Source: the human T2T-CHM13v2.0 reference genome, Homo sapiens
Strand: one strand, 5' to 3'
DNA length: 64,000 nucleotides
Assembly (NCBI RefSeq): GCF_009914755.1
Contig: NC_060930.1
The translations under genes were made by a program, and so were the position numbers. Within the stretch, counting starts at the first letter, position 1. Every line of letters starts with the position of its first letter. A model generated the notes under the pieces. The model saw nothing but the letters and a program-made list of their open reading frames with translations. It was not told the DNA's origin and did no database searches. Shown here piece after piece: positions 1 through 64,000 of this stretch.

Positions 1-870
1 CTAATTAGCAATTCGACTAACCTTTTTTCAAGGTTCTTATCTTCCTAGCATTTGTTAGAACATGCTCCTTTAGCTCGGAGTTGTTTGTTATTATTCACCT
101 TCTGAAGGCTACTTCTGTTAGTTCGTGAAACTCATTTTCTGTCCAGTTTTGTTCCATTGCTGGCGAGGAGTTGTGATCATTTGGAGGAGGAGAGGCGTTC
201 TTGTTTTTGGAATTTTCAGGCTTTGCGCACTGGTTTTTTCCTATCTTTGTGGATTTATCCACCTTTGGTCTTTAATGTTGGTGACCTTCAGATGGGGTCT
301 TTGAGGGGACGTGCTAATCCTTTCTGTTTGTTTCTTTTCCTTCTAACCATCAGGCCCCTCTGCTGCCAGTCTGCTGGAGTTTGCCGGTGGTCCACTCCCA
401 ACCCTGTTTACCTGGGTATCACCAGCGGAGGCTGCAGAGCAGCTAAGATTGCTGCCTGTTCCTTCCTCTGGAAGCTTTGACCCAGTGGGGCACCTGCCAG
501 ATGCCAGCCAGAGCTCTCCTGTATGAGGTGTCTGTCGGCCCCTACTGGGAGGTGTCTCCCAGTCAGTATACGTGGGTGTCAGGCACCCACTTGAGGAGGC
601 AGTCTGACCCTTAGCAGAGCTCGAATGCTGTGCTGGGAGGTCTGCTGCCCTCTTCAGAGCCATCAGGCGGGGACATTTAAGTCTGCTATAAGCCCCTGAT
701 TGGGGCTGCTGCCCTGTTTACCAACATGCCCTGACCAGAGAGGAGAAATCTGGCAGTCTGGCCATAGCAGCCTTGCTGAGCTGCAGTGGGCTCCGCCCAG
801 TTCCAACTTCCCAGCAGTTTTGTTTACACTGTGACCTTAAAACCATTTCCTCAAGCCTCAGCAACGGCAG
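1..870 (-). mobile_element. L1 (L1PA-type) 5'UTR and ORF1 start
   Basis: Typical antisense L1PA 5'UTR sequence (CCTGGGTATCACCAGCGGAGGCTGCAGA...). Confidence 0.8.
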
Positions 871-1115
871 AGGTCCTTCCAGATGAGTTTTATAATAGAC
901 TCCAGCAGTCCTACTGGGGCCAAGACCTCAAGGAAAGCCAAGTCTATCATTGGGAAAAGTCTTAGGGCTCTAAGTTTTGAATTCTGAAAATTTTTCTTAG
1001 AACAAAATTTTGTGTCATTTTCAAATAAAGCACAAGTTTTCCTCATAAAACTTAGTATCTGTAGACCCCCTTCCCACCTCACTTTTACAGCTGTCCCATT
1101 TGATCATCAGACCCT

Positions 1116-1450
1116 GCTACCTTAGCCAGTTCAGGCTGCTACAACAGAATAGACAAGGTGGCTGAAACACCAAGCATTTATTTCTTACCTTCCTGGAAGA
1201 TGGGAAGTCCAAGATCAAGGTGTCAGCAGGTCCGGTATCTGGCGAGGGCCCTCTCTTCCTCACCAGATGGCTGTCTTCCTGTTGTATCCTCACACAGTGG
1301 AGAGCAGAGACAGACAGCAAGCTCTCCTATCACTTCTTAATCCCACATGGCTCCACTCACATGAGTTATGACTTCCTAAATAGCATCACCTTGAGAATTA
1401 GGATTTCTGCATATGAATTTGGAAGGCAGGCAAACATGCGGCCTGTAACA
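1116..1450. mobile_element. MaLR LTR (MLT1A-like)
   Basis: GGAAGTCCAAGATCAAGGTGTCAGCAG motif and MLT1-type ends. Confidence 0.7.
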
Positions 1451-1971
1451 CCACCCATATCCGTTCCACATCTAGGTTCCCTCTGTGTGCCGGGCAGTAT
1501 GCCAGTTAATTCAAGTGCATGTCAGACCCAGAGGGTGACATCCTGTGACTCAGATGCTAGGGCCCTCATGATGCCTGGTAAGGTAAGTGGGTCTTTACCA
1601 CTGTCCTTTCTTAACTAGATGGAACAGACTTCAAAGAAAGTAACCATGGACTATCGGCAGGGCTCTATCTCTGGGGCTGGGGGATAAGGGGTTGTCTGCT
1701 CAGAGGACAGTGGGTCAAGCGTTTGAAGGAGCCGAGGAATGCACATTTTTTACATGTCCCCTATGTGGTTCTCTGTCTGCTAAGGTTAAAGAACCTCAAT
1801 TTTGAGGGTGCACTTCCACCTCTTGGTCTGGAGAAGGGGTCTCAAATCTGTCCTGAGTGGAGCCTGTTCTGTACACATCCAGGCCCTGAGAGTACACAGA
1901 GAGGAACTCACTGCTACCGCCCTGCCAATACTGCTGCTGTGGGGACACCAGCGGGGGTGGGCCAAGAACAG

Positions 1972-2045
1972 AGTGTATGTGTGTGTTTGTGTGTGTGTGT
2001 GTGTGTGTGCATGGGTGTTTGTGTGTGTGTGCGTGCATATGTGTG
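1972..2045. repeat. (TG)n microsatellite
   Basis: Imperfect TG run. Confidence 0.9.
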
Positions 2046-2367
2046 ATATGACCACTGAGTAGCTCCTTAGCAGGGCCAATATTTTCTACAAGTCTGATGA
2101 CTCACAGGAAGGAGCACACCAGGCCTATACTTGGGTCCTGACATCTGGGATGCCAACCTAACACTGAAGAAAAAGAAAGAGCTGCAGACAGGCTGGGAAA
2201 AATATACAGAAAGGGGAAAGGGGCCCTTCCACCTTTGTTGCCCTCTGTGGTCCTGAATCTCAGCTTGGCCTGAGCCAACCTGAAGATGGGAAGGAATAGC
2301 CATTTTCCAACTGCAAAATGTCAGCTTCAGGCAATGGTTTCAAAACTGAAGTAATGGTTACATATGA

Positions 2368-2693
<326 letters not shown>

Positions 2694-4389
2694 TGAAGTA
2701 AGAAGCGGGTGATAAGGAAAGTGAAACCAATAATTTCACATAGTCCCTGGAAGCCCGTTGCTATAAAGAACTTTCAGCCTGAAGTCCAAAGAGAGACGAA
2801 AATTTTAAAATGAATTGGACTGCAGTTTTCAATCCCTGAAAATGAGTCACAGCCTTTTTGTGGCAGTGTGCCCTGGGCTTCTAACCGTCCTCTCCCTGCC
2901 CCAGCTGCCTTGAGGTCCCGGCCAATGGTTTCAACACTCAGGCTAGGAATGCCAAGGCCCGGCAGAGCGAGGCTGTGGAAGCCTTGGCATAAGCGGAAGG
3001 GAGGATCTGAGGGAGAATGGGACAAGAGAAGTCGGAAAGAAGGAGTTAGGGCAGGAGAACAAGGAGAAATCCCTGTCCCCCAAATTGGAGAGAGGGGCGA
3101 TTGGGACTCCAGACTGGAAGGAGGCACGGATCCCTGAGTGCTTGGTGTGGAGGCAGAGGACCCGCAGAGCCACCCCGTCCTCCCTGCCTTATCCAGCGTC
3201 CCCGCCGCCACACCCCCAGCATCTCCCCCAACCCCACTTTTACTTCATTATCTGCCCCTGGTTCTCTCACCACTCGAGCCCCTGCTTTCCTCCTTCACTC
3301 CCAAACATGCACACGTTCCCTCTGCACGGGTGTTTGGAACACCAGCCATCCCCCACCCCCTACCTTGTGCCAGCAGGAGATGTTTGTCCTTCTGCCGTCT
3401 CTAGGATGGAGAGGCCTGAGGTGACTGCTTCCTCAGAGTCTCTGTGCAAACTCTCTGAGGAGCAGAAACCAGTTCAGTCTCTCTGGGTGTGGAGAGGCCG
3501 GCCTAGCAGAACACCCGTCCACCATGCAAACCGGGTGGGGCCACCTGTCAACTGTCACGTGTGAGTGATTCTAGGACAGGGTAACTCGTCCAGAATTGGA
3601 TCCAATTCAGTACTGGATTCACCATCAGTAGAAGGACCAAGACCAGACTCAAGTCCCAGCCACGAAATTCTAGAAAGGATTTAATGTAATTTTAGCAGTT
3701 GTTGGAGACCAGCATGTGATGGCATACATATGTTTTCCTTGATATGTAGGTGGGGGCCCCCACCTTTTTTCAGGGTTTAGGCTTCTGCAGGTCCTGGCAT
3801 AGCTGTGACAGCGGCCCTACCTCATTTCTGGTGAGTGCTGGCTCCCTCTATTGCTTGGTTTCTGTGCAAACACTGCATTATCGTCCTGCCCTCTTGAGAC
3901 CTGGAGCTCCTGCCCCCTGAGCTCGTGTTCGCACTGTGTGTCACTGAACCTCGCTGTTTTCTTCTTGCAACTCCATTCCCCTCTGCAACTGGAAGACCAG
4001 CACTTCTCCTGAGTCTTCCTTAAAAGACACCCTGCCCACTTCCTTACAAAGCCCCCACCAAAGTGACACCAGCTACTTGTGAATGTAGCCAACTTTACTG
4101 AAGATTTAGAGGTTATGTTATAAGGCTGTGAATAATTTTAAAAAAAAATCACCTATTTGCTCGACCTCTTTCTTATCTCTTCTTTGGACTAGAAATAAAA
4201 TATCTATGATTTGACCACACTGTCATCTAGTACTCGACCCTGGTTCTAGGCCACCGTCCTCCTGGCCAGGGTGATTGCAGTGCTGCCCTACTTGGTTCTC
4301 CGTGCCTGTCCCCACCTCCCAAATGGCTACAGCGCAGCCAGAGTGATCTTCAGAACCTCATCACTCACGCCCCCCTCTGCTCCAATTCT

Positions 4390-5655
4390 CCAAAAGTGCC
4401 CTTTTTCTCTCAGTAAAACCAAAGTCACTACAGATGCCTAGAGAGCCCTGCACAGTCTGGCCAGCTGTCCATTATGCCCCCTCACTCGCTCAGTTCCGAC
4501 CTCCACCCTCGGCCTCCTTGCTGGTCTTCAGAGCCCTGCAGATGTCCCCGTGCCTTGGGACTTTGCATTGCCCTCCCTTCAGCATGGACTGCCCTTCAGG
4601 CATCTGCCCGGCTCACTCCCACTCCTGCTCCCAGGTGGCACACCCTTCCACGCCTGGTTCTCCCTGCCCCTCGCATTTGGAACCCTTGTATTTCTTTCTT
4701 TCTTTCTTTTTTTAAAATTGTGGTATGATTCATGTAACGTGATTTTTCATCTTAACCACTGTTAAATGTAAAGGCCTCTATTTCATAATGGGAGACCTCT
4801 GCCTGCCCAGGCCATCCTGGACCTTCTTCACCTGAACTTGTTCCCCTAAAGCAATGACCACTTTAAAACATACCTTAGTAAGCCGCGCACAGTGGCTTAC
4901 ACCTGTAATCCCAGCATTTTGGGAGGTCAGGGAGGCTGGATCACCTGAGGTTGAGTTTGAGACCAGCCTGGCCAACATGTTGAAACCCTGTCTCTACTAA
5001 AAATAAGAGAATTAGCTGGGTGTGGTGGCCAGTGCCTGTAATCCCATCTACTCAGCTTATTGAGTCAGGAGAATCACTTGAAGCCAGGAGGCGGAGGTTG
5101 CAGTGAGCCGAGATCACGCCACTGCTTTGCAGCCTGGGCAACAGAATGAGACTCTATCCCTATAAACAAACAATCAAACAAACCTTATTAACTTTTAATT
5201 GTGGTTGCAACAAATTACTGCAAATTTAGTGCCTTAAAACAACATACATTCATTCTTTTACCATTCTGGAGCTCAGAAGTCTGAATAGTCTCACGGAGCT
5301 ATCATCACTGTGCTGTCAGGGCTGTGTTCCTTTGGGAGGCTCTCGGGGAGAACCTGTCTCCTCCTTGCCTTTTCCAGCTGCTCAACTGCCCACGTCCATG
5401 GCTCAGGACCCCATTTCCTCATCTTCAAAGGCAGCTCCACCAGGCTGAGTCCTGGTTTACATGAGAACACTACCCCTCCATGGCTGGTTTTCCCAGGGCA
5501 GCTGATTAGCCACCTCAGCTCCATCCACAGCTTTCACCGCCCTTTCCATGTACCCCAACACAGAGGTTCCAGGGACTGGATCTGCCATCCTGAGGATTGG
5601 AGAGGGAATTCTTCTGCCCAACACACATACCATATAATTTACATATCTATCCATT
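4390..5655 (+). repeat. Left arm of an older local inverted duplication (L2 + unique sequence + MLT1); partner is 8700-9370 plus 12628-12980
   Basis: Reverse-complement similarity includes non-repeat sequence (4780-4870 vs 9250-9345); mirrored ORF text 5457..5654(-) vs 8642..8920(+). Confidence 0.8.
4881..5183 (+). mobile_element. Alu (S-like)
   Basis: Alu dimer flanked by ACCTTAGTA/ACCTTATTA; absent from the inverted partner arm. Confidence 0.9.
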
Positions 5656-7256
5656 TAAAATTTCTATCTCTTACTAGAATGCCATTTCTGTGAAGACAAA
5701 AACCTCATACAAGGCACAGAAAACAGCTCCCCAGGGGTGAAGGGGCTCAGATGGGCCCCCTGGCTCAGGGAACAAGGAGAGGTGTCAGGGCAGCCTCCCT
5801 GGGTCTCCAGCCTTCACAGCCGGTGCCTCCCAGGCAGGTTCCAGCCACAGCAGCAGCAAAAGAGATGTGGTGGGCAGCATCAGGCATTGGCGAGATTCCT
5901 GACACAGTTCAGTCGAAAAGAAACTTCCTAAACTGAGCTCACCTCAAGGAAGCTGGAGATAAATGCCACCTTACCCAATGGGTACATGAAATACAAATAC
6001 AAATCCTTTTCCAGGTTGTGCAGGTTACAACTGGCCCAATTCTATGCCTGGTCCCCTGCCCTGTCCTGCTGTGACTTGCCAGGGTGGGGTGCTCATTGGC
6101 CTCCAGGCTCCACTCACTTTTCTGACCGCACCCAGTTTCCACCTCCAAGTCACCCCCCAGACTGCTTCTCCTTTTGCTGTTTTTTCTCAGCCCAGCAGAA
6201 ATTCTAATATTCGCCAGGCTTGGCCCTGCTCAGGGCACCGGAGAAGGAGCCTCTGAGGAAAATCTTGGCACAAGGAGCAGCTCTCCCACCTGGATTTCCA
6301 GCACCCTCTGTTTTCTGGGAACTCCTGAATTTCTCTGGCCATTGGCACAGGGGCTCTGCCACGCAGTTCCCCTGGCGGCTGGCCCCTGACATCTGGCAAA
6401 GAGTTAGGAATGCAGGTGTTTCTGGCAAATATGTAGGGCCTATGAGATAAGAAAGTGGGGGAAGCAAGATCACGTAGGTTCTCTGTGAGAGAGGCCGCAT
6501 GCCCAGCAGGACAGAACATCCCTGGCTGACAAGGGCCATCTTCCCCTGTCCTTATCTCTGCCTGGGCTCCAGCTCCGTCCTGCCTGACAGAGGCCGTGGA
6601 GCAGAGCACTGGGCTGCTGGTCAATGTCCTGGTCTTTAGATAGACCAGTCTCCGGATGGGGTCACAGTGGGAGAGCAGTGGGCCTGGGAGGTGCAGGGTT
6701 AGTGCAGGGCAGGGCTGCCTTGAATCTGCAGGTGCGGGGCCACCAGGCTGGACCTATCTGTATGCTCAGCACAGGAGGTTGCAGTATTGCCTGCCCTCAA
6801 CCTCCTTTTCCTATTTCTGCTGCTAGAGGGCACTGGGGACTGGGGTCAGGCTGGGGGTCTTGCCATCCCCTCCTGATCTCCTCCACTCCCTGTCCACAGC
6901 TCCTGATTTCCCTGCCTGGGCTGCCCCCACCAGAAGTCTCCAGGCCTAAAATCCAGTAGGAACAGGCAGCCTAGCCTGTCCCCAGGGGTTTCTTTAGCAC
7001 TTGCAGGAGTCAATAAGGCTTCAGGTAGGAAGGCCTGATGCCTTCCTCATCCACAGACGCCTAACAGGTGTTTCTGGAAATGTATCCTGTGGCAGCCAAA
7101 GAGGCTGGACTCCTCAGTGTGTTTCCAAACAGAGCCAAACACAGAGTTCATCGGTTGGAGGAGCCCAATCAGCTGCTCATTAGTGTGCCTTTGACAAGCC
7201 TTTGTACGGCGGGGAGGAAAAATGATTTTCATGAAAAAAACAAACAAACAGGAGTT

Positions 7257-7259
<3 letters not shown>

Positions 7260-7310
<51 letters not shown>

Positions 7311-7323
7311 GTATCTATCTATC
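7260..7323. repeat. (ATCT)n tetranucleotide STR
   Basis: Near-perfect ATCT array. Confidence 0.95.
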
Positions 7324-7609
7324 GTCTCTTGTATATACACAGGAAACACCTGGAGAAAACAAGTAATCCTTAAAGTGCTGGCTTAGAGCTCCAGCATCTT
7401 CAACAGAAAACAATAAACGTCTAGAGAAGTGGCAGATCATGGGAAGGCCAATCTATGGCATCAGAGAAGCTTGTGGTGCCTCTGCTGCTGTCCCTAGGCC
7501 TGACAAGAGTCTGAAATTGTCTTTGGTGATCAACCTTTGTCCTTTCTGGTAGAGAAGGGAGGATACAATCAAAAGTGGCTCAATAATAACTGGAAAATAA
7601 ATGGAAAAG

Positions 7610-8660
7610 AAAGATGTTCATTTCATCCAGGTTCTTGAATTCATTGACATACGGTTGTACATAGTATTCCCTTATAATCCTTTTTGTTTCTGTAAAGTTG
7701 GTAGGGATGTTTCTTCTTTCATTCCTGGTATTAGTCATTTGAGTTTTATCCCTCCACCATTTACCTAGTCATTCTAGGTTAAGGTTTGACAATTTGGTTG
7801 ATCTTTTCAAAGAACCAACTTTTGGTTTTATTGAGTTTGCCAATGTTTTTCTATTCTTTATTTCATTTATTTACACTCCAATTTTTATTTCCTTCCATTT
7901 GTTATTTGGGGCTTAGGTCGCTTTGCTCTTTGAGTTTCTTAAAGTGAAATATCAAGTTATTAATTTGACATAATCCTTTCTTTGTCCTGTTCTTTCTCAG
8001 TATACTGGCATTTACAGCAGTAAGTTTTCCTTTAAGTGCTGCTTTATCTGCTTCTTATAAATCATAGTATGCTGTGTATTTGTTTCCATTCATCTCAAAG
8101 TATTTTCTAATTTTCCTTGTGAGTTTCCCTTTCGTTGATTGGTTCTTAGAATGTTTATAAAATTGTTTGTCTTAAAGATGATTCTGCCTGATATTATTAA
8201 TAGCAATTTCAGTTGTCTTTGTTTACTATGGATGTGTTTTATCTTTTCCATATGTCTACTTTTAAACTACTTGTATCTTGGGATCTACATTGTATCTTTA
8301 GATCATTTTTTAAATGCATTCTGAGAATCTTTGCTTTTTCTTTTGAATGTTTATCACTTTGACATGTAAGGGAATTACTGCTAAGGTGGAACAGAATTTA
8401 CGTCTGCCACCTTTTTCTTAGTTTTCCATATGCACTATGTCATTTTCTTCATCTTTTCCACCACTATTGCTTTGTTTTGTGTTAAACAGATATTTTCTAC
8501 TGCATCATTTTACTTCCTTTATTGTCTCTTTTTCATTTTTTATTTAAAAAAGTTATTTTGTTAGTCATTTCAGGGGATTCCAATTAATATCTTAATTTAC
8601 CACAACCTAGATCATATTAAAACCAACTTAATTTTAACAGGATGCAAAATCTCTGCTCCA
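7610..8660 (-). mobile_element. Old L1 (L1M-type) fragment
   Basis: T-rich antisense ORF2-like sequence (ATCTTTTCAAAGAACCAACTTTTGG). Confidence 0.65.
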
Positions 8661-8779
8661 ATATTGCTCTGCTTCTTCCCCCATCTTTGTGGTATAAAAA
8701 TGATATATACATAAATTATATGGCATGTGTTTTGCAAAGAATAATCACCTGCCACCCCCACCCACTCCCGCCAATCCCA

Positions 8780-9250
8780 GAGGATGCCGGTGTGAATCCC
8801 TGGAACCCCCCACTGGGTTATATGGAAAAGGGAGTGAAGGCTACAGATGGAGTTGAGGTTGCTCATCATCTGCCCCGGAAACGGGGTGATTTTCTGGATT
8901 TCCCTGGGGTTCCAATGTAATCACAGGATCTTTATAGAGGAAGAGGCAGACGGAAGAGGGAGAACCAGATGAGGGGCACAGTGAGGACTTAATCTGATGG
9001 AACTGCCTTTGAAGATGGGGAAATGGGCCCTGAGCCATGGATGTGGGCAGTTGGAGAAGCTGGAAAAGGGGAGAAGGAGACAGGTTCTCCCCGAGAGTCT
9101 CCTGAAATAACAGCCCTGACAACACAGTGATGTTAGCCCATTGAGATCCATTCCAACTTCAGATCTCTAGAATGGTAAGAGAACAAATTTGTGTTATTTT
9201 AAGCCACTAAATTTGTAATTTCTTACAATAGCAATCAAAAGCTAACACTG
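8780..9250. mobile_element. MLT1 (C/D-like) MaLR LTR; inverted paralog at ~5195-5590
   Basis: TTTAAGCCACTAAATTTG and CTGGAAAAGG...TTCTCCCC MLT1 motifs. Confidence 0.7.
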
Positions 9251-9377
9251 TCTGTTTTAAAGTGGTCATTGCTTTAGGAGGAAAAAGTTCAGGTTAAGAA
9301 GGTTCAGGATTGCCTGAGCAGGCACAGATACTGCCATTTTAAATAGATGCCTGTACATTTGAAAACGGTTGAAATGG

Positions 9378-12300
9378 CTCCTGGCTGTGGCAGGGCAGCA
9401 GGCTGGGGCCATGGCAGGCCAAGTGCAGGCCCAAATCAGACTGCAGGAGCTTCACATACACTCTGGGCAGGCACCTGCCTCTCAGTAGCTCACTGAGAGA
9501 TGAGGGCACCCAGCAGGGGTCCCCAAGGGAAGGCACAAAGAGGGAGCCAGCCTGAGATTAAGGGGCTGTGAAAACAATGCTTTTCCAGAAGTCCTAGCTG
9601 GTTACCTTCACAGCTGCTTGCAAAACAGAGAAATTCTACATCCACTCACAGCAGCCATGTCCACAGGGTGCTCCAGACGGCCAGGAAGTTAAAGTCACGC
9701 CACCTGGCTGTGGAGATCAATGAGGCTGAAGTGCAACAGGAGCAGCAGGAATCCCTCCTGGGAGATCTCCAGGATGACATTCCCCCAGGTGACAGCCTAC
9801 CAGGCCCGTGGAAAGCCCTGGCTAGTAACCTCACAGCTGCAGTGTGGCAAATCAAACAGAGCTGGAGTTGTCTGGTAGATCCTTGGAGCAGGTGCTGCTG
9901 CCCCACATGGACACCTTCCTGCAAGTGCATTTCGGCCCCATCTGAAAGAGCTTAAAGGAAAGCTTGCATGGCTTTTCCCCGGACATAACAAATCTGTTTC
10001 TTGATGTGGAGGCCAACACCAGGCCATCACGATGGTCCAGGATAGTGCTGTGGCCAGGGCTGACTGCCAGGAGCTTGGTGGTAAATTTGAAGCCAAGATC
10101 CAGGAAAATGCTCAGAGAGTGGGCCAGCTGTGAAAGGATGTGGAGGACTGACGGCATGCTCGGTGCTCTTCCCTGTACACTCCCTCTCTGAGGTCCAGGC
10201 TGATGTGGACACCAAATTGAAGAGACCAAACCCAGGAGGCCCCAAGGACTAATGGCAGCTGCGTGGTGATGACGGCAGGGGCTGGGGCAAGGCCTGAACT
10301 GGAGAGCCTGCAGGCCAGGCTGGCCAACTGCAGAGGAACCTCTGGGTGCTGCACATGGACTCAGCCTGCAGGGAGGAGGAATTGCAAAACACCCCTCAGG
10401 GATATGAGGGCTACCCTGACCCGGCACGTGGATGAGATGAAGGAGCTGTGCTCCGAATTGGACGAGACCTTCCATCAGATCAGCAAAATGGAGCCAGAGA
10501 TGGAGGTGAACCACAGGGCGCTCTGTGAGCTGTGTGTGGTCCTGATGAAGCCTTTAATTATGGAGGCAAACAAGGTGGAGGTGGAGTAGCAGCTCCTGGA
10601 GCTCAGCCTCACCCTGCAGCACCTGTGGGGCGACCACACTGACCTCATCAAGTATGTCAAGGAGGCAGCTGCCACAAGCTCTACTTTCACTTGGAGGCTG
10701 TCCGGGAGTGCCACGGGGACACCACGCACCCTGAAGGAGACCCAGGGGAGCCTGGATGGCGGCGCCAGCTGCACAGCTCCTAGGCTGCCCTGATGGAGGC
10801 CTGCTGGCCTCCCTCTCTGGGGAGGAGGTGATGGAGGAGAGGTCAAAGGAGGCGCACGGCCAGCTTCCCCTGCCCGTGAGCAGATCTGCCTGGCCCTGAA
10901 GGAGCAGGTGCTCGGTTGGGACTCGCTGGCTACCCGGGTGGCAGCCCTGGAGCAGGCCACGAGTGGGCCGTGGCTTGGAGCCCCCATGGCCGGCAGAGCA
11001 CTTGGAGCTGGCGACCACTTGGGCCCAGAAGAAGCTGTGTGAAGCCCTGGCTGGGCTGGCTCAGGAGCTCCAGCTCCTGAGATCTGACTTCAGTGGCTCG
11101 GGTGGTGCTGCAAGGCTGCCCAGCCACCTCTCTCACCTGCCTCGGGGCCTCCATGGTCCGCCTCCGAGTGCAGCTTGGACTGCACCAGCTGCTCCTCCTT
11201 GGAAACTTCCAAGAGCTGGTGACAGCAGTGTCAGCCTAAATCTGGGGAAGCTGGAAACCGTGCCCAGCAGGAAAAGGAAGCAGAAGCAGAAAGGCCCAGA
11301 AGTTCCCCGGAAGAGGGACAGGAAAGAAGCTGAGCCTTTGCCAGACACACACATCAAAGGGCCAGTGCCAGATGCCTTGAACACTGAGCTCTGGCAGGCA
11401 GGCTCCCCTGTGGCCTTCTATGCCAGTTTCTCAGAAAGGACAGCTGCCCTGCAGACATGGAAGTTCAACACTAGCTACATCGACACTGACAGCAGCAACT
11501 TCCCTGAACATGGCTACTACCAAGCCGGAGTTTGGTGTCTCATTTGCAGTGAGCATTGAATTTGGCCCAGGGCCAGGAACCAGGCACCTGGTGTTTGGAG
11601 GGCTCCATCAGGGACCCTGGGCGGGAAGCACAGCAGCCACCTTTGCCATGGCTGAGCTGCGAAAGGGTGAGAGAGTGTGGTTGGAGTTAACCCAGGCATT
11701 GGTAACAAACAGAAACCAGCGAGGCACTGCATTTGGGGGCTTCCTGATGTTCAAGACATGAACCCTGGGCCCAGCTCTGATTGGACATCATGGACTTGCC
11801 CAGCTCTCCTTGGTCTAGGGCTCTGGCCAAGGATGGTCTGCAGATCATCCTGTTGGTCTATCTCTTCCCTGGACAGCTTCTGCGAGAGAGTGTGGTGTAC
11901 GTGGTCTCTGTCTAGCGCACTGGGTTTGGCTATTTCTCAATGACAAGGGGGACTGGACTACTTCTCTGGGTGGGACCTGGTTCTGAGCTTGGTATGCCTT
12001 CTCAGACAGCACAGGCTGGACTCCAGCCCTTTGCCATACTGTGTATTCTACAGCTGCTTTGGTGGCGTGCTCCTCTTGTGGATGGAAGCTTCTGTGCAGC
12101 ACTTTAACTCTTTCTCCTGCTTCCTATTCTCTTCTCCCTAATTGTTGGCTACAAAGTCATCTTTCCCAGAAGGAGTCTCTAAGATGGAGGTGACATTTGG
12201 ACAGTATTGGAAAGCAGTCTCCAACCACTAGAGGACAGTGGAATAAAGCCAACCTGTTTGGTCTCTGTCAGCCAGAAATGGAGAAGAAAACCTGGTTGAG

Positions 12301-12627
12301 TCAACAAGAGAAAGAAAATTAGTATCTTTCGTTTCAGTTATTCCTTGTATTTATCTGTAATTTTAATTTCATATCTTTCTCTCCTTGCCATACACAGAGC
12401 AAAGGCCCAAACATGCCAAATGTGAACCAAAATGTATATGGCCTTCACCATTTTTACTTCCTCCAGTATCTTTGGGCCATCTGAATTCTTGCTAGCATGT
12501 CTAACCAGGAGGCAGCTGAGGAAGGAGTGAAGGAGGACTGTAAAAATACCTCTCAATAATGATCAACCTTGGGGTAAAGCGATGCCCATAGATAGAGAGA
12601 TAGATAAACAGATATAGATATATATGT
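9378..12627 (+). pseudogene. Processed pseudogene of multimerin-2 (MMRN2)
   Basis: Intronless frameshifted fragments match MMRN2 (CKTEKF.IHSQQPC, EVQQEQQE.LLGDLQ, DMRATLTRHVDE, C1q-domain GSPVAFYASFSE...GTAFGGFLMFKT* ending at 11761); degenerate flanking direct repeats at 9367-9377 and 12628-12638; similarity is clear from ~9590, weak before that. Confidence 0.9.
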
Positions 12628-12982
12628 GGTTAAGATGGAACATTTTGTGTTACATCAATTATATCAAAATTTAAAAATTAAACAAAGAAAATAATAAAAG
12701 GATTCCAAAGTGGGAGGGTGGTGGCAGCAGGTGTGGAAGGGTGTATCACTTAGGAACAGGTGTGGAAGTGAGCTGGGTAGACTTCTGAGGGAAGAACAGT
12801 CCAGGCCCAGGGGAGGGTGATGCAAAGGCCCTGAGGCAGGGGAACAGGCCCTGAGAACCAGCAAGGATGCCAGGGATAGGAGATGAACGAGCAAGGACAG
12901 AGTCAGGGACAGCTGTGCAGGGCTCCCTAGGCCTCTGCAGTGGCTTTGGTTTTACTGAGAGGAAAAGGGTGCGTTTGGAGGG

Positions 12983-14967
12983 TGGTATGGTTTGGCTGTG
13001 TCCCCACTTAAATCTCATCTTCAATTGTAGCTCCCAAGATTCTCACATGTTGTGGGAGGGACCCAGTGAGAGATAATTGAATCATGGGGGCAGTTTCCCT
13101 GATACTGTTCTCATGGTAGTGAATAAGTCTCATGAGATCTGATGGTTTTATAAGGGGAAACCCCTTTCACTTGATTTTCATTCTGTCTTGCCTGCTGCCA
13201 TGTGGGATGTGCCTTTTGCCTTCCATGATGATTGTGAAGCCTCCCCAGTCATGTGGAACTATGAGTCCATTAAACCTCTTTTTCTTTATAAATTATCCAG
13301 TCTCAGGTATTTCTTTATCAGCAGCATGAAAACTAACTAATACAATAAATTGGTATTGGGAGTGGGGCAGTGCTGTAAAGATCCCTGAAAATGTGGAAAC
13401 GACTTTGGAACTGGGTAACAGGCAGAGGTTGGAACAGTTTGGAGGGCTCAGAAGAAGACAGAACAATGTGGGAAAGTTTGAAACTCCCTCGAGACTTGTC
13501 GAATGGCTTTGATCAAAATGCTGATAATGATATGGACAATGAAGTCCAGGCTGAGGTGGTCTCTAATGGAGATGAGGAACTTGTTGGGAATTGGAGTAAA
13601 GGTGATTCTTGCTATGTTTTAGCAAAGAGACTAGTGGCAGTTTGCCCCTGCCCTAGCGATTTGTGGAACTTTGAACTTGAGGGAGATGATTTAGGGTATC
13701 TAGCAGAAGAAATTTCTAAGCAGCAAAGCATTCAAGAGGTGACTTGGGTGCTGTTAAAGGCATTCAGTTTCAAAAGGAAAATGCACATAAAAGTTCAAAA
13801 AATCTGGTGATGGGATAGGAAAGAAAAACCCATTTTCTGGGGAGAAATTCAAGCTGGCTGCATAAATTTGCATAAGTAACAAGGATCCAAATGTTAATCG
13901 CCAAAACAATGGGGAAAATGTCTCCAGGGCATGTCAGAGACATTTGTAACAGCCCCTCCCATCACAGGCCCAGAGGCCTAGGAGGAAAAAATGGCCTGGC
14001 TCACGAAACCACAGAATGATTTCCTGGGCCAGGCCCAGGGTCCCCCTGCTGTGTGCAGCCTAGGGACTTGGTACCCTATGTCCCAGCTGCTCTACCCATT
14101 GCTAGAAAGGGCCAAGGTACGGCTTGGGTTGTTGCTTCAGAAGGTGCAAGCCCAAAGCTTTGACCGCTTCCATGTGGTGTTGAGCCTACAGGTGCACAGA
14201 AGTCAAGAATTGAGGTTTGGGAACCTCTTCCTAGATTTCAGAGGATGAATAGAAAGGCCTGGATGTCCAGGCAGAAGTTTGCCACAGGAGCGACACCCTC
14301 ATGAAGAACCTCTGCCAGGGCAGTGTGGAAGGGAAATATGGGGTTGGAGCCCTCACACAAAGTCCCCACTGGGACACTGCCTAGTGGAGCTGTGAGAAGA
14401 GGGTCACTGTCCTTCAGATTCTGGAATGGTAGATCCACTGACAGCTTGCACTGTGTGCCTGGAAAAGCCAGAGACACTCAATGTCAGTCCTTGAAAGCAG
14501 CCAGGAGAGGGGCTGAACCTTGCAAAGCCACAGGGGCAGAGCTGCCGAAGACCATGGGAGCTCACCTCTTGCATCAGCATGTCCTGGATGTGGGACATGG
14601 AGTCAAAGGAGATCATTTTGGAACTTTAGGATTTGACTGCCCCACTGGGTTTTGGACTTGCATGGGGCCTGTAGTCCCCTTGTTTGGCCAATTTCTCCCA
14701 TTTGCAACAGCTGTAATTACCCAATGTCTGTACCTCCATTGTATCTAGGAAGTAACTAACTTGCTTTTGACTTTACAGGCTCATAGGCAGAAGGGACTTG
14801 CCTTGTCTCAGATGAGACTTTGGACTATGGAATTTTGAGTTAATGCTAAAATGAGTTAAGACTTTGGGGGACTGTTGGGAAGGTAGGATTGGTTTTGAAA
14901 TGTGAGGACATGAGATTTGCGAGGGTCCAAGGGCAGAATGATATTTTGGCTCTGTGTCCCCGCCCAC
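12983..14967 (+). mobile_element. THE1 MaLR provirus: 5' LTR 12983-13344, internal region, 3' LTR truncated after ~30 bp
   Basis: TGGTATGGTTTGGCTGTGTCCCCAC LTR start, CTAATACA LTR end, THE1-int-like ORF 13391..13810, second LTR start at 14939. Confidence 0.9.
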
Positions 14968-15364
14968 TATGATCTGGATGGGGTAAGGAGGTGAAAGCAT
15001 TGATAAGCCAAAGTGACAGCCTCTTTTGTAGACATGATCCTGCCTAAATTTCTCATGCCCCACAGAAGAGGGCACTGAACTCCCCACTTCTCCAGAGCTT
15101 CATGCAGTCCTTGAAGCACTCTCTGGCTGTCTCTGCAAGTGGCTGAACAGCTCCTCCTGGTCTCTATGGGGCTGCAGAGGCTCCAGGTCCCTATGGCTCA
15201 GGGGCTGTCACGCTCACCAGGTCCCACCAAGGGTGCCCCCCACCGTGGGTGGTGGAGGAGACCAGGTGTAGCTGCTCTTGCCCCTACCCCTCTCCTGACC
15301 TGCCAATCTTAATAGGAGGAAGCAGTAGGGATGAGTGGAGCCATGGAGGTTGTTCCCACCTCCT

Positions 15365-15838
15365 AGGACCACTTTTCCTTTCCTCTTTCTTGGTCTGTTT
15401 CTGGAAATCTATCAAAACTACCTCCAATGCCAGCCCTGAGACCCTCCCCTCCCCCACCCTGGGGCATCACCTCCTCTTCTGCCACAGCGGGAGGGTGGGG
15501 TGTGCTGTCATCTTGCTTCCCTCAGCAGCTGTGTGAGCTCCCTGAGGACAGGGGACACCCCCTCTCCCTACCCCAAAACCTGTCCCAGGGGCTACCCCAT
15601 AGCGAGGGGGAGGGGACAAAACCTCTGCCTTCCAGGATGACCTGGCTCGGCAGGAGCTGAGGAGGCGTCTCCTCAGATTTGGGGCCTGGACAAGGGCTGT
15701 CACTCCTGTGTTTCCCTTTCGGCACCACCCACCGTGGCCCCAGGCACAGCTCAACCTAAAGCCATGGCCACCACCCTCAGCTCCTGAAGCCTCATCATCG
15801 TCCTCCTCTTCTTCATTCTACTTGGCATCTGAGGAGAG
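15365..15838 (+). pseudogene. Orphan ULBP/RAET1 intron-3/exon-4 fragment (position would fit the RAET1F pseudogene; not verified)
   Basis: Paralog of 52305-52780; exon-like 15723-15832 reads APPTVAPGTAQPKAMATTLSS*SLIIVLLFFILLGI*; acceptor AG changed to GG; premature TGA at 15785. Confidence 0.8.
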
Positions 15839-17112
15839 TTCCATGCAGAGGGAGAGGAAACTGGTACAGGCTTCCTGAAGGACAGGGTAACAGGGCTCAC
15901 CAAGAGTCAAAAATATCCACATCTGAATGAAGAATATGTATTCATATGCGTTTCAAATGGCGGCAAAGACTCCCTGGAAAGATGAGAAGAATCCAATCAA
16001 ATTTCGTCCCGGGCTGTGGCCAATGAGAGTGGATGCAGGCAGGGGCCGGGGAGCCTTTCACACATGACTTTTCATGGTTTCGATCCTGAAACAGGTGAAA
16101 ATATGGAGGTGAAGGAGTAAGGAAGAGTGGGGCCGGGAGCCCCGGGGACGGTCACCAAGTATGCTCGCCAGATCTGTTGTGGGCCATGAGGGTCCGGAAA
16201 CGTGGAACCCGGGCAGGGGCGCGCGGGGCTGCTGCAGTGACGAGGCACTGGTTCTAGATATTTACCCAACTGTGTTGTCATAAGGATGATATTACAGGTG
16301 ATTGCTGATTTCAACCACAGATGACTTTCGGGGAAAGTTGGCTCCTGAGGGTTTCAGTTTCCACCTAGCCGCGTGCTCTCCGGGTTCTGCGTGCTCCTCC
16401 CAGGGCGCCCGCTGTGCCCCAGTTCTGGACCTGGGTCCTACCCAGTGGAAACCAACGAGTGGGTGCCCCGCCGCCCACCGCAAGAGTTCTTTATATATTC
16501 AGGATACCAGTCCCTTACCAGATACATCATTTTCAAATATTTTCTCTCATTCTGCAAGTTTTTTTTTCTTTCTAAATGGAATCCTTTTTGAAGCACAAAA
16601 GTTTTATATTTGCATGAAATGAAATTAAACTACCTTTTATTTTGCCATCTGTGCTATTGGCATACAGTACTTAAGAAGCCTTTGCCAAATCCAGGGTCAC
16701 AAAAATTTACTGCTCTATTTTCTTCTGAGACTTTCATAGTTTCATGTCTTATGTGGACATCTGCCATTCATCTAGAGCTAGTTTTTGTGTGTGCTGTAAG
16801 GAAGGGGCCCGCCTCATTCTTCTGCATGCAGCATCCAGTTGTCCCAGCACCATTCACTGTAGTGTACAATGCACCTGCCCAACCTCCTGTCCCTCCCTCC
16901 TGCACTCAGCATCAGAAGTGCGTCCTGCTGAATGGTTCCCCCAGGGTTTCCACCAATGAATTCCCCTCATGTGAATCCCATATAGGCATCTGCTTCTCAG
17001 AGGACCTGGACTGAGGAGTGGATTCACTGGAGGAAATTATATTTCATAAGATAGAACATTCTGAGAATAGTAACACTTGGCATACCCCTTACTACATCAA
17101 AAGTAAGAAATT

Positions 17113-17457
<345 letters not shown>

Positions 17458-17499
17458 TCAACATAGCTTATCAATGTTTATTTATTTTTTCTTATTTCT

Positions 17500-17725
17500 G
17501 TTGTTGTTGTTGTTTTCTTTGAGACAGGCTCTCACTCTGCACCCAGTCTGGAGTGCAGTGGCACCACCTCAACTGCCTGCAACCTCAGACTCCCAGGCTC
17601 AAGTGATCCTCCCACCTTAGCCTCCTGAGGGGCTGGGACTACAGGCACATGCTACTACACTTGGTCAATTTTCAAAATTTTCTGAAGAGACAGGGTCTCA
17701 CCATGTTGCCATGGCTTATCTCCAA
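17500..17725 (-). mobile_element. AluJ (partial); paralogs at 41745-41990 and 57640-57950
   Basis: Antisense Alu sequence shared across duplicated blocks. Confidence 0.8.
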
Positions 17726-19004
17726 CTCTGAAAATAACAAGTTACTTTTCACATGGTTGTATGACATTATGTAGACTTTTAAAATTCTGTATAAATAATT
17801 TAGACAATACTGTATTAGAAAATGTTTTCTACAGCCACAGCTTCCTAAAAATAGAAGTGGTATTAAAATGTGCATTTGTCAAATCTTGAAGAAGTTTCAA
17901 ATGTTTAGGGTGATTCTGACCTCTCATTTTGGTTGACACAATAATCCATAAAAACAAGTAAAGTGCCCACTCTGATCTGGAAGGGGTAAGGAGGTGAAAG
18001 CATTGATAAGCCAAAGTGACAGCCTCTTTTGTAGACATGATCCTGCCTAAATTTCTCATGCCCTACAAAAGAGGGCCCTGAACTCCCCGCTTCTCCAGAG
18101 CTTCATGCAGTCCTTGAAGCACTCTCTGGCTGTCTCTGCAAGTGGCTGAACAGCTCCTCCTGGTCTCTATGGGGCTGCAGAGGCTCCAGGTCCCCATGGC
18201 TCAGGGGCTGTCATGCTCACCAGGTCCCACCAAGGGTGCTCCCCACCGTGGGTGGTGGAGGAGACCAGATGTAGCTGCTCCTGCCCCTACCCCTCTCCTT
18301 ACCGGCCAATCTTAACAGGAGGAATGAGTAGGGATGAGTGGAGCCATGGAGGTTGGTGCTGGAAAGAACAGAAATGAAGACCTTTGTCCAATTCTCCCAA
18401 GTTATGGAGATCCTTTTCTGAGTTCTAGTAGCCCTGGGGTAGTCTGATGATTGGATTCCTCCCACGTGTCTTAAACCCTATCATATGGCAGCCACTGTGC
18501 TAGGTGCTGGGTTTACAGGTGGTGACTGATGTGTCCAGTCCTCCAGGAACTTAGAGTCCAGGGACAGAAACAAACACCCACATGGCTGCTACTGCTGATG
18601 TGATGTCCTTGTGGTGGTTGGGGCTATCAGAGGACAGAAGAGGGGGTGACTCATTCTGCCTGGGGATTTGCATGGAGGCTTCTTGGGAGGTGGCATTTCA
18701 GACTGTTCTTGTAGGAATAGGAAGAATACAGCGTGGCCAGGTGGGAGGAGAAGATAGGGCACCCAGCAGAGGGACAAGCATGAAGAGGAGGCCTGGGGGT
18801 GCAAATATCATAGAACTTTGGGGAGCTCTGAGAAGTCTGTAGTAATGAACCCTCAGTTACTAGGGTAGACTCTTTCCACAGGGAGGAGGAAATGTCAGGA
18901 GGGAAGACAGGGAAGGAGGGGAGGGCAGGAACCACCCTGGAGTCCCTTCTCTCTCCACAGCAAATCAACCAGGAAATCAATTCACCATTCATACATGCAT
19001 GTTA

Positions 19005-19165
19005 TCACACACACACAGACACACAGACATGCACGCACAGTCTCTCTCACACACACTCACACCACACAGGTGTTTACACATTCACACACACACACATACA
19101 CAAATGCATGCAGAAATACAGACACAGACACGCACATGCACACACAAAGACACACATAAACACAT
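19005..19165. repeat. Compound (CA)n repeat; paralogs at 40180-40450 and 56170-56355
   Basis: CA/TG-rich imperfect arrays at equivalent block positions. Confidence 0.85.
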
Positions 19166-19774
19166 GGGAGAAACTGGGTGTCATCTCAAGAGTTGTCGTG
19201 TTGGGCCCATCCTGCCCCCTCACTTGTCACCTCGGGGGCTGTCTCCCAGCTCATGAAGGATTCCTGAAGCCATCAAGCAGGATGTCACTGTGTGATCTGA
19301 AACACTCAGACACCTCCTCACTCTGACCTTCCTTCCTGGTTTCCTTGGCTCTGGGATGAAACAGTGTCCTGCTAGTTTTCACTGCATCAGAAGAGAAACC
19401 TCTCCCGTGGGGCAGAACTGCTGGGCCACCAGAGCGCACCGCTCTGCTCTTTGCCCTCAGGGCATCTTGATCTGCATGGTGGGAGGAACTTCCCCAATCC
19501 TCAAAAATGAACTCTTTATGGATTCCTCATTCGACATGATGTCAACGTCTCTTTTGTCTTCTCTGTAGCCCTTGACTGTGGATCCCAAGCTGTGTGCCAA
19601 GGAGCTCATGGTGCAAACTCACTGTGAGCAAACCCTCTGGGTTTATTGAAATATTTGAAAGATGAGCAGTGTCAGGCTAATTTTACCATTTTTAGCAGAC
19701 ACGGTGTTTTACCATGTTGATCAGGCTGGTCTCAAACTCCTGAGCTCATGATCTGCCCACCTTGGCCTCCGAAA

Positions 19775-20680
19775 GAGCATTTTTTCATGTTTGTCGGCCA
19801 CTTGCAGGTCTTCTTTTGAAAAGTGTCTGTTCATATTCTTTGCTTATTTTTTAACTGGGTTTTTTTGTTCTTGCTTGTTGAGTTGTTTAAGTTCCTTGTA
19901 GATTCTGGATATTAGAGCTTTGCCAGATGCATAGTTTTCAGCTATTTCTCCCATTCTATAGGCTGTTTACTGCGTTGCTAGTTTCCTTTGCTCTGCAGAA
20001 GCTCTTTAGTTTAATGAAGTCCCATTTGGCAATTTTCAGTTTTGGTTGCAATTGCTTTGGGTGTCTTCATCATGAAATCTTCGCCAGGCCCTATGTCCAG
20101 AGTGGTATTTCCAAGGTTATCTTCCAGGATTTTTATAGTATTAGGACTTACATTTAAATCTTTAGTCCATGTCGAGTTATTTTACTTATATGGTGAAAGG
20201 CAGGGCTTCAGTTTCATTCTTCCACACATGGCTAGCCAGTTATCCCAGCACTATTTGTTGATTTTGTTGAAGGTTAGACGGCTGTAGGTGTGAAGGATTC
20301 TTTCTGAGTTCTCTATTGTGTTCCACTGACCTAAGTGTCTATTTTTGTACCAGTACCATTCTGTTTTGATCACTGTAGCCTTATATTATAGTTTGAAGTC
20401 TGGCAGTGAGATGCCCCTGGCTTTTTTTTTTTTTTTTTTTTTTTTGCGTATGATTGTTTTGGCTATTTGGGCTCTGTTTTAATTCCAAATAACTTTTAGA
20501 TTAGATTTTTCTAATTTTGTGAAAAATGATGTTGGTTCGATAGGGATAGTGTTGCATCTATAAATTGCTTTTGGAAGTATGGCCATTTTAGCTATATTGT
20601 ATCTTCTAACCCATGAGCATAAATTATTTTTCCATGTATTTGTATTGTCCCTGATTTTTTTCAGCCACGTTTTGTAGATT
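19775..20680 (-). mobile_element. L1 ORF2 fragment (paralog of 54700-55607 and 35510-36430)
   Basis: ORF2-like text [11 protein letters not shown]. Confidence 0.85.
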
Positions 20681-20699
20681 CTGTTTCCACACAAAATCT

Positions 20700-21302
20700 A
20701 GCAGAATCACTCATTTATTACTCACACCATGGAGGAAAAATGAAATAACATTAATTCTCTACTGGGTAATACAAGAAAATTCTAAACTCAGTAGGTTTTT
20801 GGGAAATAGAACTCTTTGTGGAAATATTAGTACAGAGCAATAAATTACTGAGGAAATATCATTAATATAATTTTTTCTTATTAAATAAAGAATTATCCTT
20901 CAGGACGCGGAAAGAAACCTTGGAGGTCTGAAATCTAACATGATTGTTTTACTGACTGTATCATTTGGAAGAAAGAGGTCATCATTCAAAAAGTACTTGA
21001 TTTTTCAAACAAAAGCAGAAGAAAGAAAATGTTGACATATCTTTTTTAGTCAGCCAGAACTTTAATTGCAGGAATTCCATCAGGTAGCACCAATAAAAAA
21101 TAACATAAGATGTTAGGAATAACCGCTGGTAAAATTATTGACAAAAGGAATCAAGGCAGTGAATGAGCTATTGGGTCCATGGTGTCATCATGATCTGCTG
21201 GAGGCCACTGGACATACACAGTAGGTGGTGGGCAGGTGGCCAGACAGAAGGGCGAGTTTGATCAAGACCCTGCTCACAGGGGCTTTTTGGTATCATCTTT
21301 AA
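20700..21302 (-). other. Ancestral ULBP-type 3'UTR exon left downstream of RAET1G
   Basis: Inverted paralog of ULBP2 54066-54680; acceptor shifted by 1 nt; proximal AATAAA mutated. Confidence 0.75.
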
Positions 21303-22134
21303 CTTTCAAAAAGGACACAAATGTTGGTTTAAGAGATGAAGGAGAACCTGGATCACTTTTGCAGGGCAATCTTTCCCTAGGCACTCCACGTCTCAGAGCC
21401 CACTGCACTAAAGGACCCGTTTTTCCCTTGAGCCCCAACCCTGGCACCTGCAGCTTGGAGCAGCCTCTTTCCTCCTTTGTCAAATCACAGTGTCAGCCCA
21501 GGCCCTGCACCTGACCAGGGGATGGAGTGGAGGGGCCTGCAAGACTGAAGCTGGTAGTGATGGGCCTGCTCCCTCACTCAAGGCCCTCTCTACCATCTGA
21601 TGAGAAGGCCTAAAACATGGCAAGGGGTAGGGGGAGCCCATCCAAAGAGAGGGCTCTGTATTCCTGTGTCCTTGGCATTGGGTGGGCCTGCAGGCAAATA
21701 TTCCTCCTTCCCCTTCTTCCTCAGCCTCTCCTCACACTGCAATCAGCACCCATAGCTCTGAAGGTGACTGTCCCTGTTCCACCTTATTCATTCCTGGTCC
21801 AGCCCAGTGGTGCCCATGGACTTAAGCAGCAGCTCAGGTCCCCCGTGTCTGAGTCCACTCTGCTCCTGGCAGGGCCATGAGCGGGCTCAGGATCTGGGGT
21901 GTGCAGGAAGGTGATGGCAAGGGAGCTGCCTCAAGGTCTGGACTCGAACCCCATGGGTCCATGGGACTGACTTTTTAAAAATTTTTTTCATGTGCAGCCT
22001 CTACTCTTCGCCTTCCACCTTAATTCCTGGAACCCAAGCCACTTTCTGTGGGAAGGCAGCCCTGCGCCCCCTCCTTTTCAATTAGGTGTACCAAGGCTCT
22101 CCCAGCCCCCTCCTTCTGGGATTACACTCATAGT

Positions 22135-23075
22135 TGTAGGGACCAGCCCTACAGGGCCTGTGGGTTTTTCTCTTCGTGTGCGGAGATGAGAGATCGTAGA
22201 AATAAAGACACAAGACAAAGAGACGGAAGAAAAGACAGCTGGGCCCAGGGAACCATCAAGATATGGAGACCTGTAGTGGCTCCGAATACCTGGCTGCGCC
22301 GTTATTTATTGTATACAAGGCAAGAGGGCAGGGTAAGGAGTGTGAGTCGTCTCCAATGATAGGTAAAGTCACGCGAGTCACGTGTCCACCAGACAAGGGG
22401 CGCTTCGCTATTTGGTAGCTGAGGCGGAGAGAGAGAGGACAGCTTACGTCATTGTTTCTTCTATGTATTTCTCGGACTTCAATACTTTCACTAATTCTGC
22501 TACCGCTATCTAGAAGGCGGAGCCAGGTGTACAGGGCGGAACATGAAAGTGGACCAGGAGCGTGACCCTGAAGCACAGCATCACAGGGAGACGTTTAGGC
22601 CTCCGGATGGCTGCGGGCAGGCTTGACTGATGTCAGGCCTTCCACAAGAGGTGGTGGAGCAGAGTCTTCTCTAACTCCCCCGGGGAAAGGGAAACTCCTT
22701 TTCCCGGTCTGCTAAGTAACAAGTGCCTTCCCAGGCACTGGCGCTACTGCTAGACTGAGGAGCCCACTACTGGCCCTGTCTGGGCATGACAGAGGGCTCA
22801 CACTCTTGTCTTCTGGTCACTTCTCACCGTGTCCCTTCAGCTCCTGTCTCTGCATGGCCTGGTTTTTCCTGGGTTATAATTGTGGAACAGAGATTATTAT
22901 AACATTGGAAAAAAGAGTAACACTACAGACTAATGATTGATAATATTCATAGATAATCATGTCTGTATTCTACGTCTAATACAACTATTCTTATTTTAAG
23001 TATTTTCTTTATTATACTGGAACAGCTTGTGCCTTCAGTCTCTTGCCTTGGCACCTGGGTGGCTTGCCGCCCACA
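22135..23075 (-). mobile_element. Solo ERV LTR, LTR13 family (HERV-K class), 941 bp
   Basis: Minus strand starts TGTGGGCGGCAAGCCACCCAGGTGCC and ends GGGCTGGTCCCTACA; empty site in ULBP2 at ~53240; AATAAA on minus at 22310-22305. Confidence 0.88.
22256..22418 (-). CDS. RAET1G: RAET1G coding exon 5, LTR-derived cytoplasmic tail (SYQIAKRP...EPLQVSIS*)
   Basis: Pyrimidine tract plus CAG acceptor; 85+264+282+211+163 = 1005 nt = 334 aa + stop; matches the recalled RAET1G C-terminus. Confidence 0.9.
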
Positions 23076-23517
23076 CATATCTCTCTCTTAGCCTCAGAGA
23101 TGGAATCCCCCTTCCCTTGTCATACCTCATGTAAAGCTACCCTGATGCACCTAACCCAATTAAGAGGACTGCCCATGTCTGAATTCCTGCTGCCTGCAGG
23201 CCACACACCCTTCCTGAACAGAAACCTGCTCTGAATCAGGCCTGAACTTGCTAAACCCTCTCAAGCTCAACAGACCCTGAGCCTTGGTATGGCACCACTG
23301 CGCCTTTCCCTCTGGCCTTTGATGGTGAGAATCCATCAGAACTCAGGGCAGAGCTGCCCAGGTCATTTCCAACAAGCAACACAAGGTCTCATTCACCTGT
23401 CTCATGTTAGGATGAGAAGGTCCCAGCCATAGGGAGTGGGACTCTGGGAATTCTCCATCCCTGTCCTCCCTCCTCACCCACCTGCCCTTTGCTCCACTCC
23501 CAATTCTGCCCCCATAC

Positions 23518-23728
23518 CTGTCACTCCAAAGGACTCTCCTCAGCAGCCAGGTAGGATGAAGCAGGGGAGGATGAGGAGGAGGCTGCAGGGACTGAGGGTG
23601 GTGGCCATGGCTTTGGGTCAGACTGTGCCTGGAGCATATGAGGAGACACATGATGAGGAGGCAGCAAAGGATGAGGGTGGTGGCCGTGGCCCTGGGTTGG
23701 GCTGTGCCTGAGGACATGGTGGGTGGTG
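23518..23728 (-). CDS. RAET1G: RAET1G coding exon 4: stalk, hydrophobic segment and Pro/His-rich tail (APPTMSSG...RRVLWSD)
   Basis: CATTTCAG acceptor, GTATGG donor, 211 nt; overlaps track ORF 23343..23717; internal alternative acceptor at 23628. Confidence 0.93.
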
Positions 23729-24386
23729 CTGAAATGGAAGCACAAGAGTGACAACCCTTGTCCAGGCCCCAAATCTGAGGAGATGCCTCCTCAGCTCCTG
23801 CTGACCCAGGTCATCCTGGAAGGCAGAGGTTTTGTCCCCTCTGCTATGGGGCAGCCCCTGGGAGAGTTCCTGGGGTAGGAAGGGAGAGGGGGTGTCCCTT
23901 GGCCTCAGGGAGCTCACAGAGCTGCTGAGGGAAGCAAGGTGACAGCAAAGCCCACCCTCCTGCTGTGGCGGAAGAGGAGGTGATGCTCCAGGGTGCGGGA
24001 GGGGAGGGTCACGAGGCTGGCCTTGGAGGAGGTTTTGATGGATTTCCAGAAACAGACCAGAGGAGGAAAGGAAAAGTGATTCTCAAGAGGGAACACTAAG
24101 GAGAAAGGCCTGAAAATAGTGACACCTGCAGTTTCGAGGCTGGTGAGAAATCCACAGTGTGGGGAACAGAAGCAAGTGCAGTGAGGAAGAGGAGTCAGGA
24201 GGGAGAAGGAAGAGGAGGGTGGGAGAGCACAGGCACGCCAGCACCCCCAGGAGGAGCACCCCACGAGGAGGTCATTTTAACATAAACGTGTACACTGGGA
24301 TGATTGAAGCTGAACTCAAGAATTAGTTTCTTGAGATCCCCATTTCTGATCTCATTGGAGATCCCCATTTCTTTTTCTCCTGTTAC

Positions 24387-24668
24387 CTCCTGCACTTGGC
24401 TCCAGGGTGCTGTCCATGCCCATCAAGAAGTCCTCAAGCCATCCTGTGCAGTCTCCCATTGAGATGTAATGGAAGGACATGGTCATATCCTTGTCATTCT
24501 CCCACTTTTCTTTCATCTTTCTGGCTCCAGGATGAACCGTTGTCCACATTCTGTTTTCTGAGTCAAAGAGGAGGAAGATCTGTCCATCGAAACTGAGCTG
24601 CCAAGATCCACTGCCGTGTCCTTCGGCTTTCTGCTCACAAGACATCCTGGCCTGCAGGGTGAGGGGTT
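24387..24668 (-). CDS. RAET1G: RAET1G coding exon 3, alpha2 domain ([11 protein letters not shown]...LEPSAG)
   Basis: GGCAG acceptor, GTAACA donor, 282 nt; inside track ORF 24352..24738. Confidence 0.97.
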
Positions 24669-24896
24669 CTGCCCCCATCAAAGAGAGATCAGCTCTGGCC
24701 TTGACAGATATTGAGCCCCCATCCTCTTCCACTTGCAATTTCCTGGTCTTACTTGCTCTGCCACATCCTGGCCTTGCCTCTAGACGTCTTGCGGGGTGAG
24801 ATGACCTTCCTATTTGTATTTTTACATGAAAACTATAAATGCCTCTAACCTACCACTGTATCTGCTCCCTGCTGTCCTGGGCCATCTGAAACTTAC

Positions 24897-25160
24897 CCTT
24901 GGGTATGTAATTCTCCAGCTGAATGTCAAGCAGTTGCTCTGTAAGTATGTCCACCACCTCTCTCAGTACTGGGTTCTGTGCTTTCCAGGCCGTTGTGACA
25001 TTTAGTTTCTTCCCCAGGGGACTGACGGGTGTGACTGTCTTGCTGCCACAGTCATAGTGAAGAAAAGTCTTTTCATCCACCTGGCCTTGAACCGCACACC
25101 ACCGTGGTCCAGGTCTGAACTTAGGGATGACGGTGATGTCATAGCAAAGAGAGTGAGGGT
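24897..25160 (-). CDS. RAET1G: RAET1G coding exon 2, MHC-I-like alpha1 domain (DPHSLCYDITV...ENYIPK)
   Basis: TTCTCCACAG acceptor, GTAAGT donor, 264 nt; inside track ORF 24850..25425. Confidence 0.97.
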
Positions 25161-25373
25161 CTGTGGAGAAAGGCAGGTGAGGGGTGGGTGGGGAGGAAAA
25201 GACCCCTAGATACCCCTCCTCCACACTGTGACAATAAGAGGAAGCCTCTGGAGGGCTGGGCTGGCCCAGCAAGGAGTGCCTCCTCCAGAACTGTGGTGTC
25301 CACAAGATTAAGGCGAGTGCTCCCCACTTCCATGAGGGCAAAGAGGAGGAGGAGGTCCCTGCCTGCTGAGAAA

Positions 25374-25395
25374 CCACATGTCCCCAGACATGTCC
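25374..25395 (-). promoter_or_regulatory. Identical candidate p53 element in RAET1G intron 1
   Basis: Reverse complement is identical to 50410-50431. Confidence 0.45.
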
Positions 25396-27899
25396 CACTG
25401 CCCCTCTGTCCACATCGGTCAACACAGGACCTTGCTAGAGAGGTGCCAGGAGTGCTAGAGGAGGAAGGGCCTGGATGACAGAGGATCTTCAGCAGTAGCC
25501 CACGTGGACTGTGGGAGGTGGGACAGGGTGTGGGAGCTGCACCTGAGGATACTGGTGCATGGTGGGACGGAGTGAGGATGGAACCCAGTTGGATAAAGAA
25601 GAGTTAATTATCATGGTCACAGGATTTAACACGTTGGCAAAGCCCCTGGTGGTGGTGCTCATCTACTATGAGGATGCCTTCCTGAAACCTTGGACAAAGG
25701 GATGGTCCACACAGCAAGAAATAGAAAAATCTGAAAATCTAAGGCAGGCAGTAGACGGAGGGATCACAGGCTCAGAGAAGTGCCCAGGCTGGAGGGGTCT
25801 GAGTGTGAAAATCCAGAACAATGTCCATCTGCTGTGCTCATGGGAAGCCTGGAGGACTCCTGTTTACCTGGCATATAAAGAAGGCCCCATGAGAAGGCAC
25901 CAGAATGGGATGAAGCTCAGGGATGCCTATTGCTGAAGGCCAGGGTTGGGGGTAGGAGATGCTCTTCCTGAAATGGGCTCCCAGTAGTAATGGGATGAAA
26001 AATCCCGAAATAACAGATTCCAGGTGGAGGTTGTCAACTGTCAGGAACAAGGAGGGTGCAATGATGGAAATGATTAGAGAAGTCACAATGCCAGCTGGAG
26101 ACCTCAGTCATACAAAGCTATGCCCATGGCTCATAGAACAAAGGGGTCCAAGATCCAGAAGAGATGGAAACCCAACCTGAATAGTGCTGGATTTAAATAA
26201 TTACAAGAAACAGAGATAAAACAAATGATGGATGACCAGGAGGCTGAAAGTAGCCAGTCCTTCAAGAACAAGGCTGCTTTGCCTAATTTGCAGAATAAAG
26301 CCACTTCTCAGACCGTGAACCCATGACTAGAAGAAGACACCAGTTTCCAGTGAGGAAGGACCCTTTAACCCCGCAACAAGTGCAATGATTCTTTGTGGGC
26401 TTCTCCAAACGTATTTATGGCCACTAGAGTTTGCTATGAAGGGCAATTTTGTAAACATGTAAAGGTGTGCAGGGAATATATTCTCCATTGTAACTACTCA
26501 GCTCTGCTGTTGAAGCGCAAAGGCAGCCACAGGCAATCCATGAATGAGCGAGGCTGGACCTGCCTTAAGTGCCCAATGACCCAAGACCCCCTAAGATCCT
26601 AGAGGTGCATGTGGTTCCAATGTCTAATTGGAGAATCACAACATAGATTCCATGTGAATGTTCAGAGGCAAGGCAACGCCACTCACAGCAAGGAAATCTC
26701 AACATTAAAAAGTGTCTCCTGTAGAGTACTGGGCCTTGGCAGAGATGGGGCCTTTAGCCATGGAAGGGCCGTGACCATCCAGCCTCAGAGCTGCCCATTA
26801 CAGGTGGGCTCCTCACCCTCTAGGTCATTAGGAAGAGAGGTCTGGCAGTGAGAAGACACAGGTGGTTCTCCTGGGATGGGCAGAAGTAGGGCCACAGGGA
26901 ACCGGGAAGCTGCACAAGCAGTTGGCCCCGATTCCCAGGACACCACGTGGCTGCACCCCCTTACCCTCAGCTTACACCTCAGGTTTCAGGGAAGGTCACT
27001 GATGGCCCCCGTGGACCATAGATGCCACTCAGCAGCAAAGGAGGGGAGAGTAGACCCTGAACCATGGGACCCCCACTCCCATCACATCCACACCACCCAG
27101 AAGCCACAGGCAAGGTAGGACCACCTTCTACTCTCCAACTGACACCTGAGACACCACTTGGAGATGACACCATAGGGGATGGGGTACTATTTGCTGGTAC
27201 ACTGTAATCCCCTCATCTAGGGTCAGCAACCTAGGACAGGGTCCAAATCTGGTCCCCCCTATTTGAAGGTTGCCATTGCCTGCTGTTGCTCTGCAAAGGG
27301 ACAGGACTGGACACTGAGACGGAGAACCCAAGGCCTGCAAAGATCACAGGGCATCCTTCCTCCCTTTCTAGAAAGGGTTTGCTGACCCCTGTCTACACAC
27401 TGACTATTCTCTATGATGCTGGCGCCCCAGTAGGAAGAACAGGCAGGTCTGGGCCCCAAGGGCAGAAGTGGGTGCCTCTACTCACCAGAGTTCCCAGGGT
27501 CATCCTGGAGGAAATGGTGCTTCCCATCCCCCCTGCACAGGTTCTGTGGGGAGCTTGGGGTGTGTTTGCTGGGGTGTGTCCTCAGGCAAGAGGCAGAAGG
27601 TGTCACGTGGTGTAAGAGGTCGCGAGGGCCCCTTCATGGATGGGGAGACCTCTGGGGTGACCAGCTGGGCTGAGGTGGGGAGTAAGAGGATGTTACCTGG
27701 GTGGTGGCAGTGGATGGTGAGGGGAGGGTGGGAAGTGTCTGCTGAGCCGCTGGGTGCAGGTGAGTGTCTACAGGAAAGTGCAGGGAAAAATTCAAGGGCA
27801 CGCAGCCCTGGGGGTGCTGGAAGGTTTGTGTGGTTGAGAGCGGGTGAGAACAGAGCAGGCTGGTGGCTGGTGGGAGTGTCTGTGATTGTGTCCCTGTGC

Positions 27900-28650
27900 A
27901 ACCCCACTTCACCCCTGTCCTGACCCCAGCTCGGATTCTGGGGGCTCTGGTTTCTCCTTCCCGAGGGCGGGTGGGACTGCCGGGCTGCACTAGGGATCCC
28001 CGCTCCACGTCGCCCTCTGCAGCCCTCTGGCCCCTCCACTCTCCGGGGGTTCCTTTCCAGCCTCCTCTCTGACCAGCTCCTCCCCTCGGAGGATAAGTAG
28101 CCTCTGGGAACGGACCCGGCGGGAAGGAGACGCGGAGGGAAACTGAGCGGGGGCGCAGTCCGGGGTGATCGCACGGGTCCTTCCAGAAGCCTCCCCTCCT
28201 CTGAAGCCCACAGTCCACAGCCCCCCACGGTTGGCCTCCGCCCCGCTTAGGCTCCATCCCCGAACTCACCGGCCAGCCCGGTCCTGCACCAGCTGGACAG
28301 CAGGAGCAGAAGCGGGAGGCGTAGAAGGAACGCGGGGCTGGCGGCCGCTGCCATTGGGGAGTTGGATCGCAGGGGACAGCAGAAGCGAAGCCCAGCCCGT
28401 GGATCACCTGGCGGCTCGCAGGCTGTCTGAATGCAGCCCGTCTGAATGCAGCCCTAAACTCCAGTAAGCCCTAAACTCTAGCACTCCTTCTGCCCCGCCC
28501 CTCGGAGGAAACACACCCCCTTTGCTGAGCCGCTAGCCAATCAGGTGTCTCTCAGCCAAGTTGCTCATCCAAGTCTACCCCACTTTCTACTGCAGCGCTC
28601 GCGCACTTCCCCCTGCTTCAGCCAGTCAGACTTTGCTGGCTGCCTGCCCG
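27900..28650 (-). promoter_or_regulatory. RAET1G: RAET1G CpG-island promoter
   Basis: CpG-rich; GC box near 28492-28501; CCAAT near 28537; short tandem duplications at 28425-28480. Confidence 0.75.
28270..28354 (-). CDS. RAET1G: RAET1G (ULBP5) coding exon 1, signal peptide MAAAASPAFLLRLPLLLLLSSWCRTGLA
   Basis: ATG at 28354 on minus; 85-nt phase-1 exon ending at a GTGAGT donor; lies in a CpG island; ULBP-type leader. Confidence 0.96.
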
Positions 28651-28949
28651 GGACCAGTCCTGCCAAAGGCTTCTTTCCATGACCCCCTCATGTAATCATC
28701 ACCGCAATTTTTTCATTTTGTATTAATCCAATGTGGATACCGATGCACAGAAAGGTGAAGAAAATGCACAGAAGTGTTCAGCCGCGACAGGGTCTCCCTG
28801 TCCTCGCCTGTACCTGCGACACCCGCCTTCCCTCTCCCTGCGTTGCAGAGTGCTCCCAACCCACCGTCCTGTGCGCAGATCCAAGCCCAGTCCCATCCCC
28901 GCGGCCTCATCCCAAATCCCGAGTGGACGTGGTTATAGCCTGGGCTAGG

Positions 28950-29280
<331 letters not shown>

Positions 29281-30239
29281 GGGCTAGATTTTATTACAGA
29301 AGCACCAGGTCTTCAGAAGCTTCAAAGAAGATATTGTACACTAAACAATTGGTTAAGATAGTAAATTTTATGTTCTACTTTTTTACCAAAATTAAACAGC
29401 TTTAAAAATTATCTTAAAAATATGTGTCTTGCTGGGATCTGCCCAATTCGGATTGGCAAAAAGACTCTGCTCATTAAAATCTTTGCATTTTAATGCAAAG
29501 CATTGAAAACCTTGTCTCTAAAATCACAACCTGTGAGGCACCTTGCTGATTTAGAAAGCACATCAGAGAGATTGACCCTGAGCTCCCCTTAGAACAGTGC
29601 CCCACCAGGTGTGGGGATGGCCCAGGGGACTCAGCAGAGCAGGTTCAAATGAAAGCTCCCCATAGCTACTAACTGCCAGCGCTTGCTTTGGGCCTGTTCC
29701 CCCTGGGCAAGGACCAGCCATCCTTCCAAGCCGCGCACAAATACCCCCTCCCATGTGTGTCCCTCATCTTCCCACATGAAGGAACACCCTCCTGCTCCCT
29801 GAGGCCTGGATCCACAGTGATGGAGCGTATCCGGATCTCCCTGTGTGACAAATGCTCACACATTTCTTTGCTTCTCTACTAGAAGCATGAGGTCTTTGAG
29901 ACTATACTAGATCTGTGTACAGCTTTTGAGGGAAAAAAGCCCTAGTGGCCTACTGTTGCTCAATTGGAATGTGATCAATTGTGTTTCCCATGGGAGCAGG
30001 AGGCAAGGGAGGGGTCTGTGCGTGCGTGGAGCTCACTTTGCAGTACACCCATCTGTGGCCAACCATTGATGCCTGGATCCATGGCTGCACCCACACCTCT
30101 GCTCAGTCCCTGGACGGTCCCTGCGGCCATCCTCAAAAGGAAACCCCAATTGTATCCTTGTCTTAATTATCATGAGGGCATCTGGAAGTGGTGGCAGAAG
30201 CCAGAGACAGGTGAGGGTCCCAGTGGTTCCTGGCAGCTG

Positions 30240-32540
30240 TGAAGGGCTTAGCTTAGGGTGAGGACTGGACAGAGCCCCTGGGTCCCATTCTGCCCCCAGC
30301 CACTCAGGCAATATCCTCTTTTCCCCTTCTCTCTCAGCCTCTTCTCACCCTAGGGCTGTACCCAAAGCTCTGAATGAGACTGTCCCTGCCCCGCCCCATC
30401 CACTCCTGGTCCAGCTCAGCAGTGACCTTGGAACTCCAGGAGCAGCTCAGTACCCCTGTCTCCGAGTCAGCTCTGCTCCAGGCAGGGCCAGAATCTGGAG
30501 TGTGCAGGAGGCCGGATGGCAGGGGCATTGCCCCAGGACTGAGCCGTATTCTGAGGGTTCCCAGAGACCTGACCTCCTACTTGTATACAGTCTTTTCAGT
30601 CAGCGTCTGCCTTAAAGGCTGTGACCCAGGCACCTTCCCTGGGAATTAACTCCAGCATTGTCCTCTGGGTCGACACAGTCCTTGGCAGCCTCTCCTTCCT
30701 GGGGTTACACCCAGTTCCTCTGCTCTTCTCCAGTGGATGGAATCTCCTTCTCCTTGACACACAGCATCTGGAGCCACCAATCTGCTGCCCCACTCAAATG
30801 TGAGGACCGCACATGCCTGAGCTCCTGCTGTCTGCACACCACGCACCGTGGGGGTTCCTTATGACCAGAGACACAGTCTGAAACAGACCTGAATTTGCTA
30901 AACCCTCTAGAGCTCGACAGGACCTAAGCCTTGATATGGTTCTGTGTGCTCCTCCCAGGGCGCCCGCTGTCCCCGAGCTCCGGGCCTGAGTGCTGGCTGG
31001 CGGAGACCCACAGTGGGTGCCCCGCTCCCGGACGATGCCCCTGGGCTTCCAGATCCAGAGCCTCGGGACGAAACTGTTTCAGGAAGACCCGGAAGGACTC
31101 GCCGGTCGCGGCAAGGGACAGGCGGTTCCTGAGACAGGAGGAGCCAGGAAATGCGGGGCCTGGTGGGGTGAGGAGCACGGGGTTCCTCCTTCATCCTCGC
31201 GGGGACTTTGCCACCGGCTCAGTGTGGAGGCCTCACCGTCCCGCCCGGATCCGTGGGGCTCCGAGAGTGTGGCCCCTGCGATGACCCCCCCATCCTCCTT
31301 GCCCTGGGGCTGCTGCGGGAGGGCGCCCGGGCAGCACTAGGTCCTGAGTGTCCAGGGTCCGGCAGGGGCTTCCCGTTGTCGCCTCCCTGACCCCGCCGCT
31401 TGCGGTCCAGGGCTGCTGGTTTCTCCGCTGGTCTGGGAGGCCCTAGCATGGACGTCGTGAGGCGGAGAAAACCTTGGGATAGGTGGAAAAGAAGGATTGG
31501 AGGGAGGGCGGCAGAAAGGGAGAGGAAGGAAACAGGGCCGGAGAACAATGAGAAACCCCCACCACGAAAATGGGGAGAGGGGGACACGCGCACAGCCCCC
31601 ACACTCCACCGACTCTCCGTCTCCTGCTCTCTGCCCAGTAAGGAACACAGGCCCCACCCCCTCCACCCTCACTGTGTTTGGGATCAGCCATTTCAGCGGG
31701 GTGAGGCGTCCCCTTGTGGGTGCGATTGGCATTTCCCTGAGGGCTGTGAACACTGAACACCTTTTCCTGGGCTCACTGCGATTTGCATTCTTCTTCTGAT
31801 GCCAGCGGGCAAGGGGAGGTCCCCAAACGCCGGTGGGACCTCGACTCCAGCCAGTGTCCAGATTCTTGATATTGCCGGGGAAATTAATTCAAGGACCAGT
31901 AGGAAATAGAGAAAGGACGGAGATTTATTGTAAAAGGCAAAGTACACAGTCAAGTAAAGGGAGTGCAGGGGAACTCGAGAGAGAAGCAGGTGCAAGTTTG
32001 GGGCTGCCACCTTTCTGGGTTTCTTTAACCAAGGAGTGGAATATTCATGAAAATTCCTGGAAGAAGGTAGAGATTTCTCAGAACTGTGGTGCCCCGCATT
32101 TTTACACTAAATATAAGTGTTCTCAGAACTGCTCAGGAGCTGGCTGGTGTGTGTTTAGTATGTTAATCAGCATGTAATGAGGTCCTAGGTGAAACCTAGG
32201 TCAAATGCAGGGCCTTGTTGGGTCCAGTCATTCTTAGCCAGCTTGGTCCACATGCTGTTTTTCAGCATCTTATCAGCCCAGAGCCTCTGCACATATTTCA
32301 ACAGATTCCTTTTGCTAGTCACCTGAAACTGCTGCCCAAAATTTTCTATTCTTTTGAGACCACCGTGTAGTATACCTGTCTTACTTTGGAGAAATGTCTA
32401 TTCAAATTCCTTGCATATATTTAAATTGGGTTATTTCACTTTATAATGTTGAGTTGCAACATTATATATTATATATAATATATAATTGCAATTATATTTT
32501 GTTGCAATATTATATATTCAGAATACCAGTCCCTTACCTG
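30240..32540 (-). repeat. Fourth partial copy: ULBP intron-4-like sequence fused to the CpG/MER41 block
   Basis: 30240-30935 resembles 21700-22100 and 23090-23290; 30940-32540 is the reverse complement of ~42680-44230. Confidence 0.75.
31797..32383 (-). mobile_element. MER41-family ERV1 LTR (copy A)
   Basis: Reverse complement of GACAGGTATACTACACGGTGGTC...GGCAGCAGTTTCAGGTGACTAGCAAAAGGAA; subfamily not determined. Confidence 0.75.
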
Positions 32541-32589
32541 ATATATGATTTTTATTTTATTTTTTAAAATTTATTTATTTATTTATTTT

Positions 32590-34720
<2,131 letters not shown>

Positions 34721-35184
34721 CACTTTCTCCAGCAACCAGGGGGACCCAGGACCCACTTACCAGGAATCCAGAGTCTTTTTCAGACCCACAGAGGATGATT
34801 CTTCTGTGTAGCACTAGGTGAGCCTGACATAATTTAAGTGGTGGTTGGAGGCTGAGGGAACGGCTGAATGAATGAGAGTTGTGGGAGTGAATGGGCTCAG
34901 AAGAAAACCCCAGGTGCAGAAGGGGAGCTGCAGTGGATGCTGTAGCCCCCAGAGGCCTGAAGGTGGCGGTACCGTGGTTGGAGACCTCCAGGCTGGGCAG
35001 AATTTGGAAATATGTGTAGTCACCTGGGTGCCCACAGAGTTTTTCCAAAGAGGAGAAATTTTGGCTTACAACAGGTATAGAGCTCCATCAGCATAGAATC
35101 TTTTAATAAACTTGTTGATCACAGGACAGGAAATTGCTGTCTTCAGCCCATTTGATTGAGACCAGAGTGTACTCAGGACAGAAA

Positions 35185-37190
35185 AATCCTAACCAGAGCC
35201 ATTGGCAAGTGAAGGAAAGAAAAGGCGTTCAAATAGGAAAAGAAAAAGTCAAACATGTCTCTTTGCCAGTGATGTGATTCCATACATAGTAAACCCTAAA
35301 GACCCTGTCGGAAGGCTCCTGGAACTGACATATCAATTCAGTAAAGTTTCAGGATACAAAATCAATGTACACAATCAAGAGCATTCTTATACACCAATAA
35401 TATTCTAGCTGAGAATGAAAGCAAGAACACAATCGCATTTACAAAACCAACAAAGAAAAGTAAATGCCTAATAGTTAATCTAACCAAAGAGATGAAAGAT
35501 CTTTCCAAGAAAACTACAAAACGTGGCTGAAAAAAAATCAGAGACAACACAAATAAGTGGAAAAAATATTTCATGCTCATGGGTTGGGAGAATCGATATA
35601 GGCAAAATGGCAATACTTCCAAAAGCAATTTATAGATCCAACGCTATCCCTATCAAAATACCAATGTCATTTTTCACAGAAAAATCTAACCTAAAAATTA
35701 TTGGGAATTTAAAAAGAGCCCAAATAGCCAAAACAATCATAAGCAAAAAGAACAAAGCCAGAGACATCACATTGCCCGACTTCAAACTATAATATAAGGC
35801 TACAGTGATCAAAACAGAATGGTACTGGTACAAAAATAGACACTTAGATCAGTGGAACAGAATAGAGAACTCAGAAAGAAACCTTCACACCTACAGCCAT
35901 CTAACCTTCAACAAAATCAACAAAAATAAGCAATGGGGAAAGACTCCCCATTCAACAAATGGTACTGGGATATCCATGTGCAGAAGAATGAAACTGAACC
36001 TCTACATTTCACCATATATGTAAAATAACTTGATATGGATTAAAGATTTAAATGTAAGTCCTAAAACTATAAAAATTCTGGAAAATAACCTAGGAAATAC
36101 CACTCTGGACGTAGGGCCTGGCGAAGATTTCATGATGAAGACAGCCAAAGCAATTGCAACCAAAACTGAAAATTGCCAAATGGGACTTCATTAAACTGAA
36201 GAGCTTCTGCACAGCAAAAGAAACTAGGAACACAGTCAACAGTCTATAAAATGGGAGAAATGTCTGCAAACTATGCATCTGACAAGCGTCGAATATGCAC
36301 AATCTACAAGGAAATTAAACAATTAAACAAGCAAGAACAAAAAACCCAGTTAAAAAATAAGCAAAGAACGTGAACAGACACTTTTCAAAAGAAGACCTAC
36401 AAGTGGCCAAGAAACATGAAATAATGCTCAATATGAGCAATCATCAGAGAAATGCAGATCAAAACCACAGTGAGGTACCATCCCATACCCATCAAAATGG
36501 CTATCCTTAAAATTTCAAAAAAACCACAGATATTGGTGAGGCTGAGAAGAAAAGGGAACACTTAGACACTTTTGCTGAAAAGGCAAAGTAGTACTAGTTC
36601 AGCCACTATGGAAAGCAGTTTGGAGATTTCTCAAAGAACCAAAAATAGAACTACCATTTGACCCAGCAATTCCACTGCTGGGGATATACTTAAAGGAGAA
36701 TAATTTATTCAGTCCAATAGGCCCGTATGTTCATTGCAGTGCTATTCTCACTAGCAAGGACACAGAATCAATCTAAGTGCCCAGGAGCAGTGGACTGAAT
36801 GAAGAAAACCTGGTACATATGGACCATGGAAATCCATGCAGCCATGAAACACAACAAAGTCAAGTTCTTTTCAGCAACATGGTTGGAATTGGAGGCCATT
36901 ATCCTAGGTGACCTAACACAAGAACAGGCAACTGCACACCGCAGGTTCCCGTTTATAAGTGGGAGCTAAACATTAAATACACATGAATGTAAAGATGGGA
37001 ACCACAGACACTGGAGATCACTAGACAGGGGAGTGGGGAGGGGCACGTGGGCTGAAGAACCACCCACTGGGTATGATGCTTACTGTCTGGGATTATTGGG
37101 ACCCCAAGCCGCAGCCTCCCACAATTGACCCATGTAACAAACCTGCACGTGTACTCTTTATAATAAAAGTTGAAAATAAAAATGAATAAA
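35185..37190 (+). mobile_element. Older L1 3' part (ORF2 and 3'UTR)
   Basis: ORF2-like ORFs 35523..35792 and 35805..36023; A-rich end. Confidence 0.85.
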
Positions 37191-37194
37191 TATG

Positions 37195-38195
<1,001 letters not shown>

Positions 38196-39745
38196 GACAC
38201 GAGGCAAAAAAAAGTGGGTTTAACTGACACAGGCAAGAGAGAACTCTGCACTATAAACTCTAACCCTGCCCTAGAAAAATAAACTCTAGTCATTTAAAAT
38301 AATTATAAGGTGTATGATCATAATTTTATAAAAATTGAAGATGATTCTACTAAAACCCTAACATTAAACTGTGCATAATGGAATTTCAGATGATTTCCAC
38401 CTTGTTCTTTATTCCTTTTTTGTTCCATTTTCAAGTGACCTTTTTTGTTTATCCTCAGGAACTCATTGCTCCCAGCTGTCCCCTTCTGTACCCACCCTCT
38501 CCTTTTCCAGGGTCCGCCCCAGCCCTTCCTCTGACCTGAAACTATGGCTTCCTTGGCACTGAAGGCACAGGAGCTGCATTCAGCCTCGGGAGAGAGTAGG
38601 ACAAGGGCAGGTAGTGGAGGTGGTCTTGGCGCAAACGAATCTAACAGCGCCCAGTCTCCATTGCAGATGGCTGCATTTCTCCACATGTTATCTACAAGCA
38701 AACCAAACTTACCCCTTTCCTGATTGGTTTCTCACTCTGCCCAACTCCTACTTGAAAATTCATATTCTTCCACCTAACATTTCTTTCTACTTCTTGTCTT
38801 CACAATATATTCTGATTTATTGTGCCCAGGAAACACTGGTCTACACCACATCCTAAGTTACCATCTAAAGTGTAGTGAACAAATGGACAGGAAAGAGGCC
38901 GCTGCCCCACTCACTGCCTCTCATTTATTCACTCACAGGGTAAGTACAGCCTCAGAACCAACAGTGAGCTGTGCTGTGGATACTTCTCTGAGGAAAACAG
39001 ACAAAATCCGTGCTCCAGTGGGGACAGCAGGTGAACGTAATGAGCAGGTGCATTGCATCAGGTGTAGGAAAGTGACAGATGATTCAGGTGGTGGGGAGCA
39101 AGGTAATGGAGAGGAAGAGTGGGAAGGGAGTCTCCAGGTCCTCAACAGGCTAAACAGGAAGGACTCCCAAAAAAGTAACATGTGTGTCCTGGCTTCATGC
39201 CTTCCTGCAGGAGGCAGAGCCCATGAAATGTACTGGAGTGGTCCAGGGAAAATCCAGAAGGTGCCTTTGTAACATTTTCAAGACAACCCTATAAAAAAAG
39301 AGTACCCAAGAATGTATTCGTTAAGTAGTCAGGAGCAAACAATAAATATTTATGACCTAGCAATTTTATTGCCATTTAAGAAAATATTTCACATAAATTG
39401 AAAAAGTAGTATGTTTATTTCTTTCTTAAATAAGCACAAATGTTTACTAATGGACATGTGTACCTACTGGGCACTGAACAACTTCTCAAACTTTGGAAGC
39501 AGATTGGACACAGCCACCCTGATTTCCTATTTCATACCTATTTTTGCAGGGATTCTTGGTTTTTTATCACAGCAACTGTTGAAATCACAGATTGTAAAAC
39601 TACAATGTCATCTAAAGCAATGGTGCATAGTCTGATGTTGAAACTATAAAATACTTTGGATCAGTACTTCCTGCGGTGTCCAGCAGATGGCACCACTAAT
39701 CTTTCAAATATTTCAATAAGCCCAGAGGGTTTGCTCACAGTGAGT

Positions 39746-39820
39746 TTGTGACATCATGGCGGATGAGACAATTGTGACATCATGGTGGATGAGACAATTG
39801 TGACATCATGGTGGATGAGA
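39746..39820. repeat. 26-bp tandem repeat, ~3 copies
   Basis: TTGTGACATCATGG(C/T)GGATGAGACAA repeated. Confidence 0.9.
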
Positions 39821-42789
39821 GATCAATAAAGAGTTTATTTCAGGGGATTGGGGCAGTTCCTCTCACCCTGCAGATCAAGATGCCCTGAGGGCAAAGAGCA
39901 GAGGGGTGCTCTCTGGTGGCCCAGCAGTTCTGCCCCAGGGGAGAGGTTTCTCTTTTACTACCGCGAAAACCCACAGGACGCTGCTTCATCCCAGAGCCAA
40001 GGATACCAGGAAGGAAGGTCAGAGTGAGGAGGTGTCTGAGTGTTTCAGATCACACAGTGACATACTGCTTGATGGCTTCAGAAATCCTTCATGAGCTGGG
40101 AGACAGCCCCAGAGGTGACAGGTGAGTGGGTGGGATGGGACAGACACAAGAACTCTCGAGATGACACCCACTTTCTCCCGTGTGTTTATGTATGTCTGTG
40201 TGTGCACGTGCGTGTGTGTGTGTGTCTGTATTTGTGCATGAACGTTTGTATGTTTGTATGTGTGTGTCTGTGTGCCTGTGTGTGTGCATATGTGTGTGTG
40301 CCTGTGTAGTGTGTGTGTGAGACTGTGCATGCGACTGTGTGTGTTTGTGTGAGACTATGCATGCATGTCTCTCTGTGTGTGTGAGACCACATGTGCATAT
40401 CTCTATGTGTGTGTCTGTGTGTGTGTGGGAGTGTATGCTATATGTATATGTATGAATGGTGACTTGATTTCCTGTGAAGGGAGACAGGGACCCCAGGACA
40501 GGTTCCTGCCCACCCCTCCTTCCCTACCTTCCTTCCAGATATTCCCTCCTCCCTGTGGAAAGAGTCTACCCCAGTAACTAAGGGTTCATTACTGCAGACT
40601 TCTCATAGCTCCCCAAAGTTCTATGATATTTGCACCCCAGGCCTCCTCCTCATGCTTGTCCCTCTGCTGGGTGCCCTGTCTTCTCCTCCCACCTGGCCAC
40701 ACTGTATTCTTCCAGTTTCTACAAGAGCAGTCTGAAATGCCACCTCCCAAGAAACCTCCATGCAACTTCCCAAGCAGAATGAGTCACCCCCTCTTCTGCC
40801 CTTTCATAGCCCCAACCATCTCGAGGACAACACATCAGCAGCAGCAGCCACGTAGATGTTTGTTTCTGTACCTGGATTCTAAGTGCCTGAAGGACTGGAC
40901 ATATCTGGTTTCTAAGTTCCAGGAGGACTGGACACATCCATCACCCACGTGTAAACCCAGCACCTAGCACAGTGCCTGCCATACGATAGGGTTTAAGACG
41001 CATGGGAGGAATCTAATCATCAGACTACCAAAGGGCTGCTAGAACTCAGAAAGGGATCCCCATCATTTGGGGGATGGGATAAAGGTCTTCATTTCTGTTC
41101 TTTCCAGCACCAACCTCCATGGCTCCACTCATCCCTGCTCCTTCCTCCTATTAAGATTGGCTGGTCAGGAGAGGGGTAGGGGCAGGAGCAGCTATACCTG
41201 GTCTCCTCCACCATCCACGGTGGGGTGCACTCTTGGTGGGACCTGGTGAGCATGACAGCACCTGGGCCTAGGGGACCTGGAGCCTCCACAGACCCACAGA
41301 GAGCAAGAGGAGCTGTTCAGCCACTTGCAGAGACAGCCAGAGAGTGCTTCAAGGACTGCGTGGAGCTCTGGAGAAGCAGGGAATTCAGGGCCCTCTTTTG
41401 TGAGGCATGAGAAATTTAGGCAGGATCATGTCTACAAAAGAGGCTGTCACTTTGGCTTATCAATATTTTCACCTCGTTACCCCTTCCAGATCAGAATGGG
41501 TGCTTTATTTGTTTTTATGGATTATTGTGTCAACCAAAACGAGAGTTCAGAGTCACTCTAAAGATTTGAAACTCCTTCAAGATTTGATGAATGCGCATTT
41601 TGATGCCACATCTATTTTTAGAAAGCTGTGGCTGAATAAAGCATTTTATTGTATAGCATTACCCAAGTTACTTATATGGAATTTTAATCTACATAATGTC
41701 ATACAACCATGTGAAAAGTAAAAACTAAAAAGCCGTAACTTTTTGGGTCAGAATTGGTGACTCATGCCTGTAATCCCAGAACTTTGGAAGGCCAATGTTG
41801 GAGGAACACTTGAGGCTAGGAGTTGGAGATCAGCCATGGCAAGTAACATGGTGAGACCCTGTCTCTACAGAAAATTTAAAAAATTGACCAGGTGTAGTAG
41901 GATGTGACTGTAGTCCCAGCTCCTCAGGAGGCTAAGGTAGGAGGATCACTTGAGCCTGGGTGACAGTGTGAGAGCCTGTCTCAAAGAAAACAACAACAAT
42001 TGCAGCAGAAACAACAACAAAAAATATAAACCCAAGTAAACTAAATTGACAGAAGAATTGTGGGACCCAAATGACCAAATAATGTGATTTTTCACTTTTG
42101 ATGAATTAAAGGGTATGCTGAGTGCCAGTATTCCCAGAATGTTCCATCTCATGAAATATGATTTCCTCTGGTGAACCCACTCCCTAGTCCAGGTCCTCCG
42201 AGAAGCAGGTTCCTACATGGGTTTCACATGAGGGGATTTCATTGGTGCAAACCCTGTGAGAACCGTTCAGTAGGAGGCAATTCTGACCCCAAGTGCAGGA
42301 GGGAGGGACAGGAGGTTGGGCAGGTGCCTCCTACACTACAGTGAATGGTGCTGGGACAACTGGATGCTGCATGCAGAAGAATGAGGCTGACCCCTTCCTT
42401 ACAGCACACACAAAAACTAGTTCTAGATGAATGGCAGATGTTCACCTAAGACATGAAACTATGAAAGTCTCAGAAGAAAGCAGAGCAGTAAATTTTTGTG
42501 ACCCCGGATTTGGCTAATGCTTCTTAAGTACTGTATGCCAGTAGCATAAATGACAAAATAAAAGGTAGTTTAATTTCATTTCATGCAAATGTAAAACTTT
42601 TGTGCTTCAAAAAGGACTCCATTTAGGTTAAAAAAATCCTTATAGAATGAGAGAAAGCATTTGAAAATCGTATATCTAGTAAGGGACTGGTATCCTGAAT
42701 ACATAAAGAACTCTTGCAACCCAACATTATAAAGCAAAATAACCCAATTTAAATATATGCAAAGAATTCAAAAAGATGTTTCTCCAAAG

Positions 42790-43381
42790 TGAGACAGGTA
42801 TAATACAGTGTGGTCACAAAAGAAGAAAAAAACTTTAGGCAGCAGTTTCAGGTGACTAGCAAAAGGAATCTGTTGAAATATCTGCAGAGGCTCTGGGCTG
42901 ATAAGACCCTAAAAGACAGGGTATGGACCAGGCTGGCTAAGAATGAGTGGACCCAACATGGCCCTGGGTTTGGCCTCGGTTTCACCTAGGACCCTATTAT
43001 ACACTAATTGACATACTAAACGCACACACACCAGCGTCTTGGCAATTCAGAGAACACCAATATTTGGTGTAAAAATGGGTGGCACCACAGTTCTGAGCAG
43101 TCTCCACCTTCTTTTAGGAATTTTCATGAATATTCCACCCCTTGTTAAAGAAACCCAGAAAGGTGGCAGCCCTAAACCCCCTTGCACCTGCCTCTCTCTT
43201 GAGTTCCCCTGCATTCCCTTTACATGAGTGTGTACTTTCCCTTTTACAAAAAAATCTCCGTCCTTTCTCTATTTTCCTACTGGTCCTAGAATTCATTTCC
43301 CCAGGCGGTGTCAAGAGCCCGACACCGGCTGGGGTCGAGGTCTCATCAGAGTTTGGGGACCACCGGTTGCCCACTGGCATC
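42790..43381 (+). mobile_element. MER41-family LTR (copy B)
   Basis: TGAGACAGGTATAATACAG start; paralog of copies A and C. Confidence 0.75.
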
Positions 43382-46300
43382 GGAAGAAGAATGCAAATGG
43401 CAGTGAGCCCAGGAAAAGGTGCTCAGTGTCCACAGACCTCAGGGAAATGCCAACAGCACCCACAAGGGGACGCCTCACCCCGCTGGAATGGGTGACCCCA
43501 AACACTGTGAGGCTGGAGGGGGTGGGGCCTGCGTTCCTTACAAGGCAGAGAGCAGGAGACTGAGAGTTGGTGGAGTGTAGGGCTGTTCCTGTGTCATCCT
43601 CTTCCCATTTTCCTGGCGGAGGTTTCTCTTTGTTCTCTGGCCCTACCTGCTTCCTTCCTCTCCCTTTCTCTGGTTCTCCCTCCCGTCCTTCATTTCCAAC
43701 CATCCCAAGGTTTTCTCTGCCTCAAGACGTCCATGCTCGGGGCCCCCAGCCCAGTGGAGAAACCAGGAGCCCTGGACCGCGAGCGGCGGGGTCGGGGAGG
43801 CGACAACGGGAAGCCCCTGTTGGATCCTGGGCACTCAGGACCTAGTGCGCCATGGGCGCCCTCCCGCAGCAGCCCCAGGGCAAGGAGGATGGGGGTCCTC
43901 GTGGGGGCCACACTGTCGGATCCCCAGGGATCCGAGCGGGACTGTGACGTCTCCACACTGAGCCGGTGGCAAAGTCGCCGCGAGGATGAAGGAGGAACCT
44001 CGTGCTCTTCACCCCACCAGGCCCCGCATTTCCTGTCTCCTGCCACGGTTCCTTGTCGCGACCGGCGAGTCCTCCCAGGTCTTCGAAAGGCCGTTTTGTC
44101 CGGAGGCTGTGGACCCGGAGGCCCGGGAGCATCGGCGGGCAGCGTGGCACCCACTCGGCGGTCTCAACCGGGCAGGACCCGGGTCCGGAGCTCGGGCGAA
44201 GCGGGCGTCCTGGGAGGAGCGCGCAGAACCCGGAGAGGACGCAGCAGGGTGAAAACTGAAACCGCATATGCGAACTGTCTCCGAAAGTCATCTGCGGTTG
44301 AAATCAGAAATCACCTATAATATCCCCTTTGTGACAACACCGTTGGGTAAATATCTAGAACCGGTGCCTCGTCACTGCAGCAGCCCCGCACGCAGCTGCC
44401 CGGGTTCCCCTCCCCGGACCCTAGTGGCCCCCAACAGATCAGGCGGGCCCACCGTGTGACCGTCCCTGGGACTCTCGGCCCCACTCTTACTTACTACTTC
44501 ACCTCCACATTTTCACCTGTTTCAGAATCAAAACCCTGAAAAGTCATGTGTGAAAGGCTCCCCCGCCCCTGCCTGCGTCCACTCTCATTGGCCACACGCC
44601 AGGGAGGAAAGTTTATTTGATTCTTCTCATCTTTCCAGGGAGTCTTTATGCCGTTTCAAACGAATATAAATACATATTCTCAATTCAGACGCGGATATTT
44701 TTGACCCTTGATGAACCCTGTCACCCTGTCCTTCAGGAAGCCTGTACCAGTTTCCCCTCCCTCTACGGTGGATGTTTCACCATCCTCTGCCCAAGCTGGG
44801 TCATCACAATCACAGACAAGAGTGTCGCCAGCATTGCCATCCTATGACATGAGATGCTTTAAAGGTGCATTACTTCGCACAGCAATTCTGTGTCTGGAAA
44901 TCTATTCTACACAATGAAATTGTGATTCATGCAAGCACAGTTTCTGCAGCATTTCGCTTCTCTAAAAGTCACTGGAGACCGTCTGGATCTTCAGACACAG
45001 ACACTGGTTACTTTTGTTGTGATGCAGTCATTCTATGTAATGTGCAGAGATAAAAAGGAAAAAATCTGTATGTGCAGGTATTGCAAGATCTTCAAAGTGT
45101 GTTATTTTGAGATAGAATCTGTGTTCAGCAGAGTGCCTATGGGTTTATATTTGTTTTAAAAACCAGAATTGATACATAAACACGTATCTACTGTTAGTAA
45201 GGAAAACAGTATTTCCATAACTTATTGCCAGTCTCTTTATCCATTTTAGGAAAAATCGATATACTTGAAAAGCCACGGTGGCAGGAATTGGTCATCACCC
45301 ACCAGGATTCTACACTGCCCTACAGGTGATCCCAACTGAGGTTGCCAGAGGAACAGGATGTGGAATGCAGTCGCGTTTCAGAGAGGAACCTAAAGTCAGA
45401 ATGGACCAGGGGTCTTGCCCTGACCTCTGCCTCTTCACCCAACCCCCACCTGGTCAGGCAGTGACCCTGGAGGGGCTGGGATGATCCTGGGAGAGCAGTG
45501 AAATGGGGAGCCAATGGTGGGAGCATGGTGAACATGGAGAGCCCAGACCCCACACCATCTGGGGAGGAGCTCATGTGATGCTGGGAGCACTGGGAAGACA
45601 GGGAGCCTGGACACAGCACTCACTGCTCCTCCCATCTGGGACAGGATTGGGGTGGGTGATGAGAAAAGTTTCCTGAGTAACACAGTTCCCAATCCTGGCA
45701 GAATAACTCACCCCAGTTGCACTCACAGCCAAGACCCACTCAGCCCCTGGACCAGTCTAACACAGGGCTTGGTAAATCCAGGAGTGAATACTACTGAGGC
45801 ATCTGCCAGGGCATAGGAAACAGTAACAAGAGGACGGCTCAGCTAGTGGCTCAGACTATCTTGCCCCACACTCTCCAATATTGAGTAGGGAGTAAGCCTT
45901 GAGCCCAGGAGGTTGAGGATTCAGTGAATTATGATCGTGCCACTGCACTCCAGACTGGTGACAGAGTAAGAGTCTGTCACACATGCTTACACACACAAAT
46001 TAAATTGTGTGAGCAGTTGTCACACAGGGAGATCTGGATGCACTCACTGTGGACCCAGGTCTCAGCGAGCAGGAGGGTGTTCTGTATTGTGGGAACATGA
46101 GGGACACGCATGGGACCGGGCATTTGTGCCTAGCTTTGAAGGGTGGCTGGCCCTTTGCCCAGGGCGAAGAGGCCAGCAGAATGCACTAACAGTGGGGAAC
46201 CACCAGGAACTTTCACTTGAACCTGCTCTGCTGAGCCCCCTGTGCCATCCGTGGACCTGGGCGAGGGAGGCTGCTGAACTGGGAGCTCAGGGCCCATCTC

Positions 46301-46582
46301 TCTGAGGAGCTTTCTAAATCAGCAAGTGTGTCACAGGTTGAGATTTTAGGAACGGGGTCCTCCATGTTGTCCTCGATTTTAATAAGTAGACTCTTTTGGC
46401 CAATCTGCATTGGGCAGAGCAGGAACAAGACATAATTTTTTAATATATATTTTTAAAGCTGTTTAATTTTGGTAAAAACATAGAAGATAAAATTTACCAT
46501 CTTGACCAGTTGTTTAGTGCACAATATGTTGTTTTAAACCTCTGGAACCCTGCCTGCTGCTCCTGTAATAAAACCTAGCCCG

Positions 46583-47900
<1,318 letters not shown>

Positions 47901-50409
47901 CAGCCACAGGCCTGCTCTGCTCTCACCCGCTCTCCACCACACAAACCCTCCAGCGCCCCCAGGGCTGCGTGCCCTTGAATTTTTCCCTGCACTTTCCTGT
48001 AGACACTCACCTGCACCCAGGGGCTCAGCAGACAACCGCCACCCCTCCCCTCACCATCCACTGCCACCACCCAGGTCACGTCCTCTTACTGCCCACCTCA
48101 GCCCAGCTGGTCACCCCAGAGGTCTCCCCATCCATGAAGGGGACCTCACCACCTCCTACACCACGTCGCACCTTCTGCCTCTTGCCTGAGGACACACCCC
48201 AGCAAACACACCCCAAGCTCCCCTCAGAACCTGTGCAGGGGGGATGGGAAGCACCATTTCCTCCAGGATGACCCTGGGAACTCTGGTGAGTAGAGGCACC
48301 CACTTCTGCCCTTGGGGCCCAGACCGCCTGTTCTTCCTACGGGGGTGTCAGCGTCATAGAGAATAGTCACTGTGTAGACAGGGGTCAGCAAACTCTTTCT
48401 AGAAAGGGAGGAAGGATGCCCTGTGATCTTTGCAGGCCGTGGGTTCTCCGTCTCAGTGTCCAGTCCTGTCCCTTTGTAGAGCAACAGCAGGCAATGGCAA
48501 CCTTCAAATAGGGGGGACCAGATTTGGACCCTGTCCTAGGTTGCTGATCCCAGATCAGGGGATTACAATGTCCCAGTGAATAGTGCCCCATCCCCTATGG
48601 TGTCATCTCCAAGTGATGTCTCTGATGTCAGTTGGAGAGTAGAAGGTGGTCCTACCTTGTCTGTGGCTTCTGGGTGGTGTGGATGTGATGGGAGTGGGGG
48701 TCCCATAGTTGGGGGCTTATTCTCCCCTCCTTTGTGCTGAGTGGCATCCACGGGGACCATCAGGTACCCTCCCTGAAGCCTCAGGTGTGAGCTGAGGGTG
48801 AGGGGGTGCAGCCACGTGGTGTCCTGGGGATCGGGTCCAACTGCTTGTGCAGCTTCTTGGTTCCCGGTGGCCCTGCTCCTGCCCATCCCAGAAGAACCAC
48901 CTGCGTCTTCTCACTGCTGGGCCTAACTTCCTAATGACCTAGAGGGTGAGGAGCCCACCAGTAATGGGCAGCTCTGAGGCCTTCAGCAATAGGCATCCCT
49001 AAGCTTCATTCCATTCTGGTGCCTTGTCATGGGCCTTCTTTATATGCATGGCAAAAGGCCCCATCTCTGCCAAGGTGCAGTACTCTACAGGAGCCACTGC
49101 TTAATGTTGCGATTTCCTTGCTGTGAGTGGCATTGCCTTGTCTCTGAATATTCACATGGAATCTCTGTTGTGATTCTCCAATTAGACATTGTGACCACAT
49201 GTACCTCTAGGGTCTTAGGGGGTCTTGGGTCATTGGGCACTTAAGGTAGGTCCAGCCTCGCTCATCATGCATGGATTGTCTATGGCTGCTTTTGAACTTC
49301 AACAGCAGAGTTGAGTAGTTACAATGGAGAATATATTCCCTGCACACCTTTACATGTTTACAAAATTGCCCTTCACAGCAAACTCTACTGGCCATAAATA
49401 TCTTTGGAGAAGGCCACAAGGACTCACTGTCCTGGCTGCAGGGTTAAAGGGTCCTTCCTCACTAGAAACTGGTGTCTTCTTCTAGTCATGGGTTCAGGGT
49501 CTGAGAAGTGGCTTCATTCTGCAAATTAGGCAAAGCAGCCTCGTTCTTGATGGACTGGCTACTTTCAGCCTCCTGATTTGGTTTATCTCTGTTTCTTGTA
49601 ATTATTTAAATCCAGCAGTATCTGGGGTGGGTTTGCATCTCTTTTGGACCTTGGACCCCTTTGTTCTATGAGCCATGGGCATAACTTTGTATAACTGAGG
49701 TCCCCAGCTGGCATTGTGACTTCTCTAATCATTTCCATCATTGCACCCTCCTTGCTCCTGACAGTTGACAGCCTCCACCTGGAATTTGGAATTTCAGAAT
49801 TGTTCATCCCATTACTCTGGGAGCAGATTTCAGGAACAGCATCTCCTACCCCCAACCCTGGCCTTCAGCAATAGGCATCCCTAAGCTTCATTCCATTCTG
49901 GTGCCTTCTCATGGGGCCTTCTTTATATGCTGGGTAAACAGGAGTCCTCCAGGTTTCCCATAAGCACAGTGGATGGACATTGTTCTGGATTTTCACACTT
50001 AGACCCCTCTGGCATGGGCACTTCTCTGAGCCTGTGATCTCTCCCTCCACTACCTGCCTTAGACTTTCAGATTTTCCATTTCTTGCTGTGTGGACCATCT
50101 CTTTGTCCAAGGTTTCAGGAAGGCCTCCTCATAGCAGATGCATGCCATCACCAGGGGCTTTGCCAACATGTTAAATCCTGTGGCCATGATAATTAACTCT
50201 TCTTTATCCAACGGGGTTCCATCCTCACTCTGTTCAACCAGCACCAGCATCCACAGGGGTGGACCCACACCCTCTCCCACCTCCCGCAGTCCACGTGGGC
50301 TACTGCTGAAGATCCTCTGCCATCCAGGCCCTTCCTCCTCTCTTGCTAGAGAGGCCTGGCACCTTTCTAGCAAGGTCACGTGTTGACTGATGTGGGCAGA
50401 GGGGCAGTG

Positions 50410-50431
50410 GGACATGTCTGGGGACATGTGG
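50410..50431 (+). promoter_or_regulatory. Candidate p53 response element in ULBP2 intron 1
   Basis: GGACATGTCT-gg-GGACATGTGG: one perfect RRRCWWGYYY half-site and one with 2 mismatches. Confidence 0.5.
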
Positions 50432-50650
50432 TTTCTCAGCAGACAGAGACTTCCTCCTCCTCCTCCTCCTTGTCCTCATGCAAGGGGCGAGCACTCGCCT
50501 TAAACTTGTAGACACCACAGTTCTGGAGGGGGCACTCCTTCCTGGGCCAGCCCAGCCTGCCAGAGGCATCCTCTTATTGACACAGCGTGGAGGGGGGCTA
50601 ACTAGGGGTCTTTTCCTCCCCACCCACCCCTCACCTGCCTTTCTCCACAG

Positions 50651-50914
50651 ACCCTCACTCTCTTTGCTATGACATCACCGTCATCCCTAAGTTCAGACCT
50701 GGACCACGGTGGTGTGCGGTTCAAGGCCAGGTGGATGAAAAGACTTTTCTTCACTATGACTGTGGCAACAAGACAGTCACACCTGTCAGTCCCCTGGGGA
50801 AGAAACTAAATGTCACAACGGCCTGGAAAGCACAGAACCCAGTACTGAGAGAGGTGGTGGACATACTTACAGAGCAACTGCGTGACATTCAGCTGGAGAA
50901 TTACACACCCAAGG
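50651..50914 (+). CDS. ULBP2: ULBP2 coding exon 2, alpha1 domain
   Basis: TTCTCCACAG acceptor, GTAAGT donor, 264 nt, DPHSLCYDIT...ENYTPK. Confidence 0.97.
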
Positions 50915-51002
50915 GTAAGTTTCAGATGGCCCAGGACAGCAGGGAACAGATACAGTGGTAGGTTAGAGGCATTTATAGTTTTCATGTAAAAATACAAAAG
51001 GG

Positions 51003-51565
<563 letters not shown>

Positions 51566-51714
51566 TACAAATGGGAAGGTCATCATACCCCTCAAGAGTC
51601 TAGAGGCAAGGCCAAGATGTAGCAGAGAGAGTAAGGCCAGCAAATTGTAAGGGGAACAGGATGGGGGTGCAAAATTTGTCAAGATCAGAGCTGATCTCTC
51701 TCTGATGGGGGCAG

Positions 51715-51996
51715 AACCCCTCACCCTGCAGGCCAGGATGTCTTGTGAGCAGAAAGCTGAAGGACACAGCAGTGGATCTTGGCAGTTCAGTTTCGATGGG
51801 CAGATCTTCCTCCTCTTTGACTCAGAGAAGAGAATGTGGACAACGGTTCATCCTGGAGCCAGAAAGATGAAAGAAAAGTGGGAGAATGACAAGGTTGTGG
51901 CCATGTCCTTCCATTACTTCTCAATGGGAGACTGTATAGGATGGCTTGAGGACTTCTTGATGGGCATGGACAGCACCCTGGAGCCAAGTGCAGGAG
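51715..51996 (+). CDS. ULBP2: ULBP2 coding exon 3, alpha2 domain
   Basis: 282 nt, AG/GT bounded; inside track ORF 51705..52046. Confidence 0.97.
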
Positions 51997-52662
51997 GTAA
52001 CAGGAGAAAAAGAAACGGGGATCTCAAATGTGATCAGAAATGGTGACCTCAAGAAGTTAGTTCTTGAGTTCAGCTTCAATCATCCCAGTATACACATTCA
52101 CGTTAAAATGACCTCCTCGTGGGGCGCTCCTCCTGGGGTTACTGGCATGCCTGTGCTCTCCCACCGTCCTCTTCCTTCTCCCTCCTGACTCCTATTCCTC
52201 ACTGCACTTGCTCCTGCTCCCCGCCCTGTGGATTTCTCACCAGCCTTGAAACTGCAGGTGTCACTGTTTTCAGACCTTTTTCCTTAGTGTTTCCTCTTTT
52301 GAGAATCACTTTTCCTTTCCTTTCCCTGGTCTGGTTCTGGAAATCCATCAAAACCACTTCCAACGCCAGCCCAGAGATCCTCCCCTCCCCAACTCTGGGG
52401 CATCACCTCCTCTTCCCCCACAGCAGGAGGGTGGGGTGTGTTGTCACCTTGCTTCCCTCAGCAGCTGTGTGAGCTCCCTGAGGACAAGACTCACCCCGTC
52501 TCCCTTCCTAAGCCAGGACCTGTCATACTGGCTGCCCCACACCAGGGGGGAGAGGACAAAACTTTTGCCTTCCAGGATGACCTAGGGTGGCAGGAACTGA
52601 GGAGGTGTCTCCTCAGATTTGGGGCCTGGACAAGGGTTGTCACTTTTGTGTTTCCATTTCAG

Positions 52663-52772
52663 CACCACTCGCCATGTCCTCAGGCACAACCCAACTCAGG
52701 GCCACAGCCACCACCCTCATCCTTTGCTGCCTCCTCATCATCCTCCCCTGCTTCATCCTCCCTGGCATCTGA
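52663..52772 (+). CDS. ULBP2: ULBP2 coding exon 4, GPI-anchor signal (APLAMSSG...ILPCFILPGI*)
   Basis: CATTTCAG acceptor; total CDS 741 nt = 246 aa + stop; exon continues to a donor after 52794. Confidence 0.96.
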
Positions 52773-54065
52773 GGAGAGTCCTTTAGAGTGACAGGTACTG
52801 TGGGCAGAATTGGAAGTGGAGCAAGGAGCAGGTGGGTGAGGAGGCAGGATGGGGAAAGAGAATTCCCGGAGTCCCGCCCCTCCCCGTGGCTGGGACCTTC
52901 TCATCCTAACATGAGACAGGTGAATGAGACCTTGTGTTGCCTGTTGGCAATGTTGGCAATGACCTGGGCAGCTCAGCCCTGAGTTCTGATGGATTCTCAC
53001 CTTCAGAGTCCAGAGGGAAAGGGAGGGGCCCATACCAAGGCTCAGGGTCTGTTGAGCTTGAGAAGGTTTAGCAAGTTCAGGCCTGATTCAGAGCAGGTTC
53101 CTATTCAGGAAGGGTGTGTGGCCTGCAGGCAGCAGGAATTCAGACATGGGCAGTCCTCTTAATTGGGTTAGGTGCATCATGGTAGCTTTACATGAGGTGT
53201 GACAGGGGAAGGGGGATTCCATCTCTGAGGCTAAGAGAGATCTGGGTGTAATCCCAGGAGGAGGGGGCTGGGAGAACCTTGGTACACCTAATTGAAAAGG
53301 AGGGAGTGCAGGGCTGCCTTCCCACAGAAAGTGGCTTGGGTTCCAGGAATTAAGGTGGAAGGTGAAGAGTAGAGGCTGCTCAAGAGAAGGATTTTTAAAA
53401 AGTCAGTCCCATGGACATGTGCAGCTCGAGTCTGGGCCCTGAGGCAGCTCCCCTGCCATCATCCTCCTGCACACCCCAGATCCTGAGCCCACTGATGGCC
53501 CTGCCTGGAGCAGAGTGGACTCAGAGGAAGGGGGGTCTGAGCTGCTGCTGGGGTTCCACAGGCACCACTGGGCTGGACAAGGAATTGATAAGGTGGAACA
53601 GGGACAGTCACCTTCAGAGCAATGGGTGCTGCTCCCAGTGTGAGGAGAGGCTCAAGAAGAAGGGGAAAGAAGGATGTTTGCCTGCAGGCCCACCAAAGGC
53701 CAAGGGCACAGGAATATGGAGCCCTCTTTTTGGAAGTCTGCCCCACCCCTTGCCTGTTTTAGGCCTTCACATCAGATCATAGAGAGGGCCTTGAGTGAGG
53801 GCGCGGACCCATCACTACCAGCTTCAGACCTGCAGGCCCCTCCACTCCATCCCCTGGTCAGGTGCAGGGCCTGGGCTGACTCTGTGATGTGACAGAGGAG
53901 GAAAGAGGTAGGTCCAAGCTGCAGTCGCCAGGGTTGAGGCTCAAGGGAAAAATAGGTCCCTTAGTGCAGGGGGCTCTGAGACATAGAGTGACTAGGGAAA
54001 GATTACCCTGGAAAAGTGATCCGGGTTCTCTGCCCCTTAAACCAACATTTGTGTCCTTTCTGAAG

Positions 54066-54580
54066 GTTAAAGCTGATACCAAAAGGCTCCTGTGAGCACG
54101 GTCTTGATCAAACTCGCCCTTCTGTCTGGCCAGCTGCCCACGACCTACGGTGTATGTCCAGTGGCCTCCAGCAGATCATGATGACATCATGGACCCAATA
54201 GCTCATTCACTGCCTTGATTCCTTTTGCCAACAATTTTACCAGCAGTTATACCTAACATATTATGCAATTTTCTCTTGGTGCTACCTGATGGAATTCCTG
54301 CACTTAAAGTTCTGGCTGACTAAACAAGATATATCATTTTCTTTCTTCTCTTTTTGTTTGGAAAATCAAGTACTTCTTTGAATGATGATCTCTTTCTTGC
54401 AAATGATATTGTCAGTAAAATAATCACGTTAGACTTCAGACCTCTGGGGATTCTTTCCGTGTCCTGAAAGAGAATTTTTAAATTATTTAATAAGAAAAAA
54501 TTTATATTAATGATTGTTTCCTTTAGTAATTTATTGTTCTGTACTGATATTTAAATAAAGAGTTCTATTTCCCAAAAACC
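54066..54580 (+). other. ULBP2: ULBP2 non-coding last exon (3'UTR) with miR-34 seed match, AU-rich tract and poly(A) signal
   Basis: TTTCTGAAG acceptor; CACTGCC at 54208-54214; several ATTTA at 54480-54555; AATAAA at 54554-54559 and a second at 54656-54661; 3' end approximate. Confidence 0.8.
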
Positions 54581-54699
54581 TACGGTGTTTAGAATTTTGT
54601 TGTATTACTCAGTAGGGAATTAATGTTATTTCATTTTTCCTCCATGATATGGAGTAATAAATGAGTGATTCTACCAGATTTTGTGTGGAAAAAGAGAAT

Positions 54700-55730
54700 C
54701 TACAAAACATGGCTGAGAAAAATCAGAGACAACACAAATACATAGAAAAATATTTCATGCTCATGGGTTGGAGAATCAATATAGCTAAAATGGTCATACT
54801 TCCAAAAGCGATTTATAGATGCAACACTTTCTCTATCAACACCAATGTCATTTTTCACAAAATTAGAAAAATCTAATCTAAAAGGTATTTGGAATTAAAA
54901 AAGAGCCCAAATAGCCAAAACAATCATAAGCAAAAAGAACAACGCCAGAGGCATCACATTGCCTGACTTCAAACTATAATATAAGGCTACGGTGATCGAA
55001 ACAGAATGGTACTGGTACCAAAATAGACACTTAGATCAGTGGAACAGAATAGAGAGCTCAGAAAGAAACCTTCACACCTTCTAACCTTCAACAAAATCAA
55101 CAAAAATAAGCAATGGGAAAGAGTCCCAATTCAACAAATGGTGCTGGGATAACTGGCTAGCCATGTGCAGAAGAATGAAACTGAACCTCTACATTTCACC
55201 ATATATGTAAAATAACTCGACATGAATTAAAGATTTAAATGTAAGTCCTAAAACTATAAAAATCCTGGAAGATAACCTAGGAAATGCCACTTTGGACATA
55301 GGGCCTGGCAAAGATATCATAATGAAGACACCAAAAGTATTTGCAACCAAAAACAAAAACTGACAAATGTGATCTCATTAAACTAAAGAGATTCTCCACA
55401 GTAAAAGAAATTAGCAACACAGTTAACAGCCTATAGAATGGGAGCAATATCTGCAATCTATGCATCTGGCAAAGCTCTAATATCCAGAATCTACATGGAA
55501 CTTAACAAGCAAGAACAAAATTGCAATTAAAAAATAAGCAAAGAATGTGAACAGACGCTTTTCAAAAGAAGACATGCAAGTGGCCAACAAACATGAAAAA
55601 ATGCTCTTTGGGAAGCCGCAGTGGGCAGGTCACAAGGTCAGGAGTTTGAGACCAGCCTGACCAACATAGTGAAACTCCGTCTCTACTAAAAATACAAAAA
55701 TTAGCCAGATGTGGTGGTGCATACCTGTAA
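54700..55730 (+). mobile_element. L1 ORF2 fragment fused to an Alu fragment
   Basis: ORF2-like text; partial Alu at 55608-55730; same junction inverted at ~19675-19780. Confidence 0.8.
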
Positions 55731-57596
55731 CCTGTAATGGTGCATAGTCTGATGTTGGAACTATGAAGTACCTTGGACTGGTACTTTATAGTGTTTTCCA
55801 GCAGACAGCACTGCTTATTTTTCAAATATTTCAATAAGTCGGGAGGGTTTGCTGACAGCGAGTTTGTGCCCTGAGCTCTTTGGCACTGAGGGCAAAGAGC
55901 AGAGGGGTGTGGTCTGGTGGCCCAGCATTTCTGCCCCGGGGGAGGATTCTCTTCTGCTGCAGTGAAAACCAACAGGACGCTGCTTCATCCCAAGGGGACT
56001 AGGAAGATAGGTCAGAGTGAGGAGCTTTCTGAGTGTTTCAGATCACACAGTGACTGCCTGCTTGATGGCTTCAGAACTCCTTCATTAGCTGGGAGACAGC
56101 CCCCGAGGTAAAAGGTGCATGGGCACGATGGGCTCGACATGACAGCTTTCGAGATGACAGGCAGTTTCTCCCGTGTGTTTCTATGTGTCTTTGTGTGTGC
56201 CCGTGTATGTGCATGGCTGTGTCTGTATTTCTGCATGCATTTATGTATGTGTGTTTGTTTGTGTGTGTGTGTGCCTGTGTGGTGTGAGTGTGTGTGTGTG
56301 ACTGTGCCTGCATGTCTCTGTGTGTGTGCATGTGTGTCTGTGTGTGTGTGTGATAACATGCATATATGAATGGTGAATTGATTTTCTGCTTGATTTGCTA
56401 TGGAGGGAGACAGGGACTCCAGGGGGGGTTCCTGCCCACCCCTTGTTCCCTGTCTTCTGACATTCCCTCCTCCCTGTGGAAAGAGTCTACCCCAGTAACT
56501 GAGGGTTCGTTAGTGCAGACGTCTCACAGCTCTCCAAAGTTCTGTGATATTTGTATCCCCAGGCCTCCTCCTCATGCTTGTCCATCTGCTGGATGCCCTG
56601 TCTTCTCGAGGCCACCTGGCCACGCTGTATTCTTCCTATGCCTACAAGAACAGTCTGAAATGCCATCTCCTGAGAAGCCTCCATGCAACTCTCCAGGCAG
56701 AATGAGTTACCCCCTCTTCTGCCCCCCGATAGCCCCAATGGCGGCGAGGACATCACATCAGCAGCAGCAGCCATGTGGGTGTTTGTTTCTGTCCCTCGAT
56801 TCTAAGTGACTTGAGGACCGGACACATCCATCACCCACATGTAAACCCAGCACCTAGCACAATGGTTGCCATACTATGGGGTTTAAAATGCATGGGAGGA
56901 ATCCAATCATCGGACTACCCCAGGGCTGCTAGTACTCAGACAGGGATCCACATAATTTAAGGGATTGGACAAAGGTCTTCATTTCTGTTCTTTCCAGCAC
57001 CAACCTCCATGGCTCCACTCATCCCTACTCCTTCATCCTATTAAGATTGGCTGGTCAGGAGAGGAGTAGGGGCAGAAGCAGCTATACCTGGTCTCCTCCA
57101 CCTCCCATGGTGGTGGGTGCACCCTTGGTGGGACCAGGTGCGCAAGACAACCCCTGGGCCTAGGGGACCTGCAGCCTCCGCGGCCCCACAGAAAGCAGGA
57201 GGAGCTGTTCAGCAACTTGCAGAGACAGCCAGAGAGTGCTTCAAGGACTGCATGGAGCTCTGGAGAAGTGGCAAATTCAGGACCCTCTTTTGTGGGGCAT
57301 GAGATATATAGGCAGGATCATTTCTACCAAAGAGGCTGTCACTTTGGCTTATCAATACTTTCATCTCCCTACCCCTTCCAGATCACAGTGGGTGCTTTAC
57401 TTGTTTTTATGGATTATTGTGTCAACCAAGATGAGAGGTCAGAATCACCCCAAAGATTTGAAACTTCTTCAAGATTTGACAAATGCGCATTTTAATGCCC
57501 CTCCTATTTTCAGGAAGCTGTGGCTAAAGAAAACATTTTATTATATAGCATTGCCCAAATTACTTATACAGAATTTTAAAAATCTACATAATGTCA

Positions 57597-57773
<177 letters not shown>

Positions 57774-58730
57774 TTAACCAGGTGTAGTAGCATGTGACTG
57801 TAGTCCCAGCCCCTCAGGAGGCTAAGGTGGGAGGATGACTTGAGCCTGAGAGTTTGAGGTTGCAGGGAGTTGAGATGGTGCCACGGCACTCCAGACTGGA
57901 TGGCAGAGTGAGAGCCTGTCTCAAAGAAAACAACAACAAAACAACAACAGAAGAAGAAATAACAAAACAAATTAAACACAAATAAGCTAAGTTGACAGAC
58001 TTGTGGGACCCAAATGACCATATCATGCAATGTCCTTCTTTTGATGTAGAAAGGGGTATGCTGAGTGCCAGTATTCCCAGAATGTTCCATCTCATGAAAT
58101 ATGATTTCCTCTGGTAAACCCACTCCTTAGTCCAGGTCCTCTGAGAAGTAGATGCCTACATGGGATTCACATGAGGGGATTTCATTGGTGGAAACCCTGG
58201 GAGAACCGTTCAGCAGGACGCACTTCTGACCCCAAGTGCAGGAGGAGGGACAGAAGGTTGGGCAGGTGCATCCTACACTACAGTGAATGGTGCTGGGACA
58301 ACTGGATGCCACATGCAGAAGAATGAGATGGGCCCCTTCCTTACAGCACACACAAAAACTAGCTCTAGATGAATGGCAGATGTCCAGCTAAGACATGAAA
58401 CTATGATTGTCTCAGAAGAAAATAGAGCAGTAAATTTTTGTGACCCTGGATTTGGCAAATGCTTAACTACTGTAGGCCAGTAGCAAAAATGGCAAAATAA
58501 AAGGTAGTTTGATTTCATTTTATGCAAATGTAAAACTTTTGTGCTTCAAAAAGGACTCCATTTAGAAGGTAAAAAGAAAACTTGCAGAATGAGAGAAAAT
58601 AATTGAAAATCATGTATCTGGTAAGGGACTGTTATTCTGAACATAAAAGAACTCTTGCAACTCAATATTATAAAATGAAGTAACCCAATTTAAATATATG
58701 CAAGGAATTTGAATAGACATTTCTCCAAAG

Positions 58731-59322
58731 TGAGACAGGTATACTACACGGTGGTCTCAAAAGAATAGGAAATTTTAGGCAGCAGTTTCAGGTGACTAGC
58801 AAAAGGAATCTGTTGAAATATCTGCAGCAGCTCTGGGCTGGTAAGTTGCTGAGAAACAGCATGTGGACCAAGGTGACTAAGAATGAGTGGATCCAACATG
58901 GCCCTGGATTTGACCTAGGTTTCACCTGGGACCTCATTACATGCTGATAAACATAATAAACACATACCAGCCAGCTCCCTAGCAGTTCTGAGAATGCCCA
59001 TATTTGGTGTAAAAATTCGAGGCACCAGAGTTCTGAGAATCCCTGTCCTTCTTCCAGGAATTTTCATGAATATTCCATCCCTTGGTTGAAGAAACCAGGA
59101 AAGGTGGCAGCCCCAAACCCCCTTGCACCTGCCTCTCTCTTGAGTTCCCCTGCATTCCCTTTACACGAGTGTGTACTTTCCCTTTTACAAAAAAATCTCC
59201 GTCTTTTCTCTATTTTCCTACTGGTCCTAGAATTCATTTCCCCAGGCGGTGTCAAGAGCCCGACACCGGCTGGGGTCGAGGTCTCATCAGAGTTTGGGGA
59301 CCACCGGTTGCCCACTGGCATC
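58731..59322 (+). mobile_element. MER41-family LTR (copy C)
   Basis: TGAGACAGGTATACTACACGG start; paralog of copies A and B. Confidence 0.75.
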
Positions 59323-61829
59323 GGAAGAAGAATGCAAATGGCAGTGAGCCCAGGAAAAGGTGCTCAGTGTCCACAGACCTCAGGGAAATGCCAACAGCAC
59401 CCACAAGGGGACGCCTCACCCCGCTGGAATGGGTGACCCCAAACACTGTGAGGCTGGAGGGGGTGGGGCCTGCGTTCCTTACAAGGCAGAGAGCAGGAGA
59501 CTGAGAGTTGGTGGAGTGTAGGGCTGTGCCTGTGTCATCCTCTTCCCATTTTCCTGGCGGAGGTTTCTCTTTGTTCTCTGGCCCTCCCTGCTTCCTTCCT
59601 CTCCCTTTCTCTGGTTCTCCCTCCCGTCCTTCATTTCCAACCATCCCAAGGTTTTCTCCGCCCCACGACATGCATGCTCCGGGTCCCCAGCCCAGCGTAG
59701 AAACCAGGAGCCCTGGACCGCGAGCGGCGGGATCCAGGAGGCGACAACCTGACGCCCCTGCCGGACCCTGGACACTCAGGACCTAGTGCGTCCCGGCGCC
59801 CTCCTGTAGCGGCCCCAGGGCAAGGAGGATGGGGGTCCTCGCGGGGCCCACACTGTCGGAGCCCCACAGATTCGAGTGGGACGGTGAGGTCTACACACTG
59901 AGCCGGTGACAAAGTCCCCGCGAGGATGGAGGAGGGACCTCGTGCTCCTCACCCCAACAGGCCCCGCATTTCCTTGATCCTTCTGACACGGGAACCAAGG
60001 GTCCCTTGCCGCGACCAGCGAGTCATCCCAGGTCTTCGAAAGGCCGTTTTTTCCCGGACGCTGTGGACCCGGAGGCCCGGGGGTATCGGCCGGCAGCGGC
60101 GCACCCACTCCGGGGTCTCCACAGGGCAGGACCTGGGTCCGGAGCTCGGGCGAAGCGGACGCCCTGGCGGAGCCCGCAGAAGCCAGAATGGACGCGGAGG
60201 GGTCGAAACTGAAACCCCCAGGAGCGAACTTTCCCCCAAAGTCATCTGTGGTTGAAATCAGCAATCGCCTATAACATCCCCGGTGTGTCAACACCGTTTG
60301 GTAAATATCTAGAACCAGTGCCTCGTCACTGAGGCAGCCCCGCGCGCCCCTGCTTGGGTTCCGCGTCCCAGGACCCTCGGGGCCCACAACAGATCAGGCG
60401 AGCCCATCCGGTGACCCTCCCTGGGGCTCCGGCCCCACTCTTTCTTACTTCTTCACCTACATATTTTCACGTGTTTCAGGATCGAAACCATGAAAAGTCA
60501 TGTGCGAAAGGCTCCCCCGCCCCTGCCTTCGTCCACTCTCATTGGCCACAGCCCGGAATGAGACATGATTGGATTCTTTGAATCTTTCCAGGGAGTCTTT
60601 ATGCCATTTCAAACGCATATGTATAGATATTCTTCATTCAGACTTGGATATTTTTTGCTCTTGATGAAACCTGTCTCCCTGTCCTTCAGTTTCCCCTCCC
60701 GCTATAGTGGATGTTTCACCATCCTCTGCCCAAGCTGGGTCATCACAATCACAGACAAGAGTGTCGCCAGCATTGCCATCCGTGACATGAGACGCTTTAA
60801 AGGTGCATTAATTTGCACAACAATTCTGTGTCTGGAAATCTATTCTACACAATTAAGTTGAGATTCATGCAAGCACAGTTTCTGCAGCATTTAGTTTTTC
60901 TAAAAGTAACTGACTGGAGACCGTCTGGATCTTCAGACACAGACACTGGTAACATTTGTTGTGATGCAGTCATTCTATGTAATGTGCAGAGATAAAAAGG
61001 AAAAGAATCTGTATGTGCAGGTATTGGAAGATCTTGAAAGTGTGTTATTTTGAGATAGGATCTGCGTTCAGCAGAGTGCCTATGGGCTTATATTTGTTTT
61101 AAAGACCAGCACTGATACATGTACACATCTCTACTGTTAGTAAGGAAAACAGTATTTCCATAACTTATTGCCAGTCTGTTTGTCCGTTTTAGGAAAAATC
61201 AATATAGCTGAAAAGCCATGGTGGCAGATATTGGTCATCACCCGCCAAGATTCTACACTGCCTTACACATGGTCCCAGCTGAGGTTGCCAGAGGAACAGG
61301 ATGTGGAATGCAGTCACGTTTCAGTGAAGAACCTGAAGTCAAACTGGACCAGGTGTCTTGTCTTGATTTCTGCCTCTTCACCCAACCCCCACCTGGTCAG
61401 GCAGTGACCCTGGAGGAGCAGGGACGATGCTTGGTGGGCAGTGAAGATGGGGAGCCAATTTTGGGAGCATGGTGAACATGGAGAGTCGGGACCCCACAGC
61501 AACTGGGGAGGAGCTGGTGTGATGCTGGGAGCACTGGGAAGACAGGGAGCCTAGGCACAGCACTCACTGCTCCTCCCATCTGGGACAGGATTGGGGTGGT
61601 GATGAGAAAAGTTTCCTGAGTAGCACAATTCCCAAGCATGGCAGAATGGCTCGCCCTGGTTGCCACTATGCCCAGCCCATCCTACACTTTATATTCTGTC
61701 AAGAGCAATTTTTAAAACACTGTATTCAGAACATAGACAAAGATAACCAACCACATGGGGAGATAAGGTAGCAATAACAGGAACCAGCTGAAATGTGCAA
61801 CAGAGACAGAAAATACATGGAACCTCTAG

Positions 61830-62173
61830 ATCAGTCCTCTGATAGAAATATAATGCAAGCCACAAGTGTGAGCCACACAGGGAATTTTAAATATTCTAGT
61901 GAACACATTGAAAAAATAAAAAGAAACAGGTGAAATATATTTTTACAACATTTTTAACTCAATATGTTTTAACTAAATTTTTTTTAACCAAAATTATTAT
62001 TTCAACGTGTCATCAATGGAAAAATGAATAATGAGACATTTGACATTTTCATACTAAACCTTTGGAATTTGGTGTGCACCATATACTGACAGTACTTCTC
62101 AATTTAAACTAGTTGTATTGCAAGCTCTTAATAGCCTCATGTAGCTAGTAACTGCTGGGTTAGACTTTGCAGC
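61830..62173. mobile_element. hAT-Charlie DNA transposon remnant (MER33-like)
   Basis: ATAGAAATATAATGCAAGCCACA...AAAAGAAACAGGTGAAAT motifs. Confidence 0.65.
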
Positions 62174-62194
62174 TTTAGATTTTAGAATGATCTT

Positions 62195-62503
62195 GCCGGG
62201 CGCGGCAGCTCACCCCTGTAATCCCAGCACTTTGGGAGGCCAAGGTGGGTGGATCACCTGAGGTCGGGAGGTCGAGACCATCCTGACCAACCTGGTGAAT
62301 CCCCTTCTCTACTAAAAATACGAAAATTAGCTCAGTATGGTAGTGCATGCCTATAGTCCCAGCTACTCAGGAGGCTGAGGCACAAGAATCAATTGAACCC
62401 AGGAAGTGGAGGTTGCAGTGAGCCGAGATCATGCCACTACACTTCAGCCCTGGCCAGCGAGTGAGACTCTGTCTCAAAAAATAAAATAAAATAAAATAAA
62501 AAA
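62195..62503 (+). mobile_element. Alu (S-like)
   Basis: Alu dimer with (AAAAT)n tail. Confidence 0.9.
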
Positions 62504-63862
62504 TATCAGAGTTATCAGGCAGGGATTTACAAATAACTATGCTTACTATGTTTCAATAGCTTTAAAATAATGAAAAAAATCATTGAGCAAAAAATTTTCC
62601 TGGTTTTCTTGCTCTGTTGTTGCTATGTCACATGGGACCTGCCCGTTAGAGCTAAACAGTCAGTTTTGCTGTTTCTAGGCAGGAAAACGCTCACATCACA
62701 AGTAAATGTCGAGGCATCCCAGGAGGTTTCCCTGGTAATGTATATTTTCATTAGTCAATTCCAGTCTTAAAGGTACTATTCTCCTGACTTTTTAACGTTT
62801 TCCTAGGGTGCCATCCTGTATGTGAAATCCAAAATTGATGATTTCTTCTCAAAGGCAGTGTTACCATAATTCACACCATTTAGATATATTATAAAAAAGT
62901 GTTTAAATCTATTCAACATTGTTCATTAAGCTTCTGTCAGAATCATAAAAATATCTTGTCATGCCTGATTAATTCAACTGAGTTCAGTTTTGAAACAGCA
63001 CTGCTGTTCTACAATGTGCTATTTATTGTTTAAGCCTAGAATTCATTAATGTTTCCAATAACTGAAAGGGATGGAGTATTTTACTAAGATATCTATCAAA
63101 ATTATAATAAATTTAAGACTGTGGGCTGATTTTATGAAACCTATAAAATATAGAAAGAATAGGAAGTAAAAATGAATTTAATATAGTCCTAGAATTCATT
63201 TTGTCTAAAAGCCAATGTTCAGTGAAAACATTGTTGTTTTTCTCTTCTGCAAACCTGAAGCAAGTAATGCTAGAAATGTGATTTTCTACAGAACTGACAG
63301 GTTGGTAAGATGATACATGACTGGAGTAATATCATTCATCTGTTTAACATTTATAGCCTGGGAACATGCCTTATAATACGGCCAAATGCCTACAAGTTTC
63401 AATATACTCCTAAAGATAAGAGACTTTAAGCTCCTATGTTCACAAAGGAGTATTGTCTGTAAATTATATCTCAGTAAGTTTAATATTTATGAAAGGCGAT
63501 AGGAGAGAAGACTAACAGTAGCTGAATAAGAGAAAAACAATAAGCTTGTCCGATCTACAAGTGCATCTATGAAAGGTAGGTTAAACTAGAAACCATTCTC
63601 CACCTCCTTGAGACTGTGACTAACAGCCTAGAACAGTACAAATCCACTGGATGAAGACAGGAAATAAGGTCAGGCTTCTGGCTCCCTCACCCAAATTACC
63701 CCAGAGAAACAATGGAAGGAAGAAGGAAACACTTGGCCAACAGACTACACAACAGCAACCCTGGTTGCAAGATAACAACGGAGTATTCTTTCTAAAATAT
63801 AAAGGAAAAGAACTTGAGCCTAGAATTTTTTATCCAGTCAAATTCTCATTTAAATAGGAAGG

Positions 63863-64000
63863 TATCTTTTCTGTTGCAGCCATAACAAATTGCCACATAC
63901 TTACCTGCTTAAATCAGTACATCTTTATTATTTCACAGAGTCCTCTAGGTTGCAAGTCTGAGATGGCTTGATTGGTTTCTCTGCTCCCAGTTCCTCAAGG
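63863..64000. mobile_element. MLT1-family LTR, cut by the window edge
   Basis: CCATAACAAATTGCCACA...TTTATTATTTCACAG MLT1 motif. Confidence 0.55.

What the first reader, a model, noticed from the sequence alone, without database searches (positions are those of the whole stretch)
22135..23075. RAET1G cytoplasmic tail is an exonised LTR13 solo LTR
Seen: the last 54 codons, acceptor, stop and poly(A) signal all lie in a 941-bp LTR in the gene's orientation, and the ULBP2 site (~53240) is empty. The LTR is coding only because the exon-4 duplication shifted the frame past the ancestral stop. Two independent events thus built a new C-terminal domain. The long tail is known; I cannot confirm whether its retroviral origin has been described.
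Basis: partly seen in the sequence, partly recalled or inferred. Interest (0 to 1): 0.7.

Follow-up and report, generated by a model that had tools for sequence, protein, structure and literature searches.

The report
RAET1G last exon is retroviral LTR
The last 54 amino acids of the human immune ligand RAET1G (ULBP5), together with the splice site and the end of its mRNA, come from a leftover retroviral LTR; the overlap was already listed in a 2007 catalogue, and the tail shows no sign of being conserved for a function.

Summary
Window 22135-23075 (minus strand) is a 941-nt solo LTR of a HERV-K-type family in the gene's orientation. It holds the acceptor, the last 53 full codons plus one split codon, the stop and the only AATAAA of RAET1G exon 5. 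The matching site is empty in ULBP2, RAET1L, RAET1K, ULBP1 and ULBP3.

The name LTR13 and the exon overlap are already in print. Piriyapongsa 2007, Supplementary Table 2, lists NM_001001788 exon 5/5 inside "LTR13_", ERVK, but codes it as a 3'UTR exon.

The two-event story is too short. At least four changes were needed:
- a 79-nt insert in exon 4, which resembles ULBP1/RAET1K/ULBP3 more than RAET1G's own first copy;
- a TAG to TGG change in the shifted frame;
- the LTR insertion;
- a CGG to CAG change that made the acceptor.

The 55-codon frame was already open in the LTR family (16 of 33 other copies). Predicted Old World monkey ULBP5 proteins carry the same architecture, so it predates the ape-monkey split. 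I found no sign of purifying selection on the LTR-coded part. This is a real, tidy case of a known kind, and of moderate interest.

The parts
22135..23075 (-). Solo LTR of an ERVK family (LTR13_ in print), 941 nt, TG...CA ends, in the orientation of RAET1G
   Evidence: Present only in RAET1G relative to ULBP2. 38 other near-full-length matches at 81-89% identity among 40 scored candidates. Six of 11 fetched copies have perfect 6-bp target duplications. Two more diverged copies of this LTR flank a provirus with a PBS, a PPT, and HERV-K env, Rec and integrase matches. Named LTR13_, ERVK, in Piriyapongsa 2007 Supplementary Table 2, row 499.
23076..23081 (-). Upstream copy of the degenerate 6-bp target-site duplication (GATATG)
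   Evidence: The ULBP2/RAET1L empty site reads GATCTG once.
22129..22134 (-). Downstream copy of the target-site duplication (ACTATG), matching the upstream copy at 4 of 6 positions
22419..22440 (-). 3' splice site inside the LTR: a CT-rich tract and the AG at 22420-22419
   Evidence: At the matching position, 25 of 33 other copies have GG, 5 have AG, 2 have GA and 1 has CA. The AG is therefore a CpG to CpA derivative of the family's CGG.
22222..22418 (-). RAET1G exon 5 (terminal). Coding part 22256-22418: last base of codon 281, codons 282-334, and the TGA stop at 22258-22256
   Evidence: Translation. Published RT-PCR reverse primers map at 22246-22266 and 22310-22329; the predicted spliced amplicon is 936 bp against 935 bp reported. 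An antiserum peptide, NNGAARYSEPLQVSIS, is coded here.
22305..22310 (-). The LTR's AATAAA, inside the CDS
   Evidence: It is the only one of 16 hexamer variants between 22312 and 22180. It is intact in 27 of 33 other copies.
22181..22221 (-). T/GT-rich stretch just after the annotated 3' end, a likely downstream element of the LTR's poly(A) site
   Evidence: In the 2007 table the last exon of NM_023080 ends 89 nt before the end of an LTR13. On the copy I took to be that LTR, this lies within 2 nt of the matching place.
23518..23728 (-). RAET1G exon 4 (211 nt), equal to ULBP2 exon 4 (132 nt) plus one 79-nt insert
23571..23649 (-). The extra 79-nt copy (its boundaries can slide within the repeat). 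It shifts the frame by +1 and is read as ...CLLICSRHSLTQSHGHHPQSLQPPPH
   Evidence: Identity to RAET1K 55/62, ULBP1 56/65 and ULBP3 54/65, but ULBP2 55/74 and RAET1G's own first copy 55/69.
23526..23528 (-). TGG codon that keeps the shifted frame open to the end of exon 4
   Evidence: TAG at this place in ULBP2, RAET1L, ULBP1 and RAET1K; TCG in ULBP3.
23618..23630 (-). Alternative acceptor (AG at 23630-23629) and the TGA (23620-23618) of the soluble RAET1G2 form, both inside the extra copy
   Evidence: The annotation gives exons 23518-23628. Reading from 23628 stops at codon 214. Eagle 2009 describes RAET1G2 as due to alternative splice-site use in exon 4.
53239..53244 (+). Empty target site in ULBP2 (GATCTG)
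   Evidence: RAET1L, RAET1K, ULBP3 and ULBP1 are also contiguous across this site.
21304..21305 (-). Relic of the ancestral exon-5 acceptor: AA, where ULBP2 has AG (54064-54065)
20815..20820 (-). Relic of the ancestral poly(A) signal: CACAAA, where ULBP2 has AATAAA (54554-54559)

Best explanation
A solo LTR of the ERVK family LTR13 sits, in sense orientation, in what was the 3'-UTR intron (intron 4) of a ULBP2-like gene. It now serves as the terminal exon of RAET1G.

Shown here:
- The LTR supplies the polypyrimidine tract and the AG acceptor. The AG is a CpG to CpA derivative of the family's CGG.
- It supplies a reading frame that was already open for 55 codons in the LTR family.
- It supplies the stop, the only AATAAA, and a 3' end.
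- Translation reaches the LTR only because a 79-nt insert in exon 4 shifts the frame past the ULBP2-type stop, and because a TAG in that shifted frame is TGG in RAET1G.
- The old terminal exon has decayed: its acceptor is AG to AA and its signal is AATAAA to CACAAA.
- Predicted macaque and green-monkey ULBP5 proteins have the same architecture.

Inferred:
- All these steps predate the ape / Old World monkey split. Their order is unknown.
- The annotated 3' end is the LTR13 family's own poly(A) site. This rests on one other RefSeq mRNA that ends at the matching place in another copy.
- The main selected effect of the LTR is to end the transcript.
- The 54 LTR-coded residues are a translated but largely unconstrained appendage. 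I put this at about 0.6. Reviews say part of the protein loses the tail on conversion to a GPI-linked form.
For: Insertion and empty sites.

LTR nature:
- 38 other near-full-length matches among 40 scored candidates, and 486 pattern matches against 1 for the control.
- Perfect 6-bp target duplications in 6 of 11 fetched copies.
- A provirus, L025, with two more diverged copies of this LTR that are 94.7% alike, a perfect duplication ATTCTC, a PBS-like TGGCGC... 2 nt after the LTR, and a purine tract before the 3' LTR.
- Internal frames of L025 match Pfam HERV-K_env_2 (62.9 and 57.3 bits, cut-off 22), HERV-K_REC (35.1, cut-off 27.5) and rve (56.3, cut-off 32.6).

Name: Piriyapongsa 2007, Supplementary Table 2, row 499.

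Acceptor, frame and AATAAA across 33 other copies.

Exon 4 insert, the old stop and TAG/TGG.

Decayed old exon.

RNA use: primers of two papers lie in the exon.

Protein: the antiserum was raised partly against the LTR-coded C-terminal peptide.

Monkey proteins.

3' end: NM_023080 ends at the matching place in another LTR13.

No constraint:
- Divergence of the coding stretch from other copies is 0.146, against 0.137 among the non-genic copies. This copy ranks 24 of 32.
- The nonsynonymous to synonymous count ratio is 2.24, against 2.17.
- Human to green-monkey identity is 85% in the LTR part, against 88-89% in the alpha domains.
Against: - The target duplication at this copy matches at only 4 of 6 positions.
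- The provirus used to prove LTR status carries LTRs only 78-79% identical to this copy. It is probably a sister subfamily.
- The cleavage site lies 83 nt after AATAAA, which is unusually far. A fold of the intervening RNA is not unusual (z -1.34), and I saw no 3'-end sequencing data.
- The monkey proteins are gene predictions.
- The selection tests have little power (159 nt). The frame has stayed open in human and monkey lineages, while 17 of 33 non-genic copies have not kept the 55-codon frame (15 end early, 2 read past the family stop). That leaves room for weak constraint.
- The antiserum was raised against two peptides mixed together, so by itself it does not prove that the LTR-coded part is present in the native protein.
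Confidence: 0.9

Rival explanations
1. The LTR-coded 54 residues are a selected functional domain, for example one that holds RAET1G in the ER/Golgi or controls its conversion to the GPI form, rather than a neutral appendage.
For: - The frame is open in human and in predicted macaque and green-monkey proteins, while 17 of 33 non-genic copies have not kept the 55-codon frame.
- Eagle 2009 found RAET1G1 mainly inside the cell and called the tail unique among NKG2D ligands.
Against: - There is no excess conservation: divergence 0.146 against 0.137, and nonsynonymous to synonymous ratio 2.24 against 2.17.
- Identity to the monkey protein is 85%, no higher than elsewhere in the protein.
- Human has lost the last two residues through TGG to TGA.
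- Reviews report that ULBP5 can also be expressed GPI-anchored, that is, without the tail.
- No Pfam or motif test was run on the tail.
Confidence: 0.25
2. The extra 79 nt in exon 4 is a plain in-place tandem duplication that later diverged, not a patch of paralogue-like or ancestral-like sequence.
For: - The two copies are adjacent, in register, and spaced by exactly 79 nt.
- The flanks on both sides are ULBP2-like: copy 1 matches ULBP2 at 74/79, and the downstream 53 nt at 49/53.
Against: - Copy 2 matches copy 1 at only 55/69 and ULBP2 at 55/74, but RAET1K at 55/62 and ULBP1 at 56/65.
- By my reading of the alignment, about 10 of 11 sites that separate the ULBP2 type from the ULBP1/RAET1K/ULBP3 type carry the latter state in copy 2.
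- A duplication after the RAET1G-ULBP2 split should give two ULBP2-like copies, unless gene conversion followed.
Confidence: 0.35
3. The LTR was already present in the common ancestor of the ULBP2/RAET1G group and was lost from the paralogues.
For: None found. It is possible only in principle.
Against: Five of five paralogous sites (ULBP2, RAET1L, RAET1K, ULBP3, ULBP1) are contiguous, with no LTR remnant. ULBP2 and RAET1L show a single copy of the target hexamer. Solo LTRs are not known to excise precisely (established knowledge).
Confidence: 0.02
4. Exon 5 is an annotation artefact or a rare cancer-only splice, and the normal protein ends elsewhere.
For: - The 2007 catalogue coded this exon as a 3'UTR exon.
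- Other annotated transcripts end at 22326 or skip part of exon 4 (given annotation).
- The expression data I read come mostly from tumour lines.
Against: - Two independent RT-PCR designs have reverse primers in this exon, and one reports a product size that fits the spliced mRNA (936 bp predicted against 935 reported).
- The antiserum against tail peptides stained normal gut epithelium.
- The ancestral terminal exon has lost its AG and its AATAAA.
- Monkey gene models use the same exon.
Confidence: 0.03

Closest known systems
LTR-derived exons catalogued by Piriyapongsa et al. 2007 (BMC Genomics 8:291), including their worked case IL22RA2
   Same: An intronic LTR becomes an exon once a splice site is in place. 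This very exon (NM_001001788 exon 5/5, LTR13_, ERVK, both on the minus strand, full overlap) is row 499 of their Supplementary Table 2.
   Different: They coded it as a 3'UTR exon. Neither the gene name nor LTR13 occurs in their file of LTR-derived coding exons, and neither LTR13 nor the accession occurs in the main text. IL22RA2 is an internal alternative exon from a MaLR element, whereas this is a terminal exon that also ends the mRNA.
LTR13 / HERVK13 solo LTRs (the HML-4 group; that grouping is recalled, not tested), for example the one ending NM_023080
   Same: Same repeat family. The host mRNA ends at the matching place, 87-89 nt before the LTR's 3' end.
   Different: In NM_023080 the LTR contributes only 3'UTR (code 4U). 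Here it is entered by splicing and is translated.
ULBP2 and RAET1L (ULBP6), the GPI-anchored sister genes
   Same: 88-89% identical genomic sequence, the same exon plan, and near-identical ectodomain. RAET1G still holds the ULBP2-type C-terminus ...ILPGC* in the old frame.
   Different: They have no 79-nt insert and no LTR, a TAG in the shifted frame, and an intact old terminal exon with AG and AATAAA.
MICA A5.1/*008 frameshift allele
   Same: An insertion in the transmembrane exon of an NKG2D ligand changes the frame and so the way the protein is anchored (review passage).
   Different: It is a polymorphic short insertion that truncates the protein. It is not a fixed 79-nt insert that extends the protein into a retroviral exon.

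Membership tests
Solo LTR of an endogenous retrovirus (ERVK, LTR13) | Discrete element with TG...CA ends | tested here: met
   It starts TGTGGG at 23075 and ends CCCTACA at 22135. The same ends are seen in 11 of 11 fetched copies, three of which end TATA.
Solo LTR of an endogenous retrovirus (ERVK, LTR13) | Dispersed multi-copy family whose copies share the same boundaries | tested here: met
   38 other matches spanning at least positions 1-928 of 941, at 81-89% identity, among 40 scored of 614 candidates. 486 pattern matches against 1 for the control.
Solo LTR of an endogenous retrovirus (ERVK, LTR13) | 6-bp target-site duplication (the class II / ERVK type) | tested here: inconclusive
   At this copy, GATATG against ACTATG matches at 4 of 6 positions. 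In the family, 6 of 11 copies have a perfect 6-bp duplication, as does the provirus L025.
Solo LTR of an endogenous retrovirus (ERVK, LTR13) | Copies flank a retroviral interior with a PBS, a PPT and retroviral genes | tested here: met
   One provirus, L025, was examined. Its LTRs are 78-79% identical to this copy. It has a PBS-like and a PPT-like tract, and Pfam matches to HERV-K_env_2, HERV-K_REC and rve above the cut-offs; RVT_1 is below its cut-off.
Solo LTR of an endogenous retrovirus (ERVK, LTR13) | No interior here, with host sequence on both sides | tested here: met
   Both flanks continue the ULBP2-homologous intron.
Solo LTR of an endogenous retrovirus (ERVK, LTR13) | Assigned to LTR13 by a repeat library (RepeatMasker/Dfam) | not testable with these tools
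   No repeat library is on hand. From print: LTR13_, ERVK, 942 bp, over exon 5/5 of NM_001001788, using hg17 refGene.
Exonised transposable element forming a coding terminal exon | Acceptor, coding sequence, stop and poly(A) signal all lie inside the element | tested here: met
   AG at 22420-22419, coding 22256-22418, TGA at 22258-22256, AATAAA at 22310-22305, all within 22135-23075.
Exonised transposable element forming a coding terminal exon | The exon is used in RNA | tested here: met
   There are no RNA reads here. Published RT-PCR primers map inside the exon. [quoted passage not shown]
Exonised transposable element forming a coding terminal exon | The element-coded peptide is made | tested here: inconclusive
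   The antiserum was raised against a mix of the LTR-coded peptide and an exon-4 peptide. I searched for no mass-spectrometry data.
Exonised transposable element forming a coding terminal exon | Kept by selection (exaptation in the strict sense) | tested here: not met
   No excess conservation against non-genic copies or against the monkey protein. The power of these tests is low.

The most novel reading that the evidence does not exclude
Both special forms of ULBP5 were built in a catarrhine ancestor by a chain of at least four small accidents. The forms are the membrane-spanning form with its 100-residue tail and the secreted RAET1G2 form. The accidents are a 79-nt patch of ULBP1/RAET1K-like exon-4 sequence (from another family member or an older state), a TAG to TGG change, an LTR13 insertion, and a CpG decay that switched on a dormant acceptor in front of a frame the LTR family already carried open. 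On this reading the LTR-coded half of the tail is not neutral: it controls intracellular retention or the choice between the transmembrane and GPI forms.
Probability: 0.2. Interest if true: 0.55.

Novelty: already known. Interest (0 to 1): 0.3.

Why it matters
ULBP5/RAET1G is one of eight human ligands of the NK-cell receptor NKG2D, and the field calls its long tail "unique". Knowing that the distal half is a retroviral LTR read in a pre-existing open frame, and the proximal half is frame-shifted exon 4, has three consequences:
- It explains why the tail has no relatives.
- It argues for caution before looking for motifs in it.
- It shows that the same 79-nt insert also created the secreted RAET1G2 form.

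It is also a clean teaching case of how many small steps an LTR exonisation needs. It does not open a new kind of mechanism. The exon-LTR overlap has been in a public table since 2007 and is visible in any repeat track.

Tried and rejected
- A search for proviral copies with the pattern LTR end plus a lysine-type PBS found 19 sites. None of the 12 that were fetched matches this LTR, so they belong to other HERV-K groups.
- My first 28-nt probe matched only the window, because this copy has a 1-nt deletion there. A second probe worked.
- I folded the RNA between AATAAA and the annotated end to see whether a hairpin brings them together: -25.8 kcal/mol, z -1.34, with 17 of 200 shuffles as good. 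This gives no support.
- Complex prediction and the structure tools were not used, because nothing here turns on them.
- Ohashi 2010 (JBC) is not held. What I say about GPI processing rests on one-sentence statements in two reviews.
- Bacon 2004 and Radosavljevic 2002, which first described the gene, were not seen. They may already mention the exon-4 duplication.
- The 2026 TE-gene chimera paper has no RAET1G row in the 4 supplementary files held, one of which was cut when stored.
- Full-text searches: RAET1G + LTR, 0 papers. RAET1G + transposable, 0. RAET1G + "endogenous retrovir", 1, which I read and found unrelated. ULBP5 + LTR, 2: one on cattle, read and unrelated, and one seen in the listing only. 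RAET1G + frameshift, 5, listing only. RAET1G + primates, 7, listing only. Supplements are not covered by these searches.

Full report
**What is there**

The annotated RAET1G coding sequence translates without interruption to 334 residues. Exon 5 (22222-22418, minus strand) gives the last base of codon 281, codons 282-334 (YQIAKRPL...PLQVSIS) and the TGA at 22258-22256. Its acceptor AG (22420-22419) follows a CT-rich tract. The only poly(A) hexamer, out of 16 variants scanned between 22312 and 22180, is AATAAA at 22310-22305. That hexamer lies inside the coding sequence. The annotated 3' end is 83 nt further on.

**It is an insertion, and a solo LTR**

blastn of the RAET1G region against ULBP2 is collinear except for two things. 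One is a block between RAET1G 23082 and 22130, which corresponds to 2 nt in ULBP2 (53240/53243). The other is a doubly aligned stretch in exon 4.

The block begins TGTGGG and ends CCCTACA. It is flanked by GATATG and ACTATG, where ULBP2 and RAET1L have one GATCTG.

A search of the same genome with ULBP2's exon-4-to-exon-5 stretch found RAET1L (97%), RAET1K (78%), ULBP3 (73%) and ULBP1 (73%), each as one contiguous match. RAET1G came back in three pieces. Both the LTR and the exon-4 insert are therefore private to RAET1G among six family members.

Searching the genome with the 941 nt gave 614 first-look candidates. 40 were scored, giving 41 matches: this copy itself, 38 other matches spanning at least positions 1-928 of 941 at 81-89% identity, and two pieces of one interrupted copy. 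A 28-nt stretch of the element matches 486 places at up to 3 mismatches, against 1 for the reversed control. Of 11 copies fetched with flanks, 6 have perfect 6-bp target duplications.

Two copies 5.4 kb apart on one strand (L025) turned out to flank a deleted provirus:
- the two LTRs are 94.7% alike;
- the target duplication ATTCTC is perfect;
- TGGCGCTCCGACATGGGGC lies 2 nt after the 5' LTR;
- AAAAAGGGGGCAGA lies before the 3' LTR;
- unaltered open frames inside match Pfam HERV-K_env_2, HERV-K_REC and the integrase core above their cut-offs, and RVT_1 below its cut-off.

Those LTRs are only 78-79% identical to the RAET1G copy, so they are probably a sister subfamily.

I have no repeat library, so the name comes from print. 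Piriyapongsa et al. 2007, Supplementary Table 2, row 499, lists NM_001001788 exon 5/5 (hg17 chr6:150330127-150330324) as fully covered by "LTR13_", ERVK (150330040-150330981), both on the minus strand.

**Is it in print?**

Yes, as that table row. It is coded there as "5 = 3'UTR exon". Neither the gene name nor LTR13 occurs in the paper's file of LTR-derived coding exons, and neither LTR13 nor the accession occurs in the main text.

Eagle et al. 2009 call the tail unique. The words retrovir-, repeat and duplication occur nowhere in that text.

Full-text searches found nothing that links RAET1G or ULBP5 to an LTR, a transposable element or an endogenous retrovirus. The searches do not reach supplements or subscription papers. 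I did not see the two papers that first described the gene.

**The frame story needs more than two events**

Exon 4 of RAET1G equals ULBP2 exon 4 plus one 79-nt insert and nothing else. In the old frame RAET1G still reads ...ILPCFILPGC*, the ULBP2-type end. The insert moves translation to the frame that gives ...HPPLLHPTWLLRRVLWSD.

In that frame ULBP2 reads ...RRVL*SD. The TAG is shared by RAET1L, ULBP1 and RAET1K (ULBP3 has TCG), whereas RAET1G has TGG at 23528-23526. Without that change the protein would stop three codons before the splice.

The acceptor needed a change too. At the matching place, 25 of 33 other LTR copies read CGG, 5 read CAG, 2 GA and 1 CA. The RAET1G AG is the CpG-decay product of a site that is one step from being an acceptor.

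The reading frame itself needed nothing. In 16 of 33 other copies it is open for exactly 55 codons, down to a family-wide TAG. Of the rest, 15 end earlier (most carry indels) and 2 read on past the family stop.

**The "duplication" is odd**

The first copy matches ULBP2 at 74/79. The second matches ULBP2 at 55/74 and the first copy at 55/69, but RAET1K at 55/62, ULBP1 at 56/65 and ULBP3 at 54/65. The 53 nt after it are ULBP2-like again (49/53).

So a patch with the states of the other branch of the family sits between ULBP2-like flanks. There are two possible explanations. It may have been copied from a paralogue. Or it may be an old duplicate whose neighbour was later converted by ULBP2. I cannot tell which.

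The patch also holds the alternative acceptor (AG at 23630-23629) and the TGA (23620-23618) that make the secreted RAET1G2 form.

**The old 3' end has decayed**

The stretch homologous to ULBP2 exon 5 lies about 0.8 kb beyond the LTR at 89% identity. Its acceptor is AA instead of AG (21305-21304), and its AATAAA is CACAAA (20820-20815).

**Use in RNA and protein**

The RAET1G1 reverse primer of Eagle 2009 maps to 22246-22266, across the stop and 39-59 nt past the AATAAA. [quoted passage not shown]

A second paper's reverse primer maps to 22310-22329. It predicts a 936-bp product on the spliced mRNA, against 935 bp reported.

Eagle's antiserum was raised against two peptides, NNGAARYSEPLQVSIS (LTR-coded) and SHGHHPQSLQPPPHPP (shifted exon 4).

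In the 2007 table, the last exon of NM_023080 ends 89 nt before the end of another LTR13. On the copy I took to be that one, this falls within 2 nt of the place matching RAET1G's 3' end and 86 nt after its AATAAA. This suggests a genuine family poly(A) site.

**Age and constraint**

A protein search with the 53 LTR-coded residues found predicted ULBP5 of Macaca mulatta, M. nemestrina and Chlorocebus sabaeus, at 85% identity over the full length. These proteins carry the same shifted exon-4 sequence, including the W, and end ...SWW at the family stop. Human has TGA in place of the first TGG. The whole architecture therefore predates the ape / Old World monkey split. That rests on gene predictions.

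Identity between human and green monkey by region:

| Region | Identity |
|---|---|
| Signal / exon 1 | 86% |
| Alpha-1 | 88% |
| Alpha-2 | 89% |
| Exon 4, first copy | 92% |
| Exon 4, shifted part | 86% |
| LTR part | 85% |

Against 31 non-genic copies, the coding stretch of the RAET1G LTR is no better conserved: divergence is 0.146 against 0.137, rank 24 of 32. Its nonsynonymous to synonymous count ratio is the same, 2.24 against 2.17. I see no evidence that the LTR-coded residues are under purifying selection, though the tests are weak.

**Verdict**

It is a member of a well-known kind, LTR exonisation giving a terminal exon, and the exon-LTR overlap is already tabulated.

What I add is this:
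- the four-step path;
- the open frame already present in the LTR family;
- the paralogue-like nature of the exon-4 insert, and its role in the soluble isoform;
- the decay of the old terminal exon;
- the catarrhine age;
- the lack of detectable constraint.

Noticed in passing
window 23571-23649 (minus strand): The extra 79 nt in RAET1G exon 4 is closer to ULBP1, RAET1K and ULBP3 exon 4 (83-89%) than to RAET1G's own first copy (80%) or to ULBP2 (74%), although both flanks are ULBP2-like. This points to exchange between family members, or to an old duplicate that was partly converted.
   Followed up: partly
window 23618-23630 (minus strand): The acceptor and the stop codon that define the secreted RAET1G2 isoform both lie inside that extra 79-nt copy. 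One insert therefore gave rise to both the long-tailed and the soluble form.
   Followed up: yes
window 21304-21305 and 20815-20820 (minus strand): The relic of the ULBP2-type terminal exon of RAET1G has lost its acceptor (AG to AA) and its poly(A) signal (AATAAA to CACAAA).
   Followed up: yes
window 22256-22258; proteins P0001, P0003, P0004: Predicted macaque and green-monkey ULBP5 proteins end ...SWW at the LTR family's own TAG. Human has TGA in place of the first TGG and is two residues shorter.
   Followed up: partly
protein P0009: A predicted gibbon protein named [quoted passage not shown] joins a Rec/Env N-terminus to the same LTR13 reading frame (GKGPLSSGHVTHVTLPIIGDDSHSLP...). Another gene model therefore uses this LTR frame as coding sequence.
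   Followed up: no
L050 (G000:C8:146233000-146234250); Piriyapongsa 2007 Supplementary Table 2, row 715: The last exon of NM_023080 ends 89 nt before the end of an LTR13, at the place matching RAET1G's 3' end and 86 nt after that copy's AATAAA. The family's cleavage site seems to lie unusually far from its signal.
   Followed up: partly
L025 (G000:C4:77008600-77016000, minus strand): A 6.4-kb deleted provirus of a sister LTR13-like subfamily. Its LTRs are 94.7% alike, it has a perfect 6-bp target duplication, and it carries broken env, Rec-like and integrase frames.
   Followed up: partly
window 22647-22932: The RefSeq "silencer" feature in the supplied annotation lies wholly inside the U3 side of this LTR.
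   Followed up: no
L002 (G000:C8:144202377-144206332): A second, inverted and more diverged (75%) copy of the same LTR family lies about 0.7 kb upstream of the full-length copy.
   Followed up: no

What the first reader, a model, noticed from the sequence alone, without database searches (positions are those of the whole stretch)
42790..44600. Repeated candidate interferon-response cassette: GAS-bearing LTR plus CpG-rich ISRE/GC-box/CCAAT module
Seen: a gene-less module occurs at 42.8-44.6 kb and 58.7-60.55 kb, and partly at 16.0-16.5 kb and 30.9-32.4 kb. The IRF motif RAAACTGAAACC is intact in all three copies that include it (16350-16361 minus, 44252-44263, 60205-60216) while adjacent bases differ. 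CCAAT/ATTGG (~16020, 44588, 60541), a GC box (~44560, ~60515) and high CpG are also kept. The copies differ: C has three GAS plus ISRE; B has one GAS (43046) plus ISRE; A has three GAS and no ISRE; the 16-kb copy has ISRE only. Inference: a duplicated and differently degraded regulatory unit or lncRNA promoter that could give each ligand gene a different cytokine input. Motifs alone do not show function.
Basis: partly seen in the sequence, partly recalled or inferred. Interest (0 to 1): 0.7.

Follow-up and report, generated by a model that had tools for sequence, protein, structure and literature searches.

The report
Old MER41E LTR copied with ULBP genes
One ancient retroviral end-piece (a solo LTR of the MER41E family, carrying its family's three STAT-type sites) landed beside a host CpG island about 45-60 million years ago and was then copied five times as the human ULBP/RAET1 immune-ligand genes duplicated; this is an ordinary kind of remnant that may, but is not shown to, lend these genes cytokine control.

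Summary

It has two unrelated parts.
- **LTR (42790-43382).** This is a real 593-bp solo LTR with TG..CA ends and a 4-bp target duplication, inserted inside an older repeat. I name it MER41E (ERV1). It matches, over its full length, the LTR at the PAPPA2 start site and one of the two LTRs in the GCSH promoter, both of which print calls MER41E. The three GAS sites are the family's own feature, and two of them have the printed 21-bp spacing.
- **CpG-rich ISRE/GC-box/ATTGG part.** This is not viral. It occurs only in this gene cluster and is a host CpG island (CpG o/e about 0.75-0.78).

All copies descend from one insertion, multiplied by segmental duplication. There are five LTR copies (three in the window), plus one copy with a 1.4-kb deletion.

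Divergence dates the family to about 52-59 My. Print places its entry in the simian ancestor. The oldest paralog split is about half that depth.

The ISRE-like motif is less conserved than several neighbouring blocks. Interferon responsiveness of these copies is plausible from the family's record but untested, and print reports that IFN-gamma lowers NKG2D ligands.

The parts
42790..43382 (+). Copy B: solo LTR, MER41E family (593 bp; starts TG; the terminal CA is changed to CG in B and C and kept in A, D and E)
   Evidence: The bounds come from the sharp rise and fall of column shares among 35 dispersed copies. It matches the PAPPA2-TSS LTR and the GCSH promoter LTR that print names MER41E.
42786..42789 (+). 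Left copy of the 4-bp target-site duplication (AAAG)
   Evidence: Uninterrupted copies of the older host repeat read straight through this site.
43383..43386 (+). Right copy of the target-site duplication (GAAG; one base differs, identically in all five paralogs)
43046..43054 (+). GAS site 1 of copy B (TTCAGAGAA), the only intact GAS site in B
43091..43120 (+). Decayed tandem GAS sites 2 and 3 of copy B (21-bp spacing; intact in C, A, D and E)
   Evidence: The 21-bp spacing is printed for MER41B and MER41E in PMC2897888.
42344..42789 (+). Older high-copy interspersed repeat into which the LTR inserted. It resumes at about 43387-43489.
   Evidence: 2116 candidates at 68-72% identity, ending at the LTR edge. 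Two of three uninterrupted copies continue into B 43387-43470 and 43388-43489, with local scores 20 and 17 against a shuffle mean of about 10.
43383..43720 (+). CpG-poor stretch between the LTR and the CpG island. It is partly the continuation of the older repeat, and is near-identical between B and C (conversion tract about 43250-43650).
43721..44480 (+). Copy B: host CpG island (760 bp, GC 0.66, CpG o/e 0.78), found only in this gene cluster
   Evidence: RefSeq marks 43312-44693 as an H3K27ac-H3K4me1 hESC enhancer and 44182-44481 as 'active region_25269'.
44253..44263 (+). ISRE-like 11-mer of copy B (AAACTGAAACC). The strict core GAAANNGAAAC is not met in B.
44562..44591 (+). GC box (44562-44570) and inverted CCAAT box, ATTGG (44587-44591). 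The ATTGG lies in a 14-bp block, 44583-44596, invariant in all five paralogs that have it.
58731..59323 (+). Copy C: MER41E solo LTR with three GAS sites (58986, 59031, 59052)
59662..60709 (+). Copy C: CpG island (59662-60434, o/e 0.75) and proximal block. It holds the ISRE-like motif at 60205-60216, the GC box at 60516-60524 and ATTGG at 60541-60545.
31797..32383 (-). Copy A: MER41E solo LTR (587 bp) with three GAS sites (32054, 32075, 32120), lying 3.3 kb upstream of the RAET1G start in the same sense
30938..31796 (-). Copy A: the part after the LTR, and the CpG island cut short. Homology to B ends at B 44230, so there is no ISRE-like motif, GC box or ATTGG.
15841..17111 (-). 16-kb copy. Both flanks are kept, but B 42717-44133 (the LTR plus most of the CpG island) is deleted, with the junction at 16480. 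The ISRE-like motif is at 16350-16360, ATTGG at 16020-16024 and a GC-box variant at 16041-16049.

Best explanation
SHOWN.
- A single MER41E (class I / ERV1, gammaretrovirus-like) provirus integrated into an older repeat. The site lay a few hundred bases from a host CpG island in the flank of an ancestral RAET1/ULBP gene. The provirus collapsed to a solo LTR.
- The LTR and island were then copied together as the gene cluster grew by segmental duplication. This gave five LTR-bearing copies: B upstream of ULBP2, A upstream of RAET1G, C between ULBP2 and ULBP1, and D and E outside the window. A sixth copy lost the LTR through a 1.4-kb deletion. Later gene conversion made the copies mosaic.
- The three GAS sites are the family's own U3 sites. 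They sit about 94, 49 and 28 bp upstream of the position where the PAPPA2 copy of the family starts transcription.
- The ISRE-like motif, GC box and ATTGG belong to the host CpG island.

INFERRED.
- The island has stayed unmethylated in the germ line (CpG o/e 0.75-0.78 in four paralogs), whereas the LTR has not (o/e 0.20-0.33). The island therefore most likely acts as an orphan promoter or enhancer.
- The LTR copies that keep the tandem 21-bp GAS pair (C, A, D, E) can probably bind STAT dimers or tetramers when chromatin allows. That would add a conditional cytokine input. B has largely lost this.

My estimate is about 0.9 for the structural account and about 0.35 for any real cytokine-dependent effect on a ULBP/RAET1 gene.
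For: Real LTR.
- 265 candidates, of which 35 of the 40 scored are dispersed copies.
- The edges are sharp, at 42790 and 43382.
- A perfect 4-bp TSD occurs in 15 of 35 dispersed copies and a one-mismatch TSD in 9 of 35. A perfect 5-bp or 6-bp TSD occurs in 0 of 35.

Name.
- 40 of 40 copies of the family (35 dispersed and 5 cluster) match the LTR that spans the PAPPA2 gene start, at mean 76.3% identity over its full length. Print says PAPPA2 is driven by a MER41E solo LTR that contributes to exon 1 (PMC11007075, passage).
- 35 of 35 dispersed copies match one of the two LTRs within 2 kb of the GCSH start. The other LTR there matches the CEP290 promoter LTR at 78-81%. Print lists GCSH as 'MER41B; MER41E' and CEP290 as 'MER41B' (PMC6473030 Table 3).
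- A 24-mer of the LTR has 173 genome matches at up to 3 mismatches, against 1 for the reversed control. That indicates a family of hundreds, not thousands.

GAS sites are ancestral.
- Among the 35 dispersed copies, the three positions carry a GAS in 19, 24 and 29 copies, and no GAS occurs anywhere else in the LTR.
- The SECTM1 MER41 tandem GAS aligns with sites 2 and 3.

Single insertion. All five paralogs share the same flanks and the same mismatched TSD.

Non-viral island. 43382-44135 and 44136-44800 match only this cluster.

CpG figures are, the mosaic pattern, and the RefSeq enhancer marks.

STAT1 on MER41E. Print gives ln ratio 1.65 on IFN-gamma and spacing 21 (PMC2897888 Table 2). It also lists STAT1 and STAT3 sites in MER41E (PMC6473030 Table 4).
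Against: - No repeat library (Dfam/Repbase) was available. The name therefore rests on two copies named in print and on the assumption that the RefSeq starts in T2T match those the papers used.
- The GCSH copy is only 72.5% identical on average to the dispersed copies.
- Cluster copies are further from the dispersed copies (K2P 0.302) than those are from each other (0.258).
- Against function: the LTR is CpG-depleted, and B lost two GAS sites with no sign of constraint.
- GAS sites 1 and 2 are kept about as well as ordinary LTR positions: 37% and 15% of windows score at least as high. Only site 3 stands out, at 2%.
- The ISRE-like motif is not among the invariant blocks, and it fails the strict core in B.
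- RefSeq shows no transcript start in the module.
- Print reports that IFN-gamma lowers NKG2D ligands through STAT1, and that IL-6/STAT3 does likewise (PMC10452210).
- No paper in the library holds both 'MER41' and 'ULBP'.
Confidence: 0.7

Rival explanations
1. Inert passenger. The LTR and its motifs are neutral remnants carried along by the duplications. Neither the LTR nor the ISRE-like motif has any effect on the ligand genes. Any chromatin marks reflect the CpG island alone.
For: - LTR CpG o/e is 0.20-0.33, which suggests germ-line methylation.
- B lost 2 of 3 GAS sites.
- Retention of GAS sites 1 and 2 is unremarkable among 585 windows.
- The ISRE-like motif is not an invariant block.
- In B and A the RefSeq enhancer tiles cover the island but not the GAS part of the LTR.
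- Print reports that IFN-gamma lowers these ligands rather than inducing them.
Against: - Four of five copies keep all three GAS sites after tens of millions of years.
- Site 3 is among the best-kept 2% of positions.
- The family is reported to gain STAT1 signal on IFN-gamma.
- All three in-window LTRs lie in the sense orientation upstream of a ligand gene.
Confidence: 0.45
2. Unannotated promoter. The CpG island, with its GC box, ATTGG and (in B) a TATA-like stretch, is the start site of an unannotated non-coding RNA or of an alternative 5' exon of the downstream ligand gene. The LTR is incidental.
For: - The island meets the usual CpG-island criteria in four paralogs.
- The longest invariant block in B, C and the 16-kb copy (19 bp, 44578-44596) holds the ATTGG. 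Other invariant blocks follow at 44629-44641.
- RefSeq marks the region as an H3K27ac-H3K4me1 enhancer and an 'active region'.
Against: - No RefSeq transcript starts there.
- The TATA-like stretch is present only in B.
- The ORFs in the island have no Pfam match, and the paralogs differ by indels that are not multiples of three.
Confidence: 0.3
3. Proviral 5' end. The LTR and the following CpG-rich stretch together are the 5' LTR and leader of a degraded provirus.
For: The CpG-rich stretch directly follows the LTR in the sense orientation.
Against: - 43382-44135 matches nothing outside the five cluster copies, whereas the LTR has hundreds of relatives.
- The older repeat interrupted by the LTR resumes 4 bp after it, across a 4-bp duplication. 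The LTR is therefore solo.
Confidence: 0.02

Closest known systems
MER41E solo LTRs (ERV1), for example the LTR that provides the PAPPA2 placental start site
   Same: Full-length homology at mean 76.3%, a 4-bp TSD, TG..CA ends, a tandem GAS pair 21 bp apart, and a mostly solo state.
   Different: In RefSeq these cluster copies start no annotated transcript. They were multiplied by host segmental duplication rather than by retrotransposition. Copy B has lost the tandem pair.
MER41B-type interferon-inducible enhancers (Schmid and Bucher 2010; Chuong et al. 2016 as summarised in PMC9963469)
   Same: A related LTR with a homologous tandem GAS core. The SECTM1 element aligns at 65% over 393 bp, with its GAS pair on our sites 2 and 3. 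The setting is also similar, next to innate-immunity genes.
   Different: It is a different subfamily, showing only 62.6-68.6% identity over 118-227 bp to the CEP290 copy that print names MER41B. No binding or knock-out evidence exists for these copies. The neighbouring genes are not known interferon-induced genes.
ERV-Saru LTR, the AIM2 enhancer (Frith 2025, PMC11905727)
   Same: A MER41-like LTR with a 21-bp tandem GAS next to an innate-immunity gene.
   Different: Identity to our family is only 60-70% over 86-310 bp (12 of 25 hits seen). ERV-Saru is a tiny family: about 12 full-length relatives, and about 14 copies in print.
Orphan CpG islands in segmentally duplicated gene clusters
   Same: The island meets the length, GC and CpG o/e criteria, carries enhancer marks in RefSeq, and has no annotated transcript start.
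   Different: No transcript-start or methylation data were examined here.

Membership tests
MER41E (ERV1 LTR) | Sequence homology to copies that print names MER41E | tested here: met
   PAPPA2 start-site LTR: 40 of 40 family copies match over the full length, at mean 76.3% (named in PMC11007075). GCSH promoter LTR Y: 35 of 35 dispersed copies match, while the second LTR there matches the CEP290 copy named MER41B (PMC6473030 Table 3).
MER41E (ERV1 LTR) | Class I integration signature: TG..CA ends and a 4-bp target duplication (print: group I, TSD 4; PMC11905727 table) | tested here: met
   A perfect 4-bp TSD in 15 of 35 copies, one mismatch in 9 of 35, and a perfect 5-bp or 6-bp TSD in 0 of 35. 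The cluster copy reads AAAG/GAAG.
MER41E (ERV1 LTR) | Tandem GAS pair with 21-bp centre-to-centre spacing (printed for MER41B and MER41E only; PMC2897888 Table 2) | tested here: met
   Sites 2 and 3 start 21 bp apart. They are intact in C, A, D and E, and in 24 and 29 of the 35 dispersed copies respectively. B has lost both.
MER41E (ERV1 LTR) | Best match to the Dfam/Repbase MER41E model | not testable with these tools
RefSeq soft-masking carries no names and does not mask this LTR at 100 bp or more.
MER41E (ERV1 LTR) | Simian-restricted insertion age (print: entered in the simian ancestor) | tested here: inconclusive
   No other primate genome was on hand. Divergence gives K2P 0.258 between dispersed copies (0.230 at non-CpG sites). 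That is about 0.115-0.129 per lineage, or about 52-59 My at 2.2e-9 per site per year (rate recalled). This is compatible with the printed 43-69 My bracket.
MER41E (ERV1 LTR) | Interior region and tRNA-Arg primer site of ERV-MER41E | not tested
   The copy is solo, and inner genes were off limits and not needed for naming.
MER41B | Close homology to a copy that print names MER41B | tested here: not met
   CEP290 promoter LTR: only 7 of 35 dispersed copies hit it. The six shown are 62.6-68.6% identical over 118-227 bp around the GAS core.
Interferon-inducible ERV enhancer (MER41.AIM2 type) | Cytokine-induced STAT1/IRF1 occupancy and dependence of a neighbouring gene on the element | not testable with these tools
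   Only motifs and family-level print were available. Print on the ligand genes points to down-regulation by IFN-gamma.
CpG-island promoter | Length over 200 bp, GC over 0.5, CpG o/e over 0.6 | tested here: met
   B: 760 bp, GC 0.66, o/e 0.78. C 0.75, D 0.76, E 0.76, A 0.59, 16-kb copy 0.67.
CpG-island promoter | An annotated or measured transcript start | tested here: not met
   No RefSeq transcript starts in 42790-44800 or in its paralogs within the window. CAGE data were not available.

The most novel reading that the evidence does not exclude
One MER41E insertion beside an orphan CpG island was amplified by segmental duplication. This gave the primate NKG2D-ligand cluster up to five STAT/IRF-responsive modules, whose unequal decay now gives each paralog a different cytokine response, either induction or the reported STAT1/STAT3-dependent repression. 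ULBP2's copy has lost the tandem GAS pair. RAET1G's copy has lost the ISRE-like motif and the CCAAT block. The copies near ULBP1 and RAET1K are intact.
Probability: 0.15. Interest if true: 0.6.

Novelty: new member of a known kind. Interest (0 to 1): 0.3.

Why it matters
MER41-type LTRs are the textbook case of retroviral remnants that spread STAT1 sites near immune genes. The ULBP/RAET1 genes encode stress ligands for the NKG2D receptor, and viruses and tumours try to silence them. If the LTR copies are bound by STATs, they would offer a concrete sequence basis for the puzzling, paralog-specific effects of interferons and IL-6 on these ligands.

As it stands, the result is mainly a clean annotation. 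It separates the viral part from the host part, names and dates the LTR, and shows that the LTR insertion predates the expansion of the gene cluster. That makes the LTR a useful time marker for that expansion.

Tried and rejected
1. MER41B, my first guess from recall.
- BLAST of the LTR against 80 kb around AIM2 gave nothing at first.
- Two genome searches with a stretch I wrongly took for the AIM2 upstream element hit only Alus and a paralog.
- The true element, with a tandem GAS, turned up at L003 about 4130-4570. It proved a poor reference: about 12 full-length relatives and 60-70% identity to our family. Frith 2025 explains this, since it is an ERV-Saru LTR.

2. A '600-bp repeat shared by the IFI6, SECTM1 and APOL1 loci', which I briefly took for MER41. 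It was pairs of Alus and I discarded it.

3. The reading 'LTR plus leader of a provirus'. It is rejected.

4. Coding potential of the CpG island. The ORFs are low-complexity and three of them gave no Pfam match above cut-off.

5. Naming the older repeat around the LTR. By recall it looks like the end of a LINE-1 ORF2.

6. Literature.
- 'MER41' plus 'ULBP' returned 0 papers.
- A six-term search on ULBP, ISRE, STAT1, IRF1 and enhancer, and one on RAET1/ULBP duplication in primates, listed nothing specific to this module.
- Supplementary tables were closed and may hold coordinates that would confirm or correct the naming. Examples are Table S1 of PMC11007075 and the supplementary tables of PMC6473030.

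7. Two dispersed copies (L043, L051) share sequence to the left of the LTR and may be 3' LTRs next to interior sequence. I did not follow them, because inner genes were off limits and not needed.
Full report
**What is there.** The window is the RAET1/ULBP cluster on chr6q25. BLAST of 42000-45500 against the window finds three other copies:
- copy C at 57952-61443 (88.1% over 3522 bp);
- copy A at 32459-30938 on the minus strand (85.1%);
- a 16-kb copy in two abutting pieces, 17111-16480 and 16480-15847.

The 16-kb copy therefore lacks B 42717-44133. Two further copies lie outside the window. D is at chr6:151213466-151215443 and E at chr6:151236611-151238565, both minus.

By the gene table:
- B lies 4.0 kb (LTR end) to 2.8 kb (ATTGG) upstream of the ULBP2 start.
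- A lies 3.3 kb upstream of the RAET1G start.
- C lies 4.2 kb past the ULBP2 end and 10 kb upstream of ULBP1.

In each case the LTR is in the gene's sense.

**Two unrelated parts.** A genome search with 42780-43400 gave 265 first-look candidates. Of the 40 scored, 5 are the cluster copies and 35 are dispersed over many chromosomes at 74-80% identity. The same search with 43382-44135 found only the five cluster copies. The search with 44136-44800 found only the query itself and matches elsewhere in this cluster. So the left part is an interspersed repeat. The CpG-rich part with the ISRE-like motif, GC box and ATTGG is host sequence peculiar to this cluster, not a proviral interior.

**The LTR is real and solo.** I fetched all 35 dispersed copies with flanks.
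- The share of the commonest base per column jumps from about 0.4 to about 0.85 at B 42790. It falls again after 43382.
- The element is 593 bp and starts TG. It ends CA in A, D and E, and has a G at the last base in B and C.
- A perfect 4-bp duplication flanks 15 of 35 dispersed copies, and 9 more have one mismatch. None of the 35 has a perfect 5-bp or 6-bp duplication. Chance would give about 0.14 perfect 4-bp matches in 35.
- The cluster copy has AAAG on the left and GAAG on the right, identically in all five paralogs.

The left flank, 42344-42789, is itself an older high-copy repeat (2116 candidates at 68-72% identity), and its matches end at the LTR edge. Two of three uninterrupted copies of that repeat continue, right after the equivalent of AAAG, into sequence that aligns with B 43387-43470 and 43388-43489. 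The local scores are 20 and 17, against shuffle means of about 10 and maxima of 19 and 15. The third copy was not significant. This serves as an empty-site comparison. The LTR sits inside an older repeat, with a 4-bp duplication and nothing proviral beside it.

**Family.** My recalled guess was MER41, because of the GAS sites.
- Print states that the MER41B consensus has two GAS sites in tandem, 21 bp apart centre to centre. Its Table 2 lists spacing 21 for MER41B and MER41E only. It also mentions a MER41 with tandem GAS 5 kb upstream of SECTM1 (PMC2897888, passages read).
- That SECTM1 element lies at L019 about 8820-9223. It aligns with our LTR at 65% over 393 bp (E 2e-31), with its two GAS sites on our sites 2 and 3. 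The families are therefore related, but distantly.
- The AIM2 element was an even poorer match, at 60-70% over 86-310 bp (12 of 25 hits seen). It has only about a dozen full-length relatives. Frith 2025 explains this: it is an ERV-Saru LTR (636 bp, about 14 copies; PMC11905727, passages read).

Two copies named in print then settled the name.
- **PAPPA2.** PMC11007075 (passage) says PAPPA2 is driven by a MER41E solo LTR that also supplies part of exon 1. In the 2 kb around the RefSeq PAPPA2 start, all 40 of 40 copies of our family (35 dispersed and 5 cluster) match one full-length LTR at L060 about 870-1450, on the plus strand, at mean 76.3% (70.0-83.2%). The gene start at position 1201 lies inside it.
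- **GCSH.** PMC6473030 (Table 3 and methods) lists sense-oriented solo LTRs within 2 kb of the start: 'MER41B; MER41E' for GCSH and 'MER41B' for CEP290. The GCSH upstream 2.5 kb holds two LTRs. One is hit by 35 of 35 dispersed copies (mean 72.5%). The other, split by an Alu, matches the CEP290 element at 78-81%. Our family touches the CEP290 element only around the GAS core. Only 7 of 35 copies hit it, and the six shown are 62.6-68.6% identical over 118-227 bp.

A 24-mer from the LTR has 173 genome matches at up to 3 mismatches (22 exact), against 1 for the reversed control. That fits a subfamily of hundreds. I therefore name the LTR MER41E, in the ERV1 superfamily. PMC5753468 tabulates MER41E under ERV1 with MER41-int, and Frith lists ERV-MER41E as group I with TSD 4. 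No Dfam or Repbase model could be run, so the name rests on these anchors.

**Age.** K2P distances between copies are as follows.

| Comparison | K2P |
|---|---|
| Dispersed x dispersed, 595 pairs | 0.258 (SD 0.044) |
| Dispersed x dispersed, CpG-prone columns dropped | 0.230 |
| Cluster x dispersed | 0.302 |
| Cluster x cluster, lowest (C-D) | 0.073 |
| Cluster x cluster, highest (B-D) | 0.172 |
| Cluster x cluster, mean | 0.129 |

- The dispersed figures give about 0.115-0.129 per lineage. At the commonly used 2.2e-9 per site per year (a recalled rate) that is about 52-59 My.
- The 35 copies are the best hits to B, so the sample is biased towards long, well-kept copies.
- Print places the entry of all MER41 subtypes in the common ancestor of simians, after the split from other primates. 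The same paper gives about 43 and 69 My for those nodes when describing ERV-Saru. My estimate is compatible.
- All five paralogs share the flanks and the mismatched duplication, so the insertion predates every duplication.
- The deepest paralog split (0.172/2) is about half the depth of the cluster lineage (0.302 minus 0.129). That puts the oldest surviving duplication at very roughly 20-35 My.
- This is a lower bound, because gene conversion is evident. B and C are 99-100% identical over 43250-43650 but only 75-88% on either side. C and D are 99-100% identical over 43650-44750.

**The GAS sites.**
- In the LTR, TTCNNNGAA occurs at three positions, B 43046, 43091 and 43112.
- C, A, D and E have all three, and B has only the first.
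- Among the 35 dispersed copies the three positions carry a GAS in 19, 24 and 29 copies. Ten copies have three, 17 have two and 8 have one. No GAS occurs anywhere else in any LTR. The triplet is therefore the family's own U3 feature.
- I measured how often an identical 6-base tuple is kept at each of 585 positions. Site 1 is ordinary (37% of windows score at least as high), site 2 is in the top 15% and site 3 in the top 2%.
- The PAPPA2 gene start maps to B 43140. The sites therefore lie about 94, 49 and 28 bp upstream of the place where one family member starts transcription.
- Print gives MER41E a ln ratio of 1.65 for STAT1 ChIP tags on IFN-gamma (3785 against 618 tags). It also lists STAT1 and STAT3 sites in MER41E.

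**The host part.**
- B 43721-44480 has GC 0.66 and CpG o/e 0.78. The paralogs give C 0.75, D 0.76, E 0.76, A 0.59 and the 16-kb copy 0.67. The LTR has o/e 0.20-0.33.
- Keeping such CpG density in several paralogs for tens of millions of years suggests that the island escapes germ-line methylation, whereas the LTR does not. This is an inference.
- RefSeq marks 43312-44693 as an H3K27ac-H3K4me1 hESC enhancer and 44182-44481 as 'active region_25269'. H3K4me1 tiles cover the C and A islands.
- The 11-mer AAACTGAAACC is present in B, C and the 16-kb copy: 3 matches against 0.10 expected. D has it too, and E differs by one base.
- The strict core GAAANNGAAAC is met in C and the 16-kb copy but not in B.
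- In the five-way alignment of B 44140-44765, invariant runs of 11 or more bases are 44284-44294, 44296-44307, 44537-44550, 44583-44596 (holding ATTGG) and 44629-44641. The ISRE-like motif is not among them. The GC box is intact in B, C, D and E.
- ORFs in the island are low-complexity and have no Pfam match.

**How it most likely works.**
- The structural history is shown: one MER41E insertion next to a host CpG island, reduced to a solo LTR, multiplied with the genes, then unequally decayed and partly homogenised.
- Function is inferred. The island probably acts as an orphan promoter or enhancer. The LTR copies that keep the tandem pair can probably bind STAT proteins in permissive chromatin.
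- Whether that raises or lowers ligand expression is open. A review states that IFN-gamma reduces NKG2D ligands through STAT1 in some tumours, that IL-6/STAT3 does likewise, and that reports for IFN-alpha are mixed (PMC10452210, passages).
- No paper in the library links MER41 and ULBP.

**Verdict.**
- The remnant is real, is a solo LTR of MER41E, and is about 45-60 My old. It is a new instance of a well-known kind, not a new kind.
- Interest is modest, at 0.3. It would rise if copy-specific STAT or IRF occupancy were found.

Noticed in passing
window 42344-42789 and 43387-43489: An older high-copy interspersed repeat (2116 candidates at 68-72% identity) is split by the LTR. By recall it resembles the end of a LINE-1 ORF2, but a Pfam scan of two open stretches of intact copies found nothing.
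   Followed up: partly
window 43250-43650 versus 59190-59590: B and C are 99-100% identical here but only 75-88% identical on either side. This is a gene-conversion tract spanning the LTR end and the first 270 bp after it.
   Followed up: partly
window 59590-60700 versus chr6:151213466-151214580 (L009): C and D are 99-100% identical across the CpG island and proximal block but only 91-98% identical in most of the LTR. This points to a very recent inverted duplication, or conversion, between the ULBP1-side and RAET1K-side copies.
   Followed up: no
window 44284-44307, 44537-44550, 44629-44641: Blocks of 11-14 bases are invariant in all five paralogs and are better kept than the ISRE-like motif. 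I could assign no factor to them.
   Followed up: no
window 44514-44519 and paralogs: An E-box differs between copies. It reads CACGTG in C, D and E, and CACCTG in B and the 16-kb copy. It sits between two GAAA-rich stretches.
   Followed up: no
window 8123, 15710, 22685 (GAAAGGGAAAC); 52650: Further matches to GAAANNGAAAC lie in or near RAET1 gene 3' parts and the RAET1F pseudogene, possibly at paralogous positions. There are 8 matches in the window against 0.64 expected.
   Followed up: no
L003 about 4130-4570 (chr1, upstream of AIM2): The AIM2 enhancer LTR has only about 12 full-length relatives in the genome and is about 630 bp long. This independently agrees with its reassignment to the low-copy ERV-Saru in Frith 2025.
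   Followed up: yes
L057 (GCSH upstream, gene sense) 447-1158: The MER41B-like LTR in the GCSH promoter is interrupted by an Alu at about 545-797.
   Followed up: no
L043 and L051 (left flanks): Two of the 35 dispersed MER41E copies share homologous sequence to the left of the LTR, with purine-rich ends. They may be 3' LTRs still attached to interior sequence. I did not look further because inner genes were off limits.
   Followed up: no
window 16480: The 16-kb copy abuts the RAET1F pseudogene fragment in the opposite orientation and carries a clean 1416-bp deletion that removes the LTR and most of the island.
   Followed up: partly
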